DNA of 64,000 nt. Origin: an uncultured Clostridium sp. (lineage in GTDB: Bacteria; Bacillota_I; Bacilli_A; RF39; UBA660). The stretch is taken from contig CABULC010000002.1 in assembly GCA_902492325.1 (NCBI GenBank), positions 262,411-326,410 on the forward strand. Direction: 5' to 3'. The translations under genes were made by a program, and so were the position numbers. The first letter of the stretch is position 1; every line of letters begins with the position of its first letter. Under the pieces are notes generated by a model. It was not told where the DNA came from, did no database searches, and worked only from the letters and a program-made list of their open reading frames with translations. Positions 1-64,000 of the stretch are shown here, one piece after another.

Positions 1-1
1 A

Positions 2-232
2 ATAAATGATATAAAAAATTTAAATAATCTAAAAACAAATACTTTACAAATAGGTCAAGTTTTAAAAATACCAGGGTCAACAAATTATAATACTTACACA
101 GTGAAAAAAGGAGATTCACTTTGGAAAATAGCAGATAAGTACGGAACAACAGTTAATAAATTAATGACGATTAATAATCTTACATCAACAACGTTACAGA
201 TAGGACAAAGTATTTTAATTCCAACAAACTAA
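2..232 (+). CDS. LysM repeat protein, 3' end of gene (5' truncated by window edge)
   Basis: Frame-2 translation gives ...TYTVKKGDSLWKIADKYGTTVNKLMTINNLTSTTLQIGQSILIPTN*, two LysM-type repeats, TAA at 230-232. Confidence 0.7.
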   Translation: MNDIKNLNNLKTNTLQIGQVLKIPGSTNYNTYTVKKGDSLWKIADKYGTTVNKLMTINNLTSTTLQIGQSILIPTN

Positions 233-233
233 T

Positions 234-261
234 AGTATATAACTTTATATACTATTTTTTA
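234..261 (+). terminator. Rho-independent terminator after LysM gene
   Basis: Perfect 8-bp stem agtatata/tatatact, 4-nt loop, followed by atttttt. Confidence 0.6.
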
Positions 262-265
262 GTGC

Positions 266-307
266 ATAAAAAAAAGAACAACGTGCTATGAAGCATTAAT
301 TGTTCTT
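266..307 (-). terminator. Terminator of the minus-strand AAA operon
   Basis: 8-bp stem (aagaacaa/ttgttctt) spanning the AAA gene stop, followed on the minus strand by an 8-T run. Confidence 0.45.
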
Positions 308-1773
308 CCTTTTCCCCATTGTCTAATTTTATCAATCTTTTCAGGATTAATCTTACTAATTGAATAACATTTATCAAAACATTCTAATAAGTAAGCACGC
401 GTTAATTTAATATTATCAGCCACAATATTATATGAAATATCTCTTATAGCTGATTCTATATCTGATGATGCAAATCCTTCGCTTTTAGTAATTAATTCAC
501 TCATTAGAGTATCATCAACTTTAACTCCTAAGTATTTATTTAAATACATTGAAATTATTTCTTTTCTTTCATTATCATTTGGTAAATCTACAAAGAACAT
601 TTCATCAAATCTACCTTTTCTAAGTAACTCAGCAGGTAAGTTATCAACATTATTTGCTGTTGCTACTACAAATACTTCCTTTTGACATTCTTGTAACCAA
701 AATAGAAATTGTCCAATCATTCTTGAAGTTACGCCACTTGATTCATTAACACCCGCTAATCCTTTTTCAATTTCATCAATCCATAGAACACAAGGAGCAA
801 CATGTTCTGCAGTTTTTAGTGCATTTTTAAATTGTTCTTCAGTTTGTCCAACATACATTCCTTGTACAGTTGCTAAGTCAAGCAAGAATAGTGGAAGATT
901 CCAACTTTTAGATATTGCTTTAGCAGTTAAACTTTTTCCACAACCAGGAACACCGACTACTAAAATACCTCTTGGAGGTTTAATTCCTCTCTTTATTAGT
1001 TTTTCTTTATTTTCAACATCTAATAACTTTCTTTTTGAGCTAAGCCACTTTTTAAGATTATTAAGTCCACCATAGACAACATTATCAGTTTCAATTTTTT
1101 CAAGGCCTTCCATATTAGAAAACATCTTACTTTTGGCAAACTTAAGTTCAGTTAAATCACCTTTAGTAATACTTCTCTTAGCAATTAGAACTGATATAAC
1201 ATTTTTAATTTCAGCTTCACTCAATCCTAACAATATAACTGATGCTTCTTTAAAGTTACTATCATCCCATTCTATTGGAAATTGACCATTATATTTATCA
1301 ATAAATCTATGTAATAAATCATATATTTCTTTTTCATTAGGAAAACTTAAATCAATATTCATACCAAGTTTCTTTAAATTTGGCCAAATACTTTTATCAC
1401 TAATAACAATTATAGAACAAGATTTTTCTTCACAACTATTAACAACATCATATAGAAATCTTGTAACTAAATTATCTTCATTTAAGTTATCAACATCACT
1501 TAGTAAATAAGTAACATTCTTTTTATCTTTTATATCATTACTTATAAATGATAATATACCACCTAATGTTTTTTCATTACTAACAATTTCATTATTTTGA
1601 AGACTATACATACCTTTAGACATAGAGTGAACATAAATAGTAGCATTTAATTCACTATTTATTTCTTTCAACATAGATAAAATTCTATTTTTTTCCATTG
1701 TGTTGATTACTATAAATGGAATTCTAGCATGTAAATAACTATCTAGTTTTTCTTTTACTTCTTCGTAATTCAT
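286..1773 (-). CDS. Classic-clade AAA+ ATPase. C-terminal active AAA domain (Walker A GVPGCGKS, Walker B VLWIDEIE, second region of homology ATANNVDNLPAELLRKGRFDE). N-terminal ~250 aa looks like a degenerate, nucleotide-motif-less AAA-like domain
   Basis: ORF-track protein motifs; GGAGG RBS 7 nt upstream; ATGA start/stop overlap with upstream gene. Confidence 0.85.
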   Translation of the reverse strand: MNYEEVKEKLDSYLHARIPFIVINTMEKNRILSMLKEINSELNATIYVHSMSKGMYSLQNNEIVSNEKTLGGILSFISNDIKDKKNVTYLLSDVDNLNEDNLVTRFLYDVVNSCEEKSCSIIVISDKSIWPNLKKLGMNIDLSFPNEKEIYDLLHRFIDKYNGQFPIEWDDSNFKEASVILLGLSEAEIKNVISVLIAKRSITKGDLTELKFAKSKMFSNMEGLEKIETDNVVYGGLNNLKKWLSSKRKLLDVENKEKLIKRGIKPPRGILVVGVPGCGKSLTAKAISKSWNLPLFLLDLATVQGMYVGQTEEQFKNALKTAEHVAPCVLWIDEIEKGLAGVNESSGVTSRMIGQFLFWLQECQKEVFVVATANNVDNLPAELLRKGRFDEMFFVDLPNDNERKEIISMYLNKYLGVKVDDTLMSELITKSEGFASSDIESAIRDISYNIVADNIKLTRAYLLECFDKCYSISKINPEKIDKIRQWGKGRTINAS

Positions 1774-2207
1774 TCATTTTCCTCCAAATAAGCATTATTT
1801 ATAGTATTCATTATAAAAGTATCATCAGTAGAATAATTTTTCTTTATTTCATCTAATATTCTATTATTAGATTCCATAATTTTTCTACCTAATTGTACTT
1901 GATTTTCTTCACGAACCAGTTTAGAACTTGCTATTAAGAAATCTAAAGATACTTCATCAGTATATTCTTTAAATTCAATTGAAAATCTATTATCATCAAC
2001 ACCTATACTAGGAAGTTTATCTAATAAAACTCTATATGCATTATTAAGTCTATTTTGAATTAATAAAGATAAATGATCTATAAATCTAAAATATCTATCT
2101 CCAGCTAAGTCGACTTCTAAGCTATTAATTCTTTCAACAATACTTTCACTTCTAGGTTCGTCAGCTAAAGATTCTAAAAAATTAACTAAATCATAATATG
2201 ATATCAT
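1770..2207 (-). CDS. Hypothetical helical 145-aa protein, third gene of AAA operon
   Basis: ORF translationally coupled at both ends (ATGA overlaps); no recognisable motif. Confidence 0.6.
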   Translation of the reverse strand: MISYYDLVNFLESLADEPRSESIVERINSLEVDLAGDRYFRFIDHLSLLIQNRLNNAYRVLLDKLPSIGVDDNRFSIEFKEYTDEVSLDFLIASSKLVREENQVQLGRKIMESNNRILDEIKKNYSTDDTFIMNTINNAYLEENE

Positions 2208-2383
2208 AATTCACCTCTATCAACAGTATCAAATGGAGGTTCTAAATCCCAATCAGGAATCTTAATCATTTCATTTTCATCTTCTTTTTTTTCATTTTTT
2301 TTCTTTTTGTTATTTTCATCATTTTTAACATTTAAATTCTCATGATTATCAAGTTCAGTTTTTAATTCTTCATCTTTATTCAT
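2204..2383 (-). CDS. Small 59-aa K/E/N/D-rich ORF not in ORF track (MNKDEELKTELDNHENLNVKNDENNKKKKNEKKEDENEMIKIPDWDLEPPFDTVDRGEL)
   Basis: Hand translation of minus strand. AGGAGG RBS (rc of 2391-2400) 7 nt before ATG at 2383. Stop TGA overlaps ATG of the 145-aa gene. Fills the only gap in the operon. Confidence 0.45.
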   Translation of the reverse strand: MNKDEELKTELDNHENLNVKNDENNKKKKNEKKEDENEMIKIPDWDLEPPFDTVDRGEL

Positions 2384-2394
2384 AAAATAACCTC

Positions 2395-4080
2395 CTACTT
2401 AAAATTAATATAATTGTTTTTATCAAATGAATTAATATAATTTATTAGTTCATTTTTATATTTTAAATTACGTTTACATATAAATTTTATATCAACAATT
2501 TCTGCTATAGTGTTATTAAGTTCAAATAAGTATTTTTTAACAGTATCATTATATTCATTAATGATATCTTGTCTATTCTTAGATATTTCATATAAGAAAT
2601 ACATAAGCATTCCACCGCCAACAAATATAACAATAATACCTAAATATAATTTTATGAACGCTAAGATCAAACCAACAACAATAAATATCGCACAATATAC
2701 AGTTTTTGGAGAAATATATTGTTGTTCCTGAGAATCTGCTTCGAAAGGCTTTTTAACATATTCTGTTAAAGAATCTTGTAATTCTTTTTCATTACTTCCA
2801 TCTTTTGTAGTTCCAGTCCATTCATTAATTTTTATTTGAATGTCATTATCGTTAGATTCATCCTCATTACCAAATACTTCATCAAAACCTTTGACAATAT
2901 TTTGTTTCGTTAATGAAATAGCTAGTTTTTTTGTAGATAATGAAACATCATCTCTATTTAATATTATATTTGTAAGCTCATTGCCAAAGTTATTTTTAAT
3001 ATTTAATGTGTTATTATATATTTCATATTTTTTATTAGCTTCTTCAACATTTCCTTTGCATTCTATAATTAATTTATTTTTTAATATAGCTTTTCTAAGA
3101 TCAGCTTCATTTTCTTCATAACTAAATAATAAATTATTTAAAAGTTCATCTATACTTTTTTCTTTTTGATCATCTTTATCTAATAATCTTAAGAATTTAG
3201 CATAAGCATTGTTATAAGAGTAGGAAAGAGCTAATTTATTTTTTAGTTTATCAAAATCTTTAACATAGTCGGCAGAAAATGGATATTCACTATTTTCTAC
3301 TACATCAATAGTATCACTAAAAAACTCTCTCCATCTTTCTATTTGATAGTTATTAACATTATCATTACTACTAAGTTTATTACACCAATCATCTATATAA
3401 GAAAGAATCAAATCAGTCATTTTAATACTATAAGCATCATTAACAAGTGATTCTAAAACATTTATAATATCATTATCCATACTATTAGGATTTTGTGTGT
3501 CTAAATATCTTTTTAACCATTTAAGAGCAGTATCATTTCTATTAAGTCTTAGATGTATCAAACAAAAAAGTAATGATGTTTTACTATCATTTAAACTAAG
3601 AGCTTTATTTAGTGCTTTACGAGCTAATTTTCTTTCATTTCTAAACCATGCACATAATGCGACTAATGCATAAGATAAATAATAGTCTGGTGTATTTAAT
3701 AAAGATTGTTCACTTTGAGTAAGCAAAGTATTTTTCTTTATAGTATTTAAATCCATACTATTTAAAATACCATTTATCTTTCTACGAATTAAATCATAAT
3801 GTCCATATTTTTTATTTAGTTCATTTTCTTTTAATAATATTTCATTTTGAGCATTAGATACTAGTGAAGAACCTCTAACTTCTAACATAAAATCTTTTAT
3901 TTCTTGTTCTAAAGATTTAACATTTGTCTTAAGAGTATCTACTTGACTATTAAAATCATTAATTTGCCCGTTAATATCAACAACGTCACCAGCAACACTA
4001 GACATGTTTTCAGATAAAACTTTTAAACTTTTTTCTAGTGCATCCATATCTCTTTTTTGTATAGCAGTTATTGTTGTCAT
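2395..4080 (-). CDS. 561-aa membrane-associated protein. N-terminal coiled coil, TPR-like helical middle region, two-helix TM hairpin (residues ~455-500) and ~60-aa C-terminal tail. First gene of AAA operon
   Basis: ORF with GAGGTGG RBS; hydrophobic segment VYCAIFIVVGLILAFIKLYLGIIVIFVGGGMLMYFLY; stop TAG lies inside RBS of next gene. Confidence 0.7.
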   Translation of the reverse strand: MTTITAIQKRDMDALEKSLKVLSENMSSVAGDVVDINGQINDFNSQVDTLKTNVKSLEQEIKDFMLEVRGSSLVSNAQNEILLKENELNKKYGHYDLIRRKINGILNSMDLNTIKKNTLLTQSEQSLLNTPDYYLSYALVALCAWFRNERKLARKALNKALSLNDSKTSLLFCLIHLRLNRNDTALKWLKRYLDTQNPNSMDNDIINVLESLVNDAYSIKMTDLILSYIDDWCNKLSSNDNVNNYQIERWREFFSDTIDVVENSEYPFSADYVKDFDKLKNKLALSYSYNNAYAKFLRLLDKDDQKEKSIDELLNNLLFSYEENEADLRKAILKNKLIIECKGNVEEANKKYEIYNNTLNIKNNFGNELTNIILNRDDVSLSTKKLAISLTKQNIVKGFDEVFGNEDESNDNDIQIKINEWTGTTKDGSNEKELQDSLTEYVKKPFEADSQEQQYISPKTVYCAIFIVVGLILAFIKLYLGIIVIFVGGGMLMYFLYEISKNRQDIINEYNDTVKKYLFELNNTIAEIVDIKFICKRNLKYKNELINYINSFDKNNYINFK

Positions 4081-4150
4081 GAAACCACCTCTTATTCTAT
4101 TAAAATTATAACATATTAAAAAGTAAAGTGATAGTTATTTTATTGAAAAG

Positions 4151-4579
4151 TTAGTAAAGTTCATTACATACACCAGGGTCAGGAGCATAAAAACAATGTC
4201 CTTTATATCTTCCTGTATTTCTTTGATTAAACCATGTACCTTTACATTCTTCATTTTTCTTAGGTCCATAAAACCATAGTGCATTAGTGGCAGGGTAGTA
4301 ATATTCTCCTTTTAATACTCTTTTAGCAAGTTCTTTTTCTTTTGTAGTAGCACTTCCACTATTAAAAAGACTACTATTTGTTCCAACAAAACCACCTGGA
4401 TTTTGATAAACTACATCAGTAATACTTCTTATATTTTTAAAGTCTAAACAATTAGCTATAGCTCTATTAACTATAACATTTCCAACCATAAGCATGGCAA
4501 GATCACCTTCGGCAAGTGCTTCGGCTCTCATTAGTCTAGCACATAAATCTAATTCTTTAGTTGAATATTTAATAAGCAT
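4151..4579 (-). CDS. SleB/CwlJ-family cell wall hydrolase (spore cortex-lytic-type domain). True start at MLIKYS, not the track start that runs antisense through tRNA-Trp
   Basis: Motifs LCARLMRAEALAEGDLAMLMVGNVIVNRA and VVYQNPGGF; AGGTGA RBS before ATG at 4579. Confidence 0.75.
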   Translation of the reverse strand: MLIKYSTKELDLCARLMRAEALAEGDLAMLMVGNVIVNRAIANCLDFKNIRSITDVVYQNPGGFVGTNSSLFNSGSATTKEKELAKRVLKGEYYYPATNALWFYGPKKNEECKGTWFNQRNTGRYKGHCFYAPDPGVCNELY

Positions 4580-4674
4580 AAAATCACCTAATATATTGTA
4601 TGCAATAACAAAAAATATTGATTTGTTAAAATTTATATAGTATAATAATGTTGCTTTACAAAAAAGTGACACGT

Positions 4675-4749
4675 AGGGGTATGGTGTCAGTGGTAGCATG
4701 CCGGTCTCCAAAACCGTTGGGGAGGGTTCGAGTCCTTCTACCCCTGCCA
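4675..4749 (+). tRNA. trnW: tRNA-Trp (anticodon CCA), 3' CCA encoded
   Basis: Cloverleaf by eye: acceptor aggggta/tacccct, anticodon loop cuCCAaa, T-arm ggttcgagtcc; near-identical to Bacillus tRNA-Trp. Confidence 0.9.
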
Positions 4750-4761
4750 TATAAGATTAAT

Positions 4762-4785
4762 AACTCTAAATAAGAGTTTTTTTAT
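4762..4785 (+). terminator. Terminator after tRNA-Trp
   Basis: aactct-aaata-agagtt hairpin followed by tttttt. Confidence 0.7.
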
Positions 4786-4836
4786 TGCAAAAATTATTAT
4801 AACATCTCATAATCTATGCATAATTTGAACAAAAAA

Positions 4837-4855
4837 AACACGACCAACGTGTTTT
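4837..4855 (-). terminator. Terminator of lipoprotein gene (bidirectional hairpin)
   Basis: aacacg-accaa-cgtgtt hairpin flanked by A-run upstream and T-run downstream. Confidence 0.6.
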
Positions 4856-4860
4856 AATTT

Positions 4861-5355
4861 TTATTCGCAAGTAGCGCCCATTTGAGTATACATAGATTTG
4901 ATACCATCAATTGTAATCTTATTATTCTTAACATATGATTTCATAGTTGGTTGATCTTTAATAAGTTTTGCAATATCAAGTTCATCATAATTAATTGTTA
5001 CCTCAGAAGTTAATCCTTGACTAGTCTTATTAACACTGTAAGTATATCCGCCATAAGCTTTATTCATATTAGTATAAGTTTCAGTAACATAATTTTCAAA
5101 GTAATCAATTATTTCTGATTTATCAGATTTTACAACTTCAGTAGAATCAACTTTAGAAACTATATTATCTTTATAAGTTGCTACATAAGTTGCATCAATA
5201 CTATATCCAGTAGCAGTATCACTTGTATGAAGAGTACAAGTCATTTTTTGTTCTACAGGATCATTATTTGTATTACCTCCATTATTAACATTACTTTTAG
5301 AATTACAACCTGTTAAAAGTAATAAAACGACAGCTATTGAAGCTAATTTCTTCAT
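4861..5355 (-). CDS. Lipoprotein (lipobox LLTGC), function unknown
   Basis: Signal peptide MKKLASIAVVLLLLTGC; AGGAGG RBS. Confidence 0.6.
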   Translation of the reverse strand: MKKLASIAVVLLLLTGCNSKSNVNNGGNTNNDPVEQKMTCTLHTSDTATGYSIDATYVATYKDNIVSKVDSTEVVKSDKSEIIDYFENYVTETYTNMNKAYGGYTYSVNKTSQGLTSEVTINYDELDIAKLIKDQPTMKSYVKNNKITIDGIKSMYTQMGATCE

Positions 5356-5480
5356 AAATCCTCCTATCTTTATAGATTAATTATATTATGAACTATTTAA
5401 AAAAGAAATACTTTTTTCACTAAATATACATTAAGTTTTCACATGAATAATTATTTTCTATAAGTCATAGAATTAGTATA

Positions 5481-5909
5481 ATGAAAAACAAAATAAAAGA
5501 AAAATTCGTAGTATTTATGAGTAGTACAAAAGATTATACAGATACATTTTCACTTGAAGAAATAGAGTCGGGGAAAGCTTTAAGCATAGTTTCATACTTA
5601 GTGCCATTAGTACCTTTTATATTATCTAAAAAAAATAACTATGTAAGATTTCATACATTAAATGGTATGAATATATTATTTACATATTTAATTTTTTTAA
5701 TTATAAAAAGAACATTATCATATATTTTTGGAACACCTTGTGATTTAGTAAGTGGACTAAAGTGCATAATATTACCTATAAGCCTTAGAATATTCTTTGC
5801 ATTAATAAATATGATATTTAGTTTTATAGTATTATATGGTGTTTTAAATGTATGCAATAACAAAGCAAAAGAAATACCTGTTATAAGTAAAATAAAATTA
5901 TTCAAATAG
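5481..5909 (+). CDS. Small polytopic membrane protein (DUF4870/Tic20-like, tentative)
   Basis: Hydrophobic ORF with several predicted TM helices. Confidence 0.45.
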   Translation: MKNKIKEKFVVFMSSTKDYTDTFSLEEIESGKALSIVSYLVPLVPFILSKKNNYVRFHTLNGMNILFTYLIFLIIKRTLSYIFGTPCDLVSGLKCIILPISLRIFFALINMIFSFIVLYGVLNVCNNKAKEIPVISKIKLFK

Positions 5910-5956
5910 ACAAAAATCATAATATATGTTAAAATAAAGCGCACTAAAGGGTAATT

Positions 5957-7570
5957 ATGAATAAAACAGAGAAAATAGATATCGGAAAAATTGTTTTAAA
6001 TGAAGAGACAAATAAAAAGTTTTTGGATTTCGATAACAATCGAGATATTTTTTATTTTGGAAATAAAGAAGATTATTATTGTAAAGTATACAATTATACA
6101 AGAAAACTAGTTTATAAATCAAGAAATGCAGGAGAAATGATTTTAAATAAATCTTTTGTATCGAATATAATAAGAATATTAAATCACGATGTTCTTATCG
6201 CTAATAAATCAAAAGAAATGGGGTATCTAGAATTATTACACTATTTAATAACTTATCAAGATACTATTAACATTATAAAATTAGGTGGTTATTGGCCATA
6301 TACTGAAGAAGACTCAAATATAAGAAAAGAAGCAATAGAACTTTTAGAAAAACAAAATAATGAAATAGAAGAATTTTTAAAATCAATAGACTATGATAAT
6401 AAAATAAAAGAATTACTTAGTAAGTATAAAGAATATACAACATATAAAGGAGAACTACCTGATGATATATTTTTAGAATTAGATTTGATATTCACAACTG
6501 CTCATAACATACCTAAAGAATATGTTGATTTATATATGAAAAACGTTACTAGCTTTAATAAATCTCTTTCATTAGAAGCTTTTAGAAATGTTATTACAAG
6601 TTTAATTAGTAATTATGCTAAAGAACATGGAACATATTGTTATACTGAAATATGCAAATTAGATTATGGAACATTAGGAAGTTATGATAATCACGTAATT
6701 ACCCTTTCAACATCAAGTTTTAATTCATATTTTTTAGGTCATTCATCAAAGAAAATAGAATTGTTCGACACAATATTCCATGAGTTAATTCATTTGTTAC
6801 AAGATAAGATATATAGATCAAAGTTTATTACTTATGATTATATATTAATGCTTAAAGATTTTTTACTAACAGGTACAATAGAGGAATCATATTTAAAAAG
6901 AAACTATATGAGTTTAACACCAGAAATAGATGCTAGAAAAAATGGCCATTTAGAAACAGATAGTTACCTTCTTTCTTTAGGAATCGCATCACGAACAAAT
7001 ACATTTGAAAAAAATCTATTAGACGAAAGAAGACATGGAACTGATTTTAGATATTACGAAGGAAAAGAATACACAGTAGATACTCTATTAGACGAAAAAA
7101 TGCCTCATGTAGTTGAAGAATTTAAAAAGAATTATAAAATCGATATATTTGAGGAATATCCTGTTATGAAATTAATGTTTCATAATGATGGAAGAAGAAA
7201 AACAACATTAGAATTGTTAAAAGAAAGAGAATCTATAGAAGATAGAGAAATTATTTCGCAAATAGATGAGATTCTAATAAGAAGAAAAATGTCAAAAGAG
7301 AATTGTGAAAAAGATTTAAAAGAGCTTATATTAGATAGTACATTATCGATTGATAAAACAGAATATATTAGAAGACTTAACATGTTATTAACAGCAAAAG
7401 AAAGAAAAAAGATACTAATAAAATTAAAATCACTTAGTTTATTATTAAAAGATTTAGGAAGAAGTTTCTTAATATTCTTAGGTGAACTAGAGGATATAGA
7501 AGCAAGAATTAATGATGAAAAAATAGATATGATTTTATCTAAAAAGATAAATAAAGAATCTAAAAATTGA
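5957..7570 (+). CDS. Hypothetical 537-aa protein with HExxH motif (FHELIHLLQD); possible zincin-like metallopeptidase
   Basis: Long ORF; motif only. Confidence 0.55.
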   Translation: MNKTEKIDIGKIVLNEETNKKFLDFDNNRDIFYFGNKEDYYCKVYNYTRKLVYKSRNAGEMILNKSFVSNIIRILNHDVLIANKSKEMGYLELLHYLITYQDTINIIKLGGYWPYTEEDSNIRKEAIELLEKQNNEIEEFLKSIDYDNKIKELLSKYKEYTTYKGELPDDIFLELDLIFTTAHNIPKEYVDLYMKNVTSFNKSLSLEAFRNVITSLISNYAKEHGTYCYTEICKLDYGTLGSYDNHVITLSTSSFNSYFLGHSSKKIELFDTIFHELIHLLQDKIYRSKFITYDYILMLKDFLLTGTIEESYLKRNYMSLTPEIDARKNGHLETDSYLLSLGIASRTNTFEKNLLDERRHGTDFRYYEGKEYTVDTLLDEKMPHVVEEFKKNYKIDIFEEYPVMKLMFHNDGRRKTTLELLKERESIEDREIISQIDEILIRRKMSKENCEKDLKELILDSTLSIDKTEYIRRLNMLLTAKERKKILIKLKSLSLLLKDLGRSFLIFLGELEDIEARINDEKIDMILSKKINKESKN

Positions 7571-7595
7571 CAAAACATTATAAATAGTATATAAT
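7567..7595 (+). promoter_or_regulatory. Consensus sigma-A-type promoter TTGACA-17-TATAAT
   Basis: ttgaca at 7567-7572, exactly 17-nt spacer, tataat at 7590-7595. Confidence 0.6.
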
Positions 7596-7601
7596 CATGT
7601 G

Positions 7602-7745
7602 CAAGTGAGGGGATATAAGATATAAATATATTGAGCTGTCCCGGGGAAACCTACACGAACTTTTATAAAGTACGGAGTCGCTGTTAAGTAGTGGATTTCG
7701 TGCTTTTTTAATTCTTTACGTTATCCATCTATTAGAAAGGAGGGA
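7602..7745 (+). promoter_or_regulatory. ~140-nt structured 5' leader with attenuator-like hairpin (cacgaa...ttcgtg + ctttttta) ahead of the RBS. Candidate riboswitch or attenuator of unknown class
   Basis: 6-bp long-range inverted repeat at 7654-7659 and 7697-7702 followed by T-run; AAGGAGGG RBS at 7737. Confidence 0.3.
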
Positions 7746-7752
7746 ATATTAT

Positions 7753-8307
7753 ATGGTAGGAGCATCAAGAATGCCAGACTTTTTTGCCATGGGAACTATT
7801 GAATCTGAGTTATTAACAGAAGTCCAAAAAAGACTTAAATATAAAAATGGAAACATTAGTGAAATGTCAAAAAGTGAACAATTAAAAATGGAAACACTAG
7901 ACTTATTAGAAAGTCTTGGTTATCCAATGGATGAATTTGGAACATATTTATATAAAGATGTAATTATGTCTATTAGAGAGCAAATTGGTGTAGTTGAAAC
8001 AAGAGAAGATGTTATTGAAGCTTCAGCAGTTTTAGAAGAAGCTAAATCAGCATTCTCACAACTATACTTCAATTTAGCAAGAAATGAAAGAGATATTGGA
8101 GTAAAAGAATATCATAGAATTCTATCTAGATCATTATCAAAGATTGATTATAAAAAGGCATCACCAGAACTATTATACAAAGTATATGGTAATTTCCCTT
8201 TTGAGATGGACTATGGCGAAAATGCTTTTGCTCTAGCAAACTTTTTAAATAGACAAGTAGATAAACCTTTATGTAGAAAACTAACAAATTCACCTAGTAT
8301 TTATTAA
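7753..8307 (+). CDS. Stand-alone Spo0A C-terminal (DNA-binding) domain-like protein; no receiver domain
   Basis: Alignment from memory to B. subtilis Spo0A C-domain: [21 protein letters not shown] ~ [47 protein letters not shown] ~ [35 protein letters not shown] ~ PTNSEFIAMVADKL. Confidence 0.5.
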   Translation: [184 protein letters not shown]

Positions 8308-8321
8308 GATTAGGTGATACT

Positions 8322-8350
8322 ATTAGAGTAACCTAGCGTTACTCTATTTT
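8322..8350 (+). terminator. Terminator
   Basis: gagtaac-ctagc-gttactc hairpin followed by tatttttt. Confidence 0.6.
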
Positions 8351-8368
8351 TTATAGGAGGATGAAGTT

Positions 8369-9349
8369 ATGAGTATAATAGAAGTTAAAAACTTATCAAA
8401 AACATTCGAAGTTAAATTAAAAGAAAAAGGTTTAAAAGGAAGTCTTAAGTCAATATTTAAACCTAAGTATAAAACTATTAAAGCTGTTAAGAATATAAGT
8501 TTCAATATAGAAAAGGGTGAAGTTATAGCATTCATAGGACCAAATGGGGCAGGTAAAAGTACTACTATCAAGATGTTAACAGGAATACTTTATAAAGATA
8601 AAGGAACTATTAATATAGATGGTTTAGATCCAGAAAAAGATAGAAAAAAACTTGCTAATGAAATAGGTACTGTATTTGGTCAAAAAGAACAACTATGGAT
8701 GCATCTAACTCCATATGATAACTTTAAATTTTTCGGAGCTATTTATGACATACCAGAATCAATAGTTGAAAAGAAAATAGAAGAATTTAAAGTATTATTT
8801 GAACTAGATGAATTTATAAATACACCAGTACGTAATCTAAGTTTAGGTCAAAGAATACGTTGTGAGATAGTAGCATCACTAATACATGAACCAAAAATAT
8901 TATTCTTAGATGAACCAACTATAGGTCTAGACCCAGTAGTAAAAGAAAATATTCGTACACTTATTAAAAGAATGAACAAAGAATATAAAACAACAATATT
9001 CTTAACAAGTCACGATGTATCAGATATAGAAAAACTATGTAAAAGAGTTATCATAATAAATAATGGTGCTTTAGTACTAGATGATTCAATGGAAAATTTA
9101 AAATACCATTACCTACACAAAAAGATATTAGAAGCTAAAATGAAAGAAAAAGTAAATCTAAATGATGAAGAAGGTATAACTATATTAAAAGATAAAGGAT
9201 ATAACTTGAAAATAGAAGTAGATACTAGTAAACGTAGTATAAGTGATGCTATAAAATTATTAAATCCAGATAATATAATAGATATTAATATATCAAATAC
9301 GCCTCTTGAAGATATAATAAGCGAAATATATAAAAAAGAGGATAAATAA
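8369..9349 (+). CDS. ABC transporter ATP-binding protein (ABC-2 type)
   Basis: Walker A GPNGAGKST, signature LSLGQRIR, Walker B ILFLDEPT; AGGAGG RBS. Confidence 0.9.
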   Translation: MSIIEVKNLSKTFEVKLKEKGLKGSLKSIFKPKYKTIKAVKNISFNIEKGEVIAFIGPNGAGKSTTIKMLTGILYKDKGTINIDGLDPEKDRKKLANEIGTVFGQKEQLWMHLTPYDNFKFFGAIYDIPESIVEKKIEEFKVLFELDEFINTPVRNLSLGQRIRCEIVASLIHEPKILFLDEPTIGLDPVVKENIRTLIKRMNKEYKTTIFLTSHDVSDIEKLCKRVIIINNGALVLDDSMENLKYHYLHKKILEAKMKEKVNLNDEEGITILKDKGYNLKIEVDTSKRSISDAIKLLNPDNIIDINISNTPLEDIISEIYKKEDK

Positions 9350-10140
9350 TGAAAAAGTATTTATTTATATTTAAAACAGAAATAATAAATAGTTTACAAT
9401 ATATGTTTAACTTATTATCAGGCTTTATAGCATACATAATAATGATATATGTATTTTTATGCTTATGGAAATATATGTATAGTGACCCAGCATCTCTTAT
9501 AAATGGTTATAATCTAAATCAAATGATATGGTATATAATTATTACTGAGATATTATGGATGAGCCTAGGTGGTAAAAAAATATGTCGTAAGATAACTAAT
9601 GATGTAAAAAATGGTAACATCGCATATAACATAAATAAACCTTATAACTATATCTTATATAATCTATCTAGCAATTTAGGAAGTATATTCATAAAGTTTA
9701 TAGTATTTACAGTACTAGCTATGATATTAGGATTTATATTTTTAGGAACATTTCCTCAGTTAAATATATTATCTATTTTAGCAGTACTACTTACAAGCAT
9801 TTTAGCAACTACAATAAGTATATTAATAATGATAGGTATAGGTTTATTCTCATTTATAATAGAAGATTCAACACCATTATACTGGGTATATAGTAAATTT
9901 ATATTAGTCTTAGGAACAATATTTCCAATAGAATTCTTTAGTGGAATATTAAGAACAATATTAAAATATAGTCCAATATATGTTGTATCTTATGGACCAG
10001 CTAAATTATTTGTAAACTTTAGTACAAGTGAATTTATAGCAATAATTATTTCACAATTAATATACTTAGTTATATCTTATTTAATAGCTACATTTATATA
10101 CAAGAAAGGGGTGAAAAAACTAAATGTTAACGGAGGTTAA
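9349..10140 (+). CDS. ABC-2 family permease
   Basis: 6-TM hydrophobic ORF, start overlaps ATPase stop. Confidence 0.7.
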   Translation: MKKYLFIFKTEIINSLQYMFNLLSGFIAYIIMIYVFLCLWKYMYSDPASLINGYNLNQMIWYIIITEILWMSLGGKKICRKITNDVKNGNIAYNINKPYNYILYNLSSNLGSIFIKFIVFTVLAMILGFIFLGTFPQLNILSILAVLLTSILATTISILIMIGIGLFSFIIEDSTPLYWVYSKFILVLGTIFPIEFFSGILRTILKYSPIYVVSYGPAKLFVNFSTSEFIAIIISQLIYLVISYLIATFIYKKGVKKLNVNGG

Positions 10141-10918
10141 AAATCAATTAAAAGTAAATTATTTATCTATAAAGTATGGTCTTATGAGAGAAATGGTAAA
10201 TAAGTTTTCATTCTTAGCAAATATAATCTTTATGATTATAAATAACTCATGTTTTATCATACAATGGGTAGTACTTTATTCATTAAAAGATAACATTGGT
10301 GGATATACTTTTAAACAAATGTTATTACTTTGGGGGATCGCAGCAAGTACCTTCGGAGTTTCAAGATTCTTCTTTAAGAAAGCATTTAGTTTATCAGAAA
10401 CAATAAATACTGGTAAATTAGATGCGTTCTTAGTACAGCCTAAAAATGTATTATTAAGTGCAATAACTACTGACGTAGAAGTTTCAGCTATAGGAGACTT
10501 AATCTATGGATATGTAATACTTATCATATATGGAATAACTTTAAAAAACTTTTTATTGTTTACAATATTTACTATATTAGGTGGCCTAATAATAGCTTGC
10601 GTTTCAGTAATAGCAAATAGTCTATCATTTTGGTTTAACATGACAGATGTTTTAGCAGACACAATAAATAACATGATGATAATATTTGGTACATACCCTA
10701 AAGATATATTTAATGGAATAGTAAAGATAATTCTTTATACAATAGTTCCAGTTGGTATCGCAAACTATATACCAATAGACTTAATAATAAACTTTAATAT
10801 ATATGGATTCTTATTAGTATTCACAGTAACAATATTTTTAGTAGTTTTATCATTCTATATATTTAACAAAGGATTAAAAAGATACTCTTCAAGTAACTTG
10901 ATGAGTTCAAGAATATAA
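10124..10918 (+). CDS. ABC-2 family permease (second subunit)
   Basis: Hydrophobic ORF, overlapping previous gene; AGGGGTGA RBS. Confidence 0.7.
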   Translation: MLTEVKNQLKVNYLSIKYGLMREMVNKFSFLANIIFMIINNSCFIIQWVVLYSLKDNIGGYTFKQMLLLWGIAASTFGVSRFFFKKAFSLSETINTGKLDAFLVQPKNVLLSAITTDVEVSAIGDLIYGYVILIIYGITLKNFLLFTIFTILGGLIIACVSVIANSLSFWFNMTDVLADTINNMMIIFGTYPKDIFNGIVKIILYTIVPVGIANYIPIDLIINFNIYGFLLVFTVTIFLVVLSFYIFNKGLKRYSSSNLMSSRI

Positions 10919-10959
10919 TTAATATTAAAGATGAAAAAAGCAATATTAATGTAAAGTAA

Positions 10960-10995
10960 AGGACTAATTATGTAAATTAGTTCTTTTTATGTAAA
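10960..10995 (+). terminator. Terminator of ABC operon
   Basis: ggactaatt-atgta-aattagttc hairpin followed by ttttt. Confidence 0.6.
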
Positions 10996-11060
10996 GAAAA
11001 CCTTGTATTTAATTCTAAAAAAAATATCAATATGATATAATTAATGAGGTGAAAACATAT

Positions 11061-11801
11061 ATGCAAATGTTAGTTAAAGGAGTAAATGTTAATTATACAT
11101 TTTATGATAATAGTAGTAGTATAAACTTAGTTTATCTACACGGCTGGGGCCAAAATATTGAAATGATGATGCCAATAGCAAAACCTTTTATCAAGAAATA
11201 TAATGTATTAATTATTGATTTTCCAGGCTTTGGTGATAGTGATGAACCTAAAGAAGTTTGGAGTGTTTTTGACTATGCAGAAATGGTTAATGAAATGGTT
11301 AAAAAATTAAACATGAAAAATCCTATTGTTATAGGACACTCTTTTGGTGGCAAAATTGCATTAATATATGGTTATAAATATAAACCTAGAAAAGTAGTTG
11401 TACTAGCAAGTCCATATAAACAAGTTATAACAAAACCAACATTAAAAATGAAATTATTAAAACAAGCAAAAAAAATACCAGGACTTGGTAAACTAGAAAA
11501 TTTTGTTAAGAAACATGTTGGTTCAACTGATTATAGAAATGCTAGCGAAATGATGAGAAAAGTATTAGTTGCTCATGTTAATACAGATATTACTGAAGAT
11601 TTAAAGAAAATAAAATGTCCAGTATTAGGTATATGGGGAACTAATGATGCAGCTGTTGATATTGAAGATGGAAGAGAGTTAGAAAACTATATTCCAAATT
11701 ATGGTTTAGTTGAATATCCAGGATGTACACACTACGCATATTTAGAAAATCTAGGTCAAACAATTAGTGTACTTAATAATTTTATTGGAAGTGAGGAGTA
11801 A
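11061..11801 (+). CDS. Alpha/beta hydrolase (esterase/lipase family)
   Basis: Nucleophile elbow GHSFGG, HGWG oxyanion region; start moved to ATG with GAGGTGA RBS. Confidence 0.75.
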   Translation: MQMLVKGVNVNYTFYDNSSSINLVYLHGWGQNIEMMMPIAKPFIKKYNVLIIDFPGFGDSDEPKEVWSVFDYAEMVNEMVKKLNMKNPIVIGHSFGGKIALIYGYKYKPRKVVVLASPYKQVITKPTLKMKLLKQAKKIPGLGKLENFVKKHVGSTDYRNASEMMRKVLVAHVNTDITEDLKKIKCPVLGIWGTNDAAVDIEDGRELENYIPNYGLVEYPGCTHYAYLENLGQTISVLNNFIGSEE

Positions 11802-11802
11802 T

Positions 11803-13401
11803 ATGAGCATTAAAGTATATTTTTTATTAACACTATTAACATATATTTATTATTTAACATACAAATCAAGAAAAGCATTACATATGCTTCAACAAAACTG
11901 GTATAACGATGGCAATAGATATCTAAAATGGGTTAAAACAAATGCTAAAAAAGTATTTATAACATTTGATATGGCATTTATATTATTTTATTTTATGAAG
12001 TTCTTAAATACTAAAGTAACATTAATTATATTTGCAGTATTCTACTTAGTAGTATATTTCTTATATAAAAACAATGCAGTAAAAGAACAATCTAAAAAAC
12101 CATTAGTAGTAACAGCAAGAATTAAAAGACTTTATACTACAATGTTTGTATTGTTAATACTTTGTTTAATACCAATGGTTATACATTTTAATGTTAATAA
12201 CTTGTTTATATATTACTTAATAATTGGTTTATTCTCATATATAAATACAATAGTTATATGGTTATGTAACATTATCAACAAACCGGTAGAGAAAATGGTA
12301 TATCTTCATTATAAAAGACAAGCACAAAGTAAACTTTATAGTATGAATTCTCTTAAAAAAATAGCTGTAACAGGAAGTTATGGAAAAACAAGTACTAAGA
12401 ATGCATTAAATGATATATTAAATGTTAAATATAATTCATTTGCAACGCCTAAGAGTTTCAACACTATGTATGGACTAATAAATGCTATTAACAATTATAT
12501 GGATAAATTTAGTGAAACTTTTGTAGCAGAAATGGGAGCATTCTATAGAGGAGAAATAAAAGAAAAAGCAAACTTTATAAAACCTAAATATGGAATTTTA
12601 ACAATTATTGGAACAGCACACTTAGAAAGTTTTGGTAGTCAGGAAAATATTCAAAAAGCAAAATTTGAATTAATAGATTCACTTCCAGATGATGGAGTCG
12701 CAGTCTTAAATATGGATGATCCATATCAAACAAGTTATAAATTAAAAAGTAAATGCAAAGTAATATGGGTATCAACTAAAAATAAAGATGCTGATGTTTA
12801 TGCAACTGATATAAAACTATCTAACAAAGGAACAACATTTACTTGTATATTTAAAAATACTAAAGAAAAACATACATTTGAAACTAAACTTCTTGGAAGT
12901 GCCAATGTATATAATGTTTTACAAGCAATAGCTATGTCATATGAATTAGGTCTTACTTTAGAACAAATAGCTATCGGAGTAAGAAGAATACAAACTATTG
13001 AACATAGACTTGAACTAAAAAAATACACAGAAAATATTTATATAATAGATGATGCATACAATTCAAACCCAGTTGGTTCTAAAATGGCAGTAGATGTTCT
13101 TAAAATGATGAAAGGTAAAAGAATAATCGTAACACCAGGTATGATAGAACTAGGAGATGAACAATATAGTTCAAACTTCGAATTTGGAAGACAAATAGCT
13201 GGATGTGCAGATGAAGTAATCTTAGTTGGAGAAGAACAAACAAAACCAATTCAAGATGGGCTTAAAAAAGAAAAATATCCTAAATCACAAATACATATTC
13301 TAAATGATGTTAAAGAAGCATTCCCATTAATGAGAAAACTAAGTGACAAAGAAACATATGTATTATTAGAAAATGATTTACCAGATATATTTAATGAATA
13401 G
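11803..13401 (+). CDS. murF: MurF-like UDP-MurNAc-tripeptide:D-Ala-D-Ala ligase whose canonical N-terminal domain is replaced by a ~190-aa five-TM membrane domain
   Basis: Mur ligase P-loop IAVTGSYGKTST and MurF-type C-terminal motif DDAYNSNP; five hydrophobic helices before the ligase core; GAGGAG RBS. Confidence 0.8.
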   Translation: MSIKVYFLLTLLTYIYYLTYKSRKALHMLQQNWYNDGNRYLKWVKTNAKKVFITFDMAFILFYFMKFLNTKVTLIIFAVFYLVVYFLYKNNAVKEQSKKPLVVTARIKRLYTTMFVLLILCLIPMVIHFNVNNLFIYYLIIGLFSYINTIVIWLCNIINKPVEKMVYLHYKRQAQSKLYSMNSLKKIAVTGSYGKTSTKNALNDILNVKYNSFATPKSFNTMYGLINAINNYMDKFSETFVAEMGAFYRGEIKEKANFIKPKYGILTIIGTAHLESFGSQENIQKAKFELIDSLPDDGVAVLNMDDPYQTSYKLKSKCKVIWVSTKNKDADVYATDIKLSNKGTTFTCIFKNTKEKHTFETKLLGSANVYNVLQAIAMSYELGLTLEQIAIGVRRIQTIEHRLELKKYTENIYIIDDAYNSNPVGSKMAVDVLKMMKGKRIIVTPGMIELGDEQYSSNFEFGRQIAGCADEVILVGEEQTKPIQDGLKKEKYPKSQIHILNDVKEAFPLMRKLSDKETYVLLENDLPDIFNE

Positions 13402-13412
13402 GAGAAGTGAAT

Positions 13413-14615
13413 ATGAAAATTAAAGTAGGAGTTATTTATGGTGGAGAAACAGTTGAACATGAAGTAAGTATCATTTCAGCTATTCAAGCAATGAATAATT
13501 TAGATGAAGAAAAATATGAAATAATACCAATATATATATCTAAAGATAGAATATGGTACACAGGACATGTACTAAGAGAAATGGATTTCTATAAACATTT
13601 TGAAGATGAAAAGAAATATGCTAAAGAAGTAACTCTTTGCAAAAAAGGAAAAATGTTTATACTTCAAAAAACCAATGGATTATTTAGAAAAGATATTACA
13701 GATTTAGATATCATTTTACCAGTAGTACATGGTAATAATGTAGAAGATGGAACTTTAGCTGGATTGCTTGATTCGATAGGAATTCCATATGTAGGTTCAC
13801 ACGTATTAGGTTCTGCATTAGGACAAGATAAAGTTGTTATGAAACAAGTAATGTCTTCAGTAGGAATTCCAGTAGTAGATTATACTTGGTTCTTTGATAA
13901 TGAATATCTTGAAAATAAAGATGAAATTCTAGATAAAATTAAAAAACTAGGTTATCCAGTAGTTGTAAAACCAGCAACACTAGGAAGTAGTGTAGGTATA
14001 ACACTAGTACATGATTCTAAAAAGATTGAAGAAGCAATCGAAGAAGCAATTAGTTATGATACTAAAGTAGTAGTAGAAAAAGCTGTAGAAAATTTAGTAG
14101 AAGTAAATGCAAGTGTACTTGGAAACTATGAATATCAAAAAGTAAGTCCATTAGAAGAAGTAATGGGACTTGATGAAATATTAAGTTATGCAGATAAATA
14201 CTTAGGAAACTCTAAAACTAAAGGTGTTAAAACAACTGCATCTAAAGGAATGGCATCTACTAGTAGAATTATTCCAGCAAGAATATCAGATAATTTAACA
14301 AAAGATATTCAAGATACTGCTAAAAATGTATTTAAGACATTAAACTTAAGTGGTGTATGTAGAATAGACTTCTTAATAGATAAAAAAGAAAACAAATTCT
14401 ATGTAAATGAACCAAATACTTGTCCAGGCAGTTTATCATTCTATTTATGGAAAGAAGCAAATGTTAAATATAGAGAACTTCTAGATGAAATGATAAGTAT
14501 TGCTATCAAAGAATACAAAAACAAATCTAAAAAAGTAAAATCATTCAAGAGTAATATCTTAGAAGGATTTAATGGTACTAAAGGTGCAAAAGGTATCAAA
14601 GGATTAAAGAACTAA
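13413..14615 (+). CDS. ddl: D-alanine--D-alanine ligase with omega-loop insertion and ~40-aa K/G-rich C-terminal tail
   Basis: N-terminal signature GGETVEHEVSIISA, ATP-grasp core, omega-loop Tyr retained (SYADKYL). Confidence 0.85.
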   Translation: MKIKVGVIYGGETVEHEVSIISAIQAMNNLDEEKYEIIPIYISKDRIWYTGHVLREMDFYKHFEDEKKYAKEVTLCKKGKMFILQKTNGLFRKDITDLDIILPVVHGNNVEDGTLAGLLDSIGIPYVGSHVLGSALGQDKVVMKQVMSSVGIPVVDYTWFFDNEYLENKDEILDKIKKLGYPVVVKPATLGSSVGITLVHDSKKIEEAIEEAISYDTKVVVEKAVENLVEVNASVLGNYEYQKVSPLEEVMGLDEILSYADKYLGNSKTKGVKTTASKGMASTSRIIPARISDNLTKDIQDTAKNVFKTLNLSGVCRIDFLIDKKENKFYVNEPNTCPGSLSFYLWKEANVKYRELLDEMISIAIKEYKNKSKKVKSFKSNILEGFNGTKGAKGIKGLKN

Positions 14616-14617
14616 AA

Positions 14618-14642
14618 AACAGAGAAAATTCTCTGTTTTTAT
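14618..14642. terminator. Bidirectional terminator between ddl and murI
   Basis: cagagaaaattctctg palindrome flanked by A-run and T-run. Confidence 0.7.
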
Positions 14643-15352
14643 TTGTTATAAATCATTTTAACTTTACCATGAGTAGTAGAGTCACTTAATAAATTATGAC
14701 TTTCTAATTGTCTTTTAACTTGTTTGGATACACCTTTATTACCATCAATAAGCTTAGCCTTTGGAAATAATTCTTTTATATTCTTTTTAGCATGTGGATA
14801 ATGTGTACAACCAAGAACAATAGAATCTATATCTTCATTAACATATTTATCTAATAATTTATGTAATACGTTATTAATATTATCTTTATTACCGCTTTCA
14901 ATCGCATCAGCAAGACCTTTACATGAAAGAAGAGTAATCTTTTGATCTCTTTTCTTATTTAGTTTAACTAATTCATTAGTTCTTTCTGATTTAATAGTTC
15001 CCGGTGTTGCCATGACTAAAGTATTCTTATAATTTTTGTCACAAGCAACTTTAATTGCAGGTTCAGTACCAACAAATATCATATCAGGATACATTTTTCT
15101 AAGTCTATTTATACATCTAGTAGTAGCTGTATTACATGCAATAACAATTATTTTAACTTCTTTACTAATAAGAAAGTCTACTATACCAGTAACTATACTC
15201 ATTAACTCTTCATCACTTTTTTCTCCATAAGGATTATTTTTTGAATCTGCATAATAAATATAGTTTTCATTAGGCAATAATTTTCTAAGTTCTTTTAATA
15301 CAGTTAATCCACCAATACCAGAATCAAACATTCCAATTTTATTATTATTCAT
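14639..15352 (-). CDS. murI: Glutamate racemase
   Basis: MFDSGIGGLTV, IVIACNTAT and GCTHYP motifs; start at second ATG with GAAGGG RBS. Confidence 0.85.
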   Translation of the reverse strand: MNNNKIGMFDSGIGGLTVLKELRKLLPNENYIYYADSKNNPYGEKSDEELMSIVTGIVDFLISKEVKIIVIACNTATTRCINRLRKMYPDMIFVGTEPAIKVACDKNYKNTLVMATPGTIKSERTNELVKLNKKRDQKITLLSCKGLADAIESGNKDNINNVLHKLLDKYVNEDIDSIVLGCTHYPHAKKNIKELFPKAKLIDGNKGVSKQVKRQLESHNLLSDSTTHGKVKMIYNK

Positions 15353-15448
15353 ATACATCCCTTCGTAAACATTATATCACAATTATATACATTTAATGAA
15401 TTTATGGTATAATCAGTATGTATAATAATTGTTAATTAAGGAGTTAAT

Positions 15449-15967
15449 ATGGAAGGCTTAATAAATGGAATTATAAATGCATTTGGAGGAATAACTGCGT
15501 TAAAGTACGGAAAAGAATTAATAGTATTTATTATATCATTGTGTCCAATACTTGAATTACGTGGTGGCCTTATTGCAGCAACACTTTTAGGAGTAAAACC
15601 AGCGGTTGGATATATAGTTTCAATAATAGGAAATACTATACCAGTACCATTTATTTTATTATTCATTGCTAAAATACTTGATTGGATGGAAAAATCGAAA
15701 ATAAAATGGATGAAAAATATAGCAAAATGGTTAAGAAATAAAGCACATAAAAATAGAGAAAAAATTGATAAATATGGATATTGGGGATTATTACTTTTTG
15801 TAGGAATACCACTTCCAGGAACAGGTGCATGGACAGGATGCTTAGTAGCAAGTGTATTTGATATGGATAGAAAAAAGTCATTCTTTGCAGTTATGTCTGG
15901 AATAATAATGGCTAGTATTATTATGATGATTTTATCTTATGGACTATTAGGTGGAATAATTAATTAA
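15449..15967 (+). CDS. Small membrane protein (COG2426 / small multidrug export-like)
   Basis: Hydrophobic ORF with LELRGGLIAA motif; AAGGAG RBS. Confidence 0.45.
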   Translation: MEGLINGIINAFGGITALKYGKELIVFIISLCPILELRGGLIAATLLGVKPAVGYIVSIIGNTIPVPFILLFIAKILDWMEKSKIKWMKNIAKWLRNKAHKNREKIDKYGYWGLLLFVGIPLPGTGAWTGCLVASVFDMDRKKSFFAVMSGIIMASIIMMILSYGLLGGIIN

Positions 15968-15979
15968 GGAGGCTTTCAT

Positions 15980-16747
15980 ATGGATTTATCTATACTTATA
16001 CTATCAATACTTCCAGTATATTTACTAAATAGATATATAAATAGTAAAGATTCAGAAAAAGAACCAAAAGAGTTATTAAAAAAATTAACTAAAGGTGGAA
16101 TTTATGCAGCTTTATTAACAATTATAATTTCACTATTCTTACCACTAATATCCCCAGCACTTGATGCAACTAGAACAGAAGTAATGAATCCTGTAGAACT
16201 ACTTATTTATGCTTTTATAGGTGTAGCTTTAGTAGAAGAATCATGTAAATATTATTTTGTACATAAATATACATATAATAATAGAGAGTTTGACTATCTA
16301 TTTGATATGATTGTATATGCTACATATGTGTCACTTGGTTTTGCATTATTAGAAAACCTTATTTATGTAATAACAGGTGGAATATATGTGGGTCTGCTAA
16401 GAGCAATTACAGCTATACCAATGCATGCATGTACAGGTGTAATGATGGGACATTTTTTAGGAGAAGCTAAATATAATGAAATAAATAAAAAAAGTGCTAA
16501 AAAGAATAAAATTCTAGCACTATTAGTTCCAATACTCATGCATGGAGCATATGATTATTCTGCACTTAGTGGTCACACATTAGTATTTATCATCTTGATT
16601 ATAACTTTTATTTATATATCAATAGATTTAGTTAATAAAAAAAGTAGAAATGATATTAAAATACAAAGAAAATATGATTATTGTCCAAAGTGTGGAACCA
16701 AAATAGTAGGTAACTTTTGTACAAATTGTGGAAAAAAAGCAGAATAA
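15980..16747 (+). CDS. PrsW-family intramembrane protease with C-terminal zinc-ribbon (CPKCG...CTNCG)
   Basis: Motifs EESCKYYF, MHACTG, HGAYDY; AAGGAGG RBS. Confidence 0.65.
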   Translation: MDLSILILSILPVYLLNRYINSKDSEKEPKELLKKLTKGGIYAALLTIIISLFLPLISPALDATRTEVMNPVELLIYAFIGVALVEESCKYYFVHKYTYNNREFDYLFDMIVYATYVSLGFALLENLIYVITGGIYVGLLRAITAIPMHACTGVMMGHFLGEAKYNEINKKSAKKNKILALLVPILMHGAYDYSALSGHTLVFIILIITFIYISIDLVNKKSRNDIKIQRKYDYCPKCGTKIVGNFCTNCGKKAE

Positions 16748-17467
16748 TTATTTTAAATCTTTAAATACATTTTTAAATTCATCATTAATTACTAGAGATG
16801 CAATACTATCATAAGAAGTTGCATCTCTATTTATTATGACTAAATTTTTACCTCTAAATAGTCTTACTAAACTACTAGCAGGTTCAACTGTTAAAGAAGT
16901 TCCTGCTACTATTAAAGTATCACATTTAGATAAAACTTCTATTGATCGATTTAATGTATATTCATCAAGCATCTCTCCGTATAATACAACATCAGGTTTT
17001 ACAAGACTTCCACATTCACATAAAGGAATATCTTTAGAATTAAATACATATTCAGCATCATAGAATTTATGACATTTAATACAATGATTTTTATATATAG
17101 TTCCATGCAGCTCAAGTACATTAGTACTCCCTGCTTTAGTATGTAAACCATCAATATTCTGGGTAACTATCGCTTTTAGTTTTCCCATCTTTTCAAGTTT
17201 AACCATATATTTATGTATTATATTAGGCTCAACATTCAAACAGTTTAATTTATCTTTATAAAATTTATAAAATTCACTAGTATTATGATAGAAAAAGCCA
17301 CTACTTAGTATTAATTCAGGTGGAAACTTATATTTCATATTATAAAGTCCATCTTTACTTCTAAAGTCTTTAATGCCACTTAAAGTAGACACTCCAGCTC
17401 CACTAAAAAATACTATATTATTAGATTCATCTATTATTTTTTGTAATTTATTTATCTTTTCTTTCAT
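16748..17467 (-). CDS. cobB: NAD-dependent protein deacylase (sirtuin, CobB/Sir2 family)
   Basis: GAGVSTLSGIKDFRS, TQNIDGLH, Zn-binding CxxC...CxxC. Confidence 0.85.
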   Translation of the reverse strand: MKEKINKLQKIIDESNNIVFFSGAGVSTLSGIKDFRSKDGLYNMKYKFPPELILSSGFFYHNTSEFYKFYKDKLNCLNVEPNIIHKYMVKLEKMGKLKAIVTQNIDGLHTKAGSTNVLELHGTIYKNHCIKCHKFYDAEYVFNSKDIPLCECGSLVKPDVVLYGEMLDEYTLNRSIEVLSKCDTLIVAGTSLTVEPASSLVRLFRGKNLVIINRDATSYDSIASLVINDEFKNVFKDLK

Positions 17468-17558
17468 TATTATTCTCCAACATATTTAATAAGTTAATTT
17501 TAAAAATATCTCTATCACGATATTCTTTAGAAATCATTACTCCTTTATAAGTAGTCAT

Positions 17559-18638
17559 TTAATTTTTATGGCCTTCCAATAAAATGTTTTCGGGTTCTAT
17601 TGTTTCAAAAATAATATTTTTTTCATCTATATTAACACTATATATTAATTTAAAATCCCCATATAACTTAGAAAATATAGAATCAGTAGGTAAAACTAAT
17701 TCATATGTAAAAATATTATTATCTTCTTTAATTAATTCACCAACATAATTTCCATTTTCAATACTAGGATAATATTCAAATACAAGTTTTTTATAGGCTA
17801 ACATATTATATTTTTTAATACTTCTTTCTAATCTTCGATATTTCTTTTCATCGGAATATGTAATGGTGAAACCATTTTTAGTTTTTTTCTCCATATCTCC
17901 ATTTTGCATATCACCATTTTTATCAAGAATTCTATCCATCACATCATTTAAATTTTTAACTTGATTTGATAACTCATTCATTTTTATATCTAACGTAGTA
18001 TCATCTATATCTTTTCTTTCATTGTTATCTTTTAATTTATTAAGTAAGTCAATTTTAAACAAATTTTTTTCGGGAACATTTTTAGAAACCATAGCTTTTT
18101 TATAAAATGCTAACTCTGATTCAGAACATTTTATTAAAATATCTTCAGGTTGTATTGTTTCTAAAACAACAGTTTTTTCATCTGGATAAACACTATATAT
18201 TAATTTGCAATCACCATAGATTTTAGAAAACAGAGGGTCACTAGGTAGCATTAATTCATACTTTAAAATATGCTCATTCTTTTTAGAAATTTTTTTACCA
18301 ATAAAATTTCCACTTTCAATACTAGGATAATATTGAGATTTAAGTTTTTTATATGCTGACATATTACATTTTTTTAAGGATTTTTCTAATTTTACAAATT
18401 CTTCATCAAGCAAGTAAATCATATGAAAATGTTTTGAATGAGATGACTCTTCTTTGTATTTTGAAAGTTCTTTTTCTAGTCTATTAACTTTATCTTCTAA
18501 AATATCATTTTTATTCTTAAGTTCCAACATAGTATCGTTAGTATTATTTTCATCTTCAACTTTTCCTTTTTTAATAAAAAGTAAATAAATAATAACAATA
18601 AATTCCAATGTAATAAGAAGGTAAAATATTATATCCAT
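17559..18638 (-). CDS. Membrane-anchored coiled-coil protein carrying two tandem RelE/ParE-like domains
   Basis: N-terminal TM; internal ~110-aa repeat (YYPSIE[SN]GN...YEL[MV]LP[ST]D..FSK[IL]YGD.KLIYSV..DEK..[VI]..ETI.PE.IL) matching RelE/YoeB C-terminal strand pattern. Confidence 0.5.
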   Translation of the reverse strand: MDIIFYLLITLEFIVIIYLLFIKKGKVEDENNTNDTMLELKNKNDILEDKVNRLEKELSKYKEESSHSKHFHMIYLLDEEFVKLEKSLKKCNMSAYKKLKSQYYPSIESGNFIGKKISKKNEHILKYELMLPSDPLFSKIYGDCKLIYSVYPDEKTVVLETIQPEDILIKCSESELAFYKKAMVSKNVPEKNLFKIDLLNKLKDNNERKDIDDTTLDIKMNELSNQVKNLNDVMDRILDKNGDMQNGDMEKKTKNGFTITYSDEKKYRRLERSIKKYNMLAYKKLVFEYYPSIENGNYVGELIKEDNNIFTYELVLPTDSIFSKLYGDFKLIYSVNIDEKNIIFETIEPENILLEGHKN

Positions 18639-18640
18639 AA

Positions 18641-19276
18641 TTAGTCATCGCCTTTCTTACTTTTTCTTAATATCTCATCTCTCTTAGAATAAACACAACC
18701 ACAATAATCTTGACGATAAAGTCCATATTTATGAGAAAGTTCTATAGAATGTTTATAACCATTTTCTTTCTTGAAGTCAGAGTGTAACCATTTAACACCA
18801 TATTTCTTTTCCATACTTTCTCCAATCTCATTAATAAGTTCAGCATTTTTATATGGACTAACTGACAAAGTAGTACAGAAGTAATCATAGTTATTTTCTT
18901 TAGCAACTTTAGCAGTTTTCTCAATTCTAAGGTTAAAACATATAGTACATCTCTCACCCTTTTCAGGACACATTTCATATCCTTTAACTAGTTTATTATA
19001 CTTTTCATTATCGTAATCACAATCAATAAAATCTAGTTTATTAGGAGTTTCTAACATATTAAGTAACTTGATTTGCTCATTCTTACGTTTTAAATACTCC
19101 TCTTCTGGAGCAATATTTGGATTATAATAAAGAATAGTTATATCAAAATATGGAGTTAAATATGTTATTACATGAGAACTACAAGGAGCACAACAACTAT
19201 GAAGCAATAATCTCTTATGATTCTCTTCCACATTTTTTAATTCTTCTTTACATTTATTTTCTAAAATTTTGCTCAT
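18641..19276 (-). CDS. queH: Epoxyqueuosine reductase QueH (DUF208)
   Basis: LLLHSCCAPCSS and downstream Cys motifs. Confidence 0.7.
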   Translation of the reverse strand: MSKILENKCKEELKNVEENHKRLLLHSCCAPCSSHVITYLTPYFDITILYYNPNIAPEEEYLKRKNEQIKLLNMLETPNKLDFIDCDYDNEKYNKLVKGYEMCPEKGERCTICFNLRIEKTAKVAKENNYDYFCTTLSVSPYKNAELINEIGESMEKKYGVKWLHSDFKKENGYKHSIELSHKYGLYRQDYCGCVYSKRDEILRKSKKGDD

Positions 19277-19338
19277 AAAATCACCTGCCTATATTTTATC
19301 ACAAAAAGTATGTTATTATATAAATAGGATGTGATTAT

Positions 19339-20022
19339 ATGAAATATTACAAGTATAAAATGGACATTGGAGTAGGTAATGCTTTATCATTCTTAATGGC
19401 AGTCCCATTATTTATAATTTATTATTTGTTATTTCCAAACTTTTATGAAAGTATTACATATGCAAAAATGCCAATTTTATTATTATGGTTTATACTTCAT
19501 GAAATGATACACTTCTTTGGATATTTAATTAATAAAGAAGTTGATATAAAGAATCTATACTTAGGAGTTTGCCTTGAAAAAGGAATATTCTATTGTCAAT
19601 GTAGTCAGAAAGTTCATAAAAAGACAATATTAATTTCTTTAATGTCTCCATTTACAATAATAGGTGTTATAACTCTTATAATAGCTAAAGTATTTAATTT
19701 ACCATTCTTAGGTTTCTTATCAATACTTAATATGATGGGAGCAATATTTGATATATTAATGACTATTCAAATTGCTAAAATGCCTAAAGATGTTATGTTT
19801 GCTGAGTTTGATGATCCTGATGCGTATTACTTAATTTCTAAAAAAGATTTAACAAAGTATAAAACTATAGGACTTAAAGTAGTAGAAACAGGAGACTATG
19901 ATAATAAGAAAATAAAATCTAAAGATAGAAAAAGAATAGAAATAACAAAAAAATCTTATATATATTTAATAATTTTTGTATTAGCTTGCTTAATTTTAGA
20001 TTATCTTTTGAAGATAGTATAA
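19339..20022 (+). CDS. DUF3267-like membrane protein with HEMIH motif
   Basis: Hydrophobic ORF, HEMIHFFGY. Confidence 0.45.
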   Translation: MKYYKYKMDIGVGNALSFLMAVPLFIIYYLLFPNFYESITYAKMPILLLWFILHEMIHFFGYLINKEVDIKNLYLGVCLEKGIFYCQCSQKVHKKTILISLMSPFTIIGVITLIIAKVFNLPFLGFLSILNMMGAIFDILMTIQIAKMPKDVMFAEFDDPDAYYLISKKDLTKYKTIGLKVVETGDYDNKKIKSKDRKRIEITKKSYIYLIIFVLACLILDYLLKIV

Positions 20023-20052
20023 AACGTGTTATAATATCGTTGGTGAAAAATT

Positions 20053-20769
20053 ATGGAATTTAAAGCAATAATTATAACATTATTATCGGGGATATCTTTT
20101 TTAATAGGATACTTAATCACTAAATTTATAAAAGATGAGAAAAAATTAGTAACTTTTTCAGTTGGTTTTTCATTTACTATAATTTTAGGATTGGTATTTT
20201 TTGACTTGCTACCAGAATGTTTAGAATTATTAGAAAATAAAACATTAATTATACTTTGTATAGTAGTAGGTATAGCAGTATTAAAGCTTTTAGATATATT
20301 TATTCCAAATCATGAACATGGAGCTAACAAAAAAAGTCATATGGAACATATTGGATTAATTTCAGCACTAGCTTTATTCTTACATAATATTATTGAAGGA
20401 ACAGCAATATACACAACATCAATAAATAATTTAAGTTTAGGATTTTTTACAGCACTAGGAGTATCATTTCATAATATTCCTTTAGGTATACAAATATCAT
20501 CACTAGTTAGAAATAAAAAAGAAAAAGTATTTTTGCTTGGTAGTTTAGTATTTTCAAGTGTAATAGGAATAATTCTAATAAAAATATTTAATATTACACT
20601 TAATAACGCTGTAACAGGTGTACTTATTTCTCTAACATTAGGTATGTTAATATATATATCTATGTTTGAACTTTTATGTGAAGTTAAAGAACATATTAAA
20701 AAAAGAGAATTACAAATAGGTATAGTTCTTGGAATTATAATTATATTAATTGGACATTTTATTCATTAG
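20053..20769 (+). CDS. zupT: ZIP family zinc/metal transporter
   Basis: HNIIEGTAI and HNIPLGIQI motifs. Confidence 0.75.
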   Translation: MEFKAIIITLLSGISFLIGYLITKFIKDEKKLVTFSVGFSFTIILGLVFFDLLPECLELLENKTLIILCIVVGIAVLKLLDIFIPNHEHGANKKSHMEHIGLISALALFLHNIIEGTAIYTTSINNLSLGFFTALGVSFHNIPLGIQISSLVRNKKEKVFLLGSLVFSSVIGIILIKIFNITLNNAVTGVLISLTLGMLIYISMFELLCEVKEHIKKRELQIGIVLGIIIILIGHFIH

Positions 20770-20779
20770 TAGGAGTAGT

Positions 20780-21418
20780 ATGAAGAAGTTAAAAATATTA
20801 TTTGAAGATAAAAGTTTATTAATAGTTTATAAAGATGGTAATATACCAACTATTAATAGTGAAAAATATAGTAAGAGTTTATATAACGAAGTTTATGATT
20901 ACCTACATAAAAAGAATCAAAGAGTCTTTGTAGTACATAGACTTGATAAAGATACTAGCGGACTTGTGATGTTTGCTAAAAATGAAAGAGTAAAAGAAAC
21001 TTTACAAGATAACTGGGATAATGTAAAGCGTAAATATGTAGCTTTAGTACATGGAATCATATCTGAAGAGGGTGTAATAAAATCTTATTTAAAAGAAACA
21101 AAAACACTTCTTACTTATAGTACTAATGATTCAAGTGGAAAATATGCAGAAACTATATATAAAAGATTAAAATATAATAAACAATATTCACTAGTAGAAA
21201 TAGAAATAAAGACAGGAAGAAAAAACCAAATAAGAGTACATATGGCTGATAATAAAACACCAATACTTGGTGATAGAAAATATGGAAAGAAAGATGGTTA
21301 TAGAAAGATGATGTTACTTGCGAATGAACTTGAATTTAACCATCCAATTACTAAAAAACATATAGACATTAAACTTGATATACCAAATGAATATAAGAAA
21401 GTTGTAGAAAATGAATAA
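20780..21418 (+). CDS. RluA-family pseudouridine synthase
   Basis: VVHRLDKDTSGLVMFAKN catalytic Asp motif; start set at ATG with AGGAG RBS. Confidence 0.8.
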   Translation: MKKLKILFEDKSLLIVYKDGNIPTINSEKYSKSLYNEVYDYLHKKNQRVFVVHRLDKDTSGLVMFAKNERVKETLQDNWDNVKRKYVALVHGIISEEGVIKSYLKETKTLLTYSTNDSSGKYAETIYKRLKYNKQYSLVEIEIKTGRKNQIRVHMADNKTPILGDRKYGKKDGYRKMMLLANELEFNHPITKKHIDIKLDIPNEYKKVVENE

Positions 21419-21483
21419 TAAAAAGTATCACAAAAGATAAATATAGTCATGCATCTCCATCACTAGATCCTAAATGTGATAAA

Positions 21484-21744
21484 ATGTATTCTTTTGGAAG
21501 AAAATACATACACTTTCCATTCTATGGAATATTCTTAAAAGAAAATCTAAGAAAAGGACTTTTTAGTAGAAACAAAAATGCTTTAGTAGCTATCTATGAA
21601 ATAAATGTAACTTACTATCAATATAATAAAGTAAAAGTACTAGATAATAAAAAAGCATTATTTAAACCAGAAGAACTAACAGAAGATAAAGGTTTTAATA
21701 AAATATTTGAAGGTAAAATAAGAGATTATATAGCAATTTGTTAA
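21484..21744 (+). CDS. Hypothetical 86-aa protein
   Basis: ORF only. Confidence 0.3.
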   Translation: MYSFGRKYIHFPFYGIFLKENLRKGLFSRNKNALVAIYEINVTYYQYNKVKVLDNKKALFKPEELTEDKGFNKIFEGKIRDYIAIC

Positions 21745-21770
21745 AATTGCTATATTTTTATATATAAAAA

Positions 21771-21803
21771 ATAAAGTTTATGTATAAAAAAGAACCTTAT
21801 TAA
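21771..21803 (-). terminator. Terminator of ponA
   Basis: agaacctta-atttaa-taaggttct hairpin plus T-run on minus strand. Confidence 0.6.
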
Positions 21804-21804
21804 A

Positions 21805-23913
21805 TTAAGGTTCTAATACTTGAGGTAAACTTGTAGTACCATTTTCATTATTATTTTGAGATTTTTGAGGAGCACTTGCTGTTTTAGTTGGTTGAGTACC
21901 TTTAATAAATAAATGAGTTTGAACTTTAGAAGATGGAGTAGAAGCATTAGGTAATCTTGGAGGGTTAGTACCAACAACAACTCTAGATGCGACTATTCCA
22001 CTAGGTCTATCAAATTTAACATTTTTCTCCATAACTTTATTAACAATTTCTGCTTGAATTTTAGTTCTCTCACTCCACGCATGTGAAGAAGTATTATAAG
22101 TTTTTTTAGTTAATTTATCATATCCATACCAAATAGCAACACTATAATTTTTGCTAAATGTAACAGTCCAAGCATCTTGTATAACATTAGTACTAAGCCT
22201 TAGACTCTTAAGTTTAGCACTGTCATAACTACTTGTTCCTGTCTTTGTTGATATTTCACTACCTTTAACCTTAACACGAGAACTTGTAACTTTCTTAAGC
22301 ATATAACTTATCATATAAGCTGTTGTATCTTTCATTACACGTTTTTTAGGATAATTAAATTCTACAACTTCATCATCATTTCCATTCTTATATATAATTT
22401 TATTAACACTATGAGCTTCAGTATGATATCCTCCATTACCGAAAGAAGAATATGCAGAAGCTAATTGAACAGGAGATACTCCAGTAAATCCACCAATTGA
22501 ATGTGCTTCATTAATATAATGAGAATTTCCTAAATATTCAGGAGTTATTCCAAGAGAAGTAACAAACTTATCAATCTTGGAATTACTAAGTTTTTGAAAT
22601 GCCTGTAAAGCACAAGTATTTCTAGAACGAACTAAACATTGTTCCATTGTCATAAACCCTTTATATTTTCCATCAACATTTCTCATAACTCCACCATTAG
22701 TATAACTAACAGGTTTATCAACAAAAGGAGTATATGTAGACCAATTTTTATACTCAATACCAGGTCCATAATCAAATAATGGTTTAGCAGTACTTCCTGG
22801 ATGTCTCTTTATTTGAGTAGCATAATTTAGCGAACGTTCACTATTTTTATTACGTCCAGCACCAACAGCTATAATCGCACCTGTATCATTATCAATAATA
22901 CCTATACCGACTTGAACCTTATTATCTTTAAATTTATGTTTACTATAAAAATTATTTATAACATCTTGTTTACTCTTAACCATTGTTGTATAAATATCCA
23001 TTGATACTTCATAAGGATTTTCTCCAGTTTTATCAATAATTTCTTGTATAACAGTATCAATAAATCCCTGATATTTATTAATTGTAGTTTTTTGCTTTTT
23101 AATAATATTTTCAACATGTATTCTCTTTGCTTTATCAGCTTCATTTTCAGTTATATAACCGTGTCTTAACATTAAGTTAATAACTTCATTTTTTCTTTCA
23201 TTAGTTTTATCTGGATTAACATAAGGATCGTATTCACCAGGCGCTTGGAATAAACCAGCTATCATAGCAGCTTCAACTAAATTTATATCAGTTATATCTT
23301 TATCAAAATAAGTTCTAGAAGCCATTTGAACTCCATAACTACCAGCACCTAAGTATGGAGCATTAACATAAAACTCTATAATTTGTTCTTTAGAATAATC
23401 TTTTTCAATTTTAAATATTGACATATAAATATCAGTAAACTTACGTACTATTCCATCAAATCCTTTAGCGTTAGTACTAGTATAAGTATTTTTAGATAAC
23501 TGCATAGTCAGAGTAGAAGCTCCACCTGCGTCTTCTCCTTTTAGGAAACCAACACCTGCTTTCATAAATCTATATATATCAAATCCATCATGCTCAAAAA
23601 ATCTCGAGTCTTCAGTCGCAACAATCGCATCAATTAATACTTGAGGTAATTCTTCATAAGTAACAATTTGTCTTTTCTCAGTACCAATACTAGCTATTAA
23701 GTCCCCTTTAGAATCATATATATTAGATGATTCTTTTTTATAAAGTAATTCACCTTTAAACTCAGGGGCACTCATATATATATAACAAAAGAACCCAGAT
23801 ACAGTAACTATACCTAGAAAAAATAAAATTATAATAATTAAACATATATTATTTAAAATATTATTTTTCTTGTTGTTTTTAATCTTCTTTTTAATATCTT
23901 TCTTCTTTTTCAT
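21805..23913 (-). CDS. ponA: Bifunctional class A penicillin-binding protein (GT51 transglycosylase + transpeptidase), S/T/P/Q-rich C-terminus
   Basis: GT51 motif ATEDSRFFEHDGFD, SxxK RHPGSTAKP. Confidence 0.9.
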   Translation of the reverse strand: MKKKKDIKKKIKNNKKNNILNNICLIIIILFFLGIVTVSGFFCYIYMSAPEFKGELLYKKESSNIYDSKGDLIASIGTEKRQIVTYEELPQVLIDAIVATEDSRFFEHDGFDIYRFMKAGVGFLKGEDAGGASTLTMQLSKNTYTSTNAKGFDGIVRKFTDIYMSIFKIEKDYSKEQIIEFYVNAPYLGAGSYGVQMASRTYFDKDITDINLVEAAMIAGLFQAPGEYDPYVNPDKTNERKNEVINLMLRHGYITENEADKAKRIHVENIIKKQKTTINKYQGFIDTVIQEIIDKTGENPYEVSMDIYTTMVKSKQDVINNFYSKHKFKDNKVQVGIGIIDNDTGAIIAVGAGRNKNSERSLNYATQIKRHPGSTAKPLFDYGPGIEYKNWSTYTPFVDKPVSYTNGGVMRNVDGKYKGFMTMEQCLVRSRNTCALQAFQKLSNSKIDKFVTSLGITPEYLGNSHYINEAHSIGGFTGVSPVQLASAYSSFGNGGYHTEAHSVNKIIYKNGNDDEVVEFNYPKKRVMKDTTAYMISYMLKKVTSSRVKVKGSEISTKTGTSSYDSAKLKSLRLSTNVIQDAWTVTFSKNYSVAIWYGYDKLTKKTYNTSSHAWSERTKIQAEIVNKVMEKNVKFDRPSGIVASRVVVGTNPPRLPNASTPSSKVQTHLFIKGTQPTKTASAPQKSQNNNENGTTSLPQVLEP

Positions 23914-24024
23914 AAACACCCTCAATATAGTATATCATAAAAATATTATTCCCATTTTATAAAATTATATAATCTATTAATATTATGAAAAATTTGATAT
24001 AATATTTACGAGGGAAAAGAAAAT

Positions 24025-24972
24025 ATGATGAAATGTGTTGTTATATACAATCCAAATAGTGGAAAGTTAACAAATAGAAATGATGTAAAAAAATTATACA
24101 AAATATTTGAAAACTATGGCTATGATGTAGAAATTATATATACTGAGTATAAAGGACACGCAAAAGAAATAACTAAGAAGTTAAAAGATGTTGATCTTTT
24201 GATATGTGCTGGAGGAGATGGAACTTTAAATGAAGTAATATCTGGTAATATCGAAAGACATAAACCAATACTTTTAGGACATTTACCTTTAGGGAGTGTA
24301 AATGATGTAGCTCATATGTATGGTATGACAGGAAATACTACTAAGAATTTAGTTATGCTTTTAAATGGGGCTCAAAAAAATATAGATGTATGTCTAATAA
24401 ATGGTAGCCCATTTGTATACGTAGCATGTATAGGAACATGGGTTGATATATCTTATTCAACACCAAGAAAACTAAAGGAAAAATATGGAAAACTAGCATA
24501 TGTAATTTATGGTATTCAACAATTAAAACAAAAGTTACAATTCTATAATGTAAAATATACTGTAAACGGAGAACAAAAAGAAGGCAGATTCTCATTTATA
24601 TTTATAACTAATTCAAATAGAGTTGGTGGAGTAGATAATATATATGATGATGTAAAACTAGATGATAATAAATTTGAAGTATTACTTTGTGAAATAAAAA
24701 ATAAATGGGATATCTTAAGAGCAGTTCACTATCTAAAAAGAAGAGAACTTGACAATATACCAGTATTTAAATATTTTAAAACTGATAAGATAGAACTTGA
24801 GTTTGATGAGACTCCACCATCATGGTGTATAGATGGAGATGAATTAATTCACGAAACAAATAAATTCAAAATAGAAATAAATAAAGATAACTATATGTTA
24901 CTTCCAACAAAAAATATAGATAAATTATTTGAATGCCCAGAAGAAACAGAAGAAGAACTAGATGAAGAATAA
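24025..24972 (+). CDS. Diacylglycerol/lipid kinase family protein (DagK/YegS-like)
   Basis: CAGGDGTLNEV motif. Confidence 0.8.
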   Translation: MMKCVVIYNPNSGKLTNRNDVKKLYKIFENYGYDVEIIYTEYKGHAKEITKKLKDVDLLICAGGDGTLNEVISGNIERHKPILLGHLPLGSVNDVAHMYGMTGNTTKNLVMLLNGAQKNIDVCLINGSPFVYVACIGTWVDISYSTPRKLKEKYGKLAYVIYGIQQLKQKLQFYNVKYTVNGEQKEGRFSFIFITNSNRVGGVDNIYDDVKLDDNKFEVLLCEIKNKWDILRAVHYLKRRELDNIPVFKYFKTDKIELEFDETPPSWCIDGDELIHETNKFKIEINKDNYMLLPTKNIDKLFECPEETEEELDEE

Positions 24973-25061
24973 TTTTACTCATTATTCTAGACATTATCTT
25001 TCACAATAAAAACAAATTAAAATATTTACTAAGAACAATAAAAATTGTATAATTAAATAGA

Positions 25062-25098
25062 GCCTAGAGAAAACTCTCTGGGTTCATTTTTTTTGGAG
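25062..25098 (+). terminator. Hairpin + T-run between dagK-like gene and pyrG (terminator or pyrG leader attenuator)
   Basis: cctagagaaaactctctgg hairpin followed by tttttttt. Confidence 0.4.
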
Positions 25099-25102
25099 GT
25101 AA

Positions 25103-26710
<1,608 letters not shown>

Positions 26711-26777
26711 TTACAAAATATATTTAAAAAAATTAAATTGTATATTATAATATATCTAGAATAAGGAGTGGGCTTGT

Positions 26778-27740
26778 GTGAACATAGTATTATCAATAAT
26801 TTTACTATTAATTGGCTTTTATGGCTTAATTAAATGTTCAGATATATTTGTAGATGCGATAAGTTCTATTGCAACTAATTTTAAGATGTCTAAAATGATG
26901 ATAGCACTAACTGTAGCTGCATTTGGTACATGTGCTCCGGAACTTGCAATATCATTTCAAAGTATAAGTTCAGGTAGTGGTGATATAGCTCTTGCTAATG
27001 TACTTGGAAGTAATGTTGTTAATATCTTGTTGATAATTGGTTTAGCTGCATGTGTGGCTCCAATAAAAGTAAAAAATGATGTCACCAAGAAAGAACTTCC
27101 AATATTATTAGTAATAACTACATTGTTTAGTTTATCAATAATATCTCATTATATTGGAGGGACACCTGATAATTTTATACTTGATAGATATGATGGATTA
27201 TTATTTATATTTTTCTTTGGAGTATTTATATTCTATATAATATCAGTTGTAAAAACTAAACAAGGTTTCTTCGAATATAGTAAACCAAAATATAAAATGT
27301 TAACATCAATATTGCTTTCACTAGCATGTTGCGTAGGAATTATAATAGCAAGTGATTTAGTTGTCGATAATGCTAAAGTACTGGCAGAAGCACTAAATGT
27401 AAGTACTAAAATAATAACGATGACTGTAATAGTAATTGGAACATCGCTTCCAGAGATGACAATGACAGTAGTTGCTGCCAAAAAGGGCGAGTTTGATATA
27501 GCTCTTGGCAATATAATTGGAACTAATATATTTAATATAGGAATAGTTCTAGGACTTCCACTTTTAATATATGGAGGCTTCTCATCAGCTCATTTTAATC
27601 TTATAGATGTACTTGCGGTACATATAGCAGCATTTACTTTATATTACTTTGCACGTAATGATAAAGTACTTTCTAGATTAGAAGGCGCACTTATGATATT
27701 AATGTTTATTGCATACTATACATACGTTTTATTAGCATAA
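26778..27740 (+). CDS. Ca2+/cation antiporter (CaCA family, YrbG-like)
   Basis: Alpha-repeat GTCAPELAIS and GTSLPE. Confidence 0.8.
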   Translation: MNIVLSIILLLIGFYGLIKCSDIFVDAISSIATNFKMSKMMIALTVAAFGTCAPELAISFQSISSGSGDIALANVLGSNVVNILLIIGLAACVAPIKVKNDVTKKELPILLVITTLFSLSIISHYIGGTPDNFILDRYDGLLFIFFFGVFIFYIISVVKTKQGFFEYSKPKYKMLTSILLSLACCVGIIIASDLVVDNAKVLAEALNVSTKIITMTVIVIGTSLPEMTMTVVAAKKGEFDIALGNIIGTNIFNIGIVLGLPLLIYGGFSSAHFNLIDVLAVHIAAFTLYYFARNDKVLSRLEGALMILMFIAYYTYVLLA

Positions 27741-27798
27741 ACTTGCAATACTTCACGATTTTCTATATAATAATTATAGAACTGTGAGGTATTTTTTA

Positions 27799-28677
27799 AT
27801 GAGAAAAAGATTTGGTGACAGAAGAGATGGAAAGAGAGTTAAAGTAGATGGTTTACATCAGTTACTTATTGATTTAAAGCCTAGAAGATGTGACTCAGAT
27901 GTATACATTAATCAAAAAGTAGATGTAACAAATTTAGTTAAATATATAGAAAAAAAGAAAAAAGATAATCCTGATATGAGAATAACATATTTTCATGCAT
28001 TTGCTATGGCATTTGCAAAGTTATTTTATAATAGAGAATTATTAAATAGATTCATATGTGATAGAAAGACATATAGAAGAAATGATGTAATAATAGCTTT
28101 CACCGCAAAAATTGCATTTGAAGATTATAGTGAAGAAGTAATGATTAACTTAAAGATAGATGAAGATGATACTTTAGATACTGTTAGTAAAAAAGTATAT
28201 GCAAGAGTTAAAAAACTAAGAAACTCAAAACAAACAGATAAAAAAGAAAATACCAATAATGCCGTAGATGTCATTGGACATATGCCAGGTATTATTAGAA
28301 TTCCTTTAGTAGGATTTATTAAATGGTTAGATAAAAAAGGATGGATTCCTGGAAGCTTAGTAGAAGATAACTTATATTATAGTACAATAATTTTATCAAA
28401 TTTAGGTAATTTTGGTATTGGATCAATATATCACAACCTAACTAATTTTGGAACAAGTTCAATGCTTGCTACAATGGGAAAAATTCATAAAGAAACTATA
28501 GTAGATGAAAATGGAAAAACAAAAGTTATGGATGTTTGCGATTTTGGAGTAAACATGGATGAAAGAATCGCAGATGGATATTATTTTGCTAAATCATTAA
28601 AAATGTTTGAATATATAATTAATAACCCAGAATTACTGGAAGAAAGAGCAGATGCAAAAATAGATTATGAAGAATAA
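27799..28677 (+). CDS. 2-oxoacid dehydrogenase E2/CAT-like acyltransferase catalytic domain protein
   Basis: C-terminal DERIADGYYFAKSLKMFEYIINNPELL resembles E2 catalytic motif DHRxxDG. Confidence 0.5.
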   Translation: MRKRFGDRRDGKRVKVDGLHQLLIDLKPRRCDSDVYINQKVDVTNLVKYIEKKKKDNPDMRITYFHAFAMAFAKLFYNRELLNRFICDRKTYRRNDVIIAFTAKIAFEDYSEEVMINLKIDEDDTLDTVSKKVYARVKKLRNSKQTDKKENTNNAVDVIGHMPGIIRIPLVGFIKWLDKKGWIPGSLVEDNLYYSTIILSNLGNFGIGSIYHNLTNFGTSSMLATMGKIHKETIVDENGKTKVMDVCDFGVNMDERIADGYYFAKSLKMFEYIINNPELLEERADAKIDYEE

Positions 28678-30532
28678 TGAAGAAATAGAAAAAATAGATA
28701 AAAAACAAGAAAAAATAAATAAAAGAGAAGCCAAAAAGGCTCAAAAAGAAAAACTTCGTATTTTAAAAGACGAAGCAAAAAAAATAAAGAAAGAACAAAA
28801 GGAGTATGATAGAGCCATACGTAAAAATATAGTTCTAACTCCTTGGACTAAATATTATAAAGATGGTGTAACCGAACACTTAAAGTATCCTAATGGAACA
28901 ATGGTAGGATACTTATTAGAAGCAGTTGCTAGATATCCAGAAGATATAGCAATTGAATATTATGGAAGAACTTATACTTATAGAACATTCTATGAAATGA
29001 TAAGAGATACAGCAAAATCATTAAAAGCTGAAGGAGTAAAAGAAGGAGATAAAATTGCAATCTTCATGCCAAATACACCTCAAGCAGTAATGATGTTTTA
29101 TGCTGCAAATATGATAGGAGCAGTTGCTGCTTTAATACACCCAATGTCAGCCGAAAATGAAATACAAGATTATTTAAATACTTCAGGGTCAACATTTCTT
29201 TTAACGTTAGATTTAATATATGAAAAAATACATAACATTATAGATAATACTAAAGTAAATAAAATAGTTGTAGCATCAGTTGGAGAAAGTTTAAAAAATA
29301 TTAAAAAGTTCTTATATAAATTTAAAAGTAGAGGAACTGTACCAAAAATAGAACTTTCTGATGATATCATGACTTGGAAAGAGTTTATTAATTATGGATA
29401 TGATTATGAAGGAGAAATAGCTTGCCTTAAAGGACCAAACGATCCAGCTGTTATTCTTTATAGTGGTGGAACAAGTGGTAAACCAAAAGGAATACTTCTA
29501 TCAAACCTTAACTTTAATGCTTTAGCACTTACTTCTCATAAAATGATAGAACAATCTGGCAATAAAGAATCAATATTAGCAATTTTACCAATATTCCATG
29601 GATTTGGTTTAGGAGTATGTATTCATACAACATTATGTTGTGGTATGAGAGTAGTATTAATACCAAAATTCTCACCAAAAGAATTTGCACATCTTCTTCA
29701 TAAACATGAAATATCAATAGTATGTGCAGTACCATCACTTTATGAAAGTATGACTAAAATGAAACTTGGAAAACATGATTTAGCTCACTTAAAATGTGCA
29801 ATTAGTGGTGGAGACTTTATGTCAAGAGATTTAAAAAATAAAGTTGATGCATACTTTAAAGAACATGGAAGTACAGCAGAAGTAAGAGTAGGATATGGAC
29901 TTACTGAAGCAAGTGCAGCAATTTGTGTAACACCAACAGGTGAATATAGAGAAGGTTCTATTGGAATTCCTTTCCCAGATACATACTTTAAAATAGTAAG
30001 AGTTGGAACTCATGATACAGTACCATACGGAGAAGATGGTGAAATTTGCATAAGCGGACCAACAGTAATGATGGGATACTTAAATAACTTAGAAGAAACT
30101 ATCCAAACACTTCAAGTACATAAAGACGGAAGAACTTGGTTACATACTGGAGATGTTGGATGCATGGATAAAGATGGATTTGTTTACTTTAAACAAAGAG
30201 TTAAAAGAATAATTATTTCTAATGGCTATAACTTATATCCATCACATATAGAAACAATAATAAATCAACACCCAGCAGTGTTTACAAGTACAGTAATTGG
30301 AATACCACACCCAAGAAAAGTACAAGTAGCAAAAGCATTTGTAGTTCTAAAAGAAGGATATACTCCAAGTAAAGAACTAGAAAAAGATATTAGAAAACAT
30401 TGTGAAAAAAATCTAGCAATTTATAGTTTACCAGCAGAATATGAATTTAGGGAAACACTTCCTAAAACAGCAGTTGGTAAAGTTGCTTATAGAGAACTAG
30501 AAAAAGAAGAAATGAATAAGGAGAATAAATAG
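28667..30532 (+). CDS. AMP-binding acyl-CoA/acyl-AMP ligase with ~55-aa K/E-rich N-terminal extension
   Basis: AMP-binding motif ILYSGGTSGKPKGILLSN, core motifs YGLTE and GDVG. Confidence 0.8.
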   Translation: MKNNEEIEKIDKKQEKINKREAKKAQKEKLRILKDEAKKIKKEQKEYDRAIRKNIVLTPWTKYYKDGVTEHLKYPNGTMVGYLLEAVARYPEDIAIEYYGRTYTYRTFYEMIRDTAKSLKAEGVKEGDKIAIFMPNTPQAVMMFYAANMIGAVAALIHPMSAENEIQDYLNTSGSTFLLTLDLIYEKIHNIIDNTKVNKIVVASVGESLKNIKKFLYKFKSRGTVPKIELSDDIMTWKEFINYGYDYEGEIACLKGPNDPAVILYSGGTSGKPKGILLSNLNFNALALTSHKMIEQSGNKESILAILPIFHGFGLGVCIHTTLCCGMRVVLIPKFSPKEFAHLLHKHEISIVCAVPSLYESMTKMKLGKHDLAHLKCAISGGDFMSRDLKNKVDAYFKEHGSTAEVRVGYGLTEASAAICVTPTGEYREGSIGIPFPDTYFKIVRVGTHDTVPYGEDGEICISGPTVMMGYLNNLEETIQTLQVHKDGRTWLHTGDVGCMDKDGFVYFKQRVKRIIISNGYNLYPSHIETIINQHPAVFTSTVIGIPHPRKVQVAKAFVVLKEGYTPSKELEKDIRKHCEKNLAIYSLPAEYEFRETLPKTAVGKVAYRELEKEEMNKENK

Positions 30533-30537
30533 TAAGT

Positions 30538-31926
30538 ATGAAAAAGTATGATGTGGCAATCATAGGTGCAGGTCCAGCAGGATTATTTTGTGCTTATGAA
30601 CTTAAAGAAAAAAATCCAAAAATAAAAGTAGCACTTATTGATAAAGGACATAGAGCAGAAACAAGAATGTGTCCTATGAAAGTCAATGGTGGTAAATGCG
30701 TTAATTGTAAAGTTTGCCAAATCTTGTCAGGATATGGCGGAGCTGGAACATTCTCAGATGGAAAATTAAACTTTATACCAAAGCTTGGAAAAAGTGATTT
30801 ATTTAAGTATATGTCACAATCAGAAGCATACAAACTTATAGATGATACAGAAGAAATATTTACTAAATTTAAAATGGATAGCGATGTTTACCCATCAAAT
30901 ATGGATGAAGCAAATCAAATTAAAAAAGAAGTTGCTAAAACAGGAGCTAGACTTTTAGTAATTAAACAAAAACACTTAGGTAGTGATAAACTACCAGGTT
31001 ATATAAAAGATTTTACTGATTATTTAGAAAACGAAGGCGTAGAAATATATGAAAACGCTAATGTTTCAGATATAATAAGTAAAAAAGAAGATGAACACGA
31101 ATTAGTAATAGATGGAAAAGAGAGTATAGTAGCTAAAAATGTAGTAGTAGCCCCAGGCAGAACTGGAGCTAAATGGATACAAGAATTAGCTGATAAATAT
31201 AGTATTCCATACACAAGTCAAAGTATAGAAATAGGTGTAAGAGTAGAAGTAAGAAAAGAAATATTAGAAGATATTACTAATGTAATTTATGATCCAACAA
31301 TATTTATAAAGACTGATACTTACACTGATGAAATAAGAACATTCTGTACTAATCCAGGAGGATTCGTAGCTAAAGAAAACTACTATGGATTTATATGCGT
31401 AAATGGTCACTCATTAAAAGATATAAAATCTAACAATTCAAACTTTGCATTTATTAGTAAAGTTGGTCTTACAGAACCAGTAACAAATACAAGATTATAT
31501 GGTGAAAGTATTGCTAGAATAGCTAACACTTTAGGAGATGGAAAACCAATAATCCAATCACTTAGAGATCTAAAAAAAGGAAGAAGAAGTGAATGGAAAA
31601 GAATAAACAAAGGTTTTATTGAGCCAACACTTAAAGATTGTGTAGCAGGCGATTTATCACTAGTACTTCCTCATAGAATAATTACAAATATTTTAGAAGG
31701 CTTAGAAAAGTTAGATAAAATAATTCCTGGTGTTAACAATGATGAAACATTACTTTATGGACCAGAAATCAAATTCTTTAGTAATGAAATAGATACTAAC
31801 AATAAATTTAAACTTGAAAATTATAATATATATTTTGTTGGTGATGGAGCTGGTAAAGCGGGAAACATAGTAACAGCAGCAGCAACAGGTCTAGTAGCAG
31901 CAAGAGATATAATAGAGAAAAAATAA
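30538..31926 (+). CDS. FAD-dependent oxidoreductase (COG2509-like)
   Basis: N-terminal dinucleotide-binding fold VAIIGAGPAGLFCAYEL. Confidence 0.7.
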   Translation: MKKYDVAIIGAGPAGLFCAYELKEKNPKIKVALIDKGHRAETRMCPMKVNGGKCVNCKVCQILSGYGGAGTFSDGKLNFIPKLGKSDLFKYMSQSEAYKLIDDTEEIFTKFKMDSDVYPSNMDEANQIKKEVAKTGARLLVIKQKHLGSDKLPGYIKDFTDYLENEGVEIYENANVSDIISKKEDEHELVIDGKESIVAKNVVVAPGRTGAKWIQELADKYSIPYTSQSIEIGVRVEVRKEILEDITNVIYDPTIFIKTDTYTDEIRTFCTNPGGFVAKENYYGFICVNGHSLKDIKSNNSNFAFISKVGLTEPVTNTRLYGESIARIANTLGDGKPIIQSLRDLKKGRRSEWKRINKGFIEPTLKDCVAGDLSLVLPHRIITNILEGLEKLDKIIPGVNNDETLLYGPEIKFFSNEIDTNNKFKLENYNIYFVGDGAGKAGNIVTAAATGLVAARDIIEKK

Positions 31927-31927
31927 T

Positions 31928-32875
31928 ATGGCAAATAAAAAAGAATTCACAGAAGAAGGATACTATAATTTAAAAATTTTTGCTCATGATTCTATACTAT
32001 TAGAAATGGTAGAAGATCATGTGGATTACTTAGATATGCTTATAAAAGCAACAATGGAAGGACTGGACCACTCCAAAGAACTTGTTCCAGAAGGAAGCTA
32101 CACAAAGAGTAATATAAAAGATACAATTGAATTAACAAAAGAATTTTTAGATTCAGTTAGTAATAATTATGGAAATAATTTTAAAAAATTTCTAAATGAT
32201 GGAACAGTAAATCTATATTATTTAGAAGACGAAGAAAGTGTAGAAGAAAATGGAGAATATGCATATTATGATCCGGACGATAAAGGACATAAAAATATAA
32301 ATATGCCACTTGAAGGAACAACTTTAGATTCATTTATCTTGACACACGAATTTATACATTCACAAAATTCTAGTGAAGAAGACGAATCATTAGATAGAGC
32401 ATTCCTATCAGAAGGAGTATCTAGAATGTATGAACTATTACTATATAGATATATGGAAGATAATCTTATTTTAAGAGATGACGCAAATGAATTTTTAAAA
32501 TATTATTTAAGAAGACTTTATAATAGTGCTGCTGCATTGAAAGAAATTACAGATGTTATTAAAAGATTTGATTCAACAAAAATTAATATAAATGAATTCA
32601 AAGAAAAGCCAAAATATGCGAGAAGGATATATCATGCAATTGAAACAAGATTTAAATATTTTATAGGAGAAGCACTTGCATTATATACATACTATAATGT
32701 AGAAAGAGGAATAGTAACTCCTAAAAATATAGAAGATATGTCAAATAGTTTAAATAAACATGGTAATTTTACTTCAATAAATTATATCTTACCAAAGATA
32801 CCAAATGAAGAAGAATTTACAAAAGCACTTATGGCAGTAAAAAATGAAGTAAGAAGCAAAACTATGAAAATATAA
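31928..32875 (+). CDS. HExxH protein, possibly short M3B (oligoendopeptidase F)-like zincin
   Basis: THEFIHSQNS then SEGVS ~18 aa later; start 1 nt after previous stop. Confidence 0.4.
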   Translation: MANKKEFTEEGYYNLKIFAHDSILLEMVEDHVDYLDMLIKATMEGLDHSKELVPEGSYTKSNIKDTIELTKEFLDSVSNNYGNNFKKFLNDGTVNLYYLEDEESVEENGEYAYYDPDDKGHKNINMPLEGTTLDSFILTHEFIHSQNSSEEDESLDRAFLSEGVSRMYELLLYRYMEDNLILRDDANEFLKYYLRRLYNSAAALKEITDVIKRFDSTKININEFKEKPKYARRIYHAIETRFKYFIGEALALYTYYNVERGIVTPKNIEDMSNSLNKHGNFTSINYILPKIPNEEEFTKALMAVKNEVRSKTMKI

Positions 32876-32969
32876 TTCATAGTTTTTTTATAAAAAAGTA
32901 CATGTAAAGTATAAAAAACTTGTTTATATTAAAGTTAAATAGTGATACCATTATAATGGAGGAATAAAA

Positions 32970-33677
32970 ATGGAAGAAACAAAGGAAAAAAAGAATATAT
33001 TATTTATAATAATATTTGTGTTATTAATACTAGAAACAGGTTATATAATTTATAGTAACTTTATCAAAACAGATAATAAACCTACTAATAATAATCAATC
33101 ACAAGTAGAAAATGACAAAACAAATGAAGATAACAACATAAAAGATGAACAAAATAATACGAGTGAAAATATAAATAACTATAAAGAAGTAAAAATTAAT
33201 AGTTTAGCAAGTAAACTTAGTAAACTAGACTTTACGAATAAAACAACTGCTACCGCTGGTGTAGATGATGAATTACCATTCTCAATAAGTATTATTTCAA
33301 ATAAAGAAGTAAAAGTAACGCACAATTATGCTAATTTAAGTTATACTCTTTCTATGGAAAATGCAATTTCTGTAGGTGCAGGATTTGGTGTTGAAGGACC
33401 TGGTTTCGCTGTATTCTACATCTTAACATCAAACGGAAGTGTATATAGAGTTGAAGATGATATGGAAAATGTTAGAACTAACAGTTCATATAAAGGCACA
33501 GCATTAGATATGGGCGTTAAAGAAGCAACACAAATATGCGTAACAGATAATATTACTCTAAATGATGAATCGCTTACAGCTTCACCTAATGTATATATTA
33601 AAACATCAGATAATAAAGTATTAACTGATGAAAGATTATTAGATAGTGAAAAAATAGTATCAGTAATTGAAAAATAA
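32970..33677 (+). CDS. Membrane-anchored N-rich extracytoplasmic protein, unknown function
   Basis: N-terminal TM then polar low-complexity region. Confidence 0.45.
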   Translation: MEETKEKKNILFIIIFVLLILETGYIIYSNFIKTDNKPTNNNQSQVENDKTNEDNNIKDEQNNTSENINNYKEVKINSLASKLSKLDFTNKTTATAGVDDELPFSISIISNKEVKVTHNYANLSYTLSMENAISVGAGFGVEGPGFAVFYILTSNGSVYRVEDDMENVRTNSSYKGTALDMGVKEATQICVTDNITLNDESLTASPNVYIKTSDNKVLTDERLLDSEKIVSVIEK

Positions 33678-33703
33678 ATATTAATTATGCAATCACAAAG
33701 AAA

Positions 33704-33732
33704 CTATGAATTATATTTCATAGTTTTTTAAT
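33704..33732 (+). terminator. Terminator
   Basis: aactatgaa-ttatat-ttcatagtt hairpin plus tttttt. Confidence 0.65.
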
Positions 33733-33805
33733 TATTTAAACTTTTATTCTTTTAAATGATTTTAATATATGTTAAAATATTACATAGATAAGAGAGGTAA
33801 CTATC

Positions 33806-34594
33806 GTGGGAAAAATAATATCATTAGTAAATCAAAAAGGTGGAGTAGGCAAGACAACAACAAGTATAAATTTATCAAGTTCCCTAGGGCACTTAGGTAA
33901 AAAAGTTTTACTAATTGACTTAGATCCACAAAGTAACAGTACAACTGGACTTGGGATAGATAGAGGTAAAATCAAAAAAAGCATATATAATGTAATAATG
34001 GGTGAATGTGATATTAAAGAAACCATTATTAAAACACCATTTAAAAATTTAAGTATTATTCCTGCATTAATAGATTTAGCAGGTGTTGATATAGAGTTAA
34101 TTCAAATAAGTGTACAAGATAAAGAATTTATAATCACAGAACAATTAAAAAAACAATTAGATACTATTAGAGATAGATATGATTATATAATTATAGATTG
34201 TCCACCAAACTTAGGTATATTAACAACTAATGCATTAGCTGCATCTGATTCAGTGTTAATACCAATTCAATGTGAATATTACTCATTAGAAGGAGTTAAT
34301 CAATTATTACATACAGTTCTTAGAATCCAACAAAAAGTTAACTCAAATTTAGATATAGAGGGAGTTTTATTAACAATGCTAGATGGAAGAACATTACTAG
34401 GTTTAGAAGTGGTAGAAGATGTACGTAAATTCTTTAATGAAAAAGTATTTAGTACAATTATTCCAAGATTAGTTAAACTAGTAGAAGCACCATCACATGG
34501 AAAACCAATACTAGAATATGATCCAAAAAGTAAAGGTGCCCTAGCATATTTAAATTTAGCCAAAGAGGTGATTGAAAGAAATGGAAACAAATAA
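33806..34594 (+). CDS. soj: Chromosome partitioning ATPase ParA/Soj
   Basis: Deviant Walker A KGGVGKTT; GTG start with AGAGGT RBS. Confidence 0.9.
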   Translation: MGKIISLVNQKGGVGKTTTSINLSSSLGHLGKKVLLIDLDPQSNSTTGLGIDRGKIKKSIYNVIMGECDIKETIIKTPFKNLSIIPALIDLAGVDIELIQISVQDKEFIITEQLKKQLDTIRDRYDYIIIDCPPNLGILTTNALAASDSVLIPIQCEYYSLEGVNQLLHTVLRIQQKVNSNLDIEGVLLTMLDGRTLLGLEVVEDVRKFFNEKVFSTIIPRLVKLVEAPSHGKPILEYDPKSKGALAYLNLAKEVIERNGNK

Positions 34595-35474
34595 GAGAAA
34601 AGCACTAGGAAGAGGTTTAGAACAATTATTTAGTAATGAGTCATTATACGTAAATCCAATTGATCCAATTGAAGAAATAGTAGAAAACACTCCAAAGGAA
34701 GACATTGTTGAATTAAACGTAAGTGAACTTAGAAGTAATCCATATCAACCAAGAAAAACTTTTGAACAAGAAAAATTAGTAGAACTAGCAAACTCAATTA
34801 AAGAGTTCGGTGTATTAGAACCAATTATTGTTAAAAAGACTATAAAAGGTTATGAAATAGTAGCCGGAGAAAGAAGAAAAAAAGCATGTGAATTAGTTGG
34901 AGTTGAAAAGATACCAGCTATTATAAAAGATTTTACTGATGAAGAAATGATGCAAATAGCTCTTCTTGAAAATATACAACGTGAAGATTTATCAGCAATC
35001 GAAGAAGCAGAAGCATATGCAAACTTAATTAAAGCATTAAATATAACTCAAGAACAACTAGCTAATAAAATAGGTAAAAGTAGAAGCTATATAACAAATA
35101 TGTTAGGACTTTTAAATTTACCAGAATCAGTTAAGAATGATATATTACATGGATTAATATCAATGGGACATGCTAAAGTATTAAGTAAACTTGAAAATGA
35201 AGAATTAATTTTAGAACTAGCAGAAAAAATAAAATTAGAACATTTATCAGTTCGTGCTTTAGAAGCATTAGCTCAAAATCCTAACTTCAAAAGAAAAAAT
35301 GAAGTAGTAAAAATAAAACCAGTTAATAATTATGGTTATGTAGAAGAAGCTATGAGAGATGCTATTGGTAGTAGAGTTAAAATTAAAAATAAAAAAATAA
35401 TCATTCCATTTAATAGTGACAAAGACTTAGAAAGAGTCCTTGAAATATTAAATATAGAAGTGAAAGTTGATTAA
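34581..35474 (+). CDS. spo0J: Chromosome partitioning protein ParB/Spo0J
   Basis: ParB box GERRKKA and HTH region; ATG with GAGGTGA RBS. Confidence 0.9.
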   Translation: METNKRKALGRGLEQLFSNESLYVNPIDPIEEIVENTPKEDIVELNVSELRSNPYQPRKTFEQEKLVELANSIKEFGVLEPIIVKKTIKGYEIVAGERRKKACELVGVEKIPAIIKDFTDEEMMQIALLENIQREDLSAIEEAEAYANLIKALNITQEQLANKIGKSRSYITNMLGLLNLPESVKNDILHGLISMGHAKVLSKLENEELILELAEKIKLEHLSVRALEALAQNPNFKRKNEVVKIKPVNNYGYVEEAMRDAIGSRVKIKNKKIIIPFNSDKDLERVLEILNIEVKVD

Positions 35475-35475
35475 A

Positions 35476-35661
35476 ATGAATAAAGAGTATAAAATAGGAA
35501 GCAAAGTTATTATGAAAAAACCACATCCTTGTGGAACAAACCTATGGGAAATCACAAGAGTAGGTGTTGATATTAAAATCAAATGCATTAAATGTGGTAG
35601 AAGCATAATGATGGATAGAATTGAATTTGATAAAAAACTAAAGAAAGTTGAGGAAATTTAA
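35476..35661 (+). CDS. DUF951 family small protein
   Basis: KIGSKVIMKKPHPCG...CIKCGR pattern. Confidence 0.55.
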   Translation: MNKEYKIGSKVIMKKPHPCGTNLWEITRVGVDIKIKCIKCGRSIMMDRIEFDKKLKKVEEI

Positions 35662-37193
35662 TGTTTAAAAAGAAATTAAAATTAAGTCCTATAATGACCT
35701 TTATAATTTTAATCTTCGTAACAATACTTTTAAGTGGCTTTCTACATTTAGTTAACACTCAAGGTGAGTATACAACAGTTAATAAAGTATCAAGTGAACT
35801 TATTAACAATGTAGTAGAAGTAAAAAGCTTATTTAGTACTAAAGGTATTAAACATATTATAACAACAGCGGTTAATGGATTTGTTAACTTTGAACCATTA
35901 GGTGCACTTATAATAGTTCTTATAGGAATAGGAGTTCTAGAAAAAACTGGTTTCATGAAAACATTCTTCACGATATTAACTAGAAATTCTAAGAGATACA
36001 CAATAACATATATACTAGTATTCTTAAGTTTAATATTTTCATTATTAGGTAAAGTTGGATTTGTAGTTATGTTACCAATAGGAGCACTACTATTCAAATA
36101 TGGAAGAAGAAATCCACTTGGTGGAATTATTGCATCGTTTGCATCTCTTTCATTTGGATATGGAATAAATGTGTTCATGTCAGCAAATGATAGTTCATTA
36201 TTAACAATGACATTAAATGCAGCAAACGTAACAGATCCAAAATATAAAATTGGAGTATTCTTCGCATTATTTATAATGATAGCAGTATTAATAATTACAT
36301 CTATAGTATTTACTCATATTACAGAGAAAAAAATAATGCCTAAGTTACCTAGAATGGAAACAGAGGAAGAAGAAGTAAAAATCACAAATAGAGAATTAAG
36401 AGGATTAATTATAGGGTTAGGTGCTGGATTCTTATATACATTAATAATTATTTATATGATAATCCCAGGACTACCTTTATCAGGAGCATTACTTGATTCA
36501 AGTAGTACAAAATATATAGATATGCTTTTCGGAGTAAATTCTATGTTTAATAAAGGATTCATATTTATAGTTACATTATTATTTGTAATAATTGGACTTG
36601 GATATGGATTAATGACAAAAACAATAAAAAATAATAATGATATAGCTGAAAGTTTAGGCTACTCACTAGATGGAATTGGAAGTATATTAGTACTATTATT
36701 CTTCGCATCATTATTTATTAATATTTATGATGAAAGCGGAATAGGAATGGTATTAGTAGCATGGACATCTAAAATAATAGGTGGACTAAAGTTTTCAGGA
36801 ATCGGACTAATATTAACAGTATTTGCATTAGTAGCGATAGTTAATATATTCTGTCCAAGTTCAACATTAAAATGGAGTATGCTATCAGGAAATACAGTAA
36901 CAGTATTAATGGCAGAAAGTATTAGCCCAGAATTTGCTCAAGTAATTTTCTCAGCAGCAGATTCAGTAACTAAAGGACTTACACCATTATTCATGTACTA
37001 TGTAATATATATAGCATTCTTAGAAAAATATAATAAAAGCAATGAAACAATTACATTATTTGGTAGTGCAAAATACATGATACCATATGCAACATATATA
37101 ACTGTTATTTGGGCAGTAATATTAGTAGCATGGTACTTAGTTGGACTACCAATAGGAATTAATACATTACCGGGGGTAACATATGGCGCTTAA
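35661..37193 (+). CDS. Polytopic membrane transporter (AbgT/YfcC-like, tentative)
   Basis: 510-aa multi-TM ORF. Confidence 0.5.
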   Translation: MFKKKLKLSPIMTFIILIFVTILLSGFLHLVNTQGEYTTVNKVSSELINNVVEVKSLFSTKGIKHIITTAVNGFVNFEPLGALIIVLIGIGVLEKTGFMKTFFTILTRNSKRYTITYILVFLSLIFSLLGKVGFVVMLPIGALLFKYGRRNPLGGIIASFASLSFGYGINVFMSANDSSLLTMTLNAANVTDPKYKIGVFFALFIMIAVLIITSIVFTHITEKKIMPKLPRMETEEEEVKITNRELRGLIIGLGAGFLYTLIIIYMIIPGLPLSGALLDSSSTKYIDMLFGVNSMFNKGFIFIVTLLFVIIGLGYGLMTKTIKNNNDIAESLGYSLDGIGSILVLLFFASLFINIYDESGIGMVLVAWTSKIIGGLKFSGIGLILTVFALVAIVNIFCPSSTLKWSMLSGNTVTVLMAESISPEFAQVIFSAADSVTKGLTPLFMYYVIYIAFLEKYNKSNETITLFGSAKYMIPYATYITVIWAVILVAWYLVGLPIGINTLPGVTYGA

Positions 37194-38289
37194 AGCAGGA
37201 ATTATAGGTCTTCCAAACGTAGGAAAAAGTACATTATTTAACGCAATAACAAAAAAGAACATCTTAGCAGCTAACTACCCATTCGCAACAATCGATCCAA
37301 ATGTTGGGGTAGTTACTGTACCAGATAAAAGATTAGAAACATTAAATGATATGTATATGCCAGAAAGATTAATACCAACTCAATATGAATTTATTGATAT
37401 AGCTGGTTTAGTAAAAGGAGCTTCAACTGGAGAAGGATTAGGAAACAAATTCTTAGCAAACATTCGTGAAGTTGATGCAATTGTACAAGTAGTAAGATGT
37501 TTTGAAAACAAAGATATTATTCATGTAGAAGGTAATATTGATCCGGTACGTGATATAGAAATAGTTAACTATGAACTTATTCTAAGTGACCTTGAAATAG
37601 TAGAAGGAAGACTATCTAGAATAGAAAAGAAAGCAGTAACATCAAATGATAAAGAAGCACTTTATGAAGTAGCACTTCTAAAAAAATTACAAGGAATTCT
37701 AAGTAGTGGGAAAATGCTTAGATTAGAAACATTTGATGAAAAAGAAAATAAATTAATTAAAACATACAATTTAATAACACAAAAACCATTCATTTATTTA
37801 GCAAATGTATCAGAAGAAGATTTACTATTAAAAGATAATGAATATGTAAATAAAGTACGTGAATACGCTGCTAAAGAAAATGCAAGTGTGGTACTTATGT
37901 GCGCTAAAATAGAAAGTGAACTTTCAGAGTTAGATGAAGAATCTAAGCAAGAATTTTTAAGAGATTTAGGAATTCAAAATAGTGGTTTAGACCAACTAAT
38001 TCATAACACATATCATTTACTTGGACTTAAGACATTCTTTACAGTAGGTAAAGATGAAGTAAGAGCATGGACATTTAAAGATGGAATGAAGGCACCAGAA
38101 TGTGCAGGACTTATTCATACAGACTTTGAACGTGGATTCATAAAAGCAGAAGTAATGAGTTATGATGATTTAGTAAACTATGGAAGTGAACTAAAAGTAA
38201 AAGAAGCAGGTAAAGCAAGACTTGAAGGAAAAGAATATGTAATGCAAGATGGAGATATTTGCTTATTTAGATTTAATGTTACAAAATAG
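37183..38289 (+). CDS. ychF: Ribosome-binding ATPase YchF
   Basis: G1 [16 protein letters not shown] domain C-terminus. Confidence 0.95.
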
Positions 38290-38307
38290 ACCGAAAGGTC
38301 TTTTTTG
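38290..38307 (+). terminator. Terminator after ychF
   Basis: gaccgaaaggtc hairpin plus tttttt. Confidence 0.65.
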
Positions 38308-38355
38308 ATGTATAAAAAAAGATACTTCATTTGAAGTACCTTTGATTTTAATTAC

Positions 38356-38754
38356 TTATTTTATATCAATGAATTTCTTTGATTGTTTTTGTTCTTCTTT
38401 AGGGAAGTTAATCTTTAAAACACCATTATTGAAGTGTGCTTCAATAGATTTTTCATTAACGTTACCAACGTTAAATTGTCTTCTGAATGTACCAAATGAT
38501 CTTTCTTTACGATAGTAATTCTTTTCTTTATCTTCTTTTTCTTCATGTTTAGTAGCTACAATAGTAAGAATTCCATCATCTAAGTCGATTTTAACATCAT
38601 CCTTATTAAATCCTGGAACATCCATATCAATATGAATTTTACCGCCTTTTTCATAAATGTCGCATTTCATGTCATTCTTTGGCATTTTTGGCATTGTTGG
38701 TACAAAATCATCAAAGAAATCATCTAAATAAAACTTTTCTGGTAATAAACTCAT
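38356..38754 (-). CDS. Hsp20/alpha-crystallin small heat shock protein
   Basis: ACD pattern; start moved to second ATG with AGGAG RBS. Confidence 0.8.
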   Translation of the reverse strand: MSLLPEKFYLDDFFDDFVPTMPKMPKNDMKCDIYEKGGKIHIDMDVPGFNKDDVKIDLDDGILTIVATKHEEKEDKEKNYYRKERSFGTFRRQFNVGNVNEKSIEAHFNNGVLKINFPKEEQKQSKKFIDIK

Positions 38755-38898
38755 TATTTTCATCTCCTAACAATTATAATTATACTCAATAATTAGCACT
38801 TGTCAATAGAAAGTGCTAATTTTATAAAACTTTTTTGGAAAAATTTTACACTATTATTATATACATATTTGTAAATAATATAACTAGGAGGAAAAATA

Positions 38899-39096
38899 AT
38901 GAAAGAAGTACCTAATGTAATATCAATAAAAGACTTATTATACATAGAAGATATGCTTAATTGGAATTTTATTATGAATAAAAAAGTATATGCATATCTA
39001 GAATGTGTAGAGGATGAAAAAATAATAGACTTATTAACTAAAATAAAGAAAATGTATTTTAAACATTATAAGGATTTACTAGAAGTTTTAGAGTAG
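38899..39096 (+). CDS. Small protein paired with CotF-like gene
   Basis: ORF only. Confidence 0.35.
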   Translation: MKEVPNVISIKDLLYIEDMLNWNFIMNKKVYAYLECVEDEKIIDLLTKIKKMYFKHYKDLLEVLE

Positions 39097-39105
39097 GAGG
39101 ATATT

Positions 39106-39414
39106 ATGGAAGAAATTAAAAATAAATGTGAACAAACACCAAAAGATGAATGTATGAGCGAAGAAGATATATTAAATGATATTCTTTTATCAGAAAAAAA
39201 TATATCTAATAGTTATAGTGTTGCTATAAATGAAATGAGTAATAAATACTTATATAAAAAAGTAATGAGTATATTTGAAGACACTAAAGATATGGCTCGT
39301 GATATATTCAATTTAATGTTTGAAAAAGGTTGGTACACAGTACCAGTAGAAGAAGATAAGAAAATAGAAAAGTCATATACTAAATATAATAATAAACTTA
39401 GTGAGTTAAGTTAA
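39106..39414 (+). CDS. Spore coat protein F-like (Coat_F domain)
   Basis: EEDILNDILLSEKNISNSYSVAINE pattern. Confidence 0.55.
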   Translation: MEEIKNKCEQTPKDECMSEEDILNDILLSEKNISNSYSVAINEMSNKYLYKKVMSIFEDTKDMARDIFNLMFEKGWYTVPVEEDKKIEKSYTKYNNKLSELS

Positions 39415-39492
39415 AACAAAGATTAACGAAAGTTAATCTTTTTAATTTATAAAGTTCTTTTTTAAGTATATAAATTGTGATAAAATATTATT

Positions 39493-40149
39493 ATGAAAAA
39501 GATAGTAATAGTATTTTTAAGTTTTTTATTTTTTTTAACAAATGTATATGCTGAAAGAAAAGAGGTAACATTTGAATCTTGTGTTGATGGAGATACAATA
39601 AAAGTATTGATAGATGGAAAGAAAACAACAGTAAGATTTTTAGCAGTAGATACTCCTGAAACTAAACATCCTAAAAAGGGAGTGGAACCATACGGAAAAG
39701 AAGCAAGCGATTATACATGTAATAGAGTTAAAAATGCAAAAAAACTTGAAATTGAATATGATAGCGGTAGCTCTAAAACTGATAAATATGAAAGAGCACT
39801 TGGATGGATATTTGTAGATGATTCACTACTTCAAAAAGAATTAATACAAAAAGGATATGCTAAAGTAGCATACTTATATGGTAAATATATGTACACTGAA
39901 GAATTAGAGCAAGAAGAAGAAAAAGCACAAGAAGCAAAACTTGGAGTATGGAGTGATGAAGTACAAAATCAAACAAATAGTACCACTAAAGAAGAAGTAA
40001 AAGATACTAAAACAGAAAACAAAGAAGAAAAATCATTCGTAGAAGAACTAATAGATAAATTGCTAGATGCTATTAAAGATGCTATAAATAATCTATTTAA
40101 AAAATTAAAGAAAATAATTACAAAAGAAATTAATAAAATATTTGACTAA
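39493..40149 (+). CDS. Secreted thermonuclease (SNase-like)
   Basis: Signal peptide, VDGDTIKV and VRFLAVDTPE motifs. Confidence 0.8.
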   Translation: MKKIVIVFLSFLFFLTNVYAERKEVTFESCVDGDTIKVLIDGKKTTVRFLAVDTPETKHPKKGVEPYGKEASDYTCNRVKNAKKLEIEYDSGSSKTDKYERALGWIFVDDSLLQKELIQKGYAKVAYLYGKYMYTEELEQEEEKAQEAKLGVWSDEVQNQTNSTTKEEVKDTKTENKEEKSFVEELIDKLLDAIKDAINNLFKKLKKIITKEINKIFD

Positions 40150-40197
40150 AAAATATAATATATTATAATAATATGTACTATATTGGAGAAAAAAGCT

Positions 40198-41349
40198 ATG
40201 AAAAAAGATCAAAAATATTTAATTGCATTAGAACTTAATCTTAGTAAACTTAGTAAAAAGAATAGAGATAAAATAGTTTCTAAGTATTATGATATTATTG
40301 AAGAAGAAAAAACCAAGAAAAGAAAAATAACAAGTATTCTTAAAGATTTAGGTAAACCAGAAGAAGTTGCTAAAAGAGAAATAGAAAATCTTAAAAAGAA
40401 TAATAAACTTAAAGATAAAGTAAATAATATTATAAAGAGTATAAAGAATAAATTCAAAAAGAAAGATAAACCTAAAAAAGAGAAAAAAGAAAAAGTAAAA
40501 AAAGAGAAAACTAAAAAAGAAAGTCTATTTTCTAGAATTAAAAATAAAATTAAAAGAAAAGATACATTAAAAAATAATATTGAAGATGTTATAGAAGAAT
40601 CTAAAGAAGAAATAAGTAATGTAACTGAAATAGTAACTGAAAAAAAGATATTTGAAAGTAAAAGTTCTAGAATAAAAAGAATCATTTATAAGACTTTAGG
40701 ATTACTTTTAACAATAATACTACTATTTGTATGGTTATGGTTAGTAATTGTCTTTATGGCCTCTATATTTGCTTTATTAGATGGTGTAAAACTATATGGA
40801 ATTAATATTGCATTACTTGGAATAGTACTTCTAGTATTAACAATAGTTATATTAATTAACAAAAGTATATTTAGAAAGAAAATAAGTTTAAAGTGGTCAC
40901 TAATATTTATAATATCATTTATAGTTATTATAGCATTCGGAGTAACATTATCACTAAAAGAAATATCCAAAATTAAAACAACTCATGATGTTAGTGATAA
41001 ATATACTATGACAAGATCATTTACAACATATAAAATGCCAAGTGATAATAAACCATTATATATTACATTTAATAGTAATTATAAAACCAAATATATAGTA
41101 GAATATGATGAATCTATGAAAGGCAAAATAGGAGTAGAAGTAAAATATTATGAATGTTATTATGACTATTTTATAAAGAAAGGTTCAGATAATATTTATA
41201 TATCATTAAAACTAAATAAAAGAGATCGTTTAAGTGTATATATTGACGACTTAAAAGAAGGAAAAATATACGATAATGATGAATTAGAAAGATATACTGT
41301 AAAAATAACTGGTAGTAAAAGTGATATGGAAAAGGTAGTTATAGATTAA
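40198..41349 (+). CDS. DUF1700-like membrane protein with K-rich linker
   Basis: N-terminal LIALELNLSKLSKKNRDKIVSKYYDII; central TM helices. Confidence 0.45.
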   Translation: MKKDQKYLIALELNLSKLSKKNRDKIVSKYYDIIEEEKTKKRKITSILKDLGKPEEVAKREIENLKKNNKLKDKVNNIIKSIKNKFKKKDKPKKEKKEKVKKEKTKKESLFSRIKNKIKRKDTLKNNIEDVIEESKEEISNVTEIVTEKKIFESKSSRIKRIIYKTLGLLLTIILLFVWLWLVIVFMASIFALLDGVKLYGINIALLGIVLLVLTIVILINKSIFRKKISLKWSLIFIISFIVIIAFGVTLSLKEISKIKTTHDVSDKYTMTRSFTTYKMPSDNKPLYITFNSNYKTKYIVEYDESMKGKIGVEVKYYECYYDYFIKKGSDNIYISLKLNKRDRLSVYIDDLKEGKIYDNDELERYTVKITGSKSDMEKVVID

Positions 41350-41726
41350 TTACCTTTTTTTAATTCATCTAATTTTTTATTTAACTCATCAATTGCTTTT
41401 TTTAAAATATCTATATCATTATTACTAGAAGGATACACTTCTCTAATAATTTTTCTTATTTTTTCTATATCATAAATAACTGGATTATATAAACATTTAA
41501 CCTCTTTAGAATTAATATTGATAATACTACCATTAATTCTAGATTCTATTATATTTTGACTAGCTGCATTCGTAAGAATAGTTTGACCTATAAGAATAAT
41601 CCAGTTTCCTAACATATTTTGTTCAGGAGCAGTTAAACTATCAACTAACACTAAACCTAAAATAAATCCAACTGTAGCTGAATATCTAGGATTAGTATTA
41701 AATATATCATCATAACTCTGCTTCAT
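41346..41726 (-). CDS. Hypothetical 126-aa protein
   Basis: ORF, no clear RBS. Confidence 0.3.
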   Translation of the reverse strand: MKQSYDDIFNTNPRYSATVGFILGLVLVDSLTAPEQNMLGNWIILIGQTILTNAASQNIIESRINGSIININSKEVKCLYNPVIYDIEKIRKIIREVYPSSNNDIDILKKAIDELNKKLDELKKGN

Positions 41727-41791
41727 ATTTAATAATATGTTTTAAGTACAAAAAATCTTACGAAACATATATTACTAAAGAAGGAGATTAT

Positions 41792-42016
41792 ATGAATTTA
41801 TGTGATTTAGAACTTAATAAAAAGGCCATTATAGATAATATATATTTACATGGGATTAAGAAAAGAAGGTTATACGATTTAGGATTTATACCAGGAGAAG
41901 GTATATATAAAATGTTTGATTCAATATATAAAAATCCAAAATGTTATAAAATAAAGAATACATTTCTAGCTTTAAGAGATGAAGATACAGTTAATATAGA
42001 GGTTCATTATGAATAA
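41792..42016 (+). CDS. feoA: Ferrous iron transport protein FeoA
   Basis: Small SH3-like ORF immediately before feoB. Confidence 0.8.
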   Translation: MNLCDLELNKKAIIDNIYLHGIKKRRLYDLGFIPGEGIYKMFDSIYKNPKCYKIKNTFLALRDEDTVNIEVHYE

Positions 42017-43988
42017 AAATATTCTTTTAGTTGGAAATCCTAATGTAGGGAAATCTTCTATTTTTAATATATTAACTCATTCACATGAACACACTGGAAA
42101 CTGGACAGGTAAAACTGTAAAATTAGCAAGAAAAAGTATAATAAATACTAATTACACTTTAATAGATTTACCAGGTATATATTCGTTATCTAGTCTTAGT
42201 GATGAAGAAATAGTAGCAAAAGACACACTTCTGTTTGAACAATATGAAAAAATAATATATGTAATGGATTCTTCAAATATAGAAAAGAATTTACATTTAT
42301 TACTTCAAATATTAGAAATTAATAAAAATATAATATTATGTTTAAATATGGTAGATGAACTTAATATAAAAGGCATAAAAGTTAATGATAAAAAGTTAAG
42401 TGAAATATTAGGTATAAAAGTAATAAGGTGTTCAGCATCTAAAAATATAGGTATTAAAGAATTAATAGAGTCCTTAGATGAAGAAAGTAAAAGCAGTTAT
42501 AATTATGTATATGACTATAATATAGAAAAGGGTATATCTAATATATTTGAGTATTTAACTCATCAATTTAAAAGTAGATTTATAGCACTAAAACTTTTAG
42601 AAAAAGATATAACTCTAGTTGATTCAATTAAAACTAAGTATAAGCTAGATATAATTGATAAGGATATACAAAATTATTTAATGCACGTAAACTCTGAAGA
42701 AATATCAGATAGTGTATCAAGTTTATTAAATAATATATCTAAAAAAATATATAATGAAGTGGTGGATACTTCTAAAGAAAAAGAGATAGGCACGATTGAT
42801 AAAATATTTTCTAAAAAAATATATGCTTTACCAATAATGTTCATAATAATGTTTGGTATATTTTTTATAACTATAGTGCTTGCTAACTATCCAAGTGAAT
42901 TACTAAGTTTAATTTTTAATAAATTTGAAATATGTTTAGTAAATCTTTCGAATATATTAAAAATTCCATCATATATATATGAACCTATCATCTATGGAAT
43001 TTATAGAGTAGTAAGTTTTATAGTGTCAGTTATGTTTCCACCACTTGTAATATTTTTCTTCTTGTTTACTTATGCCGAAGAAAGTGGAATATTACCAAGA
43101 CTTGCATTTAATTTTGATAAAGTGTTTAAATGCTCAGGTTGTCATGGAAAACAAGCATTAACAATATGTTCAGGTTTTGGATGTAATGCTTGCGCAATAG
43201 TTGGAAGTAGAATAATAGATAGTAAAAGAGATAAATTAATTGCTATATTAACAAATTCGTTCATACCATGTAATGGAAGATTTCCAATGATAATCGCATT
43301 AATTACAATGTTCTTTACTAATTCAAACAATAAATTACAAGTATCATTATATTTAACATTATTTGTTATTTTAGCAATTCTAATATCCTTACTAACTTCA
43401 TTTATTCTATCTAAAACTATATTAAAAGGATATAATGGATTTTTTATATTAGAACTTCCAGACTATAAAAAAGTAAAATTTAAAAAAGTATTAAAGAATA
43501 GTTTAATTTATAAATCGTTATCTATATTAAAAAAAGCAGTATTAGTTTCTATACCATGTGGTATTATTATTTACTTAATGACTAATACTACTATAGGAAA
43601 TTTGTCTTTATTTAAAATTGCAAGTAATTTTTTAGAACCATTTGGTAAATTATTAGGATTAGACGGTGTAATACTTTTATCATTCTTTTTAGCTCTTCCG
43701 GCTAATGAAATAGTTCTACCAATAATTATAATGGGATATCTAGGAAGTAAAAATGTACCAATGATATCTAATTATTTAACAATAAAAGAAGTACTCATTA
43801 ACAATAGTTGGACTTATATGACAGCACTTTCTACTATATTATTTTCTATAATGCATTTCCCATGCGGAACAACACTTGCTACTATAAAAAGTGAAGTAGG
43901 TACTAAATGGATGATTTATAGTTTCTTTATACCTCTTATAACTGGAATATTATTTTTGTTTATTTTAAATTTCTTGCACGGCTTTTAA
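42009..43988 (+). CDS. feoB: Ferrous iron transporter FeoB
   Basis: G-domain GNPNVGKSS, polytopic C-terminus. Confidence 0.9.
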   Translation: MNKNILLVGNPNVGKSSIFNILTHSHEHTGNWTGKTVKLARKSIINTNYTLIDLPGIYSLSSLSDEEIVAKDTLLFEQYEKIIYVMDSSNIEKNLHLLLQILEINKNIILCLNMVDELNIKGIKVNDKKLSEILGIKVIRCSASKNIGIKELIESLDEESKSSYNYVYDYNIEKGISNIFEYLTHQFKSRFIALKLLEKDITLVDSIKTKYKLDIIDKDIQNYLMHVNSEEISDSVSSLLNNISKKIYNEVVDTSKEKEIGTIDKIFSKKIYALPIMFIIMFGIFFITIVLANYPSELLSLIFNKFEICLVNLSNILKIPSYIYEPIIYGIYRVVSFIVSVMFPPLVIFFFLFTYAEESGILPRLAFNFDKVFKCSGCHGKQALTICSGFGCNACAIVGSRIIDSKRDKLIAILTNSFIPCNGRFPMIIALITMFFTNSNNKLQVSLYLTLFVILAILISLLTSFILSKTILKGYNGFFILELPDYKKVKFKKVLKNSLIYKSLSILKKAVLVSIPCGIIIYLMTNTTIGNLSLFKIASNFLEPFGKLLGLDGVILLSFFLALPANEIVLPIIIMGYLGSKNVPMISNYLTIKEVLINNSWTYMTALSTILFSIMHFPCGTTLATIKSEVGTKWMIYSFFIPLITGILFLFILNFLHGF

Positions 43989-43996
43989 CCCAAGAA

Positions 43997-44020
43997 AAAA
44001 ACTCTAGAAAATCTAGAGTT
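43997..44020 (-). terminator. Terminator for tRNA-Asn (hairpin also closes feoB)
   Basis: actctagaaaatctagagt palindrome, T-run on minus strand. Confidence 0.5.
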
Positions 44021-44030
44021 AATATTCAAC

Positions 44031-44106
44031 TGGCGCCTGATGCAGGACTCGGACCTGCGACCTAACGGTTAACAGCCGTGCGCTCTACCGACTGAGCTAA
44101 TCAGGC
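44031..44106 (-). tRNA. trnN: tRNA-Asn (anticodon GTT)
   Basis: rc reads gcctgattagctcagtcggtagagcgcacggctGTTaaccg...ggttcgagtcctgcatcaggcgcca. Confidence 0.9.
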
Positions 44107-44209
44107 ACTTGCATAAATAATTATAGATTATCATTTTATATTTGTCAATAAAAATATGGACTTTTATTATAAAAATTGATAAAATTAATATGAATTAAGA
44201 GGGAAAAGT

Positions 44210-45232
44210 ATGAATAATGATTTAGAAATGGTAGATTTAAGTAATATTAATCCAAACACTAACACAAATACTAATAATGTAGAAGTACAAAATACAAACC
44301 CAAGTAATCCTAATCACATTAGTATTTTAGAGATGTATGGTGAAAACTTAAGTAGAAAAGAATATGTAACAAATCCAGCTATCGGAAGAGATAGTGAAAT
44401 AGAACAAGCTATTGTAATACTTTTAACACCAGAAAAGAGTGCTCTTTTAGTAGGTAAAGCTGGTGTTGGTAAAACTGCAATAGTAGAAGGCATAGGGTAC
44501 AGAATGAAAAATGGTATGATACCAAATGCATTAAAACCATATGAATTAATAAAAGTTAATATTTCAAGTTTACTTGGTGAAACAAAAGTAGGCGAAGGAC
44601 AATCTGAAAATAGACTTCAATTATTAGTTGATGAATTAAAAACTAAAAAGAATATTATATTATTCATAGATGAAGTTCACCTTCTAGTAAATAGAAACAC
44701 TACAAATATGAGCATAGACTTTGCCAATATGTTAAAGCCAGGTCTAGACCGTGGTGATATTAAAATGATAGGTGCAACAACATACGAAGAATATGAAGCA
44801 TATATTTTAAGAGATAGAGCCTTCTTAAGACGTTTCTTAAAAGTAGATGTTGCTGAGCCAAATGAAGATCAATGTACTAAGATATTGCTTGGAACATATC
44901 CTAAATATGAAAAAAGAACTGGTGTAAAACTAGAATATACTGACTATTTAAAAGAAAAAATATTTAGATTCATTGTTCAGTTTACAGATGAATATAAAAG
45001 AATCTACGAAATAGGTAATAGATATCCAGATGTAGCTTTAACAATAGTAATGAGTGCATTCTCACTTGCTTCATATGAAAATAGTCCAGTAGTAACAATG
45101 AAACATTTTTATAAAGCATTATGTAGAACTAAAGTAGTATATGAAGATGCTAAAGTAAAAGAAATCGCAAGATTCAAAGAGTTATTTAAAGATATACTTG
45201 CTGAAGAAAATGTTGACTTAAATGATATGTAA
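44210..45232 (+). CDS. Orphan ClpA/ClpB D1-like AAA+ domain protein with N/T/P-rich N-terminal low-complexity region; no N-domain, no D2
   Basis: LLVGKAGVGKTAIVEGIGYRM, ILFIDEVH, GATTYEEY, RRF Arg finger; pore-loop Tyr replaced (KVGEG vs KYRGE). Confidence 0.7.
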   Translation: MNNDLEMVDLSNINPNTNTNTNNVEVQNTNPSNPNHISILEMYGENLSRKEYVTNPAIGRDSEIEQAIVILLTPEKSALLVGKAGVGKTAIVEGIGYRMKNGMIPNALKPYELIKVNISSLLGETKVGEGQSENRLQLLVDELKTKKNIILFIDEVHLLVNRNTTNMSIDFANMLKPGLDRGDIKMIGATTYEEYEAYILRDRAFLRRFLKVDVAEPNEDQCTKILLGTYPKYEKRTGVKLEYTDYLKEKIFRFIVQFTDEYKRIYEIGNRYPDVALTIVMSAFSLASYENSPVVTMKHFYKALCRTKVVYEDAKVKEIARFKELFKDILAEENVDLNDM

Positions 45233-45405
45233 AAAAATTAAATTATATATAAAATTATAAAATACATAGAAAATTCAATTGTGAATAACATTTATCACTA
45301 TAGAATTTTCTTTTTTTATTGTTAATAACTTGTTGAAAAAAGAATTTTACTGATTTGCATGTATTTATCTCATTTTGTATTATTAACTCCAAGAAAGGAA
45401 GAAAT

Positions 45406-46290
45406 ATGAAAAGAGTTATAAAAGTAAGAAATATAAGTAAAACAATAAATAAAAAGAAAATATTAGATAATATTAACTTTGATATTTATGAAGGAGAAAT
45501 AGTAGGACTAGTAGGTAAGAATGGGGCAGGAAAGTCAACTTTATTAAAAATAATGACAGGTCTTTATAGTTATGATGAAGGAGAAATATATTATTATAAT
45601 TATAATTTAAAAACTGATTATGAAAAAGCTATGTCAATTGTAGGGACACTAATAGAAAATCCGAATATGTATAATAATCTTTCTGGTAAAAAGAATTTAG
45701 AGCTATTTAAATCAATGCTTAAAGGCATAGACGAAGGAACTATAGAAGAGATAGTAAGAATAGTGGAAATGGAAAAATATCTAGGAAAGAAGTTTAAAAC
45801 ATATTCACTAGGCATGAAAGAAAGATTAGGAATAGCTTCTTCTCTAATCAATAAACCTAAAATATTAATACTAGATGAACCAACTAATGGACTTGATAGA
45901 GAAGGCGTTAAAAATACAATGAAAATGTTAAAAGAATTAAAAGATACGACTATAATAATATCCTCACATATGCTTAGTGACATAGAAGAACTATGTAATA
46001 AAATAATTTTTATAAATGATGGTAAAATCGATAGTATAAAAATAAAACAAAATGATAAAAAGAAAAATATAGTATTTGAAGTAGATGATTTTTCAAAAGC
46101 TAGACTTATTATAAAAGATTATTGTATAAATGAAAATTTAGAAGTATATGAATCTGATGATATAGTAAGTTTAATAAATAAAGAATTAGTATTAAATGAT
46201 ATAAATGTTTATAGAATAAGTGAAGCTACAAATACTTTAGAAAAAGATTTCTTTAGAATGATAGGTAAGTCTAATGATAAAACTAATTAA
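45406..46290 (+). CDS. ABC transporter ATP-binding protein
   Basis: GKNGAGKSTLLK, LSGGMKERL-like signature, ILILDEPT. Confidence 0.85.
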   Translation: MKRVIKVRNISKTINKKKILDNINFDIYEGEIVGLVGKNGAGKSTLLKIMTGLYSYDEGEIYYYNYNLKTDYEKAMSIVGTLIENPNMYNNLSGKKNLELFKSMLKGIDEGTIEEIVRIVEMEKYLGKKFKTYSLGMKERLGIASSLINKPKILILDEPTNGLDREGVKNTMKMLKELKDTTIIISSHMLSDIEELCNKIIFINDGKIDSIKIKQNDKKKNIVFEVDDFSKARLIIKDYCINENLEVYESDDIVSLINKELVLNDINVYRISEATNTLEKDFFRMIGKSNDKTN

Positions 46291-46978
46291 AAATGAATTT
46301 TTAAAACTTGGAATATTAAAAATAATACTTTTGAATTTAATATTTTTAGTAACTATTACAGTTTATTATTGTGTAAACAAAAGAGTTATCACTGAAGAAT
46401 TTTTACTATCATTAATACCCTTTATAGGAGTAGGAGTGTCAATCTTATTTTGTGGTATTATGTCAAATGAATATAAGAATGGTACATTTAGAATTTACCT
46501 CGTAAAACCGGTAAGAAGAACTAAAGTATATATATCAAAGTTATTAACAATTTTTTTGACAACATCCTTCATTTTAATACAAAACTTTACAATTTACGCA
46601 TTATTGACACATGACATAAGTGTAAACTTTACTATAAAATACTTTAGTTATTCACATTCATTAATATTAATTTCAATAATTATTATAATGTTATCAACAA
46701 TCATAAAATCATCTTCACTAACTTCAGGAATAGTTATAATGTTATTAACATTCGGTTTTTCACTATTTGAATTGCTTCAACTTATTAACATGAATTTTCT
46801 TGAATATACTTTTCTACCATATTTAGATTTAAATGTATTAAACAAATTAGAATACGTAAATGCAATATTGGGTGTAAATTTATCACTAAAAAAATCAATT
46901 ATCATAAATTCTATATATTCTATACTATTTTTTATAATTGGAATTTATATATTCAATAAAAAAGATATTAAATGTTAA
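46274..46978 (+). CDS. ABC-2 type permease
   Basis: Hydrophobic ORF overlapping ATPase gene. Confidence 0.65.
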   Translation: MIKLIKNEFLKLGILKIILLNLIFLVTITVYYCVNKRVITEEFLLSLIPFIGVGVSILFCGIMSNEYKNGTFRIYLVKPVRRTKVYISKLLTIFLTTSFILIQNFTIYALLTHDISVNFTIKYFSYSHSLILISIIIIMLSTIIKSSSLTSGIVIMLLTFGFSLFELLQLINMNFLEYTFLPYLDLNVLNKLEYVNAILGVNLSLKKSIIINSIYSILFFIIGIYIFNKKDIKC

Positions 46979-47532
46979 TATCCTTTCTTTTTATAATAGT
47001 CATGTAATTCTTTAAATCTATTAAAGTGAACTATTTCTCTTTGCCTTAAGAAACTAAGTGGAGCAAGTAAACTTTCATCATCAGTTAAGTCCATTAAGTT
47101 TTCATAAGTAGCTCGAGCTTTTTCTTCAGCAGCCATATCTTCTTGAAGATCAACTATTGGGTCTCCAGTAGACGCTATATAAGCAGCAGTGAATGGAATA
47201 CCATCTTGGTTAAATGGAAATACTCCTTTTTTATGTGATGTATACCATCCTTCAAGTCCATTTTTCTTTAACTCATCAACAGTGGCATCTTTAAGTAATT
47301 GACTAACCATCGTGCAAATCATCTCAACATGTCCGAGTTCCTCAGTACCTATATCAGAAAGAAGGGCTTTACCTTTATCATCAGGCATAGTAAATCTCTG
47401 CATTAAATATCTAAGTGATGCTCCGAGTTCACCATCACTACCACCAACTTGAGTGATTAACTGTTTAGCCATCTTAATATCTTTTTTTCTAACATTAACT
47501 GGATATTCTAAAGTCTTTTCATATTTAAACAT
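46975..47532 (-). CDS. cotJC: Spore coat protein CotJC (manganese catalase family)
   Basis: GELGASLRYLMQRF and TEELGHVEMI motifs; GGGAGG RBS. Confidence 0.85.
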   Translation of the reverse strand: MFKYEKTLEYPVNVRKKDIKMAKQLITQVGGSDGELGASLRYLMQRFTMPDDKGKALLSDIGTEELGHVEMICTMVSQLLKDATVDELKKNGLEGWYTSHKKGVFPFNQDGIPFTAAYIASTGDPIVDLQEDMAAEEKARATYENLMDLTDDESLLAPLSFLRQREIVHFNRFKELHDYYKKKGY

Positions 47533-47533
47533 A

Positions 47534-48025
47534 CTAGTTACCTCCCTTATCCCAAGGCCAAGGATTATCTATCCAAGTCCATTTATCACTACTAACTACA
47601 TCTTTTGCACATAATGGACCATAAACATTCTCATATTTATTCTTAAGTTCATTATACATTTTCTTATATTCTTGAAAGTTACTTAACATTTTTTTATCAT
47701 CAGGATATATATCTAAATATAAATTCATATCTTTCATCGCAAAATTATACATTTGTATTTTATAAAGTAACATATCTCTATCATTAGTGACTTTTAATTT
47801 ATAAACATGATTTTTATATCTTGAGTACATATCACTAAACATATTACCTTTATTAAATCCTTCCATAGGTGAATACAAAGATTCATCTCTATTAAAATTA
47901 ATACTATCGATATTTATATCTATATCATTATATTTACTCTTATCAATATACTTATTAATATCATATTCATATTCAAGTTCATTAGACACTATATCGAAGT
48001 AATTATTATTTTCATCATATAACAT
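47534..48025 (-). CDS. cotJB: CotJB-domain protein with N-terminal extension (possible CotJA-CotJB fusion)
   Basis: C-terminal YNFAMKDMNLYLDIYPDDKKMLSNFQEY matches CotJB; AGGAGG RBS. Confidence 0.6.
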   Translation of the reverse strand: MLYDENNNYFDIVSNELEYEYDINKYIDKSKYNDIDINIDSINFNRDESLYSPMEGFNKGNMFSDMYSRYKNHVYKLKVTNDRDMLLYKIQMYNFAMKDMNLYLDIYPDDKKMLSNFQEYKKMYNELKNKYENVYGPLCAKDVVSSDKWTWIDNPWPWDKGGN

Positions 48026-48159
48026 TTTTAAATCCTCCTAGACTATTGTATGTAAGTTAAAAAACTATCGTATAGACTAGTTACTCAAAAAAATGTAAAA
48101 TATACAAAAATACTTGTATATATTTTTCTAATAATGATACAATGAATATGGTGATATAA

Positions 48160-48612
48160 ATGCAATATAAAATAACAACTTATTCCGAAGATGATACTAT
48201 CGAATTAGCTCAAAATATTGAATCTGAAAAGTTTCCAAATATGGTTATATGTCTTATTGGAGATTTAGGAAGTGGTAAAACAGTATTTGCTAAAGCATTC
48301 GCAAAAGCGTTAGGCATTAATGACAATATTACATCTCCAACATTTAATATTATTAAAGAATATGATGGTGGTGAAATGAAAATGTTCCATATGGATGTTT
48401 ATCGTTTAAGTGATATCAAACAAGATTTAGGAATAGAAGAATACTTCACTAAACGTGGTGTGTGCATAATAGAATGGGCTGATTTAATAGAAGATATCTT
48501 ACCTAAAAATAGATTAGATATTAAATTTAAAATGGTTGATGAGAATACTAGACAATTAGTAATCACACCACATGGAAATAAGTATGAAGATTTATGTGAA
48601 AGAGTTTTATAG
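48160..48612 (+). CDS. tsaE: tRNA t6A biosynthesis protein TsaE
   Basis: GDLGSGKTVFAKAFAKALGI. Confidence 0.85.
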   Translation: MQYKITTYSEDDTIELAQNIESEKFPNMVICLIGDLGSGKTVFAKAFAKALGINDNITSPTFNIIKEYDGGEMKMFHMDVYRLSDIKQDLGIEEYFTKRGVCIIEWADLIEDILPKNRLDIKFKMVDENTRQLVITPHGNKYEDLCERVL

Positions 48613-48628
48613 AACTCTTTTTTTTTAA
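48601..48628 (+). terminator. Terminator after tsaE
   Basis: agagtt-ttatag-aactct plus T-run. Confidence 0.5.
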
Positions 48629-48669
48629 TAAAAAATATAGTAAAATTATTATTATAATAGGAGGGGTCA

Positions 48670-51012
48670 ATGAAGACACTAAGTGATATAGAATTAAAAA
48701 GAATAGATGCATATTATAGAGCTGCAAACTATCTATCAGTTGGTCAACTATATTTAAAAGATAATCCTCTTTTAAAAGAAAAACTAACGCTTGATCATAT
48801 TAAACCAAATGTAGTTGGGCATTGGGGGACAGCTCCAGGACAAAACTTTATATATGTTCATCTAAATAGAATAATTAAAAAGAATAAGCTAGATATGATA
48901 TATATATCTGGTCCAGGTCATGGTGGGCAAGCAATGGTTGCTAATACATATTTAGAAGGAAGTTATACTGAGATTTATCCAAATATTACAGAGGATGAAG
49001 CCGGTATGAAAAAACTATTTAAACAATTTAGTTTCCCAGGTGGTATTAGTTCACATGTAGCGCCAGAAACTCCAGGAAGTATAAATGAAGGTGGAGAACT
49101 TGGCTATAGTCTTTCACATGCTTTTGGAGCAGTTCTTGATAATCCAGATCTTATTGCTGCTTGTGTAGTAGGAGATGGTGAAGCAGAAACAGGCCCTCTA
49201 GCAGCATCATGGCATTTAAATAAAATTATAAATCCACTAACAGATGGTATAGTACTTCCTATACTTCATTTAAATGGATACAAAATCGCAAATCCAACAA
49301 TTTTTGCAAGAATGCCAGAAGAAGAAATGATTAAATTCTTTGAAGGATGTGGATGGGATCCATATATAGTAGAAGCAAATACAACTGCTAAAATGCATGA
49401 ATGCATGGCTAAAACGCTAGATAGATGTATTAGAGATATAGAAATTATTAAAGACAAAACAAGACTTAATAAAAGAGCAACTTTCCCAATGATAATATTA
49501 AAAACACCAAAAGGATGGGGAGGACCTAAATTTGTAGATGGAAAACAAATTGAAGGAACATTTAGATCACATCAAGTACCAATAACAGTAAATAAAGAAC
49601 ATCCAGAAAATGTAGAAATATTAGAAGCATGGATGAAAAGTTATAAACCGGAAGAATTATTTGATCAAAATGGAACTCTTAAAAAAGAATTAAAAGCTTT
49701 AGCTCCAACTGGAGAATACAGAATGGGTATGAATCCACATGCTAATGGTGGAAAACTTCTTGAAGAATTAAACATTCCAGATTTTAGAGGTTATGCTCTA
49801 GATATTAAAAAACCAGGTGAAGTAGTAGCTCAAGATATGATGGAACTAGGATACTTCATAAGAGATATCATTAAATTAAATGAGCCAAAGAAGAACTTTA
49901 GAATATTTGGTCCAGATGAAGCACTTTCTAATAGATTAAATCATATTTTTGAAGTAACAAATAGACAATGGAATGGAATAAGATATGACTATGACGAATT
50001 TATAAATCCATATGGTAGAGTAATAGACTCAGTTCTTTCTGAACATCTTTGTGAAGGAATGTTAGAAGGATATCTTTTAACAGGTAGACATGGTTTCATG
50101 CATAGTTATGAAGCATTTATTAGAATCATTGATTCAATGACTAGTCAACATGCTAAATGGTTAAAAGTAACAAAAGATCTTCCATGGAGAAGAGATATAG
50201 CATCACTAAACTATATTTTAGCTTCATATGTATGGCAACAAGATCATAATGGATTTACACATCAAGATCCAGGATTCTTAAATCATATTGTTACTAAAAA
50301 AGCAGATATAGTAAGAATATATTTACCACCAGATACTAATACTTTAATTTCATGCTTTGATCATTGTATTAGAAGTAAAAACTATATAAATGTAATAGTT
50401 GCATCTAAACATCCAAGACCACAATGGTTAACAATGGATGAAGCAATTAAACATTGTACTAAAGGACTAGGTATATGGAAATTTGCTAGTAATGATGAAG
50501 GAAAAGAACCTGATTTAGTAATGGCATGCGCAGGTGAAACTCCTACAATTGAAGTACTAGCTGCTACTAAAATATTAAGAGAAAACTTTCCTGAATTAAA
50601 AATTAGAGTAGTTAATGTAGTTGATTTAATGAAACTTGAAAGCCCAGAAAATCATCCACATGGACTTGACAATGATGAATATAATAGTATCTTTACAAAA
50701 GATAAACCAATTATATTCGCATTCCATGGATATCCAAACTTAATTCATCAATTGGCATACAAGAGAGAAAATAAAGATATGCATGTACATGGTTACATCG
50801 AAGAAGGTACAATCACTACAACATTCGATATGAAAGTACAAAATAAGTTAGATAGATTTAATTTAGTAATAGATGCACTTAAATATTTACCACAACTTGG
50901 TGATAGAAGAACTGCTCTTACAGAATGGTGTAAAAATAAATTAATAGAACATAAAGAATATATCCATGAATATGGAGAAGATATGCCAGAAATTAAAAAC
51001 TGGAAATGGTAA
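48670..51012 (+). CDS. xfp: Xylulose-5-P/fructose-6-P phosphoketolase
   Basis: [14 protein letters not shown]-binding motifs, 780 aa. Confidence 0.95.
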
Positions 51013-51015
51013 AAA

Positions 51016-51045
51016 AAGAACGTTTAAACGTTCTTTTTGTTTTTA
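51016..51045. terminator. Bidirectional terminator
   Basis: aagaacgtttaaacgttctt palindrome with flanking A/T runs. Confidence 0.7.
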
Positions 51046-51471
51046 AATGTTATCTATGTAAGTAAGTATATAACCATAACCTCTCATATCAATTTCACTA
51101 TAATTATCATTACCTCTACGTTTAGTAAGTATCATCTTATATACGTTATTAGTAATATAATCCTTAAATGAATCAATGAAACTAACTTTTACTATAGTAT
51201 CTATTGTTATAAAGTTATCAGTAATATCTACGTTTTCAATATCTATTGACTCAATATTTACATTTTTAAATGTTCTACTAATATTCTTCTCTTTATAAGT
51301 GTTAACCATTATGTTTAGTTTATAATACACATCAGATGCTACATAATTTTTAATAGAATCTATATCTCTTTTTTCAATAGAATCTATTATATCCATAAAT
51401 AACTTCTCTAAATTTCTATTAAATATCTCTATATCAAATTTATTGTCAGTTAAAATAATCTTATCAATCAT
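51043..51471 (-). CDS. Hypothetical 142-aa protein
   Basis: ORF with AGGAG RBS. Confidence 0.4.
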   Translation of the reverse strand: MIDKIILTDNKFDIEIFNRNLEKLFMDIIDSIEKRDIDSIKNYVASDVYYKLNIMVNTYKEKNISRTFKNVNIESIDIENVDITDNFITIDTIVKVSFIDSFKDYITNNVYKMILTKRRGNDNYSEIDMRGYGYILTYIDNI

Positions 51472-51774
51472 ATTTTCTCCTTAAATATAGTATTTACAAC
51501 CTTCTAATAAATATTATAATACTATATTTACACTTTTACATAAAAGATATTTAATTTTCACAATTCTATAACAATTGGTATGTAGAATTAAATATGTAAG
51601 AAGGAGGAATGATAGATAGGTAGGTAAAAAGAAAAATAAAAATTAAGTAGCTTCAACTCACAATTAAATAAAACAATTTCTATTATATAGAGATACATTA
51701 AGTATGAATCAAATATTTAATGTATCTTTTTTCATAGTATAAAATATGATAGTATTTATTTATAAGGAGTATAT

Positions 51775-52287
51775 ATGAATTTAGAAAGTATTTTAACAAG
51801 TGAAAATATTGAAGAAGAAATAAGAAGTAATGAAGAATATATATTTATGTTAATACCTGAACTTAAAAGTGAAGTAGGGTTTGATCAAAAACATCCTCAT
51901 CATTCATTTGATGTTTGGAATCATACTATCGAAGCATTAAAGCATATTGAACCAGATTTTGAACTTAGACTTATAGTATTACTTCATGATATAGGTAAAC
52001 CATTTAGTTATCAAGATGGAGAAGATGGAGTAAGACATTTTAAAGGTCATCCAAAAAAATCAAAAGAAATAGCAGAAGATATATTAACAAGATTAAATAT
52101 AGAACCAAAAGAAGAAATACTTTATATTATAGAAAATCATGATACACCTATAGATACTAATAATATTAAAAATAGAGAATTAGAAATAAAAAGATTGAAG
52201 GTACAATATGCTGATGCTTATGCACATGCTCCTTCAACCATTCAAAAACGTATTTTAAGACTTAATGCTATAAAAGAATTAATTTGA
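51775..52287 (+). CDS. HDIG-domain phosphohydrolase
   Basis: HHSFDVWNH...LLHDIGKP. Confidence 0.7.
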   Translation: MNLESILTSENIEEEIRSNEEYIFMLIPELKSEVGFDQKHPHHSFDVWNHTIEALKHIEPDFELRLIVLLHDIGKPFSYQDGEDGVRHFKGHPKKSKEIAEDILTRLNIEPKEEILYIIENHDTPIDTNNIKNRELEIKRLKVQYADAYAHAPSTIQKRILRLNAIKELI

Positions 52288-53640
52288 TTTATAATTTAAT
52301 ACTTCTTCAGCATCATCTAAATGTATTTTTTCTCTACCAATTATTTGATAATCTTCATGTCCTTTACCAAGTATTAATAAAATATCATCTTTTTCCATAA
52401 TATCAATACCATGTTTAATAGCTTGTCTTCTATCTAAGATAACTTCATAGTTATCTTTTTTAACACCTTCTAGTATATCATTCATAATAGCTTGTGGATC
52501 TTCAGTTCTAGGGTTATCACTAGTGAAAATTACATAGTCAGATAATCTACTAGCAATTTCTCCCATGATAGGTCTCTTCTTAGGATCTCTATCTCCTCCA
52601 CAACCAACTATAGTAATTACACGATTCTTTTTAAGCTCATTATATGCAGTAATAACTTTTTCTACAGCATCTGGTGTATGAGCATAATCAATAACAGCAA
52701 CACCACCATTAACTTTATATGCTTCACATCTACCTTTAGGTGCTTTTATCATACTAGTTTTACTAACAATTTCATCTATACTAAATCCATATTGGTTAAG
52801 AATAGATACAACAGTTAAATAGTTATAAACATTAAACTTACTAGTAAGTGGAACTAACACATCATAAGATTTACCTTCAAAACTGAATGTAAGATTTGTT
52901 TCACTTGGATGAGTTTCAAAATTAATAATTTTATAGTCTCCATTAAATCCAAAAGAAACTCTTTTGTGTCCTTCTTTTTTAAAATGAACACTTGCTTCAT
53001 CATCAGAATTAACAATTATGATAGCATCCTTAGTTAAATGATCAAGTATTAATAACTTAGCATTTAAATAATTTTCCATAGTCTTATGATAATCTAAATG
53101 ATCTTCAGTTAGATTAGTAAATCCAATAATTGAATAATTTACATTAGTAAGTCTATCATAAGATAAAGCTTGACTACTTACTTCCATAACTACTGTTTTA
53201 GCTCCACTTTCATATGCGTTCATAAGAAGTTTATAAACAGTTAATATATCAGGAGTAGTATTATTAAGTTCAATATGCTCATCTTTATGATAATAACCAA
53301 TAGTTCCAATATAAGCAGCATCTACACCCATGTTAAGTAACATTTGATAAGTTAAATAACAACTAGTAGTCTTACCATTAGTACCAGTAACACCAATAAG
53401 TTTCATTTCATTTAACTTTTCACCATATTCTTTATTAAGAATTTCTCTTAAATATTTATCAGTATCTTCAACTTTTTCATAAGGAATATCAAAGTCAATA
53501 TCCTTTTCACAAATAATTTTAGATGCTCCATTCTTAATAGCGCTTTCTATAAAATCATGACCATCTACAGTTAAACCTTTTAAAGCGATAAAAGTTTGTC
53601 CTTTTTGTACTTTTCTAGAATCACTTTCAAATTTAAACAT
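52279..53640 (-). CDS. murE: UDP-MurNAc-L-Ala-D-Glu:meso-DAP ligase MurE (DNPR motif)
   Basis: GVTGTNGKTT, FTSDNPRTEDP. Confidence 0.9.
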   Translation of the reverse strand: MFKFESDSRKVQKGQTFIALKGLTVDGHDFIESAIKNGASKIICEKDIDFDIPYEKVEDTDKYLREILNKEYGEKLNEMKLIGVTGTNGKTTSCYLTYQMLLNMGVDAAYIGTIGYYHKDEHIELNNTTPDILTVYKLLMNAYESGAKTVVMEVSSQALSYDRLTNVNYSIIGFTNLTEDHLDYHKTMENYLNAKLLILDHLTKDAIIIVNSDDEASVHFKKEGHKRVSFGFNGDYKIINFETHPSETNLTFSFEGKSYDVLVPLTSKFNVYNYLTVVSILNQYGFSIDEIVSKTSMIKAPKGRCEAYKVNGGVAVIDYAHTPDAVEKVITAYNELKKNRVITIVGCGGDRDPKKRPIMGEIASRLSDYVIFTSDNPRTEDPQAIMNDILEGVKKDNYEVILDRRQAIKHGIDIMEKDDILLILGKGHEDYQIIGREKIHLDDAEEVLNYKSN

Positions 53641-53805
53641 TTTCTCACTTCCTCTAAATAATATTATAACATATTAAAAAATATTATTAATTAGTTTACA
53701 TCCACAAACATTCCACATTACATTTTACTTAACACTATAATTACATAGGTTATTGCATTTTGCCAACTAGAATGTTATCATTTAAGTAGAAAGTAGGGAT
53801 AATTT

Positions 53806-54348
53806 ATGATTACTAATAAATTTAAAAAAGAATTAAATAAAAATGAGTATTATGTAGTAAATCCTAAAACTGGAAGTCAAAAAAGATTAAATGTTAATAA
53901 AATAGTTGATAATGCTAAAAAAGCTTTAAAAAGAGCAGTTATAGTAGGTTTAGCAGTAGGTACACTCGGAACAGGTGCTTTAGGATATATATTTGCTGAT
54001 GAAATAGCTGACTTTAAAGAAGAAAAAGCTTACAATAAAGCAGTCGGAACAGTATATAGTGAATATAAAAGTGATCATCCAGATTATGAAAATGACAAAG
54101 AAAATATATGCAGTCTTATAGATGATCAAGGTTGTTGTTATATGGCATATCCTGATAAACAATTAGAGTTTATTCTAGATGGAAATCCAATCGTAAAAAA
54201 ATGTTCTGATCCTGATTGTAGAATATGTGATAAAAATAGAGAAATAGAAGAGTCAGTAAATGATATTGTAAGAAGTGACCCTAGATTTACAGAAATAGTT
54301 GAAGAACATGAACATAATCAAGAAATGGATCAAGTAAGGAGTAAATAA
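53806..54348 (+). CDS. Membrane-anchored Cys-rich hypothetical protein
   Basis: TM near N-terminus, CxxC pairs. Confidence 0.4.
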   Translation: MITNKFKKELNKNEYYVVNPKTGSQKRLNVNKIVDNAKKALKRAVIVGLAVGTLGTGALGYIFADEIADFKEEKAYNKAVGTVYSEYKSDHPDYENDKENICSLIDDQGCCYMAYPDKQLEFILDGNPIVKKCSDPDCRICDKNREIEESVNDIVRSDPRFTEIVEEHEHNQEMDQVRSK

Positions 54349-54569
54349 TGGAAGAAGAAGTTAAAACTTTAATATTAAATGATAAAGAATTCGCAGTAGT
54401 TGACGAACTAGAATACAAAGGTAAAAAATATATGTATCTAGTAGAAATAACAGGCGGAGAAATCCAAATAGTAGAAGAATTTATGGAAGACTTGAACACT
54501 GTTGTTAAAACAGTAAGTGATAAAAAACTTCTAGATATACTAGAAGTTGAATTTGCTAAAAGATTTTAA
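54348..54569 (+). CDS. DUF1292 family small protein
   Basis: MEEEVKTLILNDKEFAVVDELEYKGKKYMYLVE pattern. Confidence 0.55.
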   Translation: MEEEVKTLILNDKEFAVVDELEYKGKKYMYLVEITGGEIQIVEEFMEDLNTVVKTVSDKKLLDILEVEFAKRF

Positions 54570-54588
54570 GAATGATTAATCATTCTTT

Positions 54589-55215
54589 TTATTTGATATA
54601 GATTTCACAAGATATGTTACTATTTATAAGTAATTTAAATTCTTGACCTAGCTTAACATCTCCTACAATTAAACCATAATGAGTAGGTATAACTGTTTTA
54701 GGATTGATAGTATTTGTATAACTTGCAGCTTCTTTATAATCCATAGTGTATGTTCCGCCAATAGGTATAAATAAAACATCGCATTTAACTTTTAACACAT
54801 CATCATTAATATCAGTGTCTCCCATAATATAATATTTAATATTATCAATATTTATATTATAGCCAACCCAATCATTATCTATAGGATGAAAACTTTTATT
54901 TACATTGTATGCTCTAACTGTATCAAACTTTATACCAAGAACTTCATAACTATTATTAGGAATAACAATTATAATTTTATTACTATTAAAATATTTAATT
55001 AACTCCTGATAAGTATCTTTAGTACTAACAATTATAGTATTTTCATTTTTAATTTTTAAAATATCTTTAATAGAAAAATGATCATAATGACTATGTGTAA
55101 TAAATATAATATTGGCATCTTTAGTTTCGTTATCTATTTCAAATGGATCAATGTATATATTAGAGTTTCCAGTTATTTTAATACTATTATGTTTAAATAA
55201 ATTTATATTTTTCAT
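54589..55215 (-). CDS. MBL-fold metallo-hydrolase
   Basis: ITHSHYDH motif. Confidence 0.75.
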   Translation of the reverse strand: MKNINLFKHNSIKITGNSNIYIDPFEIDNETKDANIIFITHSHYDHFSIKDILKIKNENTIIVSTKDTYQELIKYFNSNKIIIVIPNNSYEVLGIKFDTVRAYNVNKSFHPIDNDWVGYNINIDNIKYYIMGDTDINDDVLKVKCDVLFIPIGGTYTMDYKEAASYTNTINPKTVIPTHYGLIVGDVKLGQEFKLLINSNISCEIYIK

Positions 55216-55247
55216 ATCATCACCAATTTAATTATAACAAAAAAGAG

Positions 55248-55679
55248 CTATTTAGTTGCTCTTAATTTTCTAACATAATCTTCATATGTTTCTTTGTCAC
55301 TATATATTGTTAAGTTTGTACCACAACCTTGCATAATTACACTATCAGTAAAACCGTGACTTCTAATTATTTGATCTGGTATATTAATTCTTCTTTGTGA
55401 ATCAACGTTACTAGTAGCAAGATATGAATAATATAACAATTGTAATCTATCATTTAAAGCTTGTAATTTTTCAAACTCATCAGGACTACAATTTTTATTT
55501 AACGCATCTATTGTTTTTTTCATACTTAACACAGCATATAGTTTTAATGATCTAGGTCCATTATCAACTATAGCAATCTTTTCACCAGTTTCTGCCCCAG
55601 TAAACTTTGGTAGTATAATTCTACCTTTATTATCAACACTAGCTTCTTTATATCCTAAAATTATATCTTCTCCAAACAT
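55248..55679 (-). CDS. mraZ: MraZ-like transcriptional regulator (two DxxxR motifs), located away from any mraW/ftsL cluster
   Basis: DNKGRIILP and DSQRRINIP; 143 aa; AAGGGGGAT RBS. Confidence 0.7.
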   Translation of the reverse strand: MFGEDIILGYKEASVDNKGRIILPKFTGAETGEKIAIVDNGPRSLKLYAVLSMKKTIDALNKNCSPDEFEKLQALNDRLQLLYYSYLATSNVDSQRRINIPDQIIRSHGFTDSVIMQGCGTNLTIYSDKETYEDYVRKLRATK

Positions 55680-55764
55680 AAATCCCCCTTAAAAAACACA
55701 TAGATTATACCATAAAAAGAATGAAAAATCAATAACAAGCCATAATACTACTAGGAGACAATAT

Positions 55765-56616
55765 ATGTATATAATTTATGCTTTACTAGCTTCAGTATTT
55801 TCAGGACTAACTTCAGTGTTTGCTAAAACAGGTATTAAGAACACTGATTCAATCTTAGCAACATTCTTAAGAACAATAGTAATCTCACTATTTTTATTTT
55901 TAATTGTAATATGGAAAGAAAACTTAAATGATATATTTTTACTAGATAAAAAAACTATATTATTCTTAATATTATCTGGTATTTCAAATACTTTATTATG
56001 GATTTGTTATTTTAAAGCATTAGACCTTGGAACTGTTAGTAAAGTAACACCAGTTGATAAAACAAGCATAGTACTAACACTAATATTATCATCACTATTT
56101 TTAAATGAAAAAATAACAACTATAAAAATAATATCAATTGTATTAATACTATCAGGTACATTCTTAACTATAAAAAAAGAATCTAAAGACTCAAAAGATA
56201 ATAAATGGATAATTTATGCAATCTTAACAGCTGTGTTCACAAGTACAACAACAGTACTAAGCAAAATAGGCATAGAAAGCACTAATACTACGCTTATAAC
56301 ATTCTTAAGAACAATAGTAGTTCTAATAATATTAACAACTATAACATTATTTAAAAAGAAATATAAATCTATAAAAGATATAGAAAAAAGAAGTTGGTTA
56401 TTTATTATATTATCTGGATTATCAACATCACTATCATGGCTTTTCTATTTTAAAGCTTTAGCACTTGGAGAAGCAAGCGTAGTATTTCCAATAGAGAAGT
56501 TAAGTCTAGTTGTATCAATATTAATATCAATAACTTTCTTAAAAGAAAAAGTTAATAAAAAACAAATCATAGGAATCATTATTATAGTTATTGGAACATC
56601 ATTATTATTTTTTTAA
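55765..56616 (+). CDS. EamA/DMT family transporter
   Basis: Two EamA repeats, 10 TM. Confidence 0.75.
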   Translation: MYIIYALLASVFSGLTSVFAKTGIKNTDSILATFLRTIVISLFLFLIVIWKENLNDIFLLDKKTILFLILSGISNTLLWICYFKALDLGTVSKVTPVDKTSIVLTLILSSLFLNEKITTIKIISIVLILSGTFLTIKKESKDSKDNKWIIYAILTAVFTSTTTVLSKIGIESTNTTLITFLRTIVVLIILTTITLFKKKYKSIKDIEKRSWLFIILSGLSTSLSWLFYFKALALGEASVVFPIEKLSLVVSILISITFLKEKVNKKQIIGIIIIVIGTSLLFF

Positions 56617-56668
56617 AAAACTTCTAGATTTATAAATATTTTGTTATAATAATTTTGGAAGTGGTAGT

Positions 56669-57124
56669 ATGAAAGAAAAAATTAAAAATCCTAAAGAAAA
56701 CATTAAAGCTTTAGAAAAGAAATCAAAAGGACTTTTTGAAGAATTTAAAACTTTTATTAAAAGGGGAAATGTAATTGATTTAGCTGTTGGTGTTGTAATT
56801 GGTGGTGCTTTTAGTACAATTGTATCATCATTAGTAAATGATATAATAATGCCATTAATAGGTGTTATTATCGGTGGATATGACTTTACAGGCTTATCAT
56901 TAAAAGTAAAAGATGCATCTATTAACTATGGTTCATTCATTCAAAATGTTATTAATTTCTTAATTATAGCATTCTGTATATTTATATTAGTAAAAGTAAT
57001 AAATAAATTCTTACATAAAGCAAAAGAAGAAGAGAAAAAAGAAGAACAAAAAGAAGAACCAAAAAAATCAGATGAAGTAATTCTTTTAGAAGAAATAAGA
57101 GATTTATTAAAAAAGCAAAAATAA
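56669..57124 (+). CDS. mscL: Large-conductance mechanosensitive channel
   Basis: [20 protein letters not shown]. Confidence 0.9.
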
Positions 57125-57127
57125 TAT

Positions 57128-57160
57128 GTTAACCTCTATAAAAAGAGGTTTTTATTTTAA
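57128..57160 (+). terminator. Terminator after mscL
   Basis: aacctctataaaaagaggtt plus tttt. Confidence 0.7.
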
Positions 57161-57197
57161 AACTATGATATAATTTTAATATATAGTGGGTGAAGAT

Positions 57198-57506
57198 ATG
57201 GGATTAAGATTTAGAAAAAGTTTTAATTTAGGAAAAGGCTTTAAATTAAACTTAAGTAAATCCGGAATAGGTTATAGTTTTGGATTTAAAGGTTTTAGAA
57301 TTGGAAAAACTGCGAAAGGTAAAACTAGAAAAACAATAAGTTTACCTGGTACAGGTCTTTCTTATCAAACAGAAACAAAAGAAGACACAAGTGTTGTAAA
57401 AGATATTATAAAGGATACTACAAAAGATGGTAAAAATATTAAAGATAAATCTTTTGATGAAGTAGTTGAAGATATCGCGGAATCTTTTACAAAAAATATA
57501 AAGTAG
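57198..57506 (+). CDS. DUF4236 family protein
   Basis: MGLRFRKSFNLGKGFKLNLSKSGIGYSFG. Confidence 0.6.
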   Translation: MGLRFRKSFNLGKGFKLNLSKSGIGYSFGFKGFRIGKTAKGKTRKTISLPGTGLSYQTETKEDTSVVKDIIKDTTKDGKNIKDKSFDEVVEDIAESFTKNIK

Positions 57507-57513
57507 GTGAATT

Positions 57514-58017
57514 ATGAATTATAAGAAATTAACTATTTATGCATTAATTATAAATATATTAATGAATGTTATCTTTTTTATAGATAACACTTTCTTAACT
57601 GATACAGTTGGATACTATATTTATTTTTTAATACTTTTAGTAGCGTTTATAATTTATTACATTAAAAAGTACGATAAAAGGTATGATAAAAAAGTTATAT
57701 TTAAAGATATCTTAATTACAGTTATGTGGGGATTTTTATCAGGATTACTCGGAGTTTTATTATCAAATTTAAGTGAAAGTTTAAAACCATGTAATGGTAT
57801 TGGATTTAGTTGTTTCCTTTATAAAATTGAATATTTAGTTTTAGCTATAATTAATATTTTATATGGTTGTATGATATTAGTAATAAATGGAATAAATCTT
57901 TTATTAAAGAAGACTAAATTAAGTGATAAGAAAAATATAATGATTTCAATTCCAGCAGGAATAGTATCGTTCTTATTAATTGTATTTATAATTCAAAAAA
58001 TACTTGAAGTTATTTAA
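57514..58017 (+). CDS. Small polytopic membrane protein
   Basis: Hydrophobic ORF. Confidence 0.45.
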   Translation: MNYKKLTIYALIINILMNVIFFIDNTFLTDTVGYYIYFLILLVAFIIYYIKKYDKRYDKKVIFKDILITVMWGFLSGLLGVLLSNLSESLKPCNGIGFSCFLYKIEYLVLAIINILYGCMILVINGINLLLKKTKLSDKKNIMISIPAGIVSFLLIVFIIQKILEVI

Positions 58018-58026
58018 GAGGATAAT

Positions 58027-58695
58027 ATGAGAAAAATAGAAGTAGGAAAAAAATATAAACATTTCAAAAATAAAATGTACGAGGTAATAGGAATAGCATT
58101 AGATTCAGAAACAAATCATGATGAAGAACCTAAAAAAATTGTTATATATAAAGCACTATATGGAGATAATCTAATATGGGCAAGACCATATGATATGTTT
58201 AATAGTGAAGTTGATCATGAGAAATACCCAGATATAAAACAAAAATATAGATTTGAAGAAGTAGAAGAGAAAAAAGATACTAAAGACACAGAAAAGGAAC
58301 TAAATGAAGTTTGTGATTTTGTATATAACTGTAAACATTATTTTATTGCTACTATTGATGGTGGTAAACCAAAAGTAAGGCCATTTGGTACAATCGGAAT
58401 ATATGAAAATAAATTATATATTCAAACATCAAAAGCAAAAGATGTATCAAAACAAATATCTAAAAATCATAACATTGAAATATGTGCATATGATAATAAA
58501 GATAGATGGATTAGAATAAGTGCAAGAGCTATAAGAGATGAAAGATACGAAGTAAAAAAATATATGCTTGATAGATATCCGGAATTAAGAAGCATGTATG
58601 ATGAAAATGATAATATAGTTGAAGAATTACGTCTAGAAGATGTAACAGCTACATTCTACTCATTTAAGGATGAACCAAGAGTTATTAAATTTTAA
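58027..58695 (+). CDS. DUF1653 domain fused to pyridoxamine-5'-phosphate-oxidase-like FMN-binding domain
   Basis: N-terminal [11 protein letters not shown]...[19 protein letters not shown]; C-terminal split-barrel-like region. Confidence 0.55.
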
Positions 58696-58703
58696 GGAGA
58701 ATC

Positions 58704-60458
58704 ATGAAAAAAACATTAAAAGTAATTTTATCTATAGTACTATTAATATCAATATCTATACTTATTTATTGCTTTTATAACAAAGATATTAAAATATCAA
58801 ATGATGCATTAATAGGAAACAACCTATATAAATTTAAACTAACTAAAGATTATGAACAAATCTTAACAATTAAAGATGAAGGTAAATACTTATATACTTT
58901 AATTTCAGTAATAAATGATAAAGATTCAGAAGAAAATGAATATATTTTAAAAAAGATAAACATAGAGACTTCTAAAAGTGAAAAAGAAGTATCTTTTAAA
59001 ACCACAATTATACAAGATCCAATAATAACATTAGATGATAAATATATAAAAGTAATCTCAAGAGGAAACTTAAATGTTCATAAATTTGATAAAGACTTTA
59101 AATTAGTAAACGAACTAACAACTCCAGTAGAGGAATATAACTCATATGGAGAATATAATGATCAAGTACTATCAACAAAAGACAATAATATTTATTTAGA
59201 TGGTAAACTTTATGATACAGTATTAAAATCATGCGATACTGCATACAACATTATATATAAAGACAATACATATATTTATTTTAATAATTCTAATTTAAAT
59301 GTTAGTTGTTTATATAATGTTGATACTAAAAATATAGAATATTTAGATAATTCAAATGTTGAACCATTCTCTAATGGATATTTAACATATAACTATAAAG
59401 ACAACAAAATAGCAATAAAAAAGAATACTGAAGAAAAATATTATTTAAATTCAAAAGATGAAACAGCATTTATAGCTATAACAAACGATGGTAATACACT
59501 TGGAACATTTAATGATAATATTAGTGAGTTTAAAGTGTATGATTTAATTAACAAGAAAATAATTAATAAACTTAAGATTAAATTTGAAGAAGAATATTAT
59601 GTTCCATTAATGTTAATGAGTGATTATATGTATATAGTAGAAACAAATGGAGATAATTATGATCTTTATATTTGGGATTATAAAAAAGATGTAACAAGTG
59701 AAAACATGGTTAGCTATAGTAATTCTAAAGATAAAATCGATAGTTATGAATTAGCTACTAAAATAAAAGATGAATTTGGTGTAAATATGTATATCTATGA
59801 TAAGGGGGTAAGATACTTTACTGATTTTTATGCACTTCCAACTTATGATGATGAATTAACATATGATAGATTATCTAAAACATATGATATATTAAAAAAC
59901 TTTAATAAAGAATTCTTTAATAAATTTAAAATGAATAAAAATAATGGGCTTGAAATATATATAACAGGCGAGTTAGGTCCTAGTGATACAAAAACTCAAG
60001 TATCATATCCAGTAGGTTACTCACTAACAATGGATGATAATTATATAATCGCATTAGATGCAAATAGTGATGAATATGAAAAAACAGTATGTCATGAACT
60101 AATGCATAGTATAGAAAATAATATGTATGATTTATATTATAATAGTAAGATAAAAACAGAACCATTTAAAAAGTGGAATTCTTATAATCCTAAAAATTAT
60201 AAATATGATGATTCGTATGTAAAAGAGGAAAATGATAAATACACAATTGCAAGTAATAAAGATGTTTACTTTGTTGATGCATATTCACATACATACGCTC
60301 ATGAAGATAGAGCAAGAATATTTGAGTCACTTTGTGGGTCAGAAGATATATTTAGTAAATATCCAAACATAAAGAAAAAGGCATTATATCTAAGAAATGA
60401 GATAATTAAAGTATATCCAAGCATAAAAGATTCTAAACTTTTTAGTACTCTTAACTAA
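58704..60458 (+). CDS. Signal-anchored 584-aa N/Y/K-rich protein with HELMHS motif (putative extracytoplasmic zincin)
   Basis: N-terminal TM, CHELMHSIEN and downstream HEDRAR. Confidence 0.5.
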   Translation: MKKTLKVILSIVLLISISILIYCFYNKDIKISNDALIGNNLYKFKLTKDYEQILTIKDEGKYLYTLISVINDKDSEENEYILKKINIETSKSEKEVSFKTTIIQDPIITLDDKYIKVISRGNLNVHKFDKDFKLVNELTTPVEEYNSYGEYNDQVLSTKDNNIYLDGKLYDTVLKSCDTAYNIIYKDNTYIYFNNSNLNVSCLYNVDTKNIEYLDNSNVEPFSNGYLTYNYKDNKIAIKKNTEEKYYLNSKDETAFIAITNDGNTLGTFNDNISEFKVYDLINKKIINKLKIKFEEEYYVPLMLMSDYMYIVETNGDNYDLYIWDYKKDVTSENMVSYSNSKDKIDSYELATKIKDEFGVNMYIYDKGVRYFTDFYALPTYDDELTYDRLSKTYDILKNFNKEFFNKFKMNKNNGLEIYITGELGPSDTKTQVSYPVGYSLTMDDNYIIALDANSDEYEKTVCHELMHSIENNMYDLYYNSKIKTEPFKKWNSYNPKNYKYDDSYVKEENDKYTIASNKDVYFVDAYSHTYAHEDRARIFESLCGSEDIFSKYPNIKKKALYLRNEIIKVYPSIKDSKLFSTLN

Positions 60459-60508
60459 ACTTGACAAATTTTAATAAAAGTATATAATATTTCCACACGG
60501 GGGATATT

Positions 60509-60973
60509 ATGATATTATCAATAATAGATAAATATGTACAGTTATGTGTTGACAGATTAAGATTAGAACAAATTCTTAAAAAGACAGAAGAAAGACATGA
60601 TGAATCTCTTTCGAATGAAATAAGCGCAGAACTATATAGATTAAATCAATCAATAAACTTTATACATGAATGTATTATGAAAAGACTTAGTACATCAACA
60701 CCAGGATCACTTTCAGACATAAATAAGTGCTTAGAACGTAAATCTACAAAAGTGAGAAAAGATATAACTGTTTCAGAAGCAACAATAAAAATGATGAAAG
60801 ACAATGCTAAAGTTGCTATTGCAAACAGCGATAAAACTGCTGCTAAAAGATATAAAGAATTATTAGAAGAAAGTGAAGCCAAAAGAAAAGAACAATTAGA
60901 AGAACTTAATTGTTATGATTGCGTAGCGAGTATTTGTAGTAAAGTACAATATTTATCATTAAGGACTAAATAA
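60509..60973 (+). CDS. Hypothetical 154-aa helical protein immediately upstream of retron locus
   Basis: ORF with GGGGGAT RBS. Confidence 0.45.
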   Translation: MILSIIDKYVQLCVDRLRLEQILKKTEERHDESLSNEISAELYRLNQSINFIHECIMKRLSTSTPGSLSDINKCLERKSTKVRKDITVSEATIKMMKDNAKVAIANSDKTAAKRYKELLEESEAKRKEQLEELNCYDCVASICSKVQYLSLRTK

Positions 60974-61019
60974 AAAATTTATATAATTAGAAAAATTAGT
61001 GTTCGAAATGGACATAAAA

Positions 61020-61049
61020 AAAGACACATAGTTGTTACCTATGTTACAA
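61020..61049 (+). promoter_or_regulatory. Candidate extended -10 promoter (TGtTACAAT) for retron transcript
   Basis: tatgttacaat at 61039-61049. Confidence 0.3.
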
Positions 61050-61083
61050 TGTAAGTGCGAACAAACATTGGAGGTAATATACT

Positions 61084-61266
61084 ATGCGTCTTTTAAATTA
61101 TAACAAAAAAACAAAGAGATATAAACATATAACTTTAGCAGAAAGAACAATGATAGAAACATTGTTTAAAAAGAAGTACTTAACTTATAAGGTGGACCTT
61201 ATTATTTCCATTTATAAATTAGAAATACTTTCTGTTTTATTATGGTGTTTAAATAATAAAATATGA
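61084..61266 (+). CDS. 60-aa ORF with IS30-transposase-N-terminus-like HTH (KHITLAERTMIETL)
   Basis: GGAGG RBS 9 nt upstream; HTH_38-like pattern. Confidence 0.35.
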   Translation: MRLLNYNKKTKRYKHITLAERTMIETLFKKKYLTYKVDLIISIYKLEILSVLLWCLNNKI

Positions 61267-61466
61267 TATAATAATTTTGAGCAATAGTGTTTGGAGTTAA
61301 TCCTACTTTAGCGAGTCGTTAAAGAATCAAAATTAGATGAAATATTAAATGGTAATATTACGAGGGACTTTCCTACACGAGGTGTAGCCGCTTCATTGCA
61401 TTCCGCTTTAAGTCCATCTTCATATTACAATATCATTAAGTATTGCTCTTCCAGGAGGTAATAAAT
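61267..61466 (+). ncRNA. Candidate retron msr/msd non-coding RNA
   Basis: Directly upstream of retron RT on same strand. Ec86-like cttTAGCGAG element at ~61302-61313 (putative branching-G context). Long imperfect hairpin 61352-61370 / 61410-61428 with internal ctacac-gag-gtgtag hairpin. a1/a2 not confidently located. Confidence 0.4.
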
Positions 61467-62417
61467 ATGTGGAAATATATTGATAAAGAAAAATCAAAAG
61501 AATTTTTATTATCTCTTGGATTATTAAATGATAACATAAGTGATAAAGATAAAATAATTAAATTGTATTCTATAAGTAACAACGTAGAAAAGAACTATAA
61601 AATATTTAAAATAAAGAAAAGAAATGGTAAATATAGAACTATATACGAACCTAATTATACTTTAAAAGAAATACAAAAAAATATTCTAAATAATATATTA
61701 AATAATAAAAAAATATCTGTTTATGCCAAAGCATATCATAAAGGTATAGGACTAATTGATAATGCAAAAGAACATGTTAATAAAAAGTTAATACTTAAAT
61801 TAGATATAAAAGATTTCTTTGAAAATATTAGTTTTATTGATGTATATAATAGTTGCTTTGAAATAGAATATTTTCCTAAAGAAATAGGTATTCTTTTAAC
61901 TCATTTATGTACTTATAAAGAGCATCTTCCACAAGGAGCTCCAACTTCATCATATATTTCAAATCTTGTACTAAAAGAATTTGATGAATATATCGGAGAA
62001 ATTTGTAAAGAAGAAAATATATCATACACTAGATATTCTGATGATATGACATTTAGTGGAGACTTTAATCCATCAAAGATTATAACTATTGTTAAGAAAG
62101 AGTTAAGAAAATATAACTTAGAGCTTAACAACGAAAAGATACATGTAATTAGAAATCATAAATGTCAAAAAGTAACAGGATTAGTTGTAAATAATAAAGT
62201 ACAAACACCAATAAACTATAGAAAAAATATTAGAAAAGAAATATTTTATATAAAAAAATATGGACTAGATTCACACCTAGAACATAATAATATTAAGAAT
62301 AGTAATAAATATTTAAATGAACTTTACGGAAGAATATTATTTGTATTACAGATAAACAACACAAATGAGTTTAAAGAATATAAAGAATTTATTTCAAAAT
62401 TAAAATCACATAATTAA
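61467..62417 (+). CDS. ret: Retron-type reverse transcriptase (Ec86/Eco1-like)
   Basis: RTIYEPNYTLKEIQKNIL, LDIKDFFENI, LPQGAPTSSYISNLVL, YTRYSDDMTFSG (YxDD), retron hallmark KVTGLVVNNKV; 317 aa with no maturase, endonuclease or HNH domains; GGAGG RBS before ATG 61467. Confidence 0.9.
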   Translation: MWKYIDKEKSKEFLLSLGLLNDNISDKDKIIKLYSISNNVEKNYKIFKIKKRNGKYRTIYEPNYTLKEIQKNILNNILNNKKISVYAKAYHKGIGLIDNAKEHVNKKLILKLDIKDFFENISFIDVYNSCFEIEYFPKEIGILLTHLCTYKEHLPQGAPTSSYISNLVLKEFDEYIGEICKEENISYTRYSDDMTFSGDFNPSKIITIVKKELRKYNLELNNEKIHVIRNHKCQKVTGLVVNNKVQTPINYRKNIRKEIFYIKKYGLDSHLEHNNIKNSNKYLNELYGRILFVLQINNTNEFKEYKEFISKLKSHN

Positions 62418-62436
62418 ATGTGATTTCTTTTTTTAA
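62403..62436. terminator. Bidirectional terminator spanning the overlapping convergent stop codons of RT and the 183-aa gene
   Basis: Perfect 9-bp inverted repeat aaatcacat/atgtgattt, 6-nt loop aattaa (contains both stops), ctttttttt downstream. Confidence 0.6.
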
Positions 62437-62965
62437 GTTTAAGTGATCCACTAAAAGTTCCTTTAAATGGTTTACCATCAAGTTCACCATCTAAATAGAA
62501 TGATCCTTCATATGTTTCAGCAAAAGGTTCATTATCTAACTTAGAAGATGATATTTCTTCTTCACATACGTGACTAAAGTAATTTGATACTTTATTAAGA
62601 TAATCATTATTATTAAAATAACTTTCGGCGTTTTCTTTACTTATTTTTCTTACTCCTAAAGCTGAAGAGTATTTTGCGCAAAGTTTTTTACCTGTAACTA
62701 CTTCATGAGCAACAAGATCACTTGTTCCAGCAGCAATTAAATATGTAGGAACTTTTTCTATAGAATACATTCTTTTAGTTTCTTTATTATGTGCTTTAAG
62801 TTCTTTTTCAGGAATAGGTTCAAAAATTCTAGTGGAATATAAAATATCAATTCTTTCATCTTCTCTTTTTGAAAGAACAGGGAATACTCTATCAAATATA
62901 TCTTTTAGAGATTCACCATTATAATATATTGCATCTTCTACAACTGGTATTAAATAGTATTTCAT
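62414..62965 (-). CDS. Hypothetical 183-aa protein convergent with retron RT
   Basis: ORF with GAGGTGA RBS. Confidence 0.5.
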   Translation of the reverse strand: MKYYLIPVVEDAIYYNGESLKDIFDRVFPVLSKREDERIDILYSTRIFEPIPEKELKAHNKETKRMYSIEKVPTYLIAAGTSDLVAHEVVTGKKLCAKYSSALGVRKISKENAESYFNNNDYLNKVSNYFSHVCEEEISSSKLDNEPFAETYEGSFYLDGELDGKPFKGTFSGSLKLKKRNHI

Positions 62966-63054
62966 AATTCACCTCATTTGTTGTATGATAGCATTTTATC
63001 ATTTAAAAGTAAATCGAAATGTGTTATAATTTAGTGAAATAAAGGAGTGATGAT

Positions 63055-63762
63055 ATGAAATTTGAAGTATCAAAAGATTTTTTTGATAAGGTAGAGGATG
63101 CAGTTTTTGGAGTTGTTGTAGTTAAAAACTTTGATAACAAGGTTTCATACGACTACATCAACAAAATGTTTGATGAAAGTTTAAAATCCTCAAAAGAAAA
63201 ATTCTTAAACGTAAAGATTAAGGAAGAAGCATGGATTTTACCATATAGAGAGGCATTTAGAAGCCTAAATATAAATCCAAATAAATATATGAGTTCTATA
63301 GAAGCATTAATGACAAGAATATCTAAAGGTAATGATATTCCACATATTAACCCAATGGTTGATTTAGGAAATGCATTATCTTTAAAGTATGAGTTACCAA
63401 TCGGTGTTCATGACATTGATAATTTTATAGATGGAGATATTCAAATAAGAGAAAGCAATGGTAATGATAATTTTATTCCTTTCGGAAGTACAGAAGTTGA
63501 GCATCCAGAAGTAGGGGAAATCATCTACGCATCAGGAAATGAAGTTAAAACTAGAAGATGGACATGGAGGCAAGGAGAAAGAAGTAAAGTAACTGAAGAG
63601 TCAAAAGATTTCTTTATTCCAATCGATGGCTTCACATCTAATAAAGATAAAATTGTTGAACTACAAGATGAATTAGTTAAATACTTGAAAGACGATTTAA
63701 AACTAGAAGTATATAGTGGAATCGTAGATAAAGACAATAGAATATTTGAAATAGAGGAGTAA
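63055..63762 (+). CDS. B3/B4 tRNA-binding domain protein
   Basis: PMVDLGNALSLKYELPIGVHDID. Confidence 0.65.
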   Translation: MKFEVSKDFFDKVEDAVFGVVVVKNFDNKVSYDYINKMFDESLKSSKEKFLNVKIKEEAWILPYREAFRSLNINPNKYMSSIEALMTRISKGNDIPHINPMVDLGNALSLKYELPIGVHDIDNFIDGDIQIRESNGNDNFIPFGSTEVEHPEVGEIIYASGNEVKTRRWTWRQGERSKVTEESKDFFIPIDGFTSNKDKIVELQDELVKYLKDDLKLEVYSGIVDKDNRIFEIEE

Positions 63763-63867
63763 AACCTCTATTTTTTTAATAAAAATTTAATTTTATAGTT
63801 GACAGGCAGAAATTCTTCTAGTATAATGAATTATGCAATTCAAGAAAGCGAATACTTTCTAAAATAT

Positions 63868-63941
63868 GCAGGTGTAGTTTAATGGTAGAACTTCAGCCTT
63901 CCAAGCTGCTAACGTGGGTCCGATTCCCATCACCTGCTCCA
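63868..63941 (+). tRNA. trnG: tRNA-Gly (anticodon TCC)
   Basis: gcaggtgtagtttaatggtagaacttcagccTTCCaagctg...ggtccgattcccatcacctgctcca, near-identical to Bacillus tRNA-Gly(UCC). Confidence 0.9.
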
Positions 63942-64000
63942 GAAGCAAAAATCGTCGCACCAAAGCGATGTTAATGATTAAATCAATCAGAAATGATTGA

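What the first reader, a model, noticed from the sequence alone, without database searches (positions are those of the whole stretch)
60990..62440. Retron locus: Ec86-like reverse transcriptase with upstream structured ncRNA and a small HTH ORF, but no recognisable effector
The 317-aa ORF at 61467-62417 aligns motif-by-motif with Retron-Eco1 (Ec86) RT as I remember that sequence. Matched pairs are RTIYEPNYTLKEIQKNIL vs RTIYQPSRELKALQGWVL, LDIKDFFENI vs LNIDLEDFFPSL, LPQGAPTSSYISNLVL vs LPQGAPSSPKLANLIC, YTRYSDDMTF vs YTRYADDLTL, and the retron-specific KVTGLVVN vs KVTGLVIS. The protein is too short for a group II intron RT, which would carry maturase or endonuclease domains. The ~200 nt upstream on the same strand are non-coding and structured. 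They contain a cttTAGCGAG element resembling the Ec86 a1/branching-G context CCTTAGCGAGAGG, and a long imperfect hairpin of ~15 bp over 20 nt plus an inner ctacac-gag-gtgtag hairpin, which would fit an msd stem. A 60-aa IS30-like HTH ORF with a near-duplicate RBS context (ggaggtaatatactATG vs ggaggtaataaatATG) precedes this region. The RT is closed off by a bidirectional terminator. The flanking genes are a 154-aa helical protein upstream, a convergent 183-aa protein, and a B3/4-domain protein, none of which matches a known retron effector class (OLD-ATPase/HNH, NDT, 2TM, PRTase, TOPRIM, protease, cold-shock). This is either a new effector association, an HTH-type retron, or an effector-less retron.
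Basis: partly seen in the sequence, partly recalled or inferred. Interest (0 to 1): 0.85.

Follow-up and report, generated by a model that had tools for sequence, protein, structure and literature searches.

The report
Stand-alone Ec107-type retron, no effector
This is a real retron: a reverse transcriptase with its own promoter and a conserved structured RNA template, of the same kind as the E. coli retron Ec107, and like Ec107 it has no partner "effector" gene beside it, which is the one retron type whose biological role is still unknown.

Summary
ORF 61467-62417 (+) encodes a 316-aa retron reverse transcriptase. The ~190 nt upstream are a conserved msr-msd ncRNA with its own extended -10 promoter.

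In 70 homologous loci from uncultured AT-rich gut Bacilli, 34 base pairs in 6 helices are 98.9% paired. 23 pairs show compensatory changes, against 2-8 in slid controls.

The RT scores best on PADLOC's RT_Ec107-like model: 409 bits, against 437 for genuine E. coli Ec107. It is 39% identical to the Ec107 RT over its full length. A covariance model built only from the Bacilli loci finds the real Ec107 msr-msd, modestly (E 0.017).

"cttTAGCGAG" is an msr hairpin, not a1 or the branching G; a1 is 61280-61286 and the likely branching G is 61287. The 60-aa "HTH" ORF is broken in conspecific strains.

No neighbour is conserved across about 75 species. The 183-aa gene also occurs without the RT, one relative has an empty site, and no PRTase or winged-helix protein is nearby.

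Verdict: a new, large lineage of the already described orphan (Ec107-like) retrons. It almost certainly makes a ~100-nt msDNA. Its role remains open.

The parts
61264..61272 (+). Extended -10 promoter TGATATAAT of the retron transcript. The start site is inferred at about 61279.
   Evidence: TGnTATAAT is conserved at the same distance upstream of a1 in nearly all of 85 loci. The start site is inferred, not mapped.
61280..61286 (+). a1, the 5' arm (AGCAATA) of the duplex that closes the ncRNA.
   Evidence: It pairs with 61441-61447. All 7 pairs show compensatory changes, for example GCAGUA/UACUGC against GCAAUA/UAUUGC; 97.9% of cells are paired.
61287..61287 (+). Candidate branching (priming) G, immediately 3' of a1.
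   Evidence: It is near-invariant (G14 of the first sequence) and sits opposite the invariant G 61440. E. coli Ec107 has the same GCAAUA-G context. The priming role is inferred.
61293..61303 (+). msr hairpin 1 (GGA ... UCC).
   Evidence: Helix 2: 3 pairs, all with compensatory changes, 97.1% paired.
61306..61324 (+). msr hairpin 2: an 8-bp stem CUUUAGCG/CGUUAAAG with a 3-nt AGU loop (conserved GAGUC). It is the likely RT recognition hairpin.
   Evidence: Helix 3: 8 pairs, 5 with compensatory changes, 99.5% paired. Mean majority-base fraction is 0.94. The same GCGAGUCGC hairpin is present in E. coli Ec107 and in a B. mycoides type III-A retron.
61325..61351 (+). AT-rich variable linker. The predicted stop of reverse transcription lies within it.
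   Evidence: It is less conserved, 0.70. The stop position is inferred from the CM alignment to Ec107 and the 107-nt msDNA length implied by the Ec107 name; it is not measured.
61352..61439 (+). msd, the template for the msDNA. Outer stem GUAAUA 61352-57 / UAUUAC 61423-28. Middle stem 61365-68 / 61412-15. Inner hairpin 61373-78 / 61383-88. Variable second hairpin 61390-61406. Conserved initiation tract AAUAUC.
   Evidence: Helices 4-6 are 98-100% paired and 8 pairs show compensatory changes. The reverse complement, folded as DNA, gives the same Y-shaped structure, z = -1.97. The tip of the variable element covaries (G-C to A-U; U-A to C-G) in alignment A2.
61440..61447 (+). Invariant G followed by a2 (UAUUGCU), the 3' arm of the closing duplex.
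   Evidence: G167 of the first sequence is invariant in 70 sequences. Pairing with a1 is shown.
61454..61458 (+). Shine-Dalgarno GGAGG for the RT.
   Evidence: GGAGGU is nearly invariant, 8 nt before the ATG.
61467..62417 (+). Retron reverse transcriptase, 316 aa, with NAKEH (region X), YSDD catalytic box and VTG (region Y).
   Evidence: PADLOC RT_Ec107-like 3e-123, full length. Every PDB hit is a retron RT. 39% identical to the Ec107 RT, E 2e-83. N99, A100, H103, Y190-D193 and V236-G238 are conserved in 25 homologues.
62403..62434 (.). Hairpin AAAUCACAU/AUGUGAUUU with flanking A- and T-runs. It is a probable bidirectional terminator shared with the convergent 183-aa gene. The RT stop codon lies in its loop.
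   Evidence: I9. A palindromic hairpin sits at the equivalent position in the empty-site genome L103 and the NT5C-variant genome L105. It was not called by the consensus scan.

Best explanation
Window 61264-62434 is a self-contained, roughly 1.17-kb stand-alone retron cassette of the Ec107 (Retron-Eco5) type.

**How it is built and works:**
- One promoter drives a single transcript. That transcript carries the ~170-nt msr-msd ncRNA (61280-61447) and then the RT mRNA.
- The RT, through its C-terminal region Y, is expected to bind the msr hairpins. The main candidate is the 8-bp/3-nt-loop GAGUC hairpin.
- The a1/a2 duplex places G61287 at the active site. The 2'-OH of this G primes reverse transcription.
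- Synthesis runs from about 61439 back to about 61340. Host RNase H removes the template.
- The product is a multicopy branched RNA-DNA molecule (msDNA) of roughly 100 nt with a Y-shaped stem.

**What is shown:** RT family, promoter conservation, ncRNA structure and covariation, homology to Ec107, and the absence of any conserved neighbouring gene.

**What is inferred:** the branching G, the msDNA ends, and msDNA production itself.

**Biological role (inferred, about 0.4):** an accessory module that is gained and lost. Its RT-msDNA complex would act as a phage or stress sensor together with a partner encoded elsewhere in the genome, or on its own, rather than with a cis effector.

The confidence of 0.85 refers to the identity and msDNA-making mechanism, not to the biological role.
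For: **RT family**
- Best PADLOC model is RT_Ec107-like, 409 bits over the full length. Genuine Ec107 RT scores 437 bits on it.
- Genuine type III-A RTs prefer RT_III-A instead: 507 and 409 bits, against 340 and 320 on RT_Ec107-like.
- BLASTP of the family to Ec107 gives 225-258 bits. To type III-A RTs it gives 179-224 bits.
- All PDB hits are retron RTs.

**ncRNA**
- 34 pairs; 98.9% of cells paired; 23 pairs with compensatory changes against 2-8 in slid controls; 0 of 500 shuffles reach the observed values.
- The CM gives one strong hit in the 64-kb window (172.6 bits). It gives a hit directly upstream of the RT in all 80 species loci, and none in the RT-less relatives L103 and L105.
- The same CM finds the real Ec107 msr-msd on the right strand, aligned over its full length, at 21.5 bits and E 0.017.

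**No cis effector**
- Among 139 nearest neighbours from about 75 species, no family occurs in more than 9 (generic ABC/AAA ATPase matches: 9 in PADLOC, 8 in Pfam). No retron effector family recurs.
- The 67 other window proteins show no PRTase, NDT or other retron effector.

**Cassette behaviour**
- A related genome has the same flanks but only 9-11 nt and a palindrome where the 1.19-kb cassette sits.
- This mirrors Ec107, which replaces a 34-bp palindromic intergenic sequence with no mobility genes nearby (PMC6868368).

**Prior literature**
- Stand-alone msr-msd-RT cassettes in the Ec107 branch are already described (PMC7736814).
Against: - No msDNA has been observed for this element. The branching G and the msDNA ends come from analogy only.
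- The CM hit to Ec107 is modest (E 0.017). A spurious opposite-strand hit of similar score (24 bits) on a type III-A locus, driven by the palindromic hairpin, shows that scores at this level rest largely on a few elements.
- Local percent identity is slightly higher to Firmicute type III-A RTs (43-46%) than to Ec107 (39%). No phylogenetic tree was built.
- Only 5-10 kb around each RT was inspected, so a trans partner cannot be seen or excluded.
- In 6 species a small AAA_15/AAA_21 ATPase abuts the retron promoter. It could be a lineage-specific effector.
Confidence: 0.85

Rival explanations
1. The retron has a novel cis effector among its window neighbours: the convergent 183-aa protein, the 154-aa helical protein, or the 60-aa HTH ORF (a type-VI-like HTH retron).
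For: - The 183-aa gene overlaps the RT stop by 4 nt and accompanies the RT in the window's species and in one 64%-identity relative.
- The 60-aa ORF has a weak HTH_38 match, E 0.01.
Against: - The 183-aa protein has only 10 homologue clusters.
- In related species it sits at the same place without the RT: next to TetR in L103, or next to an NT5C gene in L104-106.
- The 154-aa gene is separated from the RT by a variable spacer or a 3.8-kb ABC/TetR cassette. It also occurs without the RT in L104.
- The 60-aa ORF carries frame-breaking indels in conspecific strains and is absent elsewhere.
- None of these hits PADLOC or NCBIfam.
- RT_VI scores 205 bits against 409 for RT_Ec107-like.
Confidence: 0.03
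2. It is a decaying relic: a former type III-A retron that lost its PRTase and winged-helix effectors and now persists without function.
For: - The closest Firmicute relatives on plasmids are complete type III-A retrons, PRTase - WH - ncRNA - RT.
- Mestre et al. suggest the Ec107 branch lost its associated protein (PMC7736814).
- The cassette is absent from a sister species.
Against: - The RT ORF is intact in essentially all of the 93 loci examined; L081 looks disrupted and L073 runs off its contig. Catalytic YSDD, NAxxH and VTG are invariant or nearly so in the 25 aligned homologues.
- The promoter, Shine-Dalgarno sequence and ncRNA helices are maintained by compensatory substitutions across at least 70 lineages whose RTs are only 58-70% identical.
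- Conservation is high in functional elements (0.83-0.94) and low in spacers (0.44-0.57).
- This pattern indicates purifying selection, not decay.
Confidence: 0.05
3. It is a domesticated retron with a non-defence cellular role, for example a stationary-phase or starvation-linked msDNA function. It would be inherited largely vertically in a lineage of small-genome gut Bacilli.
For: - It sits among housekeeping genes, not in a defence island.
- Synteny is stable within sub-lineages, for example L018/20/21/22, L037/49/53/61 and L076/83/89.
- It is present in a 1.2-Mb circular MAG, L059.
- Both msd sequence and structure are conserved.
- No close relatives are found on phage or plasmid records.
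- Ec107 expression rises on phosphate starvation and in stationary phase (PMC6868368, citing Herzer 1996).
- Mestre et al. raise domestication as a possibility for restricted clades (PMC7736814).
Against: - Presence, absence and replacement at one site among close relatives, and different contexts between genera, look like an accessory gene.
- Only a subset of related genomes carries it; 308 pattern matches were found.
- No phenotype is known for any orphan retron.
Confidence: 0.25
4. The RT is not a retron RT but belongs to group II introns, DGRs, Abi RTs or DRT systems.
For: Weak cross-matches to Drt2 (57 bits), Drt3a (50 bits) and group II RT (49 bits).
Against: - These scores are far below the family cutoffs (390, 200 and 300) and far below the retron scores (216-409 bits).
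- There is no group II intron or other Rfam RNA in 59000-64000.
- There is no template/variable repeat pair of the kind a DGR needs.
- The a1/a2-flanked ncRNA with covariation is the retron hallmark.
Confidence: 0.01

Closest known systems
Retron-Eco5 (Ec107) of E. coli, and the stand-alone 'orphan' branch of retron RT clade 2 (Mestre et al. 2020, PMC7736814)
   Same: - RT of the same length (316 vs 319 aa), 39% identical end to end, and the same best HMM.
- Non-canonical YxDD box: YSDD here, YCDD in Ec107.
- The ncRNA shares a1+G (GCAAUAG), the GCGAGUCGC hairpin and G+a2 (GUAUUGC). It is found by the Bacilli-only CM.
- No adjacent effector.
- Sits between housekeeping genes as a bare insertion that replaces a short palindromic intergenic sequence (PMC6868368).
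   Different: - Different phylum. Clade 2 was reported as mostly Gammaproteobacteria; these hosts are uncultured gut Bacilli with 26% G+C.
- msr hairpin 1 and the msd helices differ in sequence and length.
- msDNA is shown experimentally for Ec107 but not here.
- The family here is large: at least 80 species-level genomes at 58% identity or more, and 308 pattern matches.
Type III-A retrons (PRTase + winged-helix + ncRNA + RT), e.g. Bacillus mycoides plasmid pl208, Vagococcus lutrae pK136-2-B, Retron-Eco11 (III-A3)
   Same: - Second-best RT family: RT_III-A at 350 bits, with 43-46% local identity.
- The B. mycoides ncRNA region carries the same CUUUGGCG-AGU-CGCCAAGG hairpin and an ACAAUAG a1-like element.
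   Different: - No PRTase_III-A or WH_III-A gene next to the RT, in this window or in about 75 related species.
- These genes are present and score 306 and 100 bits in the true III-A locus.
- The RT is about 25 aa shorter at the N-terminus.
Retron-Eco1 (Ec86), type II-A3
   Same: - General retron plan: a1/a2 duplex, priming G opposite an unpaired G, msr hairpins, msd stem, and an RT with NAxxH/YxDD/VTG.
- It is the closest solved structure (7v9u, E 1.6e-29).
   Different: - Ec86 has an NDT-like effector plus a DNA-binding protein. None is present here.
- The RT match is much weaker: 107 bits, against 242 to Ec107.

Membership tests
Retron (msr-msd ncRNA + retron RT) | The RT carries the retron-specific region X motif NAxxH, the YxDD catalytic box, and the VTG triplet that opens region Y (Simon et al. 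2019, PMC6868368). | tested here: met
   NAKEH at residues 99-103, YSDD at 190-193, VTG at 236-238. These positions are invariant or nearly invariant in 25 homologues.
Retron (msr-msd ncRNA + retron RT) | The RT is closer to retron RT families than to other prokaryotic RT classes. | tested here: met
   The top 25 PADLOC hits are all retron RT models. All 15 PDB hits are retron RTs or unnamed RNA-directed DNA polymerases; none is labelled as another RT class. NCBIfam gives retron_St85_RT 216 bits, against Drt2 57 and group II 49.
Retron (msr-msd ncRNA + retron RT) | A structured ncRNA lies directly upstream on the same strand, closed by the inverted repeats a1/a2. | tested here: met
   All 7 pairs of the a1/a2 helix have compensatory changes. 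The whole structure is 98.9% paired, against 32-53% when slid. CM hits lie immediately upstream of the RT in 80 of 80 species loci.
Retron (msr-msd ncRNA + retron RT) | A conserved priming G at the inner end of a1. | tested here: met
   G61287 is at least 90% conserved and faces the invariant G61440. Its 2'-5' priming function cannot be tested here.
Retron (msr-msd ncRNA + retron RT) | Production of branched multicopy single-stranded DNA (msDNA). | not testable with these tools
   This needs expression plus RNase A / urea-PAGE or sequencing.
Ec107-like stand-alone (orphan) retrons, Mestre clade 2 branch | The RT groups with the Ec107 RT rather than with effector-linked clades. | tested here: met
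   RT_Ec107-like scores 409 bits, above RT_III-A at 350. Controls: Ec107 itself gives 437 and 313, and true III-A RTs give the reverse order. BLASTP bit scores favour Ec107. No tree was built.
Ec107-like stand-alone (orphan) retrons, Mestre clade 2 branch | The ncRNA is homologous to msr-msd Ec107. | tested here: met
   A CM built without Ec107 hits L096 2737-2924 (-) over the full model length at 21.5 bits, E 0.017. a1/a2, hairpin 2 and the inner msd hairpin all align. The significance is modest.
Ec107-like stand-alone (orphan) retrons, Mestre clade 2 branch | No specifically associated protein-coding gene. | tested here: met
   Neighbour clustering over 93 loci. PADLOC and Pfam scans of 139 nearest neighbours. 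The 183-aa gene is found without the RT.
Ec107-like stand-alone (orphan) retrons, Mestre clade 2 branch | Taxonomic range reported for clade 2 (mostly Gammaproteobacteria). | tested here: not met
   All 80 loci come from gut Bacilli / 'Tenericutes' MAGs. This is a range extension, not a defining molecular feature.
Type III-A retron | Adjacent PRTase-like effector and winged-helix protein. | tested here: not met
   There are no PRTase_III-A or WH_III-A hits among the window proteins or the neighbours in about 75 species. The positive control locus L107 scores 306 and 100 bits.
Type VI (HTH) retron | A conserved small HTH protein encoded with the RT, and an RT of the type VI clade. | tested here: not met
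   The 60-aa ORF is not conserved and is frame-broken in conspecific strains. RT_VI scores 205 bits against 409.
Group II intron / DGR / DRT reverse transcriptases | Family-level RT match plus the cognate RNA or repeat architecture. | tested here: not met
   group_II_RT_mat scores 49 bits (cutoff 300) and Drt2 scores 57 bits (cutoff 390). There is no intron RNA in Rfam and no TR/VR-like repeats.

The most novel reading that the evidence does not exclude
This is a large family of genuinely effector-free retrons, maintained by selection, in small-genome uncultured gut Bacilli. The RT-msDNA complex would work by itself or with a housekeeping host factor, either as an immune sensor of a new kind or in a non-defence cellular role. 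That would break the 'retrons are tripartite toxin-antitoxin systems' rule.
Probability: 0.3. Interest if true: 0.8.

Novelty: new member of a known kind. Interest (0 to 1): 0.45.

Why it matters
**The open question.** Orphan Ec107-like retrons are the one retron class with no known partner or phenotype. They were left out of the phage-defence tests that defined retron function (Millman et al. preprint 10.1101/2020.06.21.156273). They were flagged as unresolved by Mestre et al. (PMC7736814).

**What this locus adds:**
- The class is not confined to a few Gammaproteobacteria. It forms a large family under purifying selection in uncultured gut Bacilli.
- Its ncRNA is recognisably homologous to Ec107 across phyla.
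- It has natural empty-site and replacement alleles.

**What that makes possible:**
- A comparative data set of RT-positive and RT-negative sister genomes, in which a trans partner can be sought.
- A compact 1.2-kb RT plus ncRNA cassette, free of any toxic effector, that may be useful for retron-based DNA production.

The locus does not itself reveal a new mechanism.

Tried and rejected
- **Rfam**, E-value mode on 59000-64000: only the tRNA and chance miRNA/snoRNA matches. There is no retron model in Rfam for this RNA.
- **First fold of 61240-61470 alone:** z = -0.47, uninformative because promoter and RBS flanks were included. Trimming to 61278-61450 gave z = -2.5.
- **Consensus terminator scan:** 0 sites. 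The hairpin after the RT is too A+T-rich for the rule.
- **Supplementary tables of Mestre et al. 2020:** not held, so I could not check whether these Bacilli RTs were already in their set. Khan et al. (PMC10849725) does not mention Ec107 or orphans.
- **Literature searches** for retron + RF39 and for 'orphan retron': nothing specific.
- **Hidden overlapping gene inside the RT:** considered and rejected. No alternative frame is open in most loci; the median longest stop-free stretch is at most 50 codons.
- **The 61000-61260 segment as part of the ncRNA:** considered and rejected. It is replaced or indel-ridden within the species and is not conserved across species.
- **CM on two type III-A loci:** only an opposite-strand, hairpin-driven hit. 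I therefore treat CM scores around 20 bits with caution.
- **One failed call** from a wrong frame.
Full report
**1. What is at the coordinates**

The window is A+T-rich (26% G+C). Its proteins are ordinary chromosomal housekeeping proteins: Mur ligases, CTP synthase, phosphoketolase, D-Ala-D-Ala ligase, MscL.

It matches Pfam RVT_1 at 3.6e-23. Its best PADLOC hits are all retron RT models. Every hit among solved structures is a retron RT or an unnamed RNA-directed DNA polymerase; the named ones are Ec86, Kva2, Ec78, Ec83, Ec67 and Eco8.

Scores for other RT classes are far below their cutoffs: Drt2 57 bits, group II intron RT 49 bits. The retron score in the same library is 216 bits.

The retron signature motifs are present: NAKEH (region X), YSDD, and VTG (start of region Y). 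They are conserved in 25 homologues (motif definitions from PMC6868368).

**2. Which retron**

| Query RT | RT_Ec107-like (bits) | RT_III-A (bits) |
|---|---|---|
| Window RT | 409 (3e-123, full length) | 350 |
| Genuine E. coli Ec107 RT | 437 | 313 |
| B. mycoides type III-A RT | 340 | 507 |
| Vagococcus type III-A RT | 320 | 409 |

- I obtained the real Ec107 element by looking for E. coli genomes whose slmA-pyrE pair is split. The locus is L096, with the RT at 1745-2704 on the minus strand.
- The window RT is 39% identical to the Ec107 RT from end to end, 242 bits, E 2e-83.
- The two genuine type III-A RTs come from Bacillus and Vagococcus plasmids. They have adjacent PRTase_III-A (306 bits) and WH_III-A (100 bits) genes, and they show the opposite score order.
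- Composition-adjusted BLASTP bit scores also link the family more strongly to Ec107 (225-258) than to III-A RTs (179-224). Local percent identity is slightly higher to III-A.
- I did not build a tree.

**3. The ncRNA**

*Source of the comparison.* A scan of one genome per species returned 308 matches. The 80 best have 58-98% RT identity. All are MAGs of uncultured gut Bacilli, labelled 'Tenericutes', 'Mollicutes' or 'Erysipelotrichaceae', from humans, rabbits, mice and ruminants. One is a 1.2-Mb circular genome.

*What the upstream alignment shows, in order:*
- an extended -10 promoter TGnTATAAT (window 61264-61272);
- a1 (61280-61286) followed by a near-invariant G (61287);
- two msr hairpins (61293-61303 and 61306-61324);
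- an A+T-rich linker;
- a long msd stem with an inner hairpin and a second hairpin of variable length (61352-61428);
- a conserved AAUAUC tract;
- an invariant G (61440) followed by a2 (61441-61447);
- a variable spacer;
- GGAGG and the ATG.

*Support for the structure.*
- RNAalifold predicts exactly this structure.
- On 70 distinct sequences, 34 pairs in 6 helices are 98.9% paired. 23 pairs have changes on both sides.
- No shuffle out of 500 reaches these values. Sliding the 3' partners by 1-3 columns gives 32-53% pairing and 2-8 such pairs.
- Conservation is 0.83-0.94 in functional elements, 0.57 in the variable element and 0.44 in the spacer.
- The window sequence alone folds into the same structure as RNA (z = -2.5). 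The reverse complement of the msd folds the same way as DNA (z = -1.97).

*Covariance model.* A model built from these loci gives one strong hit in the whole window (61276-61466, 172.6 bits). It gives a hit immediately upstream of the RT in all 80 species loci, including those not used to build it. It gives none in RT-less relatives.

**4. Homology of the ncRNA to Ec107**

- The same model, which contains no proteobacterial sequence, hits the real Ec107 msr-msd (L096 2737-2924, minus strand). The hit lies directly upstream of the Ec107 RT and aligns over the full model length at 21.5 bits, E 0.017. a1/a2, hairpin 2 and the inner msd hairpin are all aligned.
- By eye, Ec107 has GGCAAUAGCGUUU, GUCGGCGAGUCGCUGAC and GGUAUUGCC. 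The window has AGCAAUAGUGUUU, CUUUAGCGAGUCGUUAAAG and AGUAUUGCU at the matching places.
- The GAGUC-loop hairpin also occurs in the B. mycoides type III-A retron.
- A caution: on that locus the model's best hit was an opposite-strand match driven by this palindromic hairpin (24 bits). Scores near 20 bits therefore rest on few elements.

**5.

- 'cttTAGCGAG' is the 5' arm and loop of msr hairpin 2, not a1 or the branching G.
- The 60-aa ORF (61084-61266) has only a sub-threshold HTH_38 match.
- Among strains of the same species this ORF carries a 41-nt deletion (L002, L015, L016) or an 11-nt insertion (L005). In L003 and L004 the segment around window 60982-61212 is replaced by a 3.8-kb ABC-transporter/TetR cassette. 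The ORF is absent in all other species. It is not part of the system.

**6. No cis effector**

- Clustering all ORFs around 93 RT loci shows no neighbour shared across species. The intergenic gap upstream of the RT is almost always at least 190 nt.
- Among the 139 nearest neighbours of 80 aa or more, from about 75 species, no family occurs in more than 9. The commonest are generic ABC/AAA ATPase matches (9 in PADLOC, 8 in Pfam). Others are LexA, P-type ATPase and 3-hydroxyacyl-CoA dehydrogenase.
- The only defence-like recurrent neighbour is a 288-302-aa AAA_15/AAA_21 ATPase, directly upstream of the retron promoter in six closely related species.
- None of the other 67 window proteins hits a retron effector model.
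- The 183-aa convergent protein has only ten homologue clusters.
- In one relative (64% identity) it again sits next to the RT. In another (62%) it directly abuts TetR with no RT or ncRNA. In a third (66%) a 192-aa NT5C-family gene occupies the RT's slot.

**7. The cassette as a unit**

- Aligning these alleles shows that 1,192 nt, from just after the TetR stop to just before the 183-aa stop, are replaced by about 9 nt in the empty-site genome. That genome keeps a palindromic hairpin there.
- There are no flanking repeats or mobility genes.
- This is the behaviour described for Ec107, which replaces a 34-bp palindromic intergenic sequence (PMC6868368).
- No relative above 60% identity occurs on phage or plasmid records.

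**8. Mechanism**

*Shown:* a promoter, a conserved msr-msd, an RT with intact catalytic and retron-specific motifs, and co-inheritance of the three.

*Inferred from established retron biochemistry (PMC6868368):*
- RT region Y binds an msr stem-loop. For Ec86 this is an 8-bp stem with a 3-nt loop, the same geometry as hairpin 2 here.
- The 2'-OH of the G next to a1 primes cDNA synthesis on the msd.
- RNase H trims the template.
- A branched msDNA of about 100 nt accumulates.

*Role.* What the msDNA-RT complex then does is unknown for this whole class. Ec107 was excluded from the defining phage assays (10.1101/2020.06.21.156273). Mestre et al. left open either a trans effector or a different function (PMC7736814). 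I favour an accessory sensor role with a partner not encoded next to it, because of the gain, loss and replacement pattern. A domesticated non-defence role is a serious rival (0.25), given the housekeeping context, the within-lineage synteny and the sequence-level conservation of the msd.

**9. Novelty and score**

- Stand-alone Ec107-branch retrons are already described, so this is a new member, in fact a large new lineage, of a known kind.
- What is new is the host range, the cross-phylum conservation of the ncRNA, and the natural empty-site and replacement alleles.
- Interest is moderate at 0.45. The finding sharpens a recognised open question but does not answer it.

**10. Limits**

- There is no experimental msDNA.
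- No phylogeny was built.
- Only 5-10 kb was inspected around each RT.
- Host taxonomy is known only from record titles.
- I could not check whether these RTs were already in published retron catalogues.

Noticed in passing
L103:4001-5163; L104-L106:4001-5127; compare window 61213-62434: The slot between the TetR side and the 183-aa gene is a swap site among related species. It holds the retron cassette, or nothing (about 9 nt plus a palindromic hairpin), or a 192-aa NT5C-family (PF06941) gene with its own TGTATAAT promoter and the same 4-nt convergent overlap.
   Followed up: partly
L009:4926-5792 (also L010-13, L062, L065, L068, L090, L091): A 288-302-aa AAA_15/AAA_21 ATPase ends 193-211 nt before the RT, directly at the retron promoter, in six closely related species. 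It has PtuA/AriA-like C-terminal matches and no nuclease domain. It could be a lineage-specific retron effector or just local synteny.
   Followed up: partly
L064:2822-3199: Two tandem ncRNA matches lie before one RT: an intact copy at 2822-3011 (192.7 bits) and a degenerate copy at 3023-3199 (33 bits). This suggests a local duplication of the msr-msd.
   Followed up: no
window 60975-61110 (inverted repeat 61019-61032 / 61081-61094): A 14-nt, 93%-complementary inverted repeat would sequester the SD and ATG of the 60-aa ORF. This ~135-nt stretch is almost invariant among conspecific strains even though the ORF body carries frame-breaking indels. It may be a conserved RNA or regulatory element, or an IS30-like remnant.
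   Followed up: partly
window 60982-61212 vs L003:1970-5746: A 3.8-kb cassette (ABC ATPase, MacB/FtsX-type permease, TetR regulator) is present or absent between the 154-aa gene and the retron in strains of the same species.
   Followed up: partly
window 63868-63938; L001:8570-10767: A tRNA (anticodon loop reads UCC, Gly; 64.9 bits) lies near the window end. In the longer contig L001 it is followed by a 91-aa ORF and a 604-aa large serine recombinase. This is probably an integrated element just beyond the window.
   Followed up: no
L009-L011, L013, L014 (e.g. L009:6955-8085): In the loci of a 66%-identity RT homologue, a serine recombinase gene converges on the RT and overlaps its 3' end by 6 nt. 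Mob/relaxase genes follow. A mobile element appears to have integrated right at the RT's 3' end.
   Followed up: no
L107:3575-3615: The ncRNA region of the B. mycoides pl208 type III-A retron contains ACAAUAG followed by the hairpin CUUUGGCG-AGU-CGCCAAGG. This is the same GAGUC-loop hairpin as in Ec107 and in this family, so it may be a shared RT-recognition element for the whole Ec107/III-A group.
   Followed up: partly
window 58704-60458: A 584-aa protein with an N-terminal hydrophobic segment and an HExxH-like motif (CHELMH) has no Pfam, PADLOC or NCBIfam match. It is conserved next to the 154-aa gene in related species.
   Followed up: no
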